A stretch of DNA of 64,000 nt from Raillietiella orientalis (lineage: Eukaryota): positions 3,534,001 to 3,598,000 of the forward strand of contig JAYWIR010000009.1 of assembly GCA_036172245.1 (NCBI GenBank). Reading direction: 5' to 3'. The translations under genes and the position numbers were made by a program. Positions 1-64,000 of the stretch are shown one piece after another. Numbering within the stretch: the first letter of the stretch is position 1; the number at the start of each line of letters is the position of its first letter. The notes under the pieces were generated by a model, which had not been told where the DNA came from, searched no databases, and worked only from the letters and a program-made list of their open reading frames with translations.

Positions 1-411
1 AGAGGCAATGGGATACCAAGCCGGAGGTCACGACCCCGTCTGCTCGCCGTTGCTCCCTGCCGTCCCACCTTCCAGAGACGTCTGCACCCTGCTCGCGCAG
101 CGCGATCCCCGCGCGGCAGTCAGCGCCGCGGGATGTCCTCAGTCCGCGTGCGGTCCCGCAGCAGACGGCTTGCCACGTGCGGAGGCGTGCTTCTCCTCCG
201 AAAGTGGGCTGTCGCCGCCAGCTCTGGACAGCGGGCGGAACGCCACTCTTCCCGAAACGCAGGGCACCATCTCCCGGATAGCTTCGGAAGCTCCCGCGAT
301 CTTCCGCGGGATGATCGCAAGGGGATCCGAGTTCTAAGTTTCCTCTGTGCACGAGAGGGAGTCTGTGTCGCCCCCTAGCCATCCGTAGGGTCTTCTGGAT
401 GGAGGAAGACG

Positions 412-1096
412 GCCCGCGTTGACACGCACCCGCGTGGCTGCGGTCTGCGTGAGTGGTGCCAAGCGCCGCGGGTTCGAACCCCACCCGAGGGGGAAGGGTC
501 GACGCCGAGAAATGGAAGGGGTGAGTCGTGATTTTTGAGTCCCTTCCATCCGACAGTATGGTGCTGGTTGGCTTGTGGGCGTCAGGAAACCCCCGTTGAC
601 CGGTTGGGATTGGGAGTTGACCTCGGGGTTCCACGGAGTCGAAGGGTTCCTTTCCTGCCACGAAAATGGAACCCTCGCCGTCCCGGGGAGCGACTCTCCA
701 TCGGAGTGCCATGTAGCTGGCTGATACCCCCCTCAGAGGGTCGCCTCTCCATGGTGTCAGAAGCACTGTTCCCTTCGGGGTTCTCTTTAGAGGAGAAGAA
801 AACAAGGAGCGGTTCCCTTGCAGGTTCCCTCCGGACAAGAAACGAGGAGTGTCGAGGGGGGTCTCTCCGGAGAGAGCAAGGAAAAGGTCCCCTTAGGAGA
901 CAACCAGGATGGAGAATCCCCTTCAGGGTTCCTGACCCAAGCTTAAGAGGGGAACAGACCCCTCCCTCTGAAGCCTTCCTTGATTCATAGGATGCTCCCC
1001 TATAACTTGAAGAGTCACACGCGCCTTCGAGTGGCGCGGACGGTGCTAAAGGTCTCCGTGAACACCACATGAGGAGGCGGGCGGTTCTTCGGCGCT
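412..1096 (+). mobile_element. SINE-like family A, full-length copy (tRNA-like head, hairpin-module body, 3' tail)
   Basis: B-box GGTTCGAACCC at 471-481. Body and tail align with ~11 other copies in the window. 12-bp TSD tggaggaagacg (400-411) / tggaggatgacg (1097-1108), 1 mismatch. Confidence 0.85.
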
Positions 1097-4000
1097 TGGA
1101 GGATGACGACGGTTTTTTTTTTACCACGGGGCGGTGGGATTTCCAGCATTTTGCTGTTCCATGCTAAACTTTGGCATAGGAAAAGGGATCCCGTACCGAT
1201 CCAAACAGGAGGAGGGTGAAGCAGCGAGAGGCATTAGCTGACCATGGACAGCGCACATTAGGAAGACGGGGAAATGGACCAAAGCTGAAGGTGGATTCGT
1301 TGCACACGCAAGAAGCTCCTTGCGGCAGATGAAAGCAAATCCAGGAGCCTCGACGAGCCGTTCCTGGAAAATAGGGGGAAAAAAGGGGGAGAGAGCGAAG
1401 GGAGCAGCCAAAGAACCTCGACGTATCTTTAATGGAGCTGCGTTCGAGGCGCCGGAGGACAGATTTGGGGCAGGTGGCTTGAAACAGGCCCGGGGGCCAA
1501 GCGCAGTGAGGCCCCAGGATGCTGAGTGACTCGCCCTATAGAGAGAAAGCGGACTTCAATTTTTCCGGGAGCAGCGGAGCAGGCGTGAAGGGACTCAAGC
1601 CAGGAGCGGTCCGAAAGGAAGTGGCGTGAGAGATTTCCGCCTGTGAGAGCTCTTCAGCTTCCGGTCAGGTGTACCCCCTGACCACGGGCCACCGCGCACG
1701 AGTGCGGCGCGTGGACTGCGGCTTCCAGAACGAGGAGCTACCGAGGAAGAGACGCCCAGAAGCGGGTCCACGGACCAGGGGCGGACTGGAGGACAGGACG
1801 CGGCGGTGGATTCGCCGGGTGCACCGAGAGGTCGAGCTTTGACCGCAGCAAACCCGAGTCTCAGTGACCCACAGGGACCAGAGTGCATCCATAGGTGTTT
1901 CCTTCCCCCCTCCCCTCTCCTACTTCAGCATGGGTCCCCCAGCCTGCTCGAGCTCTTCGGTGCTTGGCCATTCCTGACTTCAAGGTCACGCTCTGCCCAA
2001 AGAGCTGTGAGAGTGCCGAGGTCACTCGGCGCTGGGCGACCGTGAAGCCGTGTGGACCCGGTTCGCGCCGCTCCCTCACCCTCCCCACGGGCTGCCAGGA
2101 AGCCCACTGGAAGACGCCACCGGCTCCAGGTTCAATGCTCGAGGCTGCACGGAGGTGGAAGACTGATCGAATCTCAAGACCTCCTTTATCGAACTGACCA
2201 GCTTTCAAGCGTGGGAGGGTCCTCAGTTCGGGGATCTGCTTGCGCGTTCCTTTCCCGCACCCAATCATCGCCCCCTTTGTGAGCTGCGCCTCGAAATAGG
2301 TCCGGCGCGAGATGGAACAGAACGGGAAGAAAGTGAAATCGCAACTGACTGATCCTCTCCCGAGGAGATTGATTTGCGGGCAGCTGATCTTCCAGGAGCT
2401 CGCATGCTCTTTTCCCTGAAGGATGCCTTGAAGGACAGAGCGGGATACCGCGGTTCCTGCATGAAGCATCTGGAAGGACACGCTGCACGGTGAGGAAGCG
2501 GGCAGACACGCCCGACATTCTTCCAAAGATGGTGGCTCTGTTGATGGCACCGATCAAATGACGGTTGCGAAGCAAGGCGCCAGTTTCCAGGCAACCACCG
2601 AAGACACGTAGCCACGGTGGCGCGGACGTCGAATGCCTCAGCGCTGGCCTCAGGCGCTCGGGCGCTCCTGCAGCTCTGAATGGCAGCTCTGGCTGGCGAT
2701 CTCGAGTTCCTAGCGTCAGGCTGGCTATTCAGCAGGCAAGAGGAGCTTTCAGGAACCAGGCAGGGAAGGTCAGGTCAATTCCTTTTTCCGCTGGGATTGG
2801 ATGGGAGCCGGAGGGAAAAGCTGCTGTGGAGACACCTCCAGGTTGCGGCGGGAACCGGTCCATTCCGTGGATGGGACTGGCGGACTGCAGGCGGAGAGAA
2901 GAGACGCTCTTGTCATCGAGGGACCTTGGATGTGTCCTCGAACCAACAAGGAGCGCTGCGACCTCTTTGGACAGGGCCTCGGACCAGGAAGGAGTCGGTA
3001 AAGGCCGCAGAATCTCGAGAAACAGAAAGGAAGGAAAGAGATCGAGTGCGACTCACGCCCGTGAAGGGAGGTCAGTGCCGTGATCTCCTCCGGGGAGCCG
3101 GCTGCGGTGCCAGTGGCAGTCCCCGGAAAGACCGCAAGTGCTGCAGGAGTTGCCGGGGAGCGGCGCCTGACGACGCGCTCCTGCAGCCACCCGCGCCGCA
3201 ACCCGAAAGAACGTGTGGGTAAGCTTCGGAGCGTGAAGATATACAGGTGCTTCCGGGTCCTCAGTGCAGGGGGGATAGTCCTCGCCGCGTGTCCCCTTGC
3301 GCGAAGAAGAGCCAGCAAAGGTCTGACCCCATAACGCCCGCGCGGATGGCAAGCGGTCCCGCGCCTTTCTGGTGCGAGGGAAGAGGACGTCTAGGGAGAG
3401 TCTGGGGAATGATCGAGAGCAGAGCGCGAGGATTGGACGGATGGGCAGAGGAGCAGCAGCTGACCCCCTCCACCCTCCCCGGAGATGCACCTGTCGGCGC
3501 CGCTGGTGCCGACTATTCCGTTTCTCCGCCATCTCCACTGGTCTCACCTTCGCTCGATGGTTGTTCCCGCCGCCGCCGTAGTCGCCACTTCCGCTGCTAT
3601 GATCGCGCGGTAACCGGAAGAAGGGAGTTTCCCGGGCGCATGCCTCCCCCTTTCGTCCGGGTCCCCCGACCTCGGGTCACCGCTGCGGAGGAGGGAAAGG
3701 GCCGGAAGGCCCGCGAGGGGCAGAGCACCCCTTGCTCTGCGGGCAAAGCAGAGGGAAAGGCAGCAAGCGTCCTGCGCGAGCCCCCAGGAGAAACCGGGGA
3801 AGGGCTGCGAGGTGGAGGGCAGGGAAGAGGGGCCTCCGGAGAGGTCACAGAGCTTCTCCAAAAGGAGACGCGCCCTCCATAGCCACCCCCTCAACCAGGC
3901 AGCTTCCCAGGTCCCGAGGACCTGGTGCGGAAGACCCCCCGGGAGACGACCCGAAGGCTTGCGGGAACGCCGCCGCTCTTTCTGAGCGAAGATCAAAAGA

Positions 4001-5319
4001 TGACGTTCCTCCTCCTCTTCCTCCCTCTTCCCATTGACGCGGGTCTCCGGAGGGCGCGAAAGCCGCAGGCGGACCCCTCGCTCTCCCGCGCTCGCGCTCC
4101 CGCCGCGTCCCGGAAACTAGAAATTTCCCTTTCCATTCCTTTCACAGAGGTGCGTTGGGAAAGGGGCGGGCATTTCAGAACCTTCCCTCTCCGTTCGCCC
4201 TTTTTTGTCTCCTCGGCGGCGACCTGGCACGTGCTGCTGGGTCCGGCCGGACTGGCAATGCTCCTGCGTTCCATTCGTTTCTTTCCCCTCCCCTCCCCAC
4301 TTTCCTTTTCTGCCCTCCACTCGCCCAGTTTCCCTCCAAAAAAACAAAAAAGGGGGGGAGGAGTAGTGAGATTAGAACCCGCGGGCACCCCAAAAGGCCC
4401 GTCGGCGCGGATCCCATCGTCCACGCACGGCCCTTCCACTCCTCTCCCCCTCCACCGTCCCTTGGTGTTGGTACCCCCAGCAAGGAGGGACCCCGCGCGG
4501 CGGGCACTTCCCGAGGATTCCTCCAGAAGACGGGGACCATGGAAGTGTCCTCCCCCTCATCATTTCCTTCACCTTCCTCCGCCTTCGTCCTCCTCCTTCC
4601 CTTTCTCCTGAAACGGAAACGCCTCCGGGGGGGCGTTCCCCCTCGCTTCCTCCCGCGGCTGCCTCGCACTGGCAGCGGGTGGGCGACGGCGGCAGGCGGC
4701 GGCGGGGGACAGTCGCGCCGGACTGCCAGCGCCTTTGGGACACAGGGCAGAGAAACGGGGAGGGAGCGAGGAGGATGAGCGAGGGAATGCTGGGCGAAGT
4801 CGCAGTTCTCAGTGGCGCTGGCCCCTCCCGTGTGGGCAGCATTGGCGGCCTCCAGACTACCCGCCTGACTCCCCCTCTTCGAGGGCGAGTTTGAGTGGCG
4901 GCAGGCGAGGGAGGAGCAGGGAGGAGACTGCCGTTTGTTTATCCCGAAGCGGCGAGCGTCTCCGGGAGAGGCGCGTCGGGAAGTTTTCAACCGGCGAGGC
5001 CGGTACGATGGCGAGAGCGGAAGGGAGAGTCTGGGAGCTGCCCGTGCACGTGGAGGCGGCTCTCTTCCCCTCTGGCGATGGCGTATCATCGAGCGCCGGC
5101 GCACGTTCAGCCGTCTCGGCAACGCTCAGATCAAGGACCGAGCGAGGGTCGAGAGCCCGCAGCGGGCGGGCAGGGAGAGGATCTCTCCGCTGTGGTGGAC
5201 CAGGAGGCGAGAGCGCGGAACTCCCCCTCCTCCTTGGGGACCGATTCCGGGAGCGCCGAGAGGGCTCTCCGGAAAAGATCCAACGCGTTTCCCACAGCAG
5301 CTCCTCTGTCGGCCGCGTA

Positions 5320-5560
5320 TCCTTTTCTTCCTTTCTTTTCTTCCTTTCTTTTCTTCCTCCCCTTTGGATTCCCTCGTAGTTCCCCATACTCTCACGTTGA
5401 CCCCGGCTGCTTCCCAGAGGTGGATGGACGCCCCTCCACATTGAACGTCCTTCCTCCTCCTCCCTCCCTCTCCTCCTCCTCTTTCCTCTTCCTTCTATAC
5501 TTTTCTTCCTCTCCTCCCCCTCTCTTCGCTTTCCTCTTCCTCATGATTTCTCCATTTCCC
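5320..5560. repeat. Pyrimidine-rich low-complexity (CT/CCT) tract
   Basis: Long runs such as cctcctccctccctctcctcctcctctttcctcttcc are directly visible. Confidence 0.8.
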
Positions 5561-6214
5561 CTCCAGAGCGCCTGTTCTTCCCTTTTCACGTGGAGCTTCT
5601 CCCGAAGGCGGCTGTCCAGTGCCGCGCACCCCTTCGAGGAGTCTCGAAACGCCCGAAGCAGCAGCAGGGATACGGGCCTCTCGTGTGTTCTCCCTTTCGA
5701 TCCTCCGACGCGACTCAGGCAGCTCCGCACTTTCTTTTCCCCAGCCCCTTGTTTCTCCTCTATGTTCCCCGGAAACGCAGGCCCTTCCCCCTCCCCGTGG
5801 GTCTGCGTGCCCCTCCAGAGGCCGTCCGCGATTGCGGGTCAGAGCTTCGAGGCAGGGAAAGAGTTGAGAGAGTCCCTCCTGGGAACGGAGGGCACTCAAT
5901 GGGAGGGAAGGCTGAGCTGGAAAGCACCCGCTCACTACGCATCCAATCATCCCTGCTCCTCTCCCGGAATGTCAAGCGCCTTCGCTGTCCGGATTCCCGC
6001 CTGGGGTGCTTGGCTGGAACGCCGCCAAGCGGTGCTGAGAGTGCGGTGCCCCTGAGATTCGGGCCAGTGGAGCCCTGGACCTCTTTGGGTGAGAAAGAGG
6101 TCACAGAATCCTCTATGCTTTCTTCTCAGGGTTCCGAAGGGTCCACTCTCAATTCCGGGACTCTAGTCAACGGGGAATCCTGCAGCGAGAGCTAGGGAGT
6201 ATCCTAACAATGCG

Positions 6215-6310
6215 CACCCGATGCTGTCCCAGAGTCATCTCGCGGGGAGACACGAAACCCGTGACGCATCCAGAGCGGCGCCCGCGATCCTTGCTGGGGC
6301 AATTCGAGCC
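6215..6310 (+). repeat. Dispersed repeat F, copy 1 (homologous to 52560-52660)
   Basis: gtcccagagtcatctcgcgggga...gacgcatccag...ggcgcccgcgatccttg is shared with 52571-52640. Confidence 0.75.
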
Positions 6311-8704
6311 GTGTGGGCGGTCTTCAGGACCGCGGTCCCAAGGCGCAATCGGGAAGAGAGGAGCTCGGTTTCCGCGGCAGCAGCGCCGGCGGCGCCGGGC
6401 GGGAAAGACACGCTCCTCGGAGTGGTGCCCTCCTTGCCCGTCCCTGGCCTGGAAGGGAGCGAGGCGGCTTCCCCGGGCTCGCCGCCACCCTTCTCCCCAT
6501 CTCGCACCCCTCAGGATCGACTCGAGAAGGCGCCCAGGGCTTGGTGTGTCTTCAGTCGCCCCGAGGCTGCCCCCTTCCAGTTCAGAACATCCGCTGCGGC
6601 TCGCATCTGGCCGGCGGCGAAAACTCCTTCGGACGGCGGTCACGCCCTTCTTCCATTTCGGAGGTCTTCACTCGTTTGCATGAGGCACAAGCAGAGGTGG
6701 CCCCCGAATCGAAAAGGGCCCCAGGCCCGAAAAATCCCCGCGCCTCCCGGAAGCAGCTTCGGCAGGGTTTCCCCCACAGGCACGGAGAATTCCTGCGCCG
6801 TAACCGGCAAAGCAACCTTCAGGGGAAAAGTACATTTCCATCCTTTCTTTTCTGGAAGAGGTGGAGGAGGAGGAGGGAGGGAAGGAGTCTTTCCGCCGTC
6901 CTTGCTTCCGTCTCCCGATTGCTTTCGAAGAGGGAAGATGCGTTGCTTCCTCCTCCGCGAGTTGCATTCCCTGATTGAAAGGACGGTGCTGAACACCGTG
7001 GGCCTCGCCGTTCCCTTCCGAGGAGAAGTGCCCACGGTAGGGCAGGGTTGATAGATGGCGCCAATTTATGCGGGGACTCTCGGAGGGATGCCCTCGCGCC
7101 GGCGCTCGGGATGCGGCTGCCGGGGCGGAGATCACCGCATCCCCATGAGGATCGGGGGAGTGGGGGAGGTCTCGACAGTCCCGTCGAGACGTCTTCGCCT
7201 TGATCAGAAAATTTCCGTCTTCCTCCTCCCCCCCCCTCCTTCCCTCTCCCGACTCGACTTCAAGCGGTCCCTGCCGCTGGCGCAGGGAGCCATCGACGCC
7301 CGCTGCCGCCGCCTCTCTCGGTGCCGTGCCAAGCGGCGCGAGACGCGCAGAGTCTTCCCGGAACTCCGGAGGGCCCCGGACTTTTTCCCAAGGAAGGGGG
7401 GAAGGGAGGAAGATCCCCCATCTATGCGAGAAAAAAAAAAACGCGAGGAAATTTCCGGAAGATGAAGACGGGAGGGCGGCCCATCCATCATGGGGGGACG
7501 CAGTTTCCCTGGGAGCGCGCGGAACGGCGCGCGACGAAACTTCAGCAACGATAAAATTTCGGCTTCCAGGGACGAGCGTCGTCGTCTCGATGGCAACCGG
7601 CGCGCAGTCTGCTCGTTCCCCCCCCGCTCCCGGACGCATGATTTATGCCCGCGATGCTGGTCCTGCGTCTCCGGGAAACGATTTCCCCGCAGCAAGTTTT
7701 TGAATGGGTCTCTCCGGCGTTTCCAAGATGCCCGCTATCGAGCCCAGATAAGAGGCATGGCAACGGCTTCTCCGAGGGGGAGTGGGGGGGGGACTTCCCT
7801 TGCCTTCCGGAGCTACCGCGGGACGGGTGTCGCGTGGATCCTGCCAACCGGAGGTCTCCCTGTCGGGCGTTCCTCTGCGGGATACGCCTCGCCGGTCACG
7901 GGGCCTTCGAGGGCGCAGTCCCGCTGAGGCGGTGCAGATCGAGCCTCCGGGAAGAGCCGCAAGAGGGGGCGAAGGTCCGCTCTCGGGGCTACGGCAGAGC
8001 ACAGCGGCACCATCCGGACTTCGGGGGAGTGAAAGCAGGCCGCGTGATCCTGGCGACCAGCCGCGCTCCTCGTCGCCGACTCTTCGTTTCCCGGACGACG
8101 GGAGGATGGCCCCAAGAATCCTCGACACTGCGGGGACCGCGGAGGGAAAATTCCCGGGCGAGCGAGCGAGCGACACTCGCAGTCCCCGGAGCTTTCCTTC
8201 CCGCAGCTCCAGGGAGTTCATTGGGAAACCAGTTGGGAACGAAGCTCCCGGCGGGCAACGGAGGAGGAAGTTCGAAGGGAGGGATGCGCTTTCGCAGGGA
8301 GGCCACCCCAGAATCCGGGACGGGATGAGAGAGATGGCAAAGAACGAAATAAAAAGACAGGATGGCAGGAACAAGAGCCCTTGGCATCGCCCGCTCCCTC
8401 TTCGTAAACAGCGAGAAGTACCGAATGGGTGAGAGGGGACGCAAATGAAGGAATAAGAGGGAGCAGGGGAATAGGGGTCTTCGCTCCTTCTTTCCAGAAG
8501 CGGCGCTGGCTGCAGGCTTCTCCTTCTTGCAGGTGAGACCAACCACCCGGCAGTCGCCTTCACGCAGGCGGCTGCCATGCTGGTGACGTCACTCCGCTGC
8601 TCCCGAAACTCCAACACGCGGAGGGCTGCGATGGTGGCGCGGAGGCAACTCAAGCGTCGCTATCGCGGCGCCAACCGGGAGTCCGCCGCGCGTGAACAAT
8701 CGCC

Positions 8705-9630
8705 GCCCGCTCTGGCGGCCGTGTGGCTACGGCCTCCGCTATCGGAGTAGCCGGGAGACGCGACTTCGAATCCCGCCCAGGGAGAGGGTCGACGCCAGGG
8801 AAATGGGCGCGTCGTAGGTTCCGAGTTCCCCAGGGCAGGATGACGCTGGTTGGCCTCGGTTGGCTTCGAATGTGGCAAGGGTGGACGTCGGAAACCCTTT
8901 CTGACTGGCAGGGATCGAAAGTCCTCCGGGATCCTTCCAGGAACCCACGAGCCCTTTGGAGTTCCCCTCTGGTTGCGCGGATGGAGCCGTGTCTTCCCTT
9001 GGGGGATGACCCTCCATCGCATACCATGGAGCTGACTGACACATCTCCAGAGTGTCGAGAAGAGTGCTGCTCCCTTCAAGAGGCGACCCATCAGAGAAAT
9101 TGGGAAGCGTCCCTTCGGGATTCGTATTCTGAGAAGGAAGAAGCGCGGTGCGGCTCCCTTGAAGAAGAGTCAGTCCCTCGGGAGACAGCTAAGCGAGGGT
9201 TCCCTTAGGACCTCCCTCCCAAGCTTAAGAGTAACGGACTCCTTCTTCAGAAGTCCTTCCTGGAATCATAGGGAGGTCCCTCCGGGGTACCCCCTATCTT
9301 GAAGAGTTATCACACGCCTCATCCCGGGAGCCTGCGTGCAAAAATCTCGGCGCCCGCGGAGGGGGGGGGGGAACTTTGCGCGCGAGCACTGCTGCCGCCT
9401 GGTGCCAGCTCACTGAACCACACTTCCGCAGAAGAAGGAAACGGTCGTGCGGACCGTCCCTCAGGCGACGATTTCAACAGTGTGCCGTCCTTTTGTCCAC
9501 TGTTGATCGTCGCCTGAGGGGGGAGAGGGGCGCTGCAAGGGCGGGCCCGAGTGACGGCTCTGCAGGAGCTTCGTGAGCGCCCGCTAAGAAGGAGAGCGGT
9601 TCTTCAGCATCCAGTGAACCTCAAAAAAAC
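8705..9630 (+). mobile_element. SINE-like family A copy, interrupted by repeat G at ~9331-9545
   Basis: Head tggcggccgtgtgg...ttcgaatccc. Body runs to cttgaagagttatcacac (~9315). The tail resumes at ~9546-9630 (gagcttcgtgagc...cggttcttcagca, then an A run). Confidence 0.8.
9331..9545 (+). repeat. Dispersed repeat G, copy 1, inserted into SINE A
   Basis: 9331-9472 is the reverse complement, with indels, of 10499-10629 (ctgctgccgcctggtgYcagctcaYYgaaccacacttcc). Confidence 0.7.
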
Positions 9631-10498
9631 AACGGGTGGAAGGAAAGCAGGATAAATAAGGGAATCCCGAAGGGGGTTTCATCACCCGCGGTGGTGACTC
9701 CCTGGTGCGGGAGCGCTGGAGGGCCGCCTCCGCCACGGCTCCCGGAGGCCACGCAGGAGCTCGCCGAAGCGACGGTTCTGAGAGTCCACGGCCTCGTGCG
9801 CGCTCCGGAGCCGACTGGACTTCCAGCGCGGAACGCGTGTGGACCGGCGCCGATCTCTCCGGGGGGGCTGTGCGCGCTCGCCGCGGGGCAGAGTGGCTCC
9901 TCTTCGTCGGAAGCACCGTGGCGCAAGAAGAGACAAGAACGAGTGCAAAATCAAGCACGCAGGCAAACGTGTACGTGGGCACGTTTGTGTAGGCGGCTGG
10001 TTTTCGCTTTCCAAAGGGCAGTCCGTTTTTTTCGACCCTGTCGGTTTCTGCCCCGCAGGCGACCCTCCCTGTCCCCCCCCCCCACCAAAGGGCATTCGTG
10101 ATAACAAGTATCTTCGAAGTATCTTGCTCCTCGCAGGCTGAGCAAACGGTATTCTGTTGGTTCATCGGATCGGAAGGGCTCACGTGAAAAAGACACAAGA
10201 TGCGTCTCAATGGCAACGCGCTACCATTTCGAGAACTTCTCCGTGCCAGGTCCTTGTGAATTTTGCATAGGAAGCTGCTGGAGCGAGAAGGGAGTTTAAT
10301 GCCGCCTCGGAGAATGGTCCAGGAAAGATGTCGCGAAAAGATCACGACCCAACTTGGAAGCGCGCACTGTTATTGATTGATGTGGATGACGTCAGGGGCC
10401 GGAGCCGGCCGTGCCGAGGCACTCTGCGAGCATCCTCGTTGCCGATGGCTGGCGGAGAGCGTCAGCGTCCCGCTGAGGCGAAAGGACTGCCCACCGAT

Positions 10499-10629
10499 GA
10501 TCGTCACCTGAGGGACAGTCCGCACGATGCCGGGAAGCGACCCTTTCCTTGCTCCCGCAGAAGGAAGTGTGGTTCGGTGAGCTGACACCAGGCGGCAGCA
10601 GCACTCGCGCGGAGATTTTCGCAAGCGGG
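10499..10629 (-). repeat. Dispersed repeat G, copy 2 (inverted relative to copy 1)
   Basis: Reverse-complement match to 9331-9472. Confidence 0.7.
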
Positions 10630-10899
10630 GAGCGGGGACGGCAAGGGCAGAGAGGCAGCTGCCTGGAAGGAGGAGTCGAACCAGACGCTGAAGAAGAGCT
10701 GCGGCTCCCCCCCCCCCCTCTTCCTCCTGCCACAGCAGATTCGGTGGGGACGTCCGGAATGCCAGGGAGCGTCCCGAATGGACGGACGACCTGCGCCCTG
10801 CTGCTCTTTACTTTGCGCCTCTTTCCGGACCGAATTTTTTAGTCTGACGACTTCTCTCGGCGGCCGTTTGGCCGTTCTTACGGGGCGTCTCCTGAACCA

Positions 10900-11745
10900 T
10901 AAGAAAAAGCTCTAGAAAGTTCCGCCCACCAACATCTGGGTGGGTGGACAACTCGGGAGCTCATGGACGCTTCCTGCTCCGAGTGTCCTACCGGAAGGGA
11001 CTGTTGCGTTGGGGAGAGCGTCTACGAATTCCTCCGGAGAAGGTAGGGTGATCCCTAGCGGGCTAAAGCAGTGCTACCCTCCCCCTAAAGTGGGAGTAGT
11101 CGGCGATCCTTCTGTTTCATTGGGAGGTCCCCCGTGCTACTCCCGCTGACACACTGAGCCCAGATGGGCAGGTAAGCCCCCACTGCGGCAGGTGCAGAGA
11201 GAGAGCTCCTCCCTCACCTGCTCGCGGATTGCGTCGCCCTCCGCTCTTTGTAGGAACGTTTGGCCGCGTCCCTGCGGAACCCGGAAGCCAACCCCAAAGA
11301 CCCTCCTAAGCGCCTCTTGCAGTGCGATGCCCGCACGCCGACCGTATCCCTAGCAACACTGTGGTGCCTACGCGACGGGACCGTGGCTGCATGGAGCAAC
11401 CCAAGAGGAGGCCAGGACTACAGGGACGCCATCTATTTTGCCGTCCTCTTCATGAGGACAGCGTCAAGATGGCCCCACATGGGGATCTTAAAGAGGAACT
11501 TGCCGGCATCCTTACAAGAATGCAGAGGACACCCTCCAGCACCCGGTGATCCTCTCCGATCCCACCAAAGTTTTCTATATATATATATTTTTATTTTTGT
11601 TTGCCTGCCTCCCCTCTGCTGCTGTGGGCAAACGTCGCCGACCTGCGCGCCGGCTCTCGGCGGGCTCCATGCGTGACGTGGCAGCGCCCCACCACCCGCA
11701 TGGAAGGTCGCTTTTATCAATGAACACCCCGGAGCAACCGGGTGG
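10900..11745 (+). mobile_element. L1/Tx1-like LINE 3' relic, subfamily B
   Basis: Frameshifted LPLKW..FHW..C..C....PHLL.DC zinc finger, FMRTASRWPH motif, T-rich 3'UTR, terminal hairpin caccccggagcaaccgggtg (11725-11744). Confidence 0.8.
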
Positions 11746-12733
11746 GACGCAGGCGGCTTCCCAGCGCTCGGCAAGAGGATGCAGACTGCAGCCGATTCCA
11801 AGACAAATACATGCAGGTGCACGGCGCCAGCGCCGCTCTTCAGATCCGTCCAGCATTGGCCCAGAGCCCTCTCGTGAGCCCGTGGGAAGAGAGTAGGCCG
11901 CCGGGGCGCTTGCCGAGATCCACCAGCACGGGGGGACACTCCCGAAGGTTAGCTTCTGCCTCCGCTCCTTGTCCCGGCGGACTTGATGTGTGCCCCCGGC
12001 GACGTGTGCCCCCTCGAACGCGCAGAGGAAGGGGGCGTGGAGAGGGAGGAAGGGATCGACCGACTTCCCGGCTCCAGAGGGACTGAGCAGCCTTCATCTT
12101 GGCCCCGCCCAAGGGAACCCGAGAGGCAGTCCCTGCGCAGCTCCCGCTGGTTCTGAAGCCGAGACCCTAGTCGCTCACTTGAGCGTGTCCATGGAAACGT
12201 CCTCGGGGACGGCTCCGCGCCCGGACCCCCTACCGGAGAAGCGGTCAAGGGTCGGCAGGGAAGGTTCGAAGTAAACAGGCAACCAGCACGTCTCGAAAGA
12301 GCAGCTACTGAAAGCCTCTTTCGAAAGGGGGATGCGGCCAAGAGGTTCCGCTCTTGGCCGGACGTCCCAACAGCAGGGGGCCGAGGCGCCTCGGAGCGCC
12401 CCACCGCCAAGGTCGCTTGCAGTAGAAATCTAGAGAGAAACTTTGTACACAATCGCCTGATATTTTTCCTTGAGTTGACGCCATCGGCTGCGCAGGCGAT
12501 GGCGCCAACGTGTTGGCTCTGACAGCGTCAATAAATTGAAATCAAATAACTGCACAGAAAACCCTCGAGCATTTCCGAATCAGAAATGGACGGTGCGACA
12601 CTCACCATCTCGGGGAAGGGCGGAGTATACCGTTCACTCCTTTCCTGCGGAAGATAATAAACCACAATTTTTAGAAACCGCACTTTTGCCGACTATTGAT
12701 CCCAATGCCTTGGCAAGATATGCTATAGATTGA

Positions 12734-12799
12734 TTCTATAAATTTCTCATTTCTTGCGACAAAATCGGTTTCACAACTGAGTTCACCACGATTTTCAGC
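12734..12799 (-). pseudogene. tsf: Elongation factor Ts fragment (conserved CETDFVA motif), Wolbachia-like
   Basis: AENRG-ELSCETDFVARNEKFIE matches the EF-Ts E.NCETDFVA.N signature. From memory, Wolbachia EF-Ts reads ...ENCGVLVELNCETDFVARNEKFIE. Confidence 0.7.
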
Positions 12800-13072
12800 C
12801 GCGTTTCGTGGTAAATTTATGGCAATCATTCTTTTAGATACAAAAAGTATAAACCGTACAGCAGCGCGAGCTTTTACAAGGGCATCAATTACTTTTTCCA
12901 CTTCTTCATCTACTTTTTCATAATCAGTTTCTTCATGATCAGCCTCATGCTGATTTATGGAAAAAGCAGCATCTGTACCACAAATACTACAAAATGAAAG
13001 AGGAGAGTTCGATGGATAGCAAATGGGCATAGAAATTTCATCTGTCCCAATGGGAAAAACGGATCCGCCTGA

Positions 13073-13111
13073 AATTTCATTAAAATCAACGCTATCAAGA
13101 AAAATTTCCAT
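13073..13111 (-). pseudogene. tal: N-terminal fragment of a short-type transaldolase, Wolbachia-like
   Basis: MEIFLDSVDFNEI resembles the transaldolase start motif M.(I/F)F(L/I)D(S/T)...EI. From memory, Wolbachia reads MEIFLDSVDLNEI. Only 13 aa. Confidence 0.5.
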
Positions 13112-14739
13112 GCTACCCATGTGAAATACACAGCGTACGGTACAAACTTACTGATTAGGATAATTTAATTGCATGTTCGTCCTTCCGCTGCCACACTTCA
13201 AGTGGAGTCGTGTGGTGATGACTCATTAAATGCTTTAGTACATGTACAGCCGAAGCGTGTAGCCCGGATGGTGGTTCGTGGCGGCGGCCGCCGGGTCCGG
13301 CAGGTGGTCCTGGATCCGCCCGGGGCGCCTCTGGGGTAGCCGGGAAGTGGCAGTCGGGGCGAGTCGCGGGCAGGCGACCGCCCTCCGCGGCCCTGGAAGC
13401 GCACTGCTCGGGCGGGGGTGCGAGCCGTGCACCTGCCCGAGCATCTCTTTGCCCCCGCTTCCCGGTCTCCGTTGAGCTTCCAGCCCGCCTGCCCCCAGGA
13501 AGAAGCCGCGGCTGCGGGTGACTCCCTGGCCCTTCCCAATGGCGATTTTCAAGGATTTGTTCCACCTAGTTGCGGAGGCAGGTCGCCTCCACCCCAGGGT
13601 GTTCATCCCTTCAAGAGACAGCCACTAGAGTCTGGAACTAACGCGTCTCCCATGGAGGACCCCGTCCTGGAGGTGCTCTTCCCGTTCGCGAGGGGGAGCG
13701 GCAGGAGCTGTCGGGAACCTGCTTCCGCTGTCGCCATCTGCGCAGAGAGAGATGAGTTGAGTCTTCATTTCGATGAGGAGAACGAGATAGCAGCAGTGCG
13801 CGCGGGGCCGCTTTTCAGCCCTTCCGACGAACGTTCGCGGATCCGGCAGAGCCGGAGACTCTGAGGGGGTGAGCACGAGTCCAGAGGCAGGTGGTTACTC
13901 CACGATGCCGCTTCCCGTGCTGAGTCCCTTCTGCTCCCTCCTCCAGGGAAAGGAAGAGCCTGCGATCCTTCCATCCACAATTGTGTCGGTCGAGGAAAGT
14001 AGTAAGCGGAGCACCGTCGTCCTCAGATTTCACCTAGGCCACGGGTTCACATGGACGCAGACGCGCTTTCCTGCCCCTAGATCTCTGGAGGACGGCGGAA
14101 GATAAACAGAAATATGCGGGTGAGGTATCCGGAACGGGGCCATAAGGGAGAAGGTGTGACAAATCGGAGGGAAGAGTGGGTGGAGGTGGTAGATGGGATA
14201 AACTGGAGCAAGGGAGAGGCATGAAATGATTTAGAGATGGAATAGGAGGGGGGGGGGGACAGAGATGCTAGGCGGAGGTGGTGAGGGATCGGATGGGCGT
14301 AGCAGACTTCAATAGGGCTGGGGGAAGACTGTAGGATAGCGAAGAGAGGAAATGGGACGGGAGGAATTCGAGAAAGTGGCGAAGTCGCGGTTGGGGCAGA
14401 AATGGCGTAAGGGCAGTGCAAGGGGACTGTGGGATGGGCGCAAGAGGAAGTCAGGAGGCAGGGTCGGAGCGGAATCGAATAGGGGAGGGGAAGGAGCACG
14501 ACCCTGGGCACAAGGAGCACGCGCAGCCCTTCCCTACTGGAACAGGCTGGAACATGCGCGCACATCCGCTTCTTCGTAGCGGCGGCTGGGAAGGGGAGTT
14601 CGTGGGTGATCGCCCTTACTTCGGGCGCAATCGACCCCACCTCAATCCTTCCGGCTGATCCAAGGCGGAAGGGTGGTTGCGAAGCCGTCCAGAGCCCATG
14701 TTTGGCCAATGCAGCAGCATAAAGGGAATCCTAGAGCGG

Positions 14740-16412
14740 TACGTACGCTTCTTCTATGGGAAGGGAGGCGGATCCCGAATGGCCCGCGCCCCGTGAGTGG
14801 GTTTGCCCTTTCCCCTCCCCTGCATTGCGCCGGTGCCCAGGGATTGGCCGCTCCGCGACCTCGCCCGGAGGCGGGGGCCGCTCCTTCTGCTCCTGCCGAT
14901 CAGCTGATGCCTCCGGTCGAGATGGCTCCGGAGAAATTGGACCGCTTGTTGCTTCAGTGAGGTCGGAGCTCCCCTGTCGCCAACGTGGCATCCCCTGTGC
15001 TGCCCTTTCCCGTGAAGCAGACGGCTTGCTTTCCTGTTTCGCATACTTCCGTCAGTACCCTTCAGTTGCGATGCCTCGGTTCCAGTCCATCCCATCACGC
15101 AGCTGACGGCTCGCAGTCCTGAGATATCTCTTCAGCTATCAGTCATACCAGGATGTGAAATTTGCGCACTGTGAGCTCCACCACCCGGAGAGTCGACTCC
15201 TTCCTTGCGCGCAGTCCACGCATTCTCATCCACTGCGGACTGCACCGGCGGCAGGTGGCCACGCTGGCTAGGAAAAACGGATGCATCTCGTGCCGCCCCG
15301 CGAACGGTAATCCTGGCTGCAGGAAACCGTTCGCACGTGTGCGGGGATCCAGGAGCCAAGCGCGGAACAGGTACGACGTTTTCCAGGCGCAACAAAAACT
15401 GCACGCTCCGGGAGATCCTGGAAGATCCCGTGGAGAGAGTGCGTGGGCAAGCAGAACTCCCCTCGCCGCTGCGCAATCCTCCCTTAGGGAGCACGTGGGC
15501 AGCAGCCTTACAGTTAGATGGGAGGTCACTGAGGAAATCTCTGGAAGAAGAAAAGGACTAGGAAACGGGCCACTCGCCGACGCTGCAGCCCCGAGTGCTC
15601 GATCTCGTGGACTTTTGCGCTGGGGCGTGCAACTGGGTATTCCGGAAAAAGAACTGCAGCGGCCCCCGGCTCTCACGAACACCCGTACTCTCCCCTCGAA
15701 GTGGCAGGAGTCGGCGTTGATGCTGCTGCACGGGGTCCTCGCGTGCAACGCCCGCCGGCATCATTGGACACGGGAGGGAGGGGTGGACGCGAACTGTGCC
15801 AGGTGCGGGGAGCGGGAATCCCTCCCGCACCTCCTAATGAACTGTGTTGCCCTTCGACTGCTTTGGGGACACTTTTCCGCGACCCTTGAACCGCCGGTGG
15901 CAACGCCCGAGACGTTGGAAGGCGCCTCTTCCTGCGCGACCCCCTCACGCCGGCCGCATCTCCAGCAGCACTGTGCTTCCCACGTGGCAGGACCGTGGCT
16001 GCATGGAGCAACGCCAGAGGAGGCCACGACGACAGGGATGCCATGTATTTTCATGTTCATTTTGATGTTCATGAGGACAGCGTCAAGGTGGCCCCATCTG
16101 GGTGGCCCCATAAAACAGGAACCTGCCGCCATCCTTACAAGGATGCAGAGGACGCCCTCCAACACACAGTGATCCCTTCCCGATCACCCCATCTCCCCCC
16201 CTTTTTCAACTGGATGTTTTTTGTTTGACTTGTTTTCCCTTTTGTTTGTTTTCCCTTGTCCTGTGCTTCCGAGGCGACCCTGCTGGCCTGCGTGTCAGTT
16301 CTCGGCAGGTTCCTTCCCGTATTTATAAGTAACGTGGCAGGATCGAGCGTTCTACCACAGACGTGTATGTTTATTTTTTTGTCAATAAACTCTTCAGCGT
16401 GACCGGGTGTTA
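14740..16412 (+). mobile_element. L1/Tx1-like LINE 3' relic, subfamily B (longest B copy, 5' limit uncertain)
   Basis: ORF 15162-16172 contains LPSKWQESALMLLHGVLACNARRHHW...NCARCGERESLPHLLMNC (zf-RVT-type) and RWPHL. The 3' end is aataaac...gcgtgaccgggtg (16384-16409). Near-identical to 29285-30033. Confidence 0.85.
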
Positions 16413-16749
16413 ACCACCTGGAGGGTCGTGAAAAAACAAAAATTGGAAACGCAGGCAAGCACCCAAAAGCTAGAGGCAGTTGAAAGTGTCCTACGTCAGC
16501 CACGCGAGCCACATCGTCCGGATGTGGCTCGCGATGCAGCACAGAGGATGAGGACGGACGGATGGTAATCAAACGGGCAGCTTTCGAAAGCAACAGACCA
16601 ACTGCTCTTCCCCAGCTCTAGATGGCACAACGTGTTCCTCGGTAAGTCACGCTGCGATGTCGCTCTCGGACTGCTCCCTAGATGGCACTGACAGCAGAGA
16701 ACCCCAAGTGCCCGCCTTTCTAGTGAAAAACAGCTTGCTTTCTATTTTT

Positions 16750-17485
16750 TATTGGACCGCTAAGTACTCAAGAATCGTTCGTCTTCTTGGGGGGCTCACA
16801 GAGCTCACTTGGGTACACCAGCCAGGAGTGCGTGTGACTCTACAAGTTAAGGGGGGAGACTCCGGAGGGACCGCCCTATGAATCCAGGAAGTTTCCGGAG
16901 GAAGGAGGCCGTTTCTCTCACTCCTGGGAGGGAATCCCGAAGGTAACCGTGTCTTCCTTATCCTCTCCGTAGGGTCCCGCATAGGTCGCCACTCTTCGTC
17001 TTTTTTCCTAAGTGAAGCCGGAAAGGACAAATTCCTAGGATTTCTTCTATTGAGGGAACCGCAAAGGCACCTCTCCTCTGAAGAGAACCCCGAAGGGAAC
17101 AGAGTGCTTCTGACACACTGAAGAGGCAGCCCCCTGAAGAGGGTATCAGCCAGCTCCATGGCACGCGATGGAGGGTTCCCCTTAAGAAAAGGAACAGCTC
17201 CAGTTTCGCAACCGGAGGAGAAGCCTCGAAGGAAACGCGCTCCTTGATTCCTGGAAGAATCCCGAAAGGATCAACTTTCAATCCCGGTCATTCGACGGCG
17301 GCTTTCACCAGTGGTGCACTCGAAGCCTGCAGGTCAACCAGTGCCATCCTGCGGGGGTAATCGAAACCCACTACGCGCCTCCAATTTTTCGATGTAGACT
17401 CGTATCCGGCCGGGATTTGAACCCGCGACACCAGGTGCCACCACGCGCGGAGAGATCTCAGCCGTACGGGCTGCCAATGCTCGCT
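16750..17485 (-). mobile_element. SINE-like family A, full-length copy
   Basis: Reverse B-box gggatttgaacccg (17412-17425). Body and tail align with the other copies. Confidence 0.85.
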
Positions 17486-17689
17486 TCCTCTGAGAGCGCT
17501 GCGCGCCGCTAGCCTGCGGCCCGCACTAAGGTGACCGCGGACGTCACAGCATTCGCCCCGTCCGTTCGAGCCACATTCCCGCTCATCTGGTCATCTTAGG
17601 ATGAGCCGCGCGACGCAGGAAGCGCCGGGAACCGTATCGAGTCTCCTGGCCCCCTGCACTGGTGCGACTGAGGTCTTCGCCGCGACACG

Positions 17690-18420
17690 CCTTCGTTCGA
17701 TGATGAGGAAGCGGGACGCCTGGATGCGGGAGGTCACGGCGGAGAGATCGGAAGCGTTCCCCGCAAGGGACGACTCCGGACGGCGACGAGGTCACAGGGC
17801 AGGCATCAGGCGGCATCTCGGGGCACGATGGAGGAAGAATACGGAACCCACATACATGGTCCGGAGGCGCGTCCAGACTGCATCTCAAAGAGGTGGCGGG
17901 AATGGAGTAGTCCTGATTCACGACGGCACCGCCTTCCTCTTCCCTCCCAGCCGCCTTCCTTTAGTCCCTCGAGGACTTCCATCGTGCTCATTGAGGGCGT
18001 CCCGAAGAGGCGCGTCAACGATTACCAGGTGTATCTTTGGCATAGAGACACGGCGTGCAATCCGAGTGCTTTTCCGGACGGCGCCTAAGCAACTGCCTGA
18101 ACGGCGCGATCTCTACGGCGACGAGTGAAGGCGTATGAGACGAAAACGCCGTCCGGAGTTCCGGTCGAGAGGTCCAAGAACAAGGGACGGGGCAGGGAGC
18201 GTGGAAGGCATGAGTGATCTCCCCGCAACCCCTGGTGACCACACCTACGCTGAACCAATAACTCAAGGGATGGAGTCGTTCCGGAGAAGTCCTTCGTCCA
18301 GACAGGCTTCCCAGTTACCGCAACCCCTTGCCAGTTCGGAAGGCTCTCCAAAGGAACCACTACCTGGAGGACCGTTCTATGACCTCGCCTCCCACCCTGA
18401 GGCAATCAACGTGTGTCCAA
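17690..18420 (+). pseudogene. Decayed AP-type endonuclease region of a LINE ORF2
   Basis: Motif-like pieces occur in the expected order across frameshifts: GIS(ET)W-like, YMVRR...RGGGNGVVLIHDG, LYGDE (GDFN-like), GDHTY, LASHPEAI (SDH-like). Confidence 0.45.
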
Positions 18421-18499
18421 GGGATCTGCTGTTCCGGAAAAGCAGCCACGCCGCTCCCTGGGACTCCGGCAAGAACGAAGTGCGGGTGTTCGAGAAAGT

Positions 18500-18708
18500 T
18501 CCTCTCATGCCTGGAAATGGAGATCACCTTCACCCTGGTTGTCTCCGAAGGGGAATCCTGAAGGGAATCTCCTTCCTTATTCTCTCTGAAGAGACCCTCG
18601 GAGGGGTCCACTCCAGTTTTTTTTCTCTGATGGGAACCCGCAAGGAATCCGCTCCTGTTTACTCCTCTGAAGAGAACCCAGAAGGGACGCTTCCGAAATT
18701 CAGAAGGA
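18500..18708 (-). mobile_element. SINE-like family A, internal fragment
   Basis: caccctggttgtctccgaagggg...cctctgaagagaacccagaagggacgcttccgaaattcagaagg matches the body of the copy at 43126-43905. Confidence 0.8.
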
Positions 18709-19971
18709 TACAGGAAGAGTGTTCGAGAAATGGCGGCTCACGGGAAGGATGGATGACCTCCCCAGGAGGTACCGCAGGTCCTACCTGGAGCTTTTGACGC
18801 AGCATAAGACCCTCTGGTTTGCGACCAGCCTTGCTTGAAAGACGCCCTCTATCCGCTTCCGTGACCTGGCATCCGCCTGCCTCCCTCTGCCATCGTCTTG
18901 TACCTCTTCCTCCGGAAAAGCGTTCTGTTTCCCAGGGAAATGTTCTCGAATGTCCATTGCGGGCCTGCATCTCCTTCGAGGCGCTCGGGTGCCGCCCCTT
19001 TCACGGGATCGAAGGAAGGGTCTGCGAAGGCCCTCTCCTCTTCTCACTGGGCACATCAACAGGGGAGGAGGAGTAAGAAGATAGCAGAGAAAGGCCATTC
19101 GCCCCTGTCCACCCTAGGGAGCGCTATCGGACTTGGCCACCTTGCATGCCGCCCACATTCCAACACGCGAAGATGAGAGAGACTTCCTTCCTCTTTGCTT
19201 TCATACTCATAGTTTCATAGCCGTCACGAAAATGAAGTCCAGGAGCTCTCGAGACGGACGTGACCTTTGAACCGTGGGTGCTCCGAGGAGCACACACCTC
19301 AGTCGCGGCTTTGGCGACCTATCCGAAGAAAGAGGAACTTCCCAGAGTTCTGGAAAATGAGGATCACAAAGAAAGCCGTAAGAATGGTGCTCAGTCGGAA
19401 CTCTGAGGTCTCAACTGACCACCATTCGTTTTCTTTGCTTTTTTTGGCGCGGCGGAAACGCTCTTGGGCTCATCCGATTGTGCTGCCATCTGCTTGAAGC
19501 TCTATCCCGTCAGCCGAACCCGAGGAGGGAGGCCGAATGCCGAAAATGGAAGCAGTCGTAGGGAGTCCCAGCCTAATTCGAGTGGTCGAAAATCAGTTCA
19601 GAGCGCACGTTCGGATCCACAGGTCACACGAACAAAGGAGGCTGACGGTATGCACAGCTGCCGACTGATCCCTCCACCACTCTCAGCTTCACTTTCCTCA
19701 TTCCGTAGAACGGAATAAATATGAAACCGATTGGAAAAATCTTTCTGCATTCCGGAACTCCCACGTTCTTCTCCGAGGGCTTGGATGACCCCATGCCACT
19801 CTCTGCGTCCTGCTGGAATCTCCCTTCACATGGAGCAGCGTTGATTTTCCGCTCCACATCTGCACTGCATTCAGTGCGGAATTAGGAGTCGAAGCAACTG
19901 CGCCCAGTAAGGAAGATGCACGTAGGAACACTCCCACGACCAAACGAAAGAAACAGCTCTGTCTGGATGTT

Positions 19972-20655
19972 CTGTATCCAGTCACTCCCAGGGACGTTTG
20001 TTCAAAAAGAAACAAATCAACAGTCAGAGAGGACGGCATCCACTGAATATAGAAGGTAACCACAACAGAAAAAGATGTTCGCTGGGAATGACCACCAGCT
20101 CGGAGGCTGGCTTCTAAGAAAGTTAGGAAGAAGAGGAAAGGACAGAGGTTTTTGTTTCGTTTCGTTCCTTCCTTCCTAGAAGCGGCCGTGCATGGTGGCG
20201 ACCTCTCCTATGACTTCTTTTGTCAGGTGAGGGCACTTTTGGCAGCCGTCCTCGTATGGGCGGCTGCCATGCTGGCGGTCTCCCTTTGCTGCGAGAGAGA
20301 CTCCATCACGTAGTGGACCGTCGCCACGGCGCCGAGGCCGATGCAACAGATGGGCGCTCGTTTTCAGCCCGCCTCGCCTCCGAGAAGAAGCTCCGAGAAG
20401 AGCCACCGCCACATGTCCTCCAGGGCACCTCAGTCCAGAAGGAGGTGCGGGAACGATCTCACCTCACCGCACCTGGAACAGGTCGGTGAGGCAGCGCCCC
20501 CGGGAACCAGGTGCCTGCGCTGGTTGCACCGGAATCCCACCGCAGTGCAGAAGCAGAAGGACATCCTGTGGTTTCCAGCGAAGCGGGAACACGGAAGTGT
20601 CTGCTGACGGAGAAGGCACCACGAGTTCTTCGGAGGGAACACCGAGGAGGGTGTT
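19972..20655 (-). mobile_element. L1/Tx1-like LINE 3' relic, subfamily D
   Basis: Translates to FRCNQRRHLVPGGAASPTCSRCGEVRSFPHLLLD and CPHLTKEVIGEVATMHGRF*. Degenerate terminal hairpin at 19972-20000. Confidence 0.75.
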
Positions 20656-20659
20656 GGCC

Positions 20660-22020
20660 TTCTCGGCGACCGTGTAACGCTCGCCGCTCTCACTGGACCC
20701 GGGGGGCTGTGGACCCAAACTGCTTAAGGTGTGGGGAACGGGAATCCTTCCTGCACCTGCTAGCAGACTGTGTTGCCCTCCGGCCCCTGTGGTTGCGTTA
20801 CGCAACGGTCCTTGGTGCACCGACGGACAATCCCAGGGACGCCTCTTCGTGCGCGATGCCCTTTCGCCTGCCGCATCCTCAGCAGCTCCTTGCTGCTGCC
20901 CGCGTGGGACTGTAGCGGCCTGGAGCTACACGAGAGGAGGACGGCGCCACCTGCTTCGCCCTGCGCTTCCTGCGGACGGCAGCAAGATGGCCCCACCAGA
21001 GGCATACTCGGATGGACCTAGCGGGCACCCTGGGAAGGATGCAGAGGACGTCCTCGAGCACCCGGTGATCCCTCTTCTAACCTTCCCAATTTTTTGCCTT
21101 TTTCGTTTTGTTTTTCTTTCTGTTTGCCCCCTCTCCCACATTCCTCCGCTACCGAGGCGAACCTCGCCGGTCTCAGTGCCGCGTACTCGACAGATTCTGA
21201 GCATTTGCGGACGTTTTCACCCGGTCAAGCCGGGGCGTTTATTAAAAAACCTTCGGTATTTGCGGTACAAAGCCCTGCTGCGGCTAATAGCACTAGGGAG
21301 CTGCCGGGTGGTCGGTGCGCAGACCGACTTGACACTTCACGTCAGCGGAGGGGTATGGGAAAAACAGAAATAAAAATAAAGGAAAACGAAAAAAGCAAAA
21401 AACCATAGTTTTTTGGAGGGTCGGGAAGGGATCACTGTCCGTTGTGTGGAGTTTCCATCCTTGCCGACGAGGTCCTTCTGCGTGTTTCCCAGGTGGGGCC
21501 ATCGGGTTGCTATTCTCAGAAAGCGAGCTGCATACTCCATGACATCCCTTCCGTTAACATCTTCTGCTTCGTCAGGTCCACTCCAAGCCGCCACAATACC
21601 GCGGATGCAGCTGAGCGCTGCTACGGCAGCGGCTGGCTGCAGGGTGTCCCGCACTAAGAGGAGCCGAAAAACGTCTCTGGGAGGGCTACCTTCCACGATC
21701 CCTAGGGTCGTACCGAAACGTTCCCAAAGAGTCCGGGGGGCAACACAGTTCATTAGGAGGTGCGGGAGGGATTCCCGCTCCCCACACGTGGCACAGTTTG
21801 GATTCACTCGTCCCCGTGTCCAGTGATGGCGGCGTGCGTTGCAGGGCAGTCCCCAGTGCAACAGCATAAGCGCCGACTCCTGCCACTTTAGGGGAAGGAT
21901 CCTTCTTCCGGTTATTACTGGGGGCCACTTCATTTGCGGACGAGGTAGGGCCGACCTCCCTACACTTTGTATGTTTATTGTTTTTTATAATAAACGTCCC
22001 GGCGTCACCGGGTGATAAAC
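20660..22020 (+). mobile_element. LINE subfamily B copy, interrupted in its 3'UTR by another B copy
   Basis: PCNARRSHWTRGAVDPNCLRCGERESFLHLLADC. The 3' end aataaacgtcccggcgtcaccgggtgataaac is at 21989-22020. Confidence 0.85.
21214..21930 (-). mobile_element. LINE subfamily B copy nested antisense in another B copy, 12-bp TSD
   Basis: TSD catttgcggacg at 21202-21213 and 21931-21942. ORF 21337-21933 has WQESALMLLHWGLPCNARRHHW...CATCGERESLPHLLMNC. Confidence 0.9.
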
Positions 22021-22849
22021 CAACGGGTGCTGCGATTCGCTAGTCGAGAGTGAAAGTTGCGTACACGACGGAGAGCAGGAGGAAAAGGGGGAAGGAGGGG
22101 CGCTCGCGGGGAGCCTGGCTGTTCCGTGCAAGCAACAGTGGCCTTCTCCGGGGAGTCCATCCCGTCACTGCGTCGGGAATCGGCCGCTCGTAGCACAGCT
22201 TCCCCGCAGCCGGATGGACTGCACGGCCTTCAAGGACCGGGGTCGACCCCAGCTAACGGATGCCCTCGAGGTGTCCCGATCTCTTCTCATGAGTGAGATT
22301 CACGGGTGAACCAGAGCTCAGCTACTCCTGGTCTCCCAGCATTCTCTGAGTCTTCCGAAAGACAACGCATCCCGGATGTTCTGGGAGCCCACACGCATCT
22401 GCGTGTTAATCTGGAACAGAGGTGAACTCCCGAGCCGAGCTCCGTGGGGCGCCCTTTGATGTCCTGAGAACAGGGGCTTGCGTCGTCCTACTGAATTCGC
22501 GCCGCCCACTCAGAAGCACCCGTGGTGGTCGTCGATGAGCACGAGAGAGAAGAGGAAGAACACTGCCGACCCCCTCTCTTCTGAGAGGGAACCGACGCGT
22601 GAGTCTACCCGCTCGCTGTCGGCCCACTGCAACTCCAAAAACGATGATATCGGGTAGGAGCCTCAAGGGCGGGCGACGGGGGTGAATGAGCCCCGAGCAA
22701 ACCGATTCGATGCTTCCCGCCGTCCAGCAACTCAGCTGCGACTTCTGCCGCAAGCACCGGCTAACTCCAGCACGGAACCATCCAGTACGGGTCCAGGTAG
22801 GGTCTCCTGAAGATAGGAAGCAGAATTGGAGGCCCTCGGAAGGGCGAAA

Positions 22850-23403
22850 CTCCAGAGAACATACTTCGTACCGCGGAGGCAGGTCTGGGCCCCGAGAGGA
22901 AAGCGGACGACCCCAGTCAGGGATGGCGGACCCTATCCACGAGGATGTTGCCCCGGCGTGCTAAATGCTGCGGGCCGCCTGACTTTCTGGCTCAGACCAG
23001 CTGACGCGGGATGCCGGAAGAGCGGGAAGTACAGGTCCATTTTTGCAGACCGTCTCCGTCGGTCCGTCGATGGAGACGAGGGTGGCGTCGCCTTGAGAAC
23101 GACGTCCTCTGGCGTGCAGTCGGCTGCGGAAGACTAGTAGAGCATCTCTCATCTTCCGAGACCTTAGCAGGGAGAAGGCAGGCGTGGACCTCCCACCTGG
23201 CATCGACGTGCGACGATGTGGCGGCCGTGGGCTGTGGGCGCACGTGCGCGGGTCCCAGAACATGCCTTGTTCCTACCGAGGACGCCCCGGGGTCGTCCCC
23301 CTGAAGGAGGTACGACGTGATCCCGAGAAATGGCCACAGATACTATAAAGGTTTTCTTCGGAAGAATAAACGCCCGGCGCACAAATAAACGCCCCGGGTG
23401 AGA
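22850..23403 (+). pseudogene. Possible LINE endonuclease relic followed by an orphan 3'-hairpin end
   Basis: YRSIFADRLRRSVDGDEGGVAL resembles the R.DR...GGGVA motif. aataaacgcccgg...aataaacgccccgggtgaga lies at 23365-23403. Confidence 0.3.
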
Positions 23404-25599
23404 ATCGAGAAGTGGCCACGTGCCACCGCCGCAGTGCTGCCTTCCCCGCGGGGGCGTCGTGGCAGTCGCGGTGGCAGGAGGTGCTGAACCCACCGGCAGC
23501 CGCTCAGCCTGAGAACTTTCCGGGAGACGCGACCTGAAGTGCTCGCGCCCAACGACCGGCAGGCCAACCTGTCACGCCCGTGGACAACCCCGGGCTCCCC
23601 AGCCCCTCCAGACGGCGAAACGCGGCAACGCCTCTGCTCCCGAGCTGCCGGCTCCTCCGCGGCGGATGGCAACGGGCGGCAGAGGCCCTCCGACCGCTGC
23701 CCCCGGCAGCTCCCTGCGGCGATTCCTCCGCGCCGCAAGAGGGGAGCCACCACGGGGCCGCTGGCCATCCCGCGCTGAGCCATCGCGTGGGGTCAGCTGC
23801 AGCACCAGAGGACCATCCCGCTCCCTCCGCGTTGAGGGAAGAGGCGCCTGCCTCCCCGGATAACAAGGAAGATGCCGTCCGTCTCGCAGGCGCTCTCTGA
23901 GAAAGGCGTGGGGTGGTCGCCCCCGTGACCTACTCCTCCGTTTCCATTTTCGTGGGTCTTTTTCTTCAAGCGCCTTCTCCCGGTGGTCTCCTGTGCACAT
24001 GTACAGCTCGTACTCGTACATGTTGATTTCTGGTTACGTCCGGTGACCCTTTCCCGTTTCCTTGCCGCCGCTCTCCCAGCTGCCCGCCTGCCCGCCAGCA
24101 TCGTCTGCGGAAGGCCATTCTCTTCAGATATGCCCGTTTCGTTCAGACAGCGTCCCGGACTGACCTTTGCAGTCCGTGCACCCGGGTCGTTCGCTCGGAA
24201 GGAACGGATGCAAGCGGGAACAGCTGGACGCCGACATGTGTCGGCCTGGACCCAAAGAGGCTGCCCTCGCCGGGGACAGATTCAGGGAGGGTGGACGGGG
24301 GAAGGAGGATAAATAAGCAGGGTGTGGGGGGCGGAGTGGAGCGACCTCAGGGCACGCAGCGGGATTCCCGGGTTGCCAACAGCAACGAAGACGGGAAGGC
24401 CGCGTGAACGTCTGTTGGACAGCCATGTGACCCCCGTGACTCCTCGGTTTTGCACTTATTTATTGCCGTTCCTGTTCGTGACCTTTCGGGTCCCTTTTCC
24501 CTTGACTGCGCTCGTTCCCTTCCCTTTTTCCTCGCGGCTCCCGAGCTGCGCGCCGGCGTTCCCTGAGTCGCGCTCGCCCAAGGCATTTCATATGTGTTGG
24601 GGTCACTTGAGCAGGTGTGCCGGTGGTGCTCAGGGTGAAAGGTCACCTCCAGGTTCTACGTCATTGCTGGGCATTTGCAGCGCACAACAGGGAGGCGGCG
24701 TAGGCGTCTGCGGCGCACGTCTTTCGCTCGCATCTCTTCCTGCAGTTCCTGATCTCTTTCTCCAGGCGAGTACGGCTAGGCGCCATCGCAGCGCCGAGTG
24801 CGTGCGAAGGCAGGAAGCGGACGCACACTGGGACTGGGGAAAGCTTGGAGCGAGGAGGCTGCTCAGGAGGACAGCACGAAGGAGGCGGCCGCGGAGGGGT
24901 CGCCGGGGGGCGTCCTCGAGGGAAAACTGGGCAGGAGTTACCGTTTCCGGTTCTCGATGCAGGCTGCTAGCGAGAGCTGGAGGCATTCAACGGGAGGGTC
25001 GGGCGCGATTCCGTGCCTGATCGCTCTCCCTCCTCTCTCCTCCCCTTCGGAGGGATATGTCCGGGTCGGTAACTGCCCTCCTCTATGCCCGGGATCGGTT
25101 TCCCAAGCAACGTGCGAGAAAGCGCTGAGCTTGAATCGCGGTCCTCTGCAACGAGCAGCGGCAACCGCTGCGGCCGCGCATCTTTCAGGATCCCATCCTG
25201 CGCAATAATCCCGAATTGCCGCCCTCCCTTTCCCCGTAATTTGAAACGCGATAACGATGGCGAAGAGATCTCAGCGTGGTTTCAGTTTAATTAAATGTCT
25301 TCGCGGAGTGCTTGGTCTTCGTCGCCAGAGCAACCTCGAGACCCGCATGGTTGCATCTTTTCCTGGCGAGCATCGTAAAAACCTTCCTATCGCGCTCGAT
25401 CGGATGCATTGGCGCATAAACCGGAGAAATCGTAAAATCCCCATGGAGTCCCTGCAGCATGCCTACTCCCAATACGGAGCGCTTGGCGGGCCCGGAGATT
25501 CAGGTGGAAGCATCGACCGTCCTGCAAGTGGGCGTCATGAAGGAGACAAATAGACACTCGTGGTTGCCTTCACGTCCTCAAGGCGTCCAGCCACCGACC

Positions 25600-27925
25600 A
25601 CTGCCGGAAAGACCTGCGTCCGTGTTCCATCCCCCCTTACAGTGCTTCCGCCTGGAAGGAGGCACCTTTGTGGCGGGAATGCCCCTTTTTCTGGATACCC
25701 AGGTCATGTGGCAGGCGGAAACGACGATGCTGACGCTGCATCTTCCACTTCTGTCTGCCCTCAGGGCAGGCGACGATAGCAGCAAGCCGGCGTCGTGGAA
25801 GTTGTCCTGAAACATCGCAGGAGTCGAGAAACTCTTCGATGTCTGCAGAACAAGCGAGCTGGTGGACAGCGCCACTTCTCATTTCCAGACAACGGGAATC
25901 CTTTGGTAGAGCGACCTCCACCTTGGTTTATCACCCGGTGACGCCGGGACGTTTATTATAAAAAACAATAAACATACAAAGTGTAGGGAGGTCGGCCCTA
26001 CCTCGTCCGCAAATGAAGTGGCCCCCAGTAATAACCGGAAGAAGGATCCTTCCCCTAAAGTGGCAGGAGTCGGCGCTTATGCTGTTGCACTGGGGACTGC
26101 CCTGCAACGCACGCCGCCATCACTGGACACGGGGACGAGTGAATCCAAACTGTGCCACGTGTGGGGAGCGGGAATCCCTCCCGCACCTCCTAATGAACTG
26201 TGTTGCCCCCCGGACTCTTTGGGAACGTTTCGGTACGACCCTAGGGATCGTGGAAGGTAGCCCTCCCAGAGACGTTTTTCGGCTCCTCTTAGTGCGGGAC
26301 ACCCTGCAGCCAGCCGCTGCCGTAGCAGCGCTCAGCTGCATCCGCGGTATTGTGGCGGCTTGGAGTGGACCTGACGAAGCAGAAGATGTTAACGGAAGGG
26401 ATGTCATGGAGTATGCAGCTCGCTTTCTGAGAATAGCAACCCGATGGCCCCACCTGGGAAACACGCAGAAGGACCTCGTCGGCAAGGATGGAAACTCCAC
26501 ACAACGGACAGTGATCCCTTCCCGACCCTCCAAAAAACTATGGTTTTTTGCTTTTTTCGTTTTCCTTTATTTTTATTTCTGTTTTTCCCATACCCCTCCG
26601 CTGACGTGAAGTGTCAAGTCGGTCTGCGCACCGACCACCCGGCAGCTCCCTAGTGCTATTAGCCGCAGCAGGGCTTTGTACCGCAAATACCGAAGGTTTT
26701 TTAATAAACGCCCCGGCTTGACCGGGTGAAAACGTCCGCAAATGCTCAGAATCTGTCGAGTACGCGGCACTGAGACCGGCGAGGTTCGCCTCGGTAGCGG
26801 AGGAATGTGGGAGAGGGGGCAAACAGAAAGAAAAACAAAACGAAAAAGGCAAAAAATTGGGAAGGTTAGAAGAGGGATCACCGGGTGCTCGAGGACGTCC
26901 TCTGCATCCTTCCCAGGGTGCCCGCTAGGTCCATCCGAGTATGCCTCTGGTGGGGCCATCTTGCTGCCGTCCGCAGGAAGCGCAGGGCGAAGCAGGTGGC
27001 GCCGTCCTCCTCTCGTGTAGCTCCAGGCCGCTACAGTCCCACGCGGGCAGCAGCAAGGAGCTGCTGAGGATGCGGCAGGCGAAAGGGCATCGCGCACGAA
27101 GAGGCGTCCCTGGGATTGTCCGTCGGTGCACCAAGGACCGTTGCGTAACGCAACCACAGGGGCCGGAGGGCAACACAGTCTGCTAGCAGGTGCAGGAAGG
27201 ATTCCCGTTCCCCACACCTTAAGCAGTTTGGGTCCACAGCCCCCCGGGTCCAGTGAGAGCGGCGAGCGTTACACGGTCGCCGAGAAGGCCAACACCCTCC
27301 TCGGTGTTCCCTCCGAAGAACTCGTGGTGCCTTCTCCGTCAGCAGACACTTCCGTGTTCCCGCTTCGCTGGAAACCACAGGATGTCCTTCTGCTTCTGCA
27401 CTGCGGTGGGATTCCGGTGCAACCAGCGCAGGCACCTGGTTCCCGGGGGCGCTGCCTCACCGACCTGTTCCAGGTGCGGTGAGGTGAGATCGTTCCCGCA
27501 CCTCCTTCTGGACTGAGGTGCCCTGGAGGACATGTGGCGGTGGCTCTTCTCGGAGCTTCTTCTCGGAGGCGAGGCGGGCTGAAAACGAGCGCCCATCTGT
27601 TGCATCGGCCTCGGCGCCGTGGCGACGGTCCACTACGTGATGGAGTCTCTCTCGCAGCAAAGGGAGACCGCCAGCATGGCAGCCGCCCATACGAGGACGG
27701 CTGCCAAAAGTGCCCTCACCTGACAAAAGAAGTCATAGGAGAGGTCGCCACCATGCACGGCCGCTTCTAGGAAGGAAGGAATGAAACGAAACAAAGACCT
27801 GTCCCTACTCTCCTGTTTTTTTCTTTACTTTATTTATTGTCCCCTCCATGCGTTCCTGCACTTGTATAGAAGCTGGCCTGCATGACGCTGATTTTCCCCA
27901 GTGAGCTTGTTTTTTTTTTTTTTGA
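25600..27925 (+). mobile_element. LINE subfamily D copy hosting two nested B copies (25926-27286 minus; 26016-26732 plus)
   Basis: 25750-25922 and 27295-27925 are contiguous in the D copy at 44421-45400 (minus strand). Degenerate ~10-bp TSD ccaccttggt / cctcctcggt. Confidence 0.8.
25923..27800 (-). repeat. Right arm of 1.88-kb inverted duplication
   Basis: Reverse complement of 20146-22023. Confidence 0.95.
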
Positions 27926-28412
27926 AGGGGGGAAAGGGGGAGGAAGAAGACGCATGTCCAGACATTGAGGGAAGCCGTTCCTCTCTGGCTGGTGCATGGG
28001 AGAGCATCCCCATCGCTGGAGCAAAAGAAAAGAAATGTAGTTCTAGAGCAGACTTGCCAAGAGGGAACGAGAGCTGCTCTTTTTGCTGTGCTTTGCCTTG
28101 TTGTACAGGCTGTTCACGGTTGCCAGTCAGGAGAACCCAGGAACCGCACTCAGGGTCGTCTTTACACGACCGTTGGCTGGAAATTCCTCTTCTTCTCCAA
28201 ACATTTCCACCTTGAAGGACTCCGGAGCTGTGGAATCGCTGTGAAATCTGAATGATGCCACTCCTTTGGAGTTCTCCTACTTTCCCAGCTTTTCCTTCCA
28301 GCTTCCTTTCTTTTCTCCTTTTGGCTCTCCAAGTGCTGAAGAACCGTCCATCCTCCTTTGGGGGCGCACGCGGAACTCTTTGACAGTGTCTGCGCCACCC
28401 GAGGAGGCGTGT

Positions 28413-28451
28413 AGGTGAGGTTAGGTTCAGTTAGGGATTAGGTTATGTTAA
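28413..28451 (+). repeat. Degenerate (TTAGG)n tract inserted in a SINE A copy
   Basis: aggtgaggttaggttcagttagggattaggttatgttaa is absent from the other A copies, which read ggcgtgt|gataactcttcaag. Confidence 0.7.
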
Positions 28452-28987
28452 GATACTCCTCAAGTTAAGGGTCAACCCTGGAGGGACCATCGTATGAATG
28501 TAGGAAGACTCCAGAGGAAGCAGTCCGTTCCTCTTACGCTTTAGAGGAAATCCCAGAGGGAACCTTAATTCTGGTCGTCTCCGAAGGGATAAACCTCTTC
28601 CTTATTCATCTTGAAGGGGTCCGTCCCTCCGGAGGAAGCTGCTCCTCATTTCGTCTCCGAAGGGAACCCTCAAGGGAACCAACCGCTCCTGGTTTCCTCC
28701 TCTGAAGAGAACCTCGAAGGGACTCTTCTCGATTCCTCTGAAGGGCGCTGACCGAAGGGAACAGAGCGCTTCCTACACTCTGGAAAGGGCAATCAAATCC
28801 ATGTTATGCGATAGAGTGTAGCCCCACGGGAAGGAAAGGGTGGCTTCATAGTCACAACCGGATGGGAATCCCTGGAAGGGAACCATCTCCTTGATTCCTG
28901 TAAGAACCCCGGATTGTCCACTTCCAATTCCGGTCAGTCAACAGGGGCATCCAGAGCGTTCTGGCTTCCACCAGTGCCTCACCCGAA

Positions 28988-30035
28988 ATGCCTTCCCCCT
29001 CCGCCCCTTGCTTTTTGTTTGCCCATCTCCATGAAGCATTAGGAAGCGGACAAAGGACATCCCCCGGATCATCCTCTGGGGCAAAGAGAGGTCCCGAGTC
29101 CACCTAAAGGGCTGTGTGCTCCGCGCCGGGACGGTGGCCTAGGGCTTCTGACGCTGGAGCTAATGAAGCTGCAGCTCCTATTTCGGACGCTTGTCCTTGG
29201 GGCAAAGCTCTGGAGCGCCAGCTGGCGCCAACCTGCATGTCTTCTCGTCCAGCAAGCCACCGGCAGCGTTGGACTCGCGTAGTTCCTTGCGCGCCGTCCA
29301 CGCAGTCTCATCCATTGCGGACTGCACCGGCGGCAGGTGGCCACGCTGGCCAGGAAAAACGGATGCATCTCGTGCCGCCCCGCGAACGGTGGTGCCCGGT
29401 CTCAGGGAACCGTTCGCACGTGGGCGGGGATCCAGGAGCCAAGCGCGGAACAGGTGCGACGTTTCCCAGGCGCAACAAAAACTACACGCTCCGGGAGATC
29501 CTGGAAGATCCCGTGGAGAGAGTGCGTGGGCAAGCAGAACCTTCCTCGCCGCCGCTCAATCCTCCCTTAGGGAGCACGTGAGCATCTCCAGCAGCACTGT
29601 GCTTCCCACGTGGCGAGACCGTGGCTGCATGGAGCAACGCCAGAGGAGGCCACGACGACAGGGATGCCATGTATTTTCATGTTCATTTTGATGTTCATGA
29701 GGACAGCGTCAAGGTGGCCCCATCTGGGTGGCCCCATAAAACAGGAACTTGCCGCCATCCTTACAAGGATGCAGAGGACACCATTCAGCACACAGTGATC
29801 CCTTCCCGATCACCCCATCTCCCCCCCTTTTTCAACTGGATGTTTTTTGTTTGACTTGTTTTCCCTTTTGTTTGTTTTCCCTTGTCCTGTGCTGCCGAGG
29901 CGGCCCTGCTGGCCTGCGTGTCAGTTCTCGGCAGGTTCCTTCCCGTATTTATAAGTAACGTGGCAGGATCGAGCGTTCTTCCACAGACGTGTATGTTTAT
30001 TTTTATATCAATAAACTCCCCGGCGTGACCGGGGG
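28988..30035 (+). mobile_element. LINE subfamily B copy with internal deletion, 21-bp TSD
   Basis: TSD tccaccagtgcc(t/g)cacccgaa at 28967-28987 and 30036-30056. IILWGKERSRVHLK / LCAPRRDGGLGLLTL is the L1/Tx1 post-RT motif. Terminal ccccggcgtgaccgggg. Confidence 0.9.
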
Positions 30036-31529
30036 TCCACCAGTGCCGCACCCGAAGAGGCCAACCAGCATGATCTAGCTGGCGGGACTCGGAACCCATC
30101 TCCCGGAGCCGATTGTTCCCTGGGTGGGATTCGAACCCGCAGCGCTTGGCGACACGAGCAAAGACCGCAGCCTCACGGCCGCCAGTGTGCATCCATTCTC
30201 TCACCTCCCGCTGCCGTTCAATCTTTCTGCTAGCATTCGCGGACTTGGGACGGATTCCCAGGGGACAGTTCCCATGCCCAGAGGGGTCCGCCCCCGCGAG
30301 CGTGGAACGAGAGGCGCAAGCAATCGCGTCGTCGTTGCGTGACGCTTCCCGGGAGTGCGAGAGACGCAGGGCGCGGAGATGAGGAGCAGTTCGTCGAACC
30401 CTGGCACTCGTGACGCCTCGAGGTGGGGCCGTGAGCAGTCCTGCCGAGATGGGGGACCCCTCGCCCGACCGTCTCCCAACGCCTTCCGGAAGGATAGTTT
30501 CGCAGCCGGACCCCTCTTCCTCCTCCTTTTCCTGCTCCCCTCTATTCGCTCTCCCCGATCTTCGCCCAGCTTCGGGAGTGCGCCCAGCTTCCCGAGAAGG
30601 AAGTGCGTGCGGATGCTTCCCGGATGACGCTCTCGTGCCAAGCGGGAAGACGCGGCTGCGAACGCGCGCCTTGGGATAGCCGGCAACCTCCACGAGCGAT
30701 TCCACGTTCCTCCTGTCCTGTTCTTCCCCCCCTCCTCCTCTTCCTCCTCCTCCTCATGGTCTCCCGGAACGATAGCCTGCCAAAATCATCCGCCCAATGG
30801 GAGACGGCGCTCCCATTATGGGCTACCGTTCCTCGAAATGATGAAACCGCCAAAATTAGCGTCGCGACATGAGGGTCCCTAAAGCAGAAACGGAAAGCCG
30901 GGATGCTGACACGAGGCGGGAAGGCATTTTATTCTTCCCAAGCTGTCCCCATGAATTGAACCCGACGCCTCCTCCCTGATTCCGCACCGGTTGGCGACGA
31001 AACGAGCTCCCTTCTTTTCGCGGCCCTTCCTCGCTCGCCTCCTCCCTGACGCTTCCAGACTCCTGGTCTCCTCCCTCATTCCTTCGCGGATGTCACGTAA
31101 GGGAATGTCCGTCTGGACAAGCCGGAATTCCCCCTTTCGCGCTGAAGTGGCGTTTCTGACGGCCCGAGAGGCAGCGGCGAAGGCTTTGCCCGGTGGCTGA
31201 CACTTCGGACCTCTGTCCGCTGCGCCAATGAGGTGCCGCCCGGACCACGCGTGCACAGCCTCCTATGCGCCGGGACGACCGACCACGTGGAGCACCTCCT
31301 GAGGATGACCCCGCGGTTTCCAGGCAGCGAGAGACAGGATGCAACTCGGGCCTTCAGTAGGAGTCGGTGCCCCGGAACGGCAGTCCAATGCTCCCTGTCC
31401 CTGGATTAACTCAAGAGGCAGCGCTGGGAGGACCACGACGAAGGGAGGAGCTCGGATTTCGGGAGCCGCCTTTCCCAATTGCATGCAGGGGGTGTGACCT
31501 CGTAGTGGGAGCCACGAAACTGCTAGACC

Positions 31530-32661
31530 GGTGGAAGACGGGCCAGGTGGCCGACGCGGGGCACACAGGACTGCTTCTCTGGACGGGATACCTGGACATC
31601 CCGGCGTCGGCGATGGTGACCTGGCCAGATTTCTGCCACCCCTCAGGTGGCAGCACGGAGAAATAGTTTGGGTGCCCGTGCCAAGCCTTTTTTCCGCAGC
31701 CGTAGGGCCACCAGCGGGAAGAAAAACGGGAGAAAAAAAACAGCAGTGAGCAACCGGCGGTGTGGATGACTTCGTAGGAGGAACAACGAAACTGGTGGGG
31801 GCCGGTGGAGGGCCAGTTGGCTGACGCCCGGTGCCTGCGCTAAAGGGCTGCAAAAGGCTAAGGGTTCCCTGCTAAGGGTTCTCCGCTGAAGGGCTGCTTC
31901 TTTTAGAGGAGAACCCGGACATCCCACCGTCGGGAATGGCGATCCGTCCCCTCGACCTGGACACCACCGTGCTCCCCCCCCTTAGATGGCAGTACGAAGA
32001 AGAAGCCTTGCCTGCCGCTGGTTGCCGCAGGTCGTCCCGCGCGACCGGCGCCGGCATGGCCGGACGAGGAGAGGCACCTCTCAGGACTGCACCAGTCGTG
32101 GGCGACTCCGAACTTCCACGCAGCTGCTACTGGGCTGCTGTGGCGACCTCTGCAGAGCGTGAAAATGTCTCGCGGCTGCCGTACTCCGTCCCAGAGACGC
32201 ACCGGAAGAGACTCTTTGGCACTGCGTCACGCGGGACGGACTTTTGCCCGCTTACTCACTCACCCGATCCAGTGTTGCGTCTGGAAGAGGATCGTGGTGT
32301 CTCCCGGAACACACAGGAGGGGAGCGTCAGTAGGGAGAGAAGACTCGAATCCGCGGTAGCGAGAAATGCAGCAAAATGGCCGTTCACGAAGGGTGGAGCC
32401 AAGGAGGATGCCAACGGCATCTCACGCAAATTGCACAAGACGCAGAGGGTCCTCCATTCCCATGAAGGAAGACTTTGACTCTCTCTTCCCACACATTCCC
32501 TTCCTGTCCTCCCACATAGCCAGCCTCCTGATCGGGGACTTTTTCTCTCCTTCCCCTTGAAATTTCAGAGACGTCCAGCGGATTACCAGCTAGCCGCGTG
32601 ACCTGTTTATTCGCCGTTGTTTGGCAAGCAAACGCCTCGGGGCAACCGGGTGAGAAAAAAA
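31530..32661 (+). mobile_element. L1/Tx1-like LINE 3' relic, subfamily E (includes two diverged copies of one segment, ~31570-31660 and ~31890-32000)
   Basis: LPPLRWQ motif occurs twice, followed by a degenerate zinc finger, an AKWPF motif and the terminal aaacgcctcggggcaaccgggtgagaaaaaaa. Confidence 0.6.
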
Positions 32662-32799
32662 GGAAGGGGCGTAGGCATCGGCGAGGGAGGCAGGGCGTAT
32701 CACTGGAAGGATGCGATCCGGGAAACGACGCAGTGCCGAAGGGACCCCAGGTGGGCCGCACGCGCATGCGGAGGACACAGCCACACGCAGCAACAGCTC
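32274..32799 (+). repeat. 0.5-kb direct duplication, copy 1
   Basis: Matches 35604-36129 at offset 3330. Identical from 32299 except for one substitution near 32785. Confidence 0.95.
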
Positions 32800-33629
32800 A
32801 AACACATCCGATCGACCCCGATCTTGGGCGGCCGCGGCGCGGACCGGGTGTTCCGGAGACGAGCAGCACGCGAACACCAGTCTCGCGCACCCTTAATCGT
32901 CACCGGAAGCACCCGAGTCCTGATCTCGGTTGCGTGATCAGATGGCAGCACGGACCGAGAAGACGCCGCGGAAACAGGGTGATCTGTTGTGGTCTCACTC
33001 GAGATCACGCCCCCGCTCCTATCGGACTTGCTGCCGCAAGACGAGGGACCATTCGTCGTCCTCGATGCCTCCTGCCCCTTTGAGAGCATCCGAAAGGCTT
33101 GGGGGAAATCAGGAAAGCGTGAGGACAGCTAGCGCCTCAGGAAGAAGTTCTTTACGGGAGCGCTCATCTGGATTTTCAAGAGGTCGCTGCTCCATGTCGA
33201 GTGATTCGGGAGGCTGTGCTAAATGATTGGTGACTCCTCGTTCCCATCCGATCACGCTGGGGAGTTCCTTTCGAGGAAGATGAGAAAGGAAGTCGAGAAC
33301 GTGGTTCCCGAAGGAGGACAGCAAAAAGAAGTTCAAGGGGAGAGAAAGTACGGTACGCAGCTACGAACAGAGTTCAGTGGAAGAGGCGTCCAGACAGCTC
33401 CTGCAGTGCCACGCGAGGGCTCTCAAGAACCTCGGTTTTCGATGCCCGAGTTTCGTGGTAACCAAGATATGGACCAAGCTGATGGACAGCACGGAACTGC
33501 GCAGGAAGGGCAACGGCACAACGAAGCCATCAACCTGAAGTTCTCATCGAAAAAAACTCAGCTTTCCGGGAGCAGTCCAATGAAGCTCCTTTCTCCTTAG
33601 GTACTCTCGTGCATGTATGGATGGAAGCA

Positions 33630-33689
33630 TCTCTAAGAGGCAGCAAAGACGGTTCATCAGAGTGGTCCATCTTTGCTGTCTCTTAGAGA
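33630..33689. repeat. 60-nt hairpin (20-bp arms)
   Basis: tctctaagaggcagcaaaga / tctttgctgtctcttagaga with one G-T pair. Confidence 0.85.
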
Positions 33690-35279
33690 CCCATCATGGC
33701 ATCGTAAGGAGAGAAATAGCATCGTAGCTTCCTCTTAGGGATAGCAGAAATGTTCCATGTGGCTCCATGGGAACCCTCGAAATGCTCAGTCCAAAAGACA
33801 GCAAAGATGTTTCATATGCCTTTCATATGGCCCTCATTTTCGAGGGTGAACTTGTCCGCGGAAGGTCACGTGAAAGCCGTGCTGAAAATCCCAGGGGTAG
33901 GCTGTTGCTCTCGTGTAGCTGCATGAGACGCTTGTTAGGTCGTGTGTGCTAAGTAGTTGTGCGTTTGAGAACGGAGGCAGGAGCCTGAGATGCAGGGAAC
34001 GGTGAGGTGCTGGGAGGGCTAAGGAGCCCATGGTTGCCAGCGGAGCGCACCAGGGAACGGAAGCCGCGATCCACTGTCCTCGACGTGTACTGGAAGCACT
34101 CCTCGAGGACAGTGGATTCCCAGCGGGATTAATCTCCTCGAGGACTGTGGTCTCGGTCACCTGAGGGCGCGGAGGAAATGAAGGCTGGGAAGATGTTGGA
34201 GAGACCTTCTCTCAATCGGGTGGGCAGACTTCCTCCCATACTAAACGTGGATACAAGGCTGAGGCGTGTGCCGGGCGCAGAGCACGGGTCTCCTCCAGCT
34301 AAGGTGATCAGCGTTCAGGAATGCAGCACCGTCCTGAACCGCTGAAGCAGATGGTGGTGGTTTCTGGAAAATCCACGTGGACGCACGTTTTCCGCAGCCG
34401 AATCTGAAAGGAAACAAACTGTCCGCATGCTCATGTGGGTCATCCTCCCCATGACTTTCCTATCAGTGAAAATCGAAAACGGCGCACCTCATCCGTCACT
34501 CTGAGGGGTCATGGTGTTCAGGTGGTCGAAGAAGAGGAGGATAAAGACGTTCGGTTTCACACTTGCGGTATCATCCACTGCCCATTGCAATCGGACGTGG
34601 AAACAAACTGCTTTTCAGAATTCATCCTTGGATTCTTTCCCGCAGCCAAGAACAGTGCTCACCGGACCATTCTGTGCTCAAATGGTGTGAGTAAAAGACA
34701 GAATGACTGCTAGTCCTCGTTTAGACGTGGTTTTCTTTCTCCATCGGTGGATTCTCAGCCAGCATTATTTGTGCTCACTTCCGCGAATGCTAAGTACGTT
34801 CTGTACAGTGTCTGCGATGTCAGGGGCCATTCGTCTCCGTCGCACGAACGTCTTTGGATTCTGTTCGCGTTCCGGCCAAGAGTTCACTTGGCCGCGACGG
34901 GCTCGCATGATCGGAAGAGAAGCTGCGAAACCGTTTCGTCTGGCGATTCCGTGCTCTCCCTTATTGCCGTACGAGCTGGTCCAGGGATTCTCTCCAGCTA
35001 AAGCGGAGCTCCAAACCTGCTCACGGCTGGGTCGCTCGCACCACCGCCTCCACGGTAAACCGGTTTATTAATAGTAGTGAATTTGTACTTTTCAAGACGG
35101 TTTGTACGAGATTAAATACAAATTAATAATTGTTCTCGTTTCGGCACGTGAGACAATTAAACCGATAGAGCAGAACGTATTTGCTGCGCTGCGCATCCCA
35201 ACTACAAGAGCCAGGAAATTATTACGGATGGTTTTCTACGAAGAATCAACCTGAATAATGGTTGGTTGCTAAGATACTG

Positions 35280-35545
35280 ATAGTATTCATCTAGCTGTGT
35301 GGAAATTCATCACGAGTTGTTCTTCTCTGTTTAATGTTGCTGAATTTATCTGGAGGATTTACTTGGCCCTCATTACCAGTGATCATCTGATGGCTAACTG
35401 CGTCCGCTTCATTATCTTCCCTACGCATCAGCTTGTATTCATTAGCTTGTGTTCCGTGCACCCAGGAGGAATCCCTTTTGGATCTGTTAGACTTTTTGTA
35501 CAGCTTCTGAAGATAATTGTAAGATCTCCTCCCTTGTAGGGTTCC
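35280..35545 (-). pseudogene. Possible LINE ORF2 linker relic (I/R1/Jockey-type)
   Basis: The minus strand reads RRSYNYLQKLYKKSNRSKRDSSW, resembling the YK..IR..KR.SW motif between the endonuclease and RT domains. Confidence 0.25.
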
Positions 35546-35603
35546 TTCTTCTTCCTGAGAGCGTTTCGCGAATCACCAAGCCTTGCGGATCGAACATTCT
35601 TTG

Positions 35604-36129
35604 GTTGCGTCTGGGGGAGGGTCATGGCGTCTCCCGGAACACACAGGAGGGGAGCGTCAGTAGGGAGAGAAGACTCGAATCCGCGGTAGCGAGAAATGCA
35701 GCAAAATGGCCGTTCACGAAGGGTGGAGCCAAGGAGGATGCCAACGGCATCTCACGCAAATTGCACAAGACGCAGAGGGTCCTCCATTCCCATGAAGGAA
35801 GACTTTGACTCTCTCTTCCCACACATTCCCTTCCTGTCCTCCCACATAGCCAGCCTCCTGATCGGGGACTTTTTCTCTCCTTCCCCTTGAAATTTCAGAG
35901 ACGTCCAGCGGATTACCAGCTAGCCGCGTGACCTGTTTATTCGCCGTTGTTTGGCAAGCAAACGCCTCGGGGCAACCGGGTGAGAAAAAAAGGAAGGGGC
36001 GTAGGCATCGGCGAGGGAGGCAGGGCGTATCACTGGAAGGATGCGATCCGGGAAACGACGCAGTGCCGAAGGGACCCCAGGTGGGCCGCACGCGCATGCG
36101 GAGGACACAGCCACGCGCAGCAACAGCTC
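35604..36129 (+). repeat. 0.5-kb direct duplication, copy 2 (LINE E 3' end plus ~140 bp flank)
   Basis: Matches 32274-32799. Confidence 0.95.
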
Positions 36130-36590
36130 GGACCCACCGTCTCCAGCTCCCCGGGTATTCCCTGCTTTGATTCGCTTGCAGCTCAAGAGCGACACGGGAG
36201 TCGTCCAGCCGCTGCGCAACCCGGGATCGGCTCACGAAGATGGAGAGCGGTTCGCCCAATCGTCCGATGCTTCCGGAACCACGTTGTGTCCGGCTGCTCG
36301 CAATCTCCTCCACGGCGCGTGGCGGAGATTGCGATCAGCTGCAAGCAGAGGAAGGCTTTGCTGGTGCCATTGGCAATCACACGAAGAGCCCTCGCGTGTC
36401 CGACGGGAGCGTCCTGCCTCCACCGTCCATCGCGCTGAGCAGTGGCGAACGCACCGGTGCTCTTGCCAGCACCAGGCACGTGGCAGTGTTGCGGTCCTGC
36501 AAACACTTGCGCACTGCCAGTGCTTGCAGAAGCCCCATCGAATCTTTTTTCTTTCGAAAGGTCACGCAGCCACATCGCGGAGTCTAGGAT

Positions 36591-37215
36591 GGTTATCACC
36601 TGGTGCCGTGGCATGTACCACATAAAGCAATAAAAACACACTGTTGTGGTGGAACCGCTGGCTCTACCACGTGCGATGAACCTGCCGGAGAGCGGCACGA
36701 AGACCGGCGAGGTCTGCTTCGGCAGCATGGGAGAGGGGAAAACAAAAAAAATAAATAAATAAACACACAAAACAGGGGGAGGGGAGGGGGGATTTTACAC
36801 AGAGAGGGAGGGGGGTGACCGAGGAAGGGATCACACAGTACGCTGCCCGGTGTCCTCTGCATCCTGTTGAGGATGCTGGCAAGTTCCGTCCGTGTCTCGC
36901 TCAGGTGGGGCCATCTCGAGCTAGTCCTCATGAAGATCCGCGCCCAGTGGACGACGTACCTGCCATTTCGGCCTCTTCTTCTGGGCCTCTCGCCGCACCA
37001 CGATCCCGCGAAGAGGAGTGCGAGGGACGCGGCTGGCGGCAGTAGTGCGACACCGCGCACGAAGTGGTGTCTGAAAATGACCCTGGGGCCGCGCACCGGG
37101 GACCCTAGGGTCTTTGCGAGGCGATTCTAAAGGGTTCGGAGGGCAGCAGTGCGGAAGGGTATCCTTCCTGCATCTGCCGCACTCCACGCTCCCCCCCCCG
37201 TGTGCAGTAGTGAAG
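36591..37215 (-). mobile_element. LINE subfamily B copy
   Basis: ECGRCRKDTLPHC and IFMRTSSRWPHLSETRTELASILNRMQRTP motifs. B-type 3'UTR with a degenerate end. Confidence 0.8.
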
Positions 37216-37394
37216 ACGCGCTTTGCACAGGATTCCCTCCATGCACCACCAGCAACGCAAACTCCCACCACAAGAGGGTGAGGGCTCCTCTGCTCCAGAA
37301 CGATTGGGATGGTCTGGGATGATAGAAATTATTTTAAGGTTCTGCTGCTTTCCCTGCTTTTCTTCCAGTTTTTTTTTTTTTGTTTGGGGGGGGG

Positions 37395-38140
37395 GGGATT
37401 CCGTTAAGTGCTGAAGAACCGTCCACCTCCTTCGGGGGCGCTCGCAAAAGTCTTTGACAGTGTCCACGCCACCCAGGGGTGTGTGATTGCTCTTCAAGTT
37501 AGGAGTGACCTCGGAGAGGTCACCCCATGAATCCAGGAAGGCTCCGGAGAAGGAATAAGTCCGTTCCTCCCTTACTCTTCCGAAGGGACCCCGAAGGTAA
37601 CTCCCAAGGGAACCTCTTCCTCCTCATCATCTTCGAAGGGAGCCCCGTAGCCTTCGTAGGGAGTCCTCTCGTTTCTTATCTCGAGGGAACCCTCAAGAGA
37701 ATCTATCCTTGCTTCCTCCCCCGAAGAGAACCCCGGGACGCTTCTTAATTTCTCTGAGGGATCGCTCCCCGGATGGGGCAGCGCGCTTCTTGACACTCTG
37801 GAGAGGTGTCAACCAGCTTGATGGTACGCGATGGAAGGTCCCCCCTCGGGAGGGAGACGGCTCCATTTGCACAACCGGAGGGGAATCTTCAAGGGCTCCT
37901 TGGTTCTTGGAAGGATCCTGGAGGGTCAACTTCCAATCCCGGTCAGTCATCGAGGGCATCCAGTTGCTTCCACGAGTGTCACCGCACTCGAATAGACCGA
38001 CCAGCGTCATCCTGCGGGACGGGCTTGATACTTACGAAGTACCCCCCCATTTCTCCGGGTCGACCCTCCCTCGAACGGCATTCGAAGCCGCGATGCCCGT
38101 TGCCGCGCGTGCGGTTACCGGAGACGCACGGCCGCCAGCA
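37395..38140 (-). mobile_element. SINE-like family A, full-length diverged copy
   Basis: Head tggcggccgtg...cggcttcgaatgcc on the minus strand. Body and tail align. Confidence 0.85.
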
Positions 38141-39220
38141 TCTCATCTTTTCGAGCCTGGTCCACGACGCGCGTGCCATTCGGTTCGACGGTTGGAGCAG
38201 GTACGGCCTCCTCTCCTTCCCCAACTGAGAAAACCACCCCACTCCTGCGGCTGCTGAGGTGAGCTCGGAGGTTGGCTCGGGTCTCCTGCCTCCGGACCGC
38301 CGGCATCTTTTCGGGAGCGACTGAGAGCGTCCCGCGGCGGCACGGCCGGGAGCTCGGGAGAGACGAACATGAGCGCGCGCGGATTCGGTTTCCAGTAGAA
38401 CGTTCGAGATTTCCGGTGGCACAGATCGCTCCTGCCTCCGCTCCTAGGAGCATCTCTTCTTTCGGTCCGTGCGCCATGATTATTTAATGACCTCGCGAGA
38501 TGCCGTGGCATCCCTGCAGAGCGATAAATCCAAAGTCACATTTTCAGAGCGCGGGTTCAAATCGGAATGCTCCCGCCGCCATAAAGAGAACAAATGTCTT
38601 CCTCCCGCTTCCCCCGCTAAATTTGCTGGCGCCAAAATTTCATGCATTGCTCCTCCGCGCTGGGATCGCTCTGCGGAGCTTCTTGCGTCCTTAGGGTGCT
38701 GAGTCGGATCCCAGTAGCAGGAAAGGGGGAATGTAAATCCCTACTTGTTCGGGAATCGCGGATGCAGAAGCAGGAACACGCCCGCTTGCCTGGAAATGCG
38801 CCTGTGAAGATTCCGGGCATTTCCCGGACCCCGCGTGAAGCGTGTCCCAGAATGTTTTTTTTGAGGGGGGGGAGTTGGAGTTGACCTTTTCGCCGTGGCT
38901 TGCAGACACGAAACGCGCCGCGTGGCGCACTTGAAAGCAAAGGTCGTAAATCGCATCGCGAGTGACTTCCGGTTGTGCAAAGGGGTGTCGGTCGCTGAGC
39001 CAGAGGTCTGCTCTTAAGACAGCGACAAGTTGGAAGGCACGCGCGCACGTGCTCCCTGAAACCATTCCCGCTTCCCGATTCCGGGCGCCTTCCAGTCGGG
39101 GTGAACAGCACCCTCTTGAAATGTGCGCGCGCTCGCAGCAGGAAACGCGAACCCGTGCGATGGGCACCGGGATTTCCGCTGTGCTCGGAGTCTAGGAGAA
39201 TTTTTCCTCACAGAAGTGAA

Positions 39221-39937
39221 CGCCCGCGTCGGTGGCACCGGGCGTCGCGGGTTCGAATCCCTCCCGGGAAAGGATCGACCCGGAGAAGAGAAGGAAGCTT
39301 TGTGGGTTAGGAGTCCCCCCCCTCGGGATGACGCTGGTTGGCCATTGGGCTTCGGGACGCCCATGTTGACTGAGCGGGGTTGGAAAATTGATCCTCTGGG
39401 GTCTTCTCAGGAACCAAGGAGTCCGTTCCCTTCGGAGCTCCTCTCCTGCCGCGAAAATAAAACCCTCGCCCCCTCGGGGGGCGACCCTCCATAGCGTGCC
39501 ATAGAGCTGGCTGATACCCCCCGCAGGGGTTGCCTTTCCAGAGTGCAAGAAGCACGCTGCTTCCTTCGGAGTTTTCTTCAGAGGAGCAAACAAGGAGTAG
39601 CTAGCTCCCTTGCGGGTTCCCTCGGTTGAAGAGATCCCAGGAAAGGACTCCTTTAGCCTCTTCCGGGGGGTTCCTCCAGAGAGAAAAAGGAGGAAGTTTC
39701 CTTGAGGGTTCTCTCCAGAGACCACCAGGTCGAGGGTTCCCTTCGGGGTTCCCCTACCAAGCGTGAGAGGAACGGACCCCTCCTGGACTCATAGGGTGGT
39801 TCCTCCGGGTCGCCCCCCCTAACTTGAGGGGTTACACACCCTTGGGTGGCGTGGACAGTGTCAAAGAGCTTCGTGCCTCCCCTCCCTGAGGAGGCGAATG
39901 GCTCTTCCGCACTTGGCGAACCGAAAGAAAGAAAACC
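39221..39937 (+). mobile_element. SINE-like family A, full-length copy with 10-bp TSD
   Basis: B-box gggttcgaatccc. TSD cagaagtgaa at 39211-39220 and 39938-39947. A-rich tail. Confidence 0.9.
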
Positions 39938-42199
39938 CAGAAGTGAATCGCAACGCTGCACGCGTGGTTTCCCCTGGAACTGTTAAGAAAATAGAGCAAC
40001 TAGAGGAGGCATATTCTATACCACAAAGCCAAAAAAAAAAAGGTCAACATACCAAGGTATAGTTTGAAACCAACTGGGACGGCAAGGACGGTGAGTGACA
40101 GGTTGGCAGCAAGTGCAGGAACGCCACCGTTTCCAATGGATCATGCATGTGGCGCAGACAAGCTACCGTATCCGGTGGCTCATATGGCGCAGGCAAGCTA
40201 CCGCGTATCACTGAGGTAACTGCTGGGTGCCTTGGCCAGTGGGCTCAGAAGGAAAAAGGCCTCTGAGACGGACATCTGGCATCTTGAAGCTCAGGCAAGG
40301 CTGAGCTGCTCGAAAAGGCGAGTTTGTTCGCCATGAGTGCATCCGAAAGGACGGACGCGGCCGACTTGGTGTATCTTGCGCTTGAGGACTGCCCAAACAA
40401 AAATTTCCTTTTGCATCTTCGGCGATCGATAAGACGGTTGATGTCACAAAGGCAGCTTAGCTGGTTTTTCCGAAAGGAATGAAGACGGTAATTGTTTCCG
40501 AGGACGTGTTTTCTTTTGAATTTACTACCACGGGGAAGGATTTATTCGCAGGAGCGGAATCGGCATCACCAAAAACCTACCTCGTCTTATGGAAACGGTG
40601 TGGGTACAGCGAGAGATGGAAGTCCATCAACGTTTGTAAAAATAATGACTTGTCGCGTTACCGGAAGAGAAATTGAAGTTCAGCGGCCCAAACCCAAAAA
40701 GTTCATTCTTGCGCCTCTGTATTATGCATGAAAGGCACTTCCGTGCCCGATGGCTCAACCATTAACGCAGGAATATGTGGGGCAAGGGGAGCATGTGAGT
40801 TCCATTGCAGATTCCGATCTCGGCCGTCGTTAACTTGAGCGGTTTTTATCTGCATCGGAGTCAGAACGCATCTCCTGCATTATCCCCAAGCTAGGTGACC
40901 CGGCAAAGGTAAAATGCCGAATCCTCCCAGGGAAGGGATGCAATTGTTCCTGGATACGAAAGGTCATCCAGCTTCCGGAACCGGAAGCAAAAACCGAAAA
41001 AAGAGGGGGGGGGGGATGGGTTGCGTAATGTGGCTTCTCTTGCACATACCACTGCCCAGGAAACCGAACCGAGTATTAAACTTGGAAACGGTTAATCATC
41101 CCGCTCCATGGAAACCTTGCAGACTTTTGAGCAAAACTTAAATTGGCGGCAAAAGCAGCTTCCGAAAAATGCCTCGACGTAAGTTCCCCAGGTTACAATC
41201 AATAAATCCAGCATCCATTATGAAATATAGGACGGAAAACGTCAGAAGTATCGAGAAGAATTTGTAAAGTTTGGAGTTTTAAATGGAACCGAGGAGGAAC
41301 GGTGATTTCTGTACCGCCAAGAATAGCTCCTTCAGATTTTCGGTGTCGCAGCTAATGGATTTCCGAGCTGACATTTCACTTGGAATTAAATTCAGTGCAC
41401 GTCGGCTGACGGAGTTTCCCATTGGAATGAGTGTTTTCAGAGGGAAATGCGCTTTCGCACGAGCGTGTCCTCGAAACACGTGTGTTCTGCTTGGAACTCG
41501 TTCGAATGCCCGCGAGCAGCCTTGCTGGAGTGCACATACACGTGTACATGTGTGTGACCGCGGAGGAGTGGGCAAACAGGAGGAGGCGAGCACATCGAAG
41601 AGGGGGGGGGGGGAAGAAAAAAAAAAAACCCTTCTCCGCACTTCTGGTTCCCGGTTCCGTTCCCGCAGGAGCAAACTTCGCGCGAGGCGGACGCGGAAGT
41701 CCCTCCTCGCCCAGTCGCATCCCGAACCGCTCGCAGTGGCCAACGGGAAGGTGAACTTTTTTTTTTTTTTTTTTTTGCATACCCCCTCACATGAAGGGTG
41801 CGCTCCCCCGGGGAGGAAATAAATTGAGGACGCCGAAACAGAATAAAATTCACTTCCTCCGGAGCTCTAATCTTTCCGCTTCCTTTGCACCATCGTTTTG
41901 TTTCCTGTTTCCATGGATGCAATTGGTCCCGTCAAAAGAAACGCATTCGTCTGTTTCTTTTCTTCATTTTCCTTTGTGTTCATCCCAGGCACTCGCAACC
42001 CGAGCAAGGGCCCAACTAACCCAATAGTTGGTCCGGGGAAATTAAGGGGATTTTCACATAGCAGAACAGGAGAAAAGGAAGGAAAGGAAAGATCACGAAG
42101 TGGGGAAAACGGGCCGTTCCGAGATGGAACCGTGCAACGCCGCTGTTCTTCGCTGTGTCTTCGATTACGACCCGCCTCTCACATCTGCAACAGGCACGC

Positions 42200-44232
42200 G
42201 CCCTGCTGCAACGGAAGTGTTGCTCACGAAGATGCGAAACCGTACGTCCACTCCAGCCTCACATCCCGCCTTCCTGGAGGATTATACAGGATCGACTGGT
42301 TTCGTTCCATGGAAAGAGGTGCCGCGCATACCGGTCAGGTCAGCCGTCGCCTCCTTTTATTGTTTTGCGTCCCGTGGCTGCTCGAGTCGCCCAGGAGTCA
42401 AGGAGCACTCCTTTCCGCGACCTCCTTTGCCTGGGGCTGCCACATGGGGAAGTCGCTCCGAAACAGTCCGCATCCCCTGCGTTCTCTTCACCACCCTCCA
42501 CTGGGGAATTTCCTGCATAGCGTGGTCCCGCCTGTACGCCACACCCCTTGCTGAAGCCCTGTCTTTTCCAAGGGCAAATAACGACAGTTGCCAACTGGTG
42601 TGGTGGGAGTTCTTCTGCACCACTGCAGGTGGCACCAAACTCATGGGCTGCTGGAAGGCAAGTGAGCCGGTGGACACTCGCGTTATCGGGCGAAGGGGCT
42701 GTTGGGTGTGCCCCTCCTCCCCTTTCCCAAAGAGCTCGTAGTCTCTCCTTCGTGCGTGAATACTTCTGTGTTCCCCTTGAGGTGGAAATAAGATGCACTG
42801 CTGTTTCTGGGGTAAAGTGCAGCCAGCGTGGGAACCTCATCGCCTGGAGAGTTGCGTCCCCCAACCGCTCCAAGTGGGGGACGATGGAATCGTTGCCGCA
42901 TCTTTTCATGGACTGCGGTGTACTCCTGTAGCGGAGGCCGTCTTCAGCGCTGCTGCACCCTGAGGATTCCCGCCAAGGACTTAATGAAGAGATTCTGCGC
43001 TAGCGGCAGGCGCAGCGATTGCTCACGTTGAGTTCCATCCACTCTACCGTTGCCGCCCCCCATGTGCTGGAGTCTCGGACGACACGAAGGAAGGTCATGG
43101 CAGCTACCTTCATGAGGACGACTGTGGCCCGCATCGCAGGCCGTGTGGTTACAGTGGTCTCCGCGCGTGGCACCGTGCATCGTGGGTTCGAATACTCCAA
43201 AAGTCGACGTAGTGCGCCGTGGGTCCCGAGTTCACCCCACAAGATGACGTTGGTTGGCCTACATTCATCTGGGTGCGACACTGGTAGCGGTTGAAACCGG
43301 ATGCCCCCGATGAGGGCCGGGACAAATGGGAGTCGATCTCCGGATCCTTCCAGGAATCAAGGAGTGGGGAGTTCCCCCTCCGGTTGTGAAGGAGCGGACC
43401 CCTATTCCGGGGGGACCCTGAGCGTCGTACTGATGGAGTAGGTCTGTCGCCACCACCTCTCCAGAGACTGCAGAGAAGCGAGCCGATCCCTTCGGGGAAG
43501 CTGCGTCCTTCTGAATTTCGGAAGCGTCCCTTCTGGGTTGTCTTCAGATGAGTAAAAGCAGGAGCGGATCCCTTTCGGGGGATCCATCCGGAGAAGAAAT
43601 TCCAGGATCAGATCCTTTACGGGTTTCCTTCAGAGAAGAAAGAATGGAGCTGAACCCCCGGGCGTGCTCCGGAAAGAATAAGGAAGGAGATTCCCTTCTG
43701 GATTCCCCTTCGGAGACAACCAGGGTGGAGTGGAGGTGAACTCCACTTCCGGGGATTCGTCCCCAGGCGTGAGAGGGACGGACTCCGAGTCCTTCCTGGA
43801 TTCATAGGGTGGACTCCTCCCACGATATCCCCTGTCTTGAAGAATTACCCACCCCGGTGGCGTGGAACCGTGTCGAAGAACTGCGAAGACAGAAAAGAAA
43901 GGATTTCTATCATATATTTAGACGCGGACCTCACTTGCAAGAAGTCCAATCGGAGTTCGCCTACGTACACTCCCGGTTCTAGGAAGATGGAACAACCGAC
44001 GCCAAGGACCGCTATTTCCACTCTCCCTTTATTTACTTGTTTATTTATTTTTCCTTTCCCTCCCGCTCTAGACTGCCCTGGCAAGCGACCTGCGTGTTGT
44101 CGAACCCTCTTCTTGAATTCCCTATTCCTTTTTGGGGGAGGAAGGGGGGAGGCTGGGTTGTTTCGGGAACTGCGTTCCCAACTTGTTTGCTCATATTTAT
44201 TAAGCAAACATCCCGGCGTGACTGGGTGGAAA
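42200..44232 (+). mobile_element. L1/Tx1-like LINE 3' relic, subfamily C, interrupted by SINE A
   Basis: GVKCSQRG...MESLPHLFMDC, then FMRTT, resuming after the SINE with GPHLQEVQSEFAYVHSRF*. Terminal catcccggcgtgactgggtggaaaa. 5' limit approximate. Confidence 0.7.
43126..43905 (+). mobile_element. SINE-like family A copy, alternative-tail subfamily
   Basis: B-box gggttcgaatac. Tail ggtggcgtggaaccgtgtcgaagaactgcgaagacagaaaag is shared with 57462-57505. Confidence 0.85.
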
Positions 44233-44420
44233 ACTTCTTGCTGGATTCGGCTCTTTAGCAGTCATCTTCAAAAGGTCTCTTCGTCTGCCCGCACGAGCAA
44301 GCGTTTACCCTCCTCGTGTTTGCAAATGGGCCTGGGAGTCTTGAGAAAATCTGGGGGTTCGACACGGGGTATCCGACACGTCCTCACTTCGCGGGCACGG
44401 GAGCGTGCGAGCGTGAAAGG

Positions 44421-45960
44421 TTTCTCCCGTTGACGCCGGGACGTTTATTTAAAAAACAAACCACAAGTCAGAGGGAAGCGGCATCAGAGGGGGCCCCTGA
44501 ATACCAAAGATGCCAAAAAAAAAGTTCATTGACGATGACTGCCGGCACGCAGACCAGCTTCTATCCAAGGAAAGGAAGGAGGGGACAATAAAGTAAAAAA
44601 AAAGGCAGGAGGGTAGGGACAGGGATCTTTGGCCTCCTTCATTCCTCTCTTCCTAGAAGCGGCTGGGCACGGTGGCGACCTCTACGATGATTTCTTCTGG
44701 CAGGTGAGGACACCTTGCAGCCATCCTCGTATGGGCGGCTGCCATGCTGGTGGCCTCCCTTTGCTGCGAGAGAGACTCTATCCCGTTGTGGACCGTCACC
44801 ACGGCTCCGATGCAACAGATCGTTGCGTTCACGACGCCCATCTTCAGTCCGCCTTGTGTGAAGAAGCGCCGCGGCAATTCTGAAGAGGTGGAGGACCGCC
44901 GAAGCGAGTCTCCGCCGCATGTCCTCCAGAGCACCTAGGAATTAACATTTTGGTCCACCGAAGGAGTCCCTTCGCCTGGGTGCGCCGAGTGACAGCATCC
45001 ACCAGCTCAAGCGTCCTCCTGAATGCGGGATCGTGCTCCAGAGCACGATCCCGTCGCACCGCACCTGGAACAGTTGGGTTAGATGGCGCCGCCGAAAACG
45101 AGGTGCCTGCGCTGGTTGCACCGGAATCCCACCGCAGTGCAGAAGCAGAAGGACATCCTGTGGTTTCCAACTGAGAGGAAACACGGACGTGTCCGCACAC
45201 AGGGAAGGGACCCACGGGCTCTTCGGGGAGAAAATCGAGGAGGAGGTCTCTCCACCGAAGGAGTCCAGCTGCGCTCGTCCTGCAGTCGTCGAGGAGTTTC
45301 TCGACTCCGCCAAGGTTGCAGGACAATTCCCATTCCGCCGGTTGTCTGCTGTCGTCGTTTGCCCTGAAGACAGACAGTGCTGCGGCAAGGGGTGTGACAA
45401 CTATCTGGGACCACTGCGGCCACTCGTGCAGGTTATGTCTTACAGTTTCCTCAGCAGACGCAGTTTCTCTGGGAGCACTTGCAGATTGGCAACCCAGGAC
45501 TCCAGCGCCTTCTGCCGCCGAGCGGGGGCCATCTCTTGTTTTAGGGATGGGGGGGGGGCCAGGAGATCCAAGGGTGAGATGCCAGTGGTGAGGACAGATG
45601 CCTCAGGAGATCCCCGAATCCACTCATCCTATAACGGCTGCACGGCAGCAGCGAAAGAAGTCCTGAGCCGACGGTGCATCGCCGTAGGATGTGGCGTGCC
45701 GGAGCACACCAGTGACAAGTCCACGATTTGCCTCAAAGGGTCAAAAGTCGGAGCTTCACCTGCAGTCCGATCTTCTGGATGGTGAGGATGCCCAAGCCGT
45801 CATTCTGGCGCGGCGCCACCAAGTCATCCAGTCGGATTCAGGAAAGGACTGGCAAGCGCGAAAGGAGGCTGTGCCGCCGTTCGCTTCCGTTGGCTGGAAG
45901 GCCGAGAAGTGTCGACGGCTTCAGCGAAAGCACCGCGCAAGGCTTTTCAGACGCAGCAAT
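44421..45960 (-). mobile_element. LINE subfamily D copy
   Basis: DDLVAPRQNDGLGILTIQ (GGLG-type motif, ~45775-45830), zinc-finger region, RCPHLPEEIIVEVATVPSRF*, terminal aataaacgtcccggcgtcaacggga. Confidence 0.8.
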
Positions 45961-46859
45961 CTTCACAGGAACAAGATCTTCAGCAGGTGGACTTCTGAGA
46001 CGAATTGAGCGACAGCATCTCGCCGAAGGGTCTCTGCGACATCAGTTGACGACCGCATTGTTTTCGTGGTCGAGTGCGACCCGAAAGACGAACTTCACGC
46101 CTGTGGTAGGGCGCCAGTGCAAGTGTTTTTGAAAATGAACACGTGATCTAAGTAGGTTGAACTCTATTTTGTTCAAATTTCCTCACATAGAAGCACAGGA
46201 GAGATACGTTTTCCAAAGACGAGAACAATAAAGCTGAAACTATGGAATTGTTTAAATAGATTAGGGGTCAGCAAAACCCTACTCAAATCCTAATTTAAAT
46301 GGATTAAAGATCAGCAAAAAAATTGGCAAACACTTTTCATCTTTTTGTTTAAGGGTAAAATGACTGATATCGTATTGTTCTGACGCCTTCACATAAATTT
46401 TACATCTTTCATAAAATCTATCACATGAAATCAATCACAATCTGTCCGTGTGTAACCCATAAGGCTCGTATAGCGCGGAATTGTATCACCCGGAATGTAG
46501 CCCCCGCGTTATACGAGAACCAGCTGGATTTGAGGGTAGCCTTTACGCTTCGCTTGCAAAGGAGCATCTTCCTTCTTTTTTTTTTTGTTTTTTTTTTTCA
46601 GGAGCAATTGAAATGGGACATGTGGGGTGGCGGGATCCGAGAAAGGACAAAGTGATGTGAGAATTGAACATTCCTAGAGGCAGGCGGAGCACATCGGAAA
46701 AGAAATGGCGTCCTGGAACGCGCAGGACCGTCCCTAATGCATGATGAGCCTTCGAAAAGAGCAGTAGAAGGATTTGAAAAGGGGCGGTACTTAGAGAACA
46801 GCACGAGATCTCTCCATTCGCCTGTGCGAAATTACTTCGGAAAACGGGATGGTGACGCA

Positions 46860-48253
46860 TGCCGGTTGCCCCTTCGCTCGTGTCCTGCAAGTGGTGGAGC
46901 AGGCGTGGGAGGATTAAAAATCCTATCTCCTGCGAGAACGAAGGCTTCTGGCAGCTCTGTCTGAGGCACGTCAAACGGAGAGGAGGGGAGGAACCTCGAA
47001 GGTTCCCTCTCCACTCTACGCGCCTCACTATTCGCTTCGTCAAATGGCGCCTCGCAGAGAAAACGGGAGTCAGCGTTTCGCGCCAGTGTCGCCATTGTGG
47101 CGCTGACTTCCCCAGAAAAAGTGTGGGAGTGACGCGTCTCCTTCTGTCCCCTTACGAAGACAGTGTGGGCAGTGTCGGTGAAGTGATCTTGGAAAAGGAG
47201 TCTCAGCAACTCAATTCGAAGCCGCTGCGAAAGGTCAGCAACCCTTGCTCCATGAACTCACGGAGCATCTAGCAGGTGCCCTTGACGAGCGAAGTCCTGA
47301 CGTTGGCGGTGCCACTCAACCTATTCTTACGATGTCGCCACTTGATCCTGGGCTGCACGCCTGGGGAATGCGCCCCGAGGAACTTCGTCCCCAGCGCCCA
47401 CCTCTTCAGACATCCTTCGGCAGCGGTGACGCAGTACTCGACGAAATGGTCCACCCTGGGCGCCGCACCTCTTGCCGCAGCGCTTCCTGCCCTGGGGGCA
47501 AGTGACGACAGATTCCCTCCAGCGGGGAGTTCTCCTGCGCCACTCCAGGAAAGGCGAAACTCCTTGTAGGCCGGAGGACGCTTGAGCTGGGTGGATGCTG
47601 TCACTCGGCGCACCCAGGAGAAGGGACTCCTTCGGTGGACCACAATGTTAAAGGTCCTTAGGAAGAACTTCCGGTCCCTTCCTTGTATCTGAAACTTCCT
47701 GTGTTCCCTGTGACCTGGAGGCAGGCTGTGCTGCTCTTTCTTTATTGGGGATTGCAGTGCAATCGGCGGCTGCACCCTTGTATCTCATACTGGCGGAGGC
47801 TGGCACTTCTGCACCAGGGGGACACGGCCTGTGACCTGCTGTGGCGATTCTTCGCTCCCGACGGACTCCTGACCGGCGCAGTGATCGCAATGTCCGCGCC
47901 GTCGTCACGGTCTGCATGTGCTTGAGACGCAGACGCAGGGAAGGGAGGTCACCGTGATTGCAGCGGGATACATGAAGACGGCTGCAAGATGGCCTCACTT
48001 GGAAGAGAAAGTCAAGGCGAAGATTGCCGGCATCGAGCGCCGGTTCTAGAAAGAAAGAGCGACCGACGCCAAAGACTGCATTCCCTCTTGTTTATTTGCA
48101 TGTCCTCTCCCACTCGTCCACCATTTTAGATGTGCCGATGCTGCGTGGGTTCGATGCTCCCTGAACTTCTTTAGTCTTCGGCCAGTAACCAAATTCCCAA
48201 CTGATTTGTTTTCCTTTTAGGAAATGAACGCCCCGGCATGACCGGGTGAAAAA
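46860..48253 (+). mobile_element. LINE subfamily C copy
   Basis: FPVTWRQAVLLFLYWGLQCNRRLH and RWPHLEEKVKAKIAGIERRF*. Terminal aatgaacgccccggcatgaccgggtgaaaaa. 5' limit approximate. Confidence 0.75.
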
Positions 48254-48899
48254 CCGCCACTGCTCGACTGTGAAAGGCTGCGGCCATGACGGCTACGGTC
48301 TTGCGCGACGATAATGGAGAATTAGAGAATCTGATGGAGGATATCTACAAACGATGCAGCGGATGAGAAGCGACCCTGCGTCATAGAATGAGAATCCAAT
48401 AAGACAAGGGCGATGGTTGCTCAAGTTCGCACCTGAGCTGGTGTGCATGTGCCAGAAACATCACCGTTCACACAACCCACCCTTCCCATCCTACAAAACC
48501 TCGGTCATCCCCCCAGTTTCGCTTCCGGTTTTGCCTTCTATCTTTGCCTTCAGCGTTCTCTTTACGGAGTTCTCACCGTTGCTCTCTGGCAAGGAGGATG
48601 CCTTAAGGAATCCTCTAATCTTTCTTGACGCAAACTTGCCAAGAAAAAGGACCCTGCAGCGGACGACGGGAGCTTTGCAGAACTTTTAGAAGAGACTGCT
48701 TTGCGTTCGTCTGACTTCTATCCTTCTCCATGGTAGTTCTGTGTTTCTCCCAATTCTTCTAAGACTCCGATCACGGTAGTCTTCGACCATGAGCGATAGA
48801 CGTCCGTTGAGCATCATAGCGCAAGTCCCCATTGAGGGCACTTCCCGGAAACTTGTGCAAGATCACACAGCCAAGCATCCATTTTCCACTGCTTCATCG

Positions 48900-49130
48900 G
48901 ATTGTGTTCACTATCTGTGATCTTCACTATCGTGTGCGAATGGTGAAGGACCACTCCAGAGATCTCGCTTCCTTCCGGGACTCTGGGAAAATCACGTTCC
49001 ACGCTGTCCTGTGCATTCCAAAGGAAGTGTTCCACGGTCATCAGGGGCACTCCTGCGTGTCTTTACTGGTTCTTGGTCTTTCGTAATCACTACAAGGGGA
49101 AAATTCACGCGGGAAACTGCTCTCAGATTT
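48900..49130 (-). pseudogene. Possible C-terminal zinc knuckle of a different LINE clade
   Basis: PLMTVEHF(L)LEC across a frameshift resembles C..C...ETVEHFLLEC. Confidence 0.3.
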
Positions 49131-49189
49131 CCTCCACGCCTCCGCTAATGCCCTTCCTGGTCACATTCAACCTTGAAGGCAGTTTTTAT

Positions 49190-49968
49190 GCCCGCGTTGG
49201 CGGCCGTTGTGGCTGCGGTCTCCTCCGCGCATGGTACCAAGGGGTTCAAATCCCGCCCGTGGAACGGTCGACTCCGAGAATGGGGGTTGCGTCGTGGGTT
49301 TCGAGACTTCCCCGCAGGATGACGCTGGTTGGCCTCTTCGGATGCCGCACGGTAAAAGTCGGAAACCACCGGATGCCACCGTTGACTAGCCGGGATTCGA
49401 AACTTGATCCTCCGGAGTCCCTCCAGGAACCAAATAGTCGCTTCTCTTCGAGGTTTCTCTCCTGCCGCGAAAACGGAGCCCTCACCTCCTCGGAGGGCGA
49501 CCCTCCATCACGTGCCATGACGCTTGATACCCCCCGCAGGGGTTGCCTCTCCAGAGTGCAAGAAGCACGTTGCTCCCTTCGGGGTTCTCTTCAGAGCATG
49601 AAACAAGGAACGGATCCTTTCCGGGTTCCTTCAGGAGAAGAAATTCCAGAAGCGGACACTTTCCGCTTTCCCTTTGGAGTGACCTCCCCTCCAGAGGACC
49701 CCTCCAGATGGAATAAGGAAGGGTTCCCTTCGGAGACAACCAGGGTGGAGAATCCCCTCCCAAGAGTAAGAGGGAGAACGCATGCCTTTCTCCGGAGTCT
49801 TCCTGGATCCACGGGGTGGTGCCCTTCTGGGGCACCCCTTGTAACTTGAAGAGCAGCACGAAGCCCAGGGTGGCATGGACGATGTCAAAGAGCCTCGTGA
49901 GACCCGTTTTGGGGAGGCAGTCGGTTCTTCAGAGCTCCTCCAAAACCAAAAAAAGAAAGAAAAAAAAA
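49190..49968 (+). mobile_element. SINE-like family A, full-length copy
   Basis: Head gcccgcgttggcggccgttgtgg...ggttcaaatccc, A-rich tail, degenerate TSD gcagtttttatg / gcaatttctatg. Confidence 0.88.
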
Positions 49969-50684
49969 GCAATTTCTATGGATTCCTCGTTGGCATCAGT
50001 CCCAGATCTCCACCGGAAACCAGTGGACGGGAGGGTCGCCCTCGTGGAGGGGACTGCGTTCCTCGTTCTCCCTGCTCCGGCCTCGAGCGGGATTCAGGAA
50101 GGCGCAGCGAAACCGCCACGAGGATTACAGCCGGGGATTAGCTTTTTGGAACCGGAAGCTCACGTGCCCGGCTTTGCAGCCAGCTTGGATTTCCTTTGGC
50201 GTGCTCTTCTGCTGCAATGCTGACGTCAGCGTTGTCGATCCTTGGGGTTCAGTTGAGTAGGTCGACTTCGTCCTTGGTGCAAAGTCAAACGGAGTATTTC
50301 CTGCGATGTTCACCCACAAAAAAGCCGTAGCCGAAGCAGCGATGACGTGGCAGAGTCGTGGTGCACCCTGAGCGACCGAGCGCGCCGTGGTGGCAGCAGA
50401 AATCGGTCTTAATCATGTCTTAGCGCCTGGCCGATTCACGCTCATCTCGGTTGCCCAGATGGGTTGCTGCAAAAAATTTTCCACTTGGTGCGGAGGCAGT
50501 GGGTGTGATTCCTCCATTACCTCCGTGCATGAACCCCTCTCCGTATGTTCAGCAAATGTGGTCCGCTCGGTCCGCTGCCTGCCGCTGCGTCCGGAACACC
50601 GCACTAGCACGGAGGGCCCGAAACGGATTTCGTGCTCTGGTCCATCACTTCCGTTGCGAAACCGCGCATCCCAACAAAGCACCT

Positions 50685-52032
50685 ACTCCGCACTGGTGGC
50701 TGCGGTCTCCTCCTCGGGCGGCACCAAGCGCTGCGGGTTCGAATCCCGCCCGGGGAAGGACCGACGCCAGAGAAATGGAGGACGCGCCGTGGGTTGTGGG
50801 TCCCCCCGCACGATGATGCCGATTGGCCTGTAGGCTTCGGAACACTCCCGCTGATTGGCCGGGATTGGAAGTTGACCCACCGGGGTCCTTCCAGGAACCA
50901 AAGAGTCGGTTCCCTTTGGAGTTCCTTTTCTCCTGCCGCGAAAAAGGAACCCTCTTTCCCTTCTCGGGGGGAGACCCTCCATCGCATCCCATGGAGCTGG
51001 TTGATACCTCTCCAGAGTATCAGGAAGGACGCTGCTCCCTTCAGAGAAATCGGGAAGCATCCCTTCAGAATTCTTTTCAGAGCAGGAAACCAGGAGCGGT
51101 TCCTCCCCTCCGGGGGTCACTCTGGAGAGAATGAGGAGGAAGTTGTTTCCCTTCGGGGTTCCCTACCAATCGTAAGAGGAACGGAGTCCTTCCTGGATTC
51201 ATAGGGTGGTCCCTTCGGGGTTACCCCCTATAACTTGAACAGCGCTGAAGAACAATTGGACCCTCCCCCTGAACTGGTAGGAGTTGGCACTTCTGCTATT
51301 GCACTGGGGTCTCCTGTGCAATTCCCGCCGGTCCCACTGGACCCTGACTGCTGCAGGTGCGGGGAACGGGAATTCCCAACTCCCGCTCCTTCTCGTAGAC
51401 TGTGTTGCCCTCCGGCCCCTGTGGCTGCGTTACGCAACGGTCCTTGGTGCACCGACGGACAATCCCAGGGACACGACAAAGCGCCTCTTCGTGCGCGATG
51501 CCCTTTCGCCTGCCGCATCCCAAGCAGCTCCTTGCTGCTGCCCGCGTGGGGCTGTAGCGGCCTGGAGCTACACGAGAGGAGGACGGATTGATCGGCACGC
51601 CATCTGCTTCGCCCTACGCTTCCTGAGGATGGCAGCTAGATAGCCCCACCTAGGGCACACTCGGACGGAACTAGCGTGCATCCTGGAAAGGATGCAGAGG
51701 ACGCCCTCCAGAGGATAGTGATCTCTTCCCAAACCCTCCCAATTTTTGTATTTATGTTTTTGTTTATTTTTTATTTTTTGTTTGCCCCCTCCGCTGCCGA
51801 GGTGAACCTTGCCGGCCTGCGTGCCGGTTACTCGTCAGGTTCTGGGCATTTTCGGACAATGTAGGTCCGATGGCCCTACATATGTGTCTTCATTTTTTAT
51901 AATAAACATGCCGGCGTGACCGGGTGATAAAACTATAACTTGAAGCGTCACACACACTCTCGGGCTTCGTGAGTCCCCTCTGAGGAGGCGGGCGGTTCCT
52001 CAGCTCTCCTCGAGAACTAAAAAAAAAAAAAG
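50685..52032 (+). mobile_element. SINE-like family A copy split by a LINE B insertion (body to 51239; tail 51945-52032)
   Basis: B-box gggttcgaatccc. The tail and poly(A) resume after the TSD. Confidence 0.88.
51240..51932 (+). mobile_element. LINE subfamily B copy with 12-bp TSD
   Basis: TSD ctataacttgaa at 51228-51239 and 51933-51944. LLLHWGLLCNSRRSHW motif. Terminal aataaacatgccggcgtgaccgggtgataaaa. Confidence 0.92.
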
Positions 52033-52559
52033 AAAACCAGGAAAAAAAAATATAACGCAGGATAGGAAAGAGCAGACCCACGTGGTGATGGTGGTCAGAG
52101 CGCCACTGATGGGGAGGAGCTTCTTTCAAGACGCACATCCAGTCGGACGAAGCACTTCATGAAGGGTTTCGAGCTGCTGCTGCTGCACGAATGACCATGT
52201 CTTGTGCCTTCTGCTCTGGATTTCTTCTCCACCGGGAAGGGAAATGAGATCCCCGTCCGTTCCTCTTCTCCCGCTCCCCAACGTATGTGTTGCAAGCGCA
52301 TCCTGAAAATTTGCGGAGGATGGAGTCCTCATTCATTTTTGCTTCTTTCCATGTCTCTTCGAGTTTTCCTTTCTTTTTCTTTGTTCTTCCGGTCTTTGTG
52401 TTGGTCTTCCGAGAACTCGAGAACTGCCGCTCCACCCCACTGGGAGCATCAAGGCAAAGCCCGGGATCGGGAGGCACTCCGAAGGGTCTACCTTCGATTC
52501 GCGGTGGCCAGATCGATGGGGCGTCCGGCAGAGGGCGGGAGCTCGCATCCTACCGATGC

Positions 52560-52660
52560 TCACCCAACTCCGTCCCAGAGTCATCTCGCGGGGAGGCACG
52601 GAAGCTGCGACGCATCCAGCTTGGCGCCCGCGATCCTTGACGGAGCGATTCGATCCCGCG
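52560..52660 (+). repeat. Dispersed repeat F, copy 2
   Basis: Homologous to 6215-6310. Confidence 0.75.
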
Positions 52661-53904
52661 ACGCTCGCTGATGCGCTCGGATGGACGCTAGCATGGACCT
52701 TTCCTTAAATTCCCTGTCAGCCTCCAGGGCACCCGAAAGGAATGTCCGTTCCCTTGACCTCCCCTTGACCTTAAATGCGTGAGGGCGGCAGTCGTTCCAA
52801 GTAGATGCAGCGAACGGGGCAGACCACAACAAAAAACATCCGACAGTTCAGTCTCCCTTGCAACCTTGGGACAACTCTTGAATGGCTGAGATGAAGCTGC
52901 CGGGATCGAGTTGTGGGAATCTGAGAAGCAGCAGCGCTCCTGAGCAGGCAGCAGCTCGGCATCTGGCGGGAAACCACGCGGGAGACTCAGTCATTCTTGG
53001 CACCTCGCTTGGGGCGTTCCGCTCCGCAGGTGCTGGAAACTCTAGGTGACCGTCTGCCGCTGCTCAATGCTAGACGTCCAAACACGAAGGCTACGTCTAC
53101 CCGCGTTGACCTGCGTTCCAGGAGTTCTTCGGGACACGCGAAGAGTTTCAGAGCAGCCAGGGAGCAACTTGGAAAACCCGTGATCGAGAGAGCCCAGGAG
53201 CAGCTTTGCCTCGGGCATGTTCCTCGGCATTCCTGCTGACCACCTGAAGCTTCAGTACCCCCCCACCCTTCCTCCTGCAAGCAGCCGTTTTCAGATACCA
53301 TGGTCTCTGCCTCCTGGGAGCAGGTTCCTCCTCTCTCCCTCCTCCCTTTCTAGTCGGGGTCCTCCGTTACAGCACCACTTTCTCCGGAGGAACGCGTCTT
53401 TGGGGACGATGGACTCACGGCGACAGCTGCCGCGATGCGCTCGCTACAGACCTCCACCTCACGAACGGAGGAAACCCAATTCGAGGGGGATGAGGGTGGG
53501 ACGGGTCTTTCTGGCGGCAACGCCAAGAGCTGGCACCCAACCCAGGGGTCAAGTAGGCAGCTTCCGTCTTCCTCCTCGGTAGGAGAGAAAGTAGATCGCC
53601 AAGAAGCAACTCTTCGTTCCCAGCAGGGTCGAGGCTGCTCTCTTGCCGCAAGCGCCGAGGTCTCCGCTGCCGGAGCTCTTCGGCGAGCCGAAGAAGCGAG
53701 GATATCGACTTCCTGGCCGCGTGATTCCCACGTCGCCCTCGTCAGGGTGAAGCGGCCGCGAGCCACGATTCGCCCGAGAGGAATTCTGTTCTTCCTTGGT
53801 CCTCGACCCTTTCTTCTTTTCCAGCCACATTTCGACTCAGATCCAGAGGAGTACGAGCGGCCGCGGAGGACTCTCCTGCCTTCTCCCACCCAACCGCTGT
53901 GGGC

Positions 53905-54335
53905 TCTTCGGAGAAATCCGGGAGCGTCCCTTCAGAGTTCTCTTCGGAAGAGGAAGATGCAAGGAGCGGTTCATTTGCGGGTGTGCCCAACGGAGATAAG
54001 AATTCCAGGAGCGCAAGAAAAGGAGAAGAAACGAGGAGCGCCCCCAACAAACCAGGAGGTCCCTCTGGAGAGAGCAAGGAAGAGGTCCCTTCGAGGTCCT
54101 CTTTGGAGACGACCAGTGGAGAGTTCCCTTCGGGGTTGCCTTCCAAGAGTCAGAGAGGAGCAGACTCCTCCCTCCGAAGCCTTCCTGGATTTATAAAGTG
54201 GTCTTTCCAGGGTCATGCCCTAACTTGAGGGACGTCCTTTCGGGTGGCGTGGACGGTTCTTCAAGAGCTTGGTGAGTCCCCCCGAAAGGAGGCGAACAGT
54301 TCTTCAGCACTTGGCGAAGAGGGGAAAAAAAAAAC
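53905..54335 (+). mobile_element. SINE-like family A, 5'-truncated copy
   Basis: Body modules plus tail ggtggcgtggacggttcttc...cagcacttggcgaa and an A run. Confidence 0.8.
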
Positions 54336-54433
54336 TAGGAGGAAAGCAGAAGATCCTAACAGATTTTCTTCTTCTGAGGCCCTTGGAATTTCCTCCCAGG
54401 CTGCCGAGAGAGAACCATCCTGCATCGGGTGGC

Positions 54434-54604
54434 ACCTTCCCGGCATGGAGGACTTCCGAGGTTGTGCCTGTCAGGCAGTCGATCTGTCTACCGGGAGAGA
54501 ACCATCGAATCTCCTGTCACCATGGCAACCTAAGCACCAATGCCCGGGGCGGTGGGAAGTGCTCAAACAGGCACAACCTCGGAAGCCCTCCATGCCGGGA
54601 AGGT
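54434..54604. repeat. 38-bp inverted repeat with 95-bp spacer
   Basis: 54434-54471 is the reverse complement of 54567-54604 with 1 mismatch. Confidence 0.9.
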
Positions 54605-57199
54605 CTGACCAGACTCAGGACGCGAGCAAATATTGGCCAGCAGACTGACCACACCCTTTGCCAGAACTTCAGCTGCACGTGGATGGGGCTCCCATCCCTG
54701 ACGTCTTTCGGAAGATCGCCGTAGGTCCATCCAGCGGGTCGCGCGTAGAATCAGGGAGGGAGGAGGAGGCTGGACAAGGAGCCAGCGCTTCTTTCGGCGG
54801 AAAACCGCTAAGGATGGATGAAGGGAGAGGCAGAGGACCCCTTGGGTCGCGTTAGTAGGCACGCAGGAGACAGTCACATCCGGTAGGATCCCTCCCAAAC
54901 CTGCCCTCGAACAAGCGATGACCTCCTTCACTCCTTCGCCTAGGGACACCGGAGCTGTCCAGACTCCTGCTCCGATCCTTGCCTCTCCCTAGTCCTACAA
55001 CCCACTTTCATCTCCTCACTCTTCCCGACATCTATCCCTCTCTCTCACGCACCTAGGGAGCTGGTGAGACTTCCGAGGAGGGCGGGGAGAGGAAAAGGAC
55101 GACGAGAAAAGCAGATGCTAGAGGGAAAGTCCTCTCCCGAGGACCACCAGTCGCAGGTCGAGTGAACATTGGAAACTGCATTCCCCCTCCCGTAGCCAGA
55201 GGCTCCTCGTTTCTGAGACAGGCCGCTCCCTCTGTTCTCGCCACCGCACACCGACCTACCAGGGAGACCTTCTTTCCGGAGCGGCCCTCTCGAGGGACGG
55301 GGAGTAGGCAGATGCCTTCCCACCCCCATGGAGAACCTCGCAGGAGGTCTCCCGTGGAGAGGATTTCGACGATCCCAAACGCCATCCGGGAGGAACCGGC
55401 TCTCCGGTCTGCAAGGGGAGAGGCGAACGGGAGGCGCAGCCGCTGTCGCCGCTTCCTCACCCCTTCGAGCTCCCGAGACCTTCCCGGGACCTTAGAGCTC
55501 CCGGTCTGAGCAGAGCGGTAAGGGCGGAGGCGTGACGAGTCGGCAGCCTCCCGAGGACTACGATCGACCTCTCGCCACCTCCCCCTCTAGAAGACCAGGA
55601 TAAGGCTTCCGCCTCACGTCCCCTTCCTTCCCCCTTCCCCCGCCTGCTCCCTTTTGCGCCTTCCCCCCCCTTTTTTTTATTCTCACCAGACAACACGGAA
55701 ATAACCGGAAGGGGACGCTCCACTCCCCCGCTCGAGCGAGGGAGGCAAGCACCACAGGAACGAGCCGGCGGGAGCGAACAGAGCAGGTCCATCCATCGGG
55801 TCCACTGGGGAAGGGGAGGGAGGAAGGGGGGAGCGAGTCCCGGAGCTCCGGGAATTGGGAATAGGGTCGTCCCCTCCGCTCCCTGCGTTCACAGGAGGAT
55901 GGCCCAGAGGCTCACGGATAAGGATAGCAGCAGAAGCATCGTCTCAGTCTTCCCCTCGCGGCTTACGTGGCCACCGTGCATGGCAGCAGGGGCATCATCT
56001 GAAACAGACGGACACCTCAGAACAGAAGAGGGCTGCGAGAAGCTGACCACCACCCTTCCTTCCTCTTCGTCCCGGAAGCAACAGATTTGCGGCCGCAGCC
56101 TCCCGCGTCCGGAAGGAGGGCGCCAGCCTTGTCGCAGGGACTCGTCGGCCCAAGGGCGCCGGCGGGGATGCGCGACCGTAGTTTCCCGGGACAGCGGGCG
56201 GAGCCTCGTCCCTGCCTGAGGGCCCCGAAAAGGCCCTCCGCGAGCCGGACGTTGCCGCCAGCCGGACCCGCGCAAGCGGAAAGAGCGGCCCGCATCGGGG
56301 GCTCACAGCCCTCCCATCTCAGCCGCCGAGAGCAGCGGTCCTTCCTCGCCTCCCCCGCCCTCCAGGCGCCTGGGGAGGAAGAACCTCCTGTGAGTCGATC
56401 TGCAGCAGGGGGGGGGGAAGGCACACGGTCGCGAGAAAAGCTCCTGCTGGGCTTGCCGGGAGAGGGGACTCCTGGGGCGTCGCGACTAGGGAAACCAGCG
56501 CGAAAATCCTCCCGGAGCGACCTTCGACACCGGAAGGCGACTGAGCTCTGCGCTTTCCTCTTTCGGCTCCCCCATCCAGCCGACTTCCCCGCGTTAACAG
56601 CAGCCAGTCACCAAGCAACGGGTTCACGGAGGGCGGGAGCCCTTCCTCGGTCCACTTGCCACTGACACTCCGTTTCCCCTCTCCCGAGGCTGGTGCAAGG
56701 CTGACTCTTCCCAGCCGGGTAAGTGGAAGCGCTGAGGACGGAGACACCCAAGCGGTTCCCTTCAGTTGGTGGAGGAACCCGACGGCAGCCCCGCAGCTGC
56801 TCCAGGGCACAAGGGATCCCCCTCTTCCTTCTATCGCCCCGGGGTATGCTCGGCACCCGAACTTCCAGCTCGCAGTGAGCCACCCCAGGTCATCCGAAAC
56901 GAGCGTTGCCAGCGTGTCAAGGCAAACACTCCCTCTCGCGCCTGCGCCTGTAGTTCGGACAAGAGGAAAGGCGCGCCCCTCTGCCTGAAAACTCAGCGGT
57001 CTCTTCCGGTGGGAAGTGCATGCGAACCCATGGAAGCGGAAAGTGAAGGTTGACTTCTCCATGGACTTGCGACTCCGAGCAACCTGAAGGAGGTTCTGTC
57101 TCTCTCGACCCCGCTCCCTCGCTCCTTCCCCTATTACCCATCTTTCGATACCACGCCTGGAAAATCTGCTTGCCTCCCTCGACCAGATCCAGCCCATCG

Positions 57200-57520
57200 A
57201 CCGCGGATTTACAGGAGCAGATATTTTCCGGGTTCCCTTCAGAGAAGGAAAAATGGAGCAGACCCCCCTCCGGGGGTCCTCCGGAGAGAATAAGGAAGGA
57301 TCCCTTCTGGATTCCCCTTCGGAGACAACCAGGGTGGAGATGATCTCCATTTCCGGGAATTGCTCCCTAGGCTTGAGAGGAACGGACTCCGAGTCCTTCC
57401 TGGATTCATAGGGCGGACATCTCCCGGGGTGCCCCCTATCTTGAAGAATTACCCACCCTCGGGTGGCGTTGAACCATGTCGAAGAACTGCGAAGACAGAA
57501 AAGACAGGATTTCCATCATC
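57200..57520 (+). mobile_element. SINE-like family A, 5'-truncated copy, alternative-tail subfamily
   Basis: Close match to 43590-43912. Confidence 0.85.
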
Positions 57521-60500
57521 CACGGTCCCGAGTATCCCGTGGACGGAGATGGACCCGGAAGGGAAACAGTGTGATCCGATGGATAGGGAGCATCCATTTG
57601 CCACCTCCACGTCATCTCGTCATCGCTCAGAATGACGTCCTCAAAAGCCACCGGGTAGCGTCGTTGGGGGTGCGCCCAAGGCCTTTCCTGGATGCTTTGT
57701 ACATACGGAAGCTCGTTCCAGAAGAGTTTATTCGTCCACGGGAGCACCTTGGGAAGGACGGCAACGATGAGGACGGAGATCAGGAAGCAAATCGTGGACT
57801 CCTCCAAGAGGTGCGCACGCGATCCTTCCGTGCTTACTCTTCTCCGGTGTGGCACCAATGTGAACGATTCGAGACAGCCGCCGAGGGGCGAGCAAATTTG
57901 CTGCCTCCTGGCAACCGAGTGCGAGACCACGGTCTCGATAGCGGTCCATTGTTGCCCGCTCTGATTAGGATGGACAACAATGCGCGGATGAGGTGCATTG
58001 TTGTGAAATTGCCGGCTCGTGACTTGTTTACTTCTGGTGACGCCACCAGTCGAAATACTCCGAGGCCTTCCTGCACCTACGTCACTGCGCGGGAAAATTC
58101 GAAGGGGGAAGAAAAGAACTCCATGGCCATTTGGCGATCGGGGGAGAAGGCGCCACATTTCTTCCCGCTTTAACGATCGTGAGGAAGTTAACCGAACTCG
58201 TACTCCGTATTTTTGGACATCCTGTCTAGCTTACCCAAGAGGTTACTAACGTGCTTCCCTCTCCTAATACTTCGCCGTTCTTGCTAATCTTATTAGCGGC
58301 ATGCCTCCACTGTAGAGCTAAAGACGTGCGTGGCTCAGTCTCCGTGCTCCTCATGACCAAGTTGCACGCTTCGCTCGCCATGTTCCACGTATCCATCGAA
58401 AGCACGGAACATCCCTTCTGCGTTTTCGAGCCATCGTCAGGTGTGCAGACGAGCAGATGCGTTCGCACATTGGTGGAGCATCATCGTCAGCATGATGGAG
58501 TCAGTGCTCTGTCCGACTCCTGAGTGGACCGGATCGGAAAGAACACCCTGGGAAGACTGGGAAGAGGATTTCAAACTGTGAACGACTTCAGCGCTACAGG
58601 CGATGTGGGAGTCATCACAGCAGGCATCGCTTGCCCACGGGAGTCTGGATCAGGAGGAAATGGACTGCAAAGTACCGAGGCCTGGCTCTTCATTGAGACG
58701 CTGGAGACGCACCTGCATCAACACAGGTGATCATCTTTGGATGCTTGGGTCCATGAACGCCATAAAAGAGCCCCAGTTGACTGAAGAAGAGATGAGGAGC
58801 ATATCGAGAGAGGAATGGAACGTTCGACCAAGAACGCGATCATCCAGGGATGCATGCTGGAAGCACGAAATGGACCCACTGTCCGGGACGGACTCCCCTC
58901 GAGAACCACTGCCTCGTCAGAGGGAGGAGGCGAAGAGGCCACATGGATTTCGAAGCAAGTGGAGAACATTCCTCCCGCGTCTTCTGTAGCATTTTCCGTC
59001 AGCACGTTTTGCGGGTCACAAATCAGGATGAAGGATCGGGATGCCCTTCCAGAAGGCTTGCTCCCTCTCCTTGCCGATCCGGGCTGTTGTTCTTCTTGCT
59101 TCCCGGAGCCCTCTCCGCCCGCGAAATAGCCCCGTGGTGCGCTCCACCCTTGAGCTCTTAAAAGATCGATTCACGCGGGAAGTGGCACCGCCGCTCGCGG
59201 ACCGATGGCTGCGCGCACCTGGAAGACCATCGAAGACAGCTACTCCTCATCTCCAGCCTCCAGCTAACTATCTGGAGGCTGGCGCGCGAAGACGCCAAGT
59301 CCAATCCTGCACGGGGAACCCCCTCATTCCGCGCAGTCCCCGAATGCTTCCTTGACCCTTCCCAAGGACGGAGAACGACACTGCACTGTTGCGAGTGATG
59401 GTCGCTCCCGAAAACTTCAGTCGATCCCCGCCACCGTCCGATGGGTAAGCCCTGAAAGGTGATGGAATGTTCGCGAATGCCGAAGGCTCAGACTACTGAG
59501 GAAGAGACTTCAGCTCCGCATCCTCTCGCGCACCATCTGCCCGCGATCCGAAGACCGGTCCGAGCCAATTCCTGTCCTCATGTGCTCGCAGCTGCTCCGC
59601 CTCCGCGCGGAGCACATAGAAGAAAAGCGTTGCCAGACCCACGGAGAGAATGGCTCACGGAGGAACGGGACCTGGAGGAGAGTGGACGAGAGACCTTCAC
59701 TCCATCCGGCTTTTAGACCCCCAGTTTCTCATCTGGGGGACCTCTTATCTAGCCGCCCACCCGAAGGGGTTGCGAGAGGTCCGAGAGCCTTACCTCTCAC
59801 AGCTCTGCGCGAGGTGCGGGAAGGAGTTGCTGCGGGCCGCGCACTTCACCGTCCGCCGGCCCACCGGCGGAGCCCGTCTCCAAGGAAAGCGCTCTCTTGC
59901 AGAGTGGGATCCTCGTCCAGTTCCCTTCCTGCTGACCCTGGAACGCGGGGGACGGCGGCAGACTCCCGGCGCTTTCTATCCCGGAAATCTCGCCGCAGAG
60001 GTCGCCATCCCTCTCCTCACTGCTCGAGAAGAACGTCCGCATCGCCGCCGCTGGAGAACGACGTTGGTGATTCGGTCCGGTAGCAGCAACCCCTTCCTTG
60101 ACGACGTTCCCGTCCGGGATTCCCCCCCGTGAAACGCAGGGGTCACCTGCGCTTCGATCCCAGATATGGAAGCAGCCCTTGCGAATTTCCACAGCAACAG
60201 ACCCGCTAGCGGCTCTTCCTTTCTGAACGGAACGACCCACGTAACGAAGTCCTCGAGGGAATGCTTGGGGCAGGGGCGAAGGCTGACCCCTGGGCGCCCT
60301 CGCCGTCAGCACGGACCGGCGCTCCTTCGGCGGCACTTGGCTGCCTACTGTCCTTGCCCGGCCCTTCTGAGCAAGGCAAGACAAGCGACCGCACCCCAGG
60401 GTTCACTCAGGGCAACCCTCCCTTTCCTCTCGGCGTCGAATCTTCCCTCAACGCGCGCTTCGCCGAAGCCGGCGCGGTCAGAGCAGGCGTTGTTCGCGCG

Positions 60501-62429
60501 CTCTCTCCGTGGTCGCTCGCCAGCCACGGAGCATGCATCGGTCCAAATGATCCTTCCATCGTTGCCCCCGCGAAACTCTTCTCCCGAGGACTGATTTCGT
60601 AATAACAGCAGCGCCTCCCGGAAGTTTCGGTACTCGCCCGCAACACGGTTGGAAGAATGTAGGTCTGCAGAGTCGTTCGCAGCGCCTTCCGCACACGGAG
60701 GAATGGGGAGGGGAGAATGGAAATGCCAATTTTCTCGGTTTTCACAGTTCTAAAACATTCGATGTGCCGAGTTTTCCAAAGAAAAGAAAAAAAAGCTGAT
60801 TTTTTTTTCAAAAAAAAAAATAAATTCCTTCGGTCCTCCACTCATGAAGCTGTGGATTCGTTTCCCAAGCAGAACTCAGTCGCCTGGATTGACACTCGAT
60901 GATGACCTCGAACCTTCCACACCCTCGAAGTCACCCGTTTCACTTGGTTTCCTTCCCCACTCCTCCTTCCTCTCTCTCTTTCCCCTCCCCTCTGTTTTGC
61001 TCCCTCCAACTCTTCACGACGCGCAAGGAGAGACATCCTGCTTGTCCACTGCTTGGATCCGGGATAAGGGAGCGGTCGCTGCCGCGGGACAGATGAAGAG
61101 AATCGGCTTCCCCCCCCAGACACGTAAAACGAGACACTTCGGGCCCTCCCTCACGTAGTAGGAATCCCGGAAGGAGGAGAGCCTGCCCGCAGGTGCGCCT
61201 GCATTCCCAACGACTCACAGACGGCGGAAGCTTCGGCGCCGTATTGGATTCCTGCCGCTGCAGACCTGAGATGACCAGCCCAGAGCAGACCGGCCTGCAG
61301 CGATCTGCTTGGAAAGATGCCAGGACGTCTCCCCGTTCTTTCCCACTCGCTTTCATCCACCCCCTCCTGCAGCGTCCATGGAGGCGTTGCTCCTGCAAAG
61401 TCCCCTGCATGGCGGCGCCGAACCCTGATGACGGGCGCAGCAAGCGCTTGGACGCAACGAACTTCCCCCCAATAAGGCCACCTTAAAAGGATCAGCGACG
61501 AGTTCCTGAGACTCCTGGTGGACAAATTCTGCAGGTCGCACGCGCACTAACACAGGAGGATACTGGGCGTCTTCCGGTAGCGAGCAAATCGGGGTGACTT
61601 GCTGGGTACACTGCCTAGGACAGGCGCCCCCTCCGAACCGCGAAGCTCGGACCCACTATAGCCCGGAGGCAGAAAGGCGGCAAACCTTTGGCCTCGCTGC
61701 GGCGCGCCGAAATCCTAGCAAACAGGTGCTTCGCTGGCCGACGAAGACTCCCGCGACCGAACACAAGGACACGGATTGAGCCGCGACGATGGCGCCAAAT
61801 GACTGCCTCTTCTCGTCCCGGATCGCATCGAAGCCTTCAACATCCAATTCGTAAGAAGCCGCTATTGAGCTCGTGGCTGACCTGCGTGTCACGACATTTC
61901 CCTCCAGAACCGACAGAACAACCGGGCACCCTTGTAGTGTCCATTTTGATGTCTTCGCGTTTTGCGTGCTCGATTTCAGAAAAAGCTCTAGAGTGACTTT
62001 CCCATCGAGGATTGCCGCAGGGCATTGATTGAAGATAAATAAATACACAGTGCTATTCTAAGGAGCAGCACGTACCGGCCCCAAACTAAAGGGACTACCC
62101 TCGATAGGAACACAACTAGGGAGATAGGGAACAAAAGGAGAAAATATCAATTCCCTGGCTTGCCCAGTGACCGACCCTTGTACATCCGTCGTGAACCAAA
62201 CCTCCATGAACAACAAGGAATATGTATTTATTTATTTGATTCCTAATGTCCCCCTTGATCCATCTGTACTGAGCGTAAGTTTCTGGTACTGGCTGTCGAC
62301 TTGCGTGCCGGCGTTCTCCGACTCGCTCCTCCAGGGCACGTGAACGCATGTTTACCTGCTTTGAATAAACTCCCCAGAGTGGCCAAGTTTAAAACAACGG
62401 GGAAGCGCTGCAAAATAAAGAGTACATTC

Positions 62430-62830
62430 CTCCATGTAGTCCCAGAGCTTCTAAGTTAATCGCGACTCCTTCAAAGCTATTTATTCCGTAGCAACTTGGC
62501 ACCCCTGATTCCAGATTGCTATTCGAAGCAAGCAACGGGGTTACCTTCGAATCGATAGACTTGGAACGAAAGTCTGCTCATGATCTTCATTCATACCTAC
62601 AACCAATTATCTGCTGGTGGAATGAATGCAACAATGATGATATTACTGATACCCGGTGTGAACGGCGTGCAGCTTCGATTTCAATTCATTAATGGCGTGT
62701 TAGTCGTTGAATACGTGAATATCGTTTGTAGGTACCTACCTCACCATTCGTTTCTGTTCCTTCTGCATGTGTCTAAGAATGTATCTGGAAGTTTCTGTAA
62801 ATAGAGGAGAACAGTTCTCAGGATTCGCCA
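62430..62830 (+). pseudogene. Possible decayed CR1/L2/Jockey-type RT C-terminal region
   Basis: Motif-like pieces occur in order across frames: SPRASKLIATPSKLFI (VPQGS-like), SRLLFEAS (LFADD-like), YLQPIICWWNE, FINGVLVVEYVNIVCRYL. Confidence 0.35.
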
Positions 62831-63463
62831 CTTCCTCCATAAAGTTCTCTCCCTTCTCTTTCATCAGTACGCACAAACGAGGATACTGTTCGCCTTTTCT
62901 CTCCCCCCCCCCCCCCTATCGCATCTTCCTTCAAATTCTCCAGAGCTTTCCCGCCATCGGGAGTCGAGAACCAGCAGTCGCAGAAGCGCAGCAGACCGCA
63001 GTTGAACGAGGAGAAAAGTCGGCGAGAATTCCTCGATACCTCCGCGAATTCCCTCCATTTCCTAGTCATTTGGTTCCGCAACCCACGTGCTGCGCCTAAA
63101 GCTCTATGACGAGCTCCATAATCTATTTCTTCCTCCATAAAGATGCTTCTAGCCAGGGAGGCGACGGTAGCCAAACCAATGGATTCCTGTGTAACAGCAT
63201 TTCTGAGTGGAAATTTTTTTTTTTTTTTTTGCGCCGCGAAATCGGAGAAGAGCGATGAACGAACGCTAAGACACTTGAACTTCAAATTGCATGCGACTCT
63301 TCGTCTCTGGCGGAGGTTTATAGATGCAGGACGCTCTCATCCTGGTGATGTGGACATCAGCCTTCGCTTTCAATCTACAATAACGGGTGGCTGAGTGGGT
63401 CGTTGGCTCTGTGCGCCGAAGGAATTTTAAGCAAACTCGTGTACTTCAACGACTAAGTGTTCC

Positions 63464-63498
63464 CGCTTCTCGGCCTTTTGGCTAAGATCAAAATGTAG
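63464..63498 (+). ncRNA. U2: U2 snRNA 5' fragment (nt 3-37), truncated pseudogene
   Basis: cgcttctcggccttttggctaagatcaaaatgtag matches the U2 5' end ATCGCTTCTCGGCCTTTTGGCTAAGATCAA(A)GTGTAG. Similarity stops after GTAG. Confidence 0.9.
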
Positions 63499-64000
63499 AC
63501 GTCAAAGTGAGAGAAAGTGGCGGCAGGATCATGGCCGCCCCCATGGTTGCTTGTCTCTCGCGATGAGGAGAAAGCGCGCTCCTGTAGAATTCGATGCTGG
63601 TTGTAAATGTAACTCGAATTATAGCCCCGTGATGGGAAGCTATTCCTTCCGAAGCAATTGCTTTTTGGGGATTTCAGGCAAAAAAAAAAAAAAGATGGCG
63701 GTGGTGATCTCCTTGGTTACTTGGTGTTCCGACTTTCCGATCCTATTGTTGGCGCATTCATTGTTGAACAACGCTGGCTCCAATTTACGCTTCCGGTTTT
63801 TGTTTTTTTTTTTGGCTTTTTCCTTTCTGAGGAAAATTGCTCACTGCTGCGCGCCCGACGTTTCCCGAAGAAAAGTTTTCGGGAAGATGCGCAGACACGC
63901 CGCGCTTTCAGACGGTATCTCTGGGTCAGCCCCGCACCAGAAGCATGCCGGAAGGGCCTATTCTCCTTGAGAGCGAACGAGGCTGCTTGGGAGCTCTTCA

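Follow-up and report, generated by a model that had tools for sequence, protein, structure and literature searches.

Transfer of Wolbachia DNA to a host genome is usually described as the movement of contiguous blocks that decay later. Patchworks of short DNA stretches are known from other settings: in biolistic and array transgenes, T-DNA junction filler and polymerase-theta templated insertions, 30–100 nt stretches from separate parts of the incoming DNA are stitched together with microhomology, and Helitrons and Pack-MULEs capture short parts of unrelated genes as patchworks from which chimeric open frames can arise. For nuclear Wolbachia transfers (nuwts), the account of Brugia malayi includes two neighboring nuwts that derive from separate regions of the wBm genome (PMC3849323), and fossil Wolbachia fragments that carry numerous substitutions and indels have been reported from Dictyocaulus viviparus (PMC4046930) and likewise in filarial genomes (10.1101/2025.03.17.643741). 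Complex or mosaic numts, nupts and numins, as one report describes them, combine several non-contiguous donor fragments, bear hallmarks of NHEJ and contain fragments that met during or before integration (PMC6215612). Here we describe an island of Wolbachia-like DNA that we read, with a probability of roughly 0.7, as a complex, mosaic nuclear Wolbachia transfer, end-joined from many small fragments and now a non-functional fossil.

The original prediction placed an AT-rich patchwork of Wolbachia-like gene pieces at 12650..13160 of the window, by which we mean the whole 64,000-nt stretch of Raillietiella orientalis DNA that was analysed. The compositional contrast was borne out, with 37.2% GC in that interval against 62.6% and 62.4% in the 1-kb flanks and 57.9% in the whole window. 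The location also stood, but the limits did not: the Wolbachia-derived mosaic spans 12422–13241 on the minus strand (~0.8 kb, 41.0% GC) and consists of 11 assigned pieces of 39–112 nt each (mean 67 nt, sd 20), plus one 46-nt segment without a source match (Table 1). In the assembly sequence, the contig continues beyond the island as host-like DNA (~62% GC), for 12 kb on one side and 50 kb on the other, and the window around it contains many dispersed and inverted repeats. Wolbachia matches were confined to 12422–13237, with none at E <= 1e-5 to five genomes in the remaining ~63 kb, and the window's two other AT-rich stretches matched 2 of 60 Wolbachia genomes (trivially, over 21–24 nt) and 0 of 60. 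Pfam gave no match among 92 window frames of at least 170 aa or among 23 frames from those other AT-rich stretches, and neither a tRNA nor an Rfam family was found in the window. One window frame weakly resembles LINE zf-RVT clusters.

Table 1. Features of the island, listed along the minus strand, with the closest Wolbachia DNA and the family of the source open reading frame (ORF).
Feature	Position	Strand	Content	DNA identity	Source ORF
Piece A	13192..13237	-	thyX fragment, sense, 46 nt	89% to L133 (genome G002), 83% to L129	TIGR02170 thyX, E 1.3e-62
Piece B	13073..13187	-	atpC-tal intergenic (non-coding) spacer upstream of tal and first ~13 codons of tal (fsa), sense, native frame	85% over 102 nt (L138), 82% over 112 nt (L139)	TIGR00875 fsa; ATP synthase epsilon subunit
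Piece C	13011..13074	-	hflK fragment, antisense, 64 nt	83–86%	TIGR01933 hflK, on opposite strand
Piece D	12957..13010	-	prophage-family gene (phrog_29996) fragment, antisense, 53 nt; accessory locus	85–89% in 5 of 60 genomes, 83% in a sixth	PHROG, E 6.5e-302
Segment E	12911..12956	-	46 nt, no assignable source		
Piece F	12872..12910	-	fragment of 530-aa Wolbachia ORF, sense, native frame, 39 nt	87% to G002 (E 2.8e-7); weaker in G023, G006	
Piece G	12805..12870	-	mutL fragment, antisense, 66 nt	91–93% in several genomes, E down to 2.4e-21	MutL, TIGR00585, E 1.4e-156; several copies in some genomes
Piece H	12727..12801	-	tsf (EF-Ts) fragment, sense, native frame, 9-nt internal deletion	94% over 51 nt (L156); 82% over about 83–84 aligned columns (L147)	TIGR00116 tsf
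Piece I	12663..12734	-	multicopy prophage-family gene (phrog_16274) fragment, sense, out of native frame	86–90%, several copies per genome	PHROG, E 4.6e-278
Piece J	12579..12663	-	sucB fragment, antisense, frame-breaking indels	77–85%	sucB, NF004309, E 8.1e-160
Piece K	12514..12574	-	tsaB fragment, sense, 61 nt	87–90%	TIGR03725 TsaB
K-L stretch	12491..12513	-	23 nt, GC-rich		
Piece L	12422..12490	-	multicopy non-coding Wolbachia intergenic repeat, 65–69 nt	84–90%, up to ~10 copies per genome	intergenic in L158 and L160
Stop-free frame	12671..13147	-	158 codons, 149 from first ATG; crosses B, C, D, E, F, G, H and part of I		

The 11 pieces all match Wolbachia, each at a locus of its own, with identities of 78–94% and E-values that lie between 1e-7 and 1e-25 in single genomes. 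With E-values of 1e-10 to 1e-25 per genome for the island, and 59 of the 60 genomes examined from the genus matching it, the short matches on which the original prediction hung are far beyond chance. Non-coding Wolbachia DNA is present as well (the atpC-tal spacer and the multicopy intergenic repeat), along with two prophage-family genes. Among 120 tsf loci of diverse bacteria that share one 12-residue motif, the best DNA matches to the island are those of Wolbachia. At the level of sequence comparison, these matches show a Wolbachia derivation for the 11 pieces.

Both genes that had been named from short peptides were correctly recognized. The tal-start peptide shares 13 of 14 residues with the Wolbachia fsa/tal product, and the DNA agreement (82–85% over 102–112 nt) extends beyond the coding part, while the EF-Ts resemblance is supported by Pfam PF00889 (EF_TS) at residues 122–143 of the island ORF (E 6.5e-5) and by 94% DNA identity to Wolbachia tsf over 51 nt. 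The PF00889 score of 23 bits lies under the 27-bit gathering score because just 22 residues are present, and the match to TIGR00116 reaches 14 bits against a cut-off of 104; judged by these scores, Piece H is a fragment of tsf, not an EF-Ts gene. We rejected a contiguous EF-Ts N-terminus, to which tblastn and blastp alignments extending the tsf match to residue 77 had pointed, as the DNA of that part aligns to mutL in antisense (92% identity over 66 nt) and not to tsf. The third piece, earlier taken for natural coding sequence without a name, has a core (10 of 13 residues) that belongs to the 530-aa Wolbachia ORF of Piece F, which has no Pfam, NCBIfam or PHROG match. Segment E has no convincing DNA match in the 60 genomes (best 79% over 47 nt, E 1.2e-4) and no protein-level match, and Piece L has no Rfam match. 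Between Pieces K and L, ungapped source extensions fail and gapped alignments can carry K or L into 12491..12513, so this stretch may be either filler or a decayed continuation of one of the two.

The sources of the pieces are scattered over the bacterial chromosome. Positions were tabulated in 13 genomes (G002, G006, G007, G014, G021, G022, G023, G030, G042, G043, G052, G056 and G058), where distances of hundreds of kb separate the source loci; in G001, a fragmented assembly, the pieces fall on separate contigs, and across all 60 genomes not one HSP bridges two pieces. The expectation of a non-contiguous concatemer of tiny fragments from unrelated loci is thereby supported and strengthened, though the count of three pieces was too low, with at least 11 now assignable. 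Some neighbors in the island have sources that are closer together: those of J and K lie 2.5–3.3 kb apart in G023 and G002, in mixed orientation, those of B and C ~12.3 kb apart in the same orientation in G002, and those of G and H 17.7 kb apart in G014. The proximity of J/K and of B/C hints that at least some pieces came from one larger fragment.

These neighboring sources, the 2–6 nt of microhomology at several junctions, and the fact that ~10% neutral divergence could predate joining if it accrued in a nuclear copy are what one would expect if a large, ordinary Wolbachia insert had arrived first and was later cut down by deletions, inversions or a chromothripsis-like event, or if short stretches had been copied from a nuclear insert elsewhere by microhomology-primed template switching of the polymerase-theta or MMBIR type. 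However, colinearity holds for at most one adjacent pair in any genome checked, and we estimate that chance alone gives about one pair closer than 15 kb per genome among 28–45 pairs. Orientation is mixed, J/K included, and to leave eleven remnants of 39–112 nt with hardly any spacer, a minimum of 10 precise large deletions would have been required, together with inversions, while the rest of the 64 kb is without Wolbachia-like DNA. We consider such a history unlikely.

Relative to their source genes, six pieces are in sense and four in antisense orientation (binomial p 0.75). Pieces abut or overlap by 0–6 nt with filler of 0–2 nt, except at the 23-nt stretch and the 46-nt Segment E, and the ~10% divergence blurs the exact breakpoints. 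Three origins had been proposed beforehand, namely multi-fragment end joining, a nascent chimeric gene and a spacer-like record of symbiont sequence; the first fits best, as orientation is random and the junctions appear to carry 0–6 nt of microhomology. Other routes to such a patchwork fared worse. Ligation at restriction sites, as in Hi-C or Pore-C libraries, was rejected when no common 4-cutter site (GATC, CATG) could be seen by eye at four junctions (B/C, F/G, G/H and J/K), and the antisense orientation of 4 of the 10 pieces makes reverse transcription with template jumping on mRNAs unlikely. For capture by a Helitron or Pack-MULE, a scan of 11000–15000 for repeats found no inverted or direct repeat at the island borders that would mark element ends.

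How the island has decayed bears on its age. Bases private to the island, that is, absent from all Wolbachia homologues, occupy 75 of 728 aligned sites (~10% divergence), although the comparison sets are small (1–9 distinct Wolbachia sequences per piece) and some of these changes may be differences of the donor lineage. Private changes run from AT to GC 49 times and from GC to AT 9 times, compared with 42 and 26 in a Wolbachia-versus-Wolbachia control (Fisher p 0.005). Sorted by codon position in the source genes, they are spread 22/20/24 (p 0.83), compared with 16/14/35 in the control (p 0.002), where the counts include the intergenic part of Piece B and the direct contrast between island and control is borderline (Fisher p 0.054). 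Indels occur in sucB, tsf and other pieces, some of them frame-breaking. The even spread over codon positions, the lean from AT to GC and the frame-breaking indels together point to an old, neutrally decaying nuclear insert and not to fresh contamination. The substitutions show an island that appears to evolve without the constraint of bacterial genes, in neutral decay toward GC.

The same data weigh against an artefact in which degraded Wolbachia fragments were ligated during library preparation into a chimeric long read that was then assembled into the contig. The piece sizes (67 nt, sd 20) resemble degraded DNA, and a junction-spanning 33-mer had no match in metagenome contigs, both of which would suit this account. 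Yet the island is ~10% away from every one of the 60 Wolbachia genomes, with even codon positions, AT-to-GC bias and multi-base indels, whereas fresh DNA of a living symbiont would differ mainly at third positions and raw long-read error consists mostly of single-base indels, not substitutions. With host DNA running on for 12 kb and 50 kb on either side, an artefact is highly improbable.

The stop-free minus-strand frame of 149 aa was found as predicted, with the quoted peptides at the expected positions. It begins at the native tal start codon, with the upstream spacer in place, and holds Pieces B, F and H in their native frames, but the pieces do not all share one strand and frame as had been supposed: 4 of 10 are antisense, the frame crosses three of these (hflK, the prophage-family gene and mutL), and it ends inside the sense Piece I, which is out of its native frame. 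A frame this long arose in 0.95% of 20,000 simulated random Wolbachia patchworks (P = 0.0095). The argument that a common strand and frame would be unexpected is weakened by the three antisense pieces and by Piece I. A 158-codon frame is unusual for a random patchwork (P ~0.01) and counts against our preferred explanation. No homologue of the frame was found in 5.8 billion proteins (31 near-length and 296 longer candidates), a database size at which short pieces are invisible. Because ~1% of simulated patchworks show such a frame, no homologues were found and antisense pieces are crossed, the open frame is probably incidental.

A functional element, either a young chimeric gene encoded by the 149-residue frame or a mosaic retained in a repeat-rich cluster to supply small RNAs directed against the symbiont, would account for a frame longer than 99% of simulated patchworks that opens with the native tal start and spacer and keeps three pieces in their native frames, amid surroundings full of dispersed and inverted repeats. 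We judge it very unlikely: beyond the missing homologues, three of the pieces in the frame are antisense nonsense translations, the substitutions across the island's source codons give no sign of constraint, and the frame was singled out post hoc because it is open. A more speculative proposal is that the host itself made the mosaic, by a process that samples short symbiont DNA and archives it in a repeat-rich locus. The archive would serve as a spacer-like record from which small RNAs against Wolbachia or its phage are produced, or as raw material for a new chimeric gene with the native tal start as its own. A uniform piece size (67 +/- 20 nt), the two prophage genes and the ~1% open frame are compatible with such an archive, but we give it very little credence.

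In the mosaic transfer that we favor, many short double-stranded Wolbachia pieces (~40–110 nt), drawn from sites throughout the chromosome of a strain that carried prophage, would have been linked one after another, in random orientation, by classical or microhomology-mediated end joining. The linked pieces would have become fixed where a host chromosome rich in GC and in repeats had broken, and the insert would then have drifted neutrally toward the GC-rich composition of the host. We infer that the joining took place at or before integration and that the donor DNA came from degraded bacteria. If micro-mosaics of this kind are common, gene-based or long-match screens would miss them and nuclear symbiont DNA would be undercounted; they would also show directly by what route degraded bacterial DNA gets into the nucleus and through which repair pathway it is captured. 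The insert would further be a molecular fossil of a past association between this host lineage and a Wolbachia with prophage, regardless of whether the host has Wolbachia today, and its decay toward GC a small natural measure of host mutational or conversion bias.

Comparison with the known systems sets out what is distinctive about this locus. Unlike Helitron or Pack-MULE captures, the island showed no flanking terminal inverted repeats or other element ends in the repeat scan of 11000–15000, and all of its assigned pieces are bacterial, none from the host. Scrambled transgene integrations are experimental or somatic events, whereas the island would be an old germline event with a natural donor. 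Like mosaic organelle insertions, it contains multiple non-contiguous donor fragments; its donor is a bacterial endosymbiont and not an organelle, and its fragments are more numerous and smaller than what we take to be usual for such insertions. A search of the full-text literature, with subscription journals and supplements outside its reach, found no published account of such a micro-mosaic. As with the nuwts of arthropods and nematodes, among which short degenerate fragments are known, the island would be Wolbachia DNA in a host chromosome that decays as a pseudogene-like fossil. In contrast to them, it packs at least 11 fragments of 39–112 nt from loci across the genome into 0.8 kb with almost no spacer, and would represent a different form of entry, in which about a dozen 40–110 nt fragments of bacterial chromosome and prophage were joined before or at integration.

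The AT-rich island resolves into a tiling of short Wolbachia matches with sharp bounds, each to a different locus, both in the five Wolbachia genomes searched first and in the 60 genomes of the same genus searched subsequently, 59 of which match the island. GC content is 37.2% in 12650–13160, compared with 62.6% and 62.4% in the flanking kilobases and 57.9% across the whole window, in accordance with the original prediction of an AT-rich island in GC-rich DNA, and the predicted peptides lie where expected in the minus-strand frame. When 120 tsf loci, several of them titled Wolbachia, were drawn from public genomes with a degenerate EF-Ts motif pattern, the top DNA matches to the island were the Wolbachia-titled ones. 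Two AT-rich control stretches were compared with the same 60 genomes: 46100–46620 gave two trivial matches of 21–24 nt and 35040–35480 gave none, and therefore the island matches are not caused by AT-richness. The rest of the 64-kb window had zero matches at E ≤ 1e-5 to five Wolbachia genomes. Source ORFs were given gene names by scanning them with NCBIfam, Pfam and PHROGs, and the eleven pieces with an assigned source have a mean length of 67 nt (sd 20). The original sighting is confirmed, and the proposal of a concatemer of tiny fragments from several Wolbachia loci is supported.

Pieces of the island, ordered along the minus strand
Piece	Position	Strand	Source and orientation	Identity
A	13192–13237	minus	thyX, sense	89%
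B	13073–13187	minus	atpC–tal spacer and tal start, sense, native frame	82–85%
C	13011–13074	minus	hflK, antisense	83–86%
D	12957–13010	minus	prophage-family gene phrog_29996, antisense	83–89%, in 6/60 genomes
E	12911–12956	minus	unassigned	
F	12872–12910	minus	530-aa ORF belonging to no known family, sense, native frame	87%
G	12805–12870	minus	mutL, antisense	91–93%
H	12727–12801	minus	tsf with 9-nt deletion, sense, native frame	94% over 51 nt
I	12663–12734	minus	multicopy prophage-family gene phrog_16274, sense, out of frame	86–90%
J	12579–12663	minus	sucB, antisense	77–85%
K	12514–12574	minus	tsaB, sense	87–90%
L	12422–12490	minus	multicopy intergenic repeat	84–90%

The source of piece L is an intergenic repeat of ~65 nt with up to about ten copies per Wolbachia genome (at 1501–1563 and 1501–1564 of source loci L158 and L160, and at many sites in genomes G056, G049, G054 and others); it has no Rfam family and could represent a small dispersed Wolbachia repeat not described before. 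The mutL stretch of piece G occurs in 2–4 copies in some genomes (G056, G052, G022, G058), which suggests mutL paralogues or copies in mobile regions.

The source loci are scattered: in Wolbachia genome G030 they lie at ~352, 853, 303, 785, 197, 1217, 1017, 90 and 628 kb, with similar dispersal in G006, G014, G042, G043, G021, G007, G058, G056, G052 and G022. The sole proximity seen more than once is J–K (2.5 kb in G023, 3.3 kb in G002), while B–C (12 kb, G002), A–F (12 kb, G002) and G–H (17.7 kb, G014) are each close in a single genome; by our estimate, chance would place about one pair <15 kb apart per genome. Laying the sources of both neighboring pieces across every join, as the original prediction had advised for junction microhomology, showed that pieces abut or overlap by 1–6 nt (B/C 2 nt, G/H 3 nt, H/I ~6 nt, I/J 1 nt), although ~10% divergence blurs the exact breakpoints. 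Filler is scarce, the exceptions being segment E and a 23-nt stretch that separates K from L. A repeat search found neither inverted nor direct repeats at the island borders, and the immediately flanking sequence is single-copy within the window. The pieces are randomly oriented, come from all over the genome, meet at tight junctions and vary little in size, all of which fits multi-fragment end-joining capture, the first option originally put forward, in which a chromosome break in the host would have captured many small double-stranded Wolbachia fragments. The main rival explanation, that a larger insert was shattered later or that template switching took place on one, we consider improbable.

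The island also carries marks of decay. Seventy-five of 728 sites hold a private base, meaning one present in none of the 1–9 distinct Wolbachia homologues per piece, which are small sets that may not represent the donor's lineage. These changes run AT-to-GC in 49 cases, GC-to-AT in 9 and otherwise in 17, whereas a control with each Wolbachia sequence in turn as focal gave 42, 26 and 6 in 2818 sites (Fisher p 0.005 for direction). By source-gene codon position the island changes divide 22/20/24 (p 0.83 versus uniform; part of B is intergenic) and the control changes 16/14/35 (p 0.002), a contrast that is borderline when compared directly (p 0.054). Several pieces contain multi-base indels, some breaking frame, and every piece is higher in GC than its Wolbachia homologues. 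Taken together, the even codon spread, AT-to-GC bias, indels and raised GC are the pattern that neutral drift leaves in a GC-rich nucleus, and we infer from these sequence patterns that the island is such drifting nuclear DNA. Neither DNA of a living symbiont nor raw-read error fits the direction, codon-position, indel and composition pattern, and because of this decay, library chimerism as the origin of the joins is very unlikely.

The minus-strand open frame (12671–13147) is stop-free for 158 codons, with 149 residues from its first ATG. Its only Pfam match covers 22 EF-Ts residues (E 6.5e-5; 23 bits, below the 27-bit cut-off), the NCBIfam tsf model scores weakly, and the whole frame gave no match in searches of 5.8 billion proteins. 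Of 20,000 random patchworks assembled from Wolbachia loci totalling 162 kb, with piece lengths matched to the island, 0.95% had a frame of at least 158 codons; when the island itself was shuffled, the rate was 0.18%. The shared frame, originally deemed unexpected, is thus rare, but while the tal, F and tsf pieces are read in their native frames, hflK, phrog_29996 and mutL are read backwards, the stop falls inside out-of-frame piece I, and the feature was picked post hoc. Lacking homologues and any sign of constraint, the frame is best read as unusual in length yet incidental, and that it has a function is very doubtful.

The surrounding DNA (58% GC) shows no methylation-type CpG depletion, with CpG observed/expected at 0.56–1.14 per kb, mostly 0.8–1.0. 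The region is repeat-rich, with an inverted duplicate (20146–22023/25923–27800; 1,878 nt, 99.9% identity) and dispersed repeats (32274–32799 versus 35604–36129, 98.9%; 15956–16416 versus 29582–30042, 96%). Among the window's frames of 170 aa or longer, none carries a Pfam domain, and no tRNA genes or Rfam families were found in the window. A 337-residue frame at 15159–16169 (+), itself without a Pfam match, is probably a decayed retrotransposon fragment, a weak indication being that its nearest Atlas clusters carry the LINE-type zf-RVT domain in a minority of members. Besides the island, the window has six AT-rich stretches (46101–46600, 35051–35450, 41101–41400, 60701–60950, 62451–62800 and 63651–63850; minimum 31–41% GC), of which the first two are the controls that showed no Wolbachia similarity; the six yielded 23 frames, none with a Pfam match.

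The locus is an already known type of event in a new structural form, and would matter more if such mosaics prove common or the locus is expressed. We found no description of a comparable Wolbachia micro-mosaic in full-text searches covering the main texts of open-access papers. Known nuclear Wolbachia transfers include short degenerate fragments (PMC3849323; PMC4046930; 10.1101/2025.03.17.643741), and Brugia malayi carries two side by side from different genome parts (PMC3849323). The closest formal analogue of the island is found among organelle insertions, which can be complex and mosaic and joined by NHEJ (PMC6215612).
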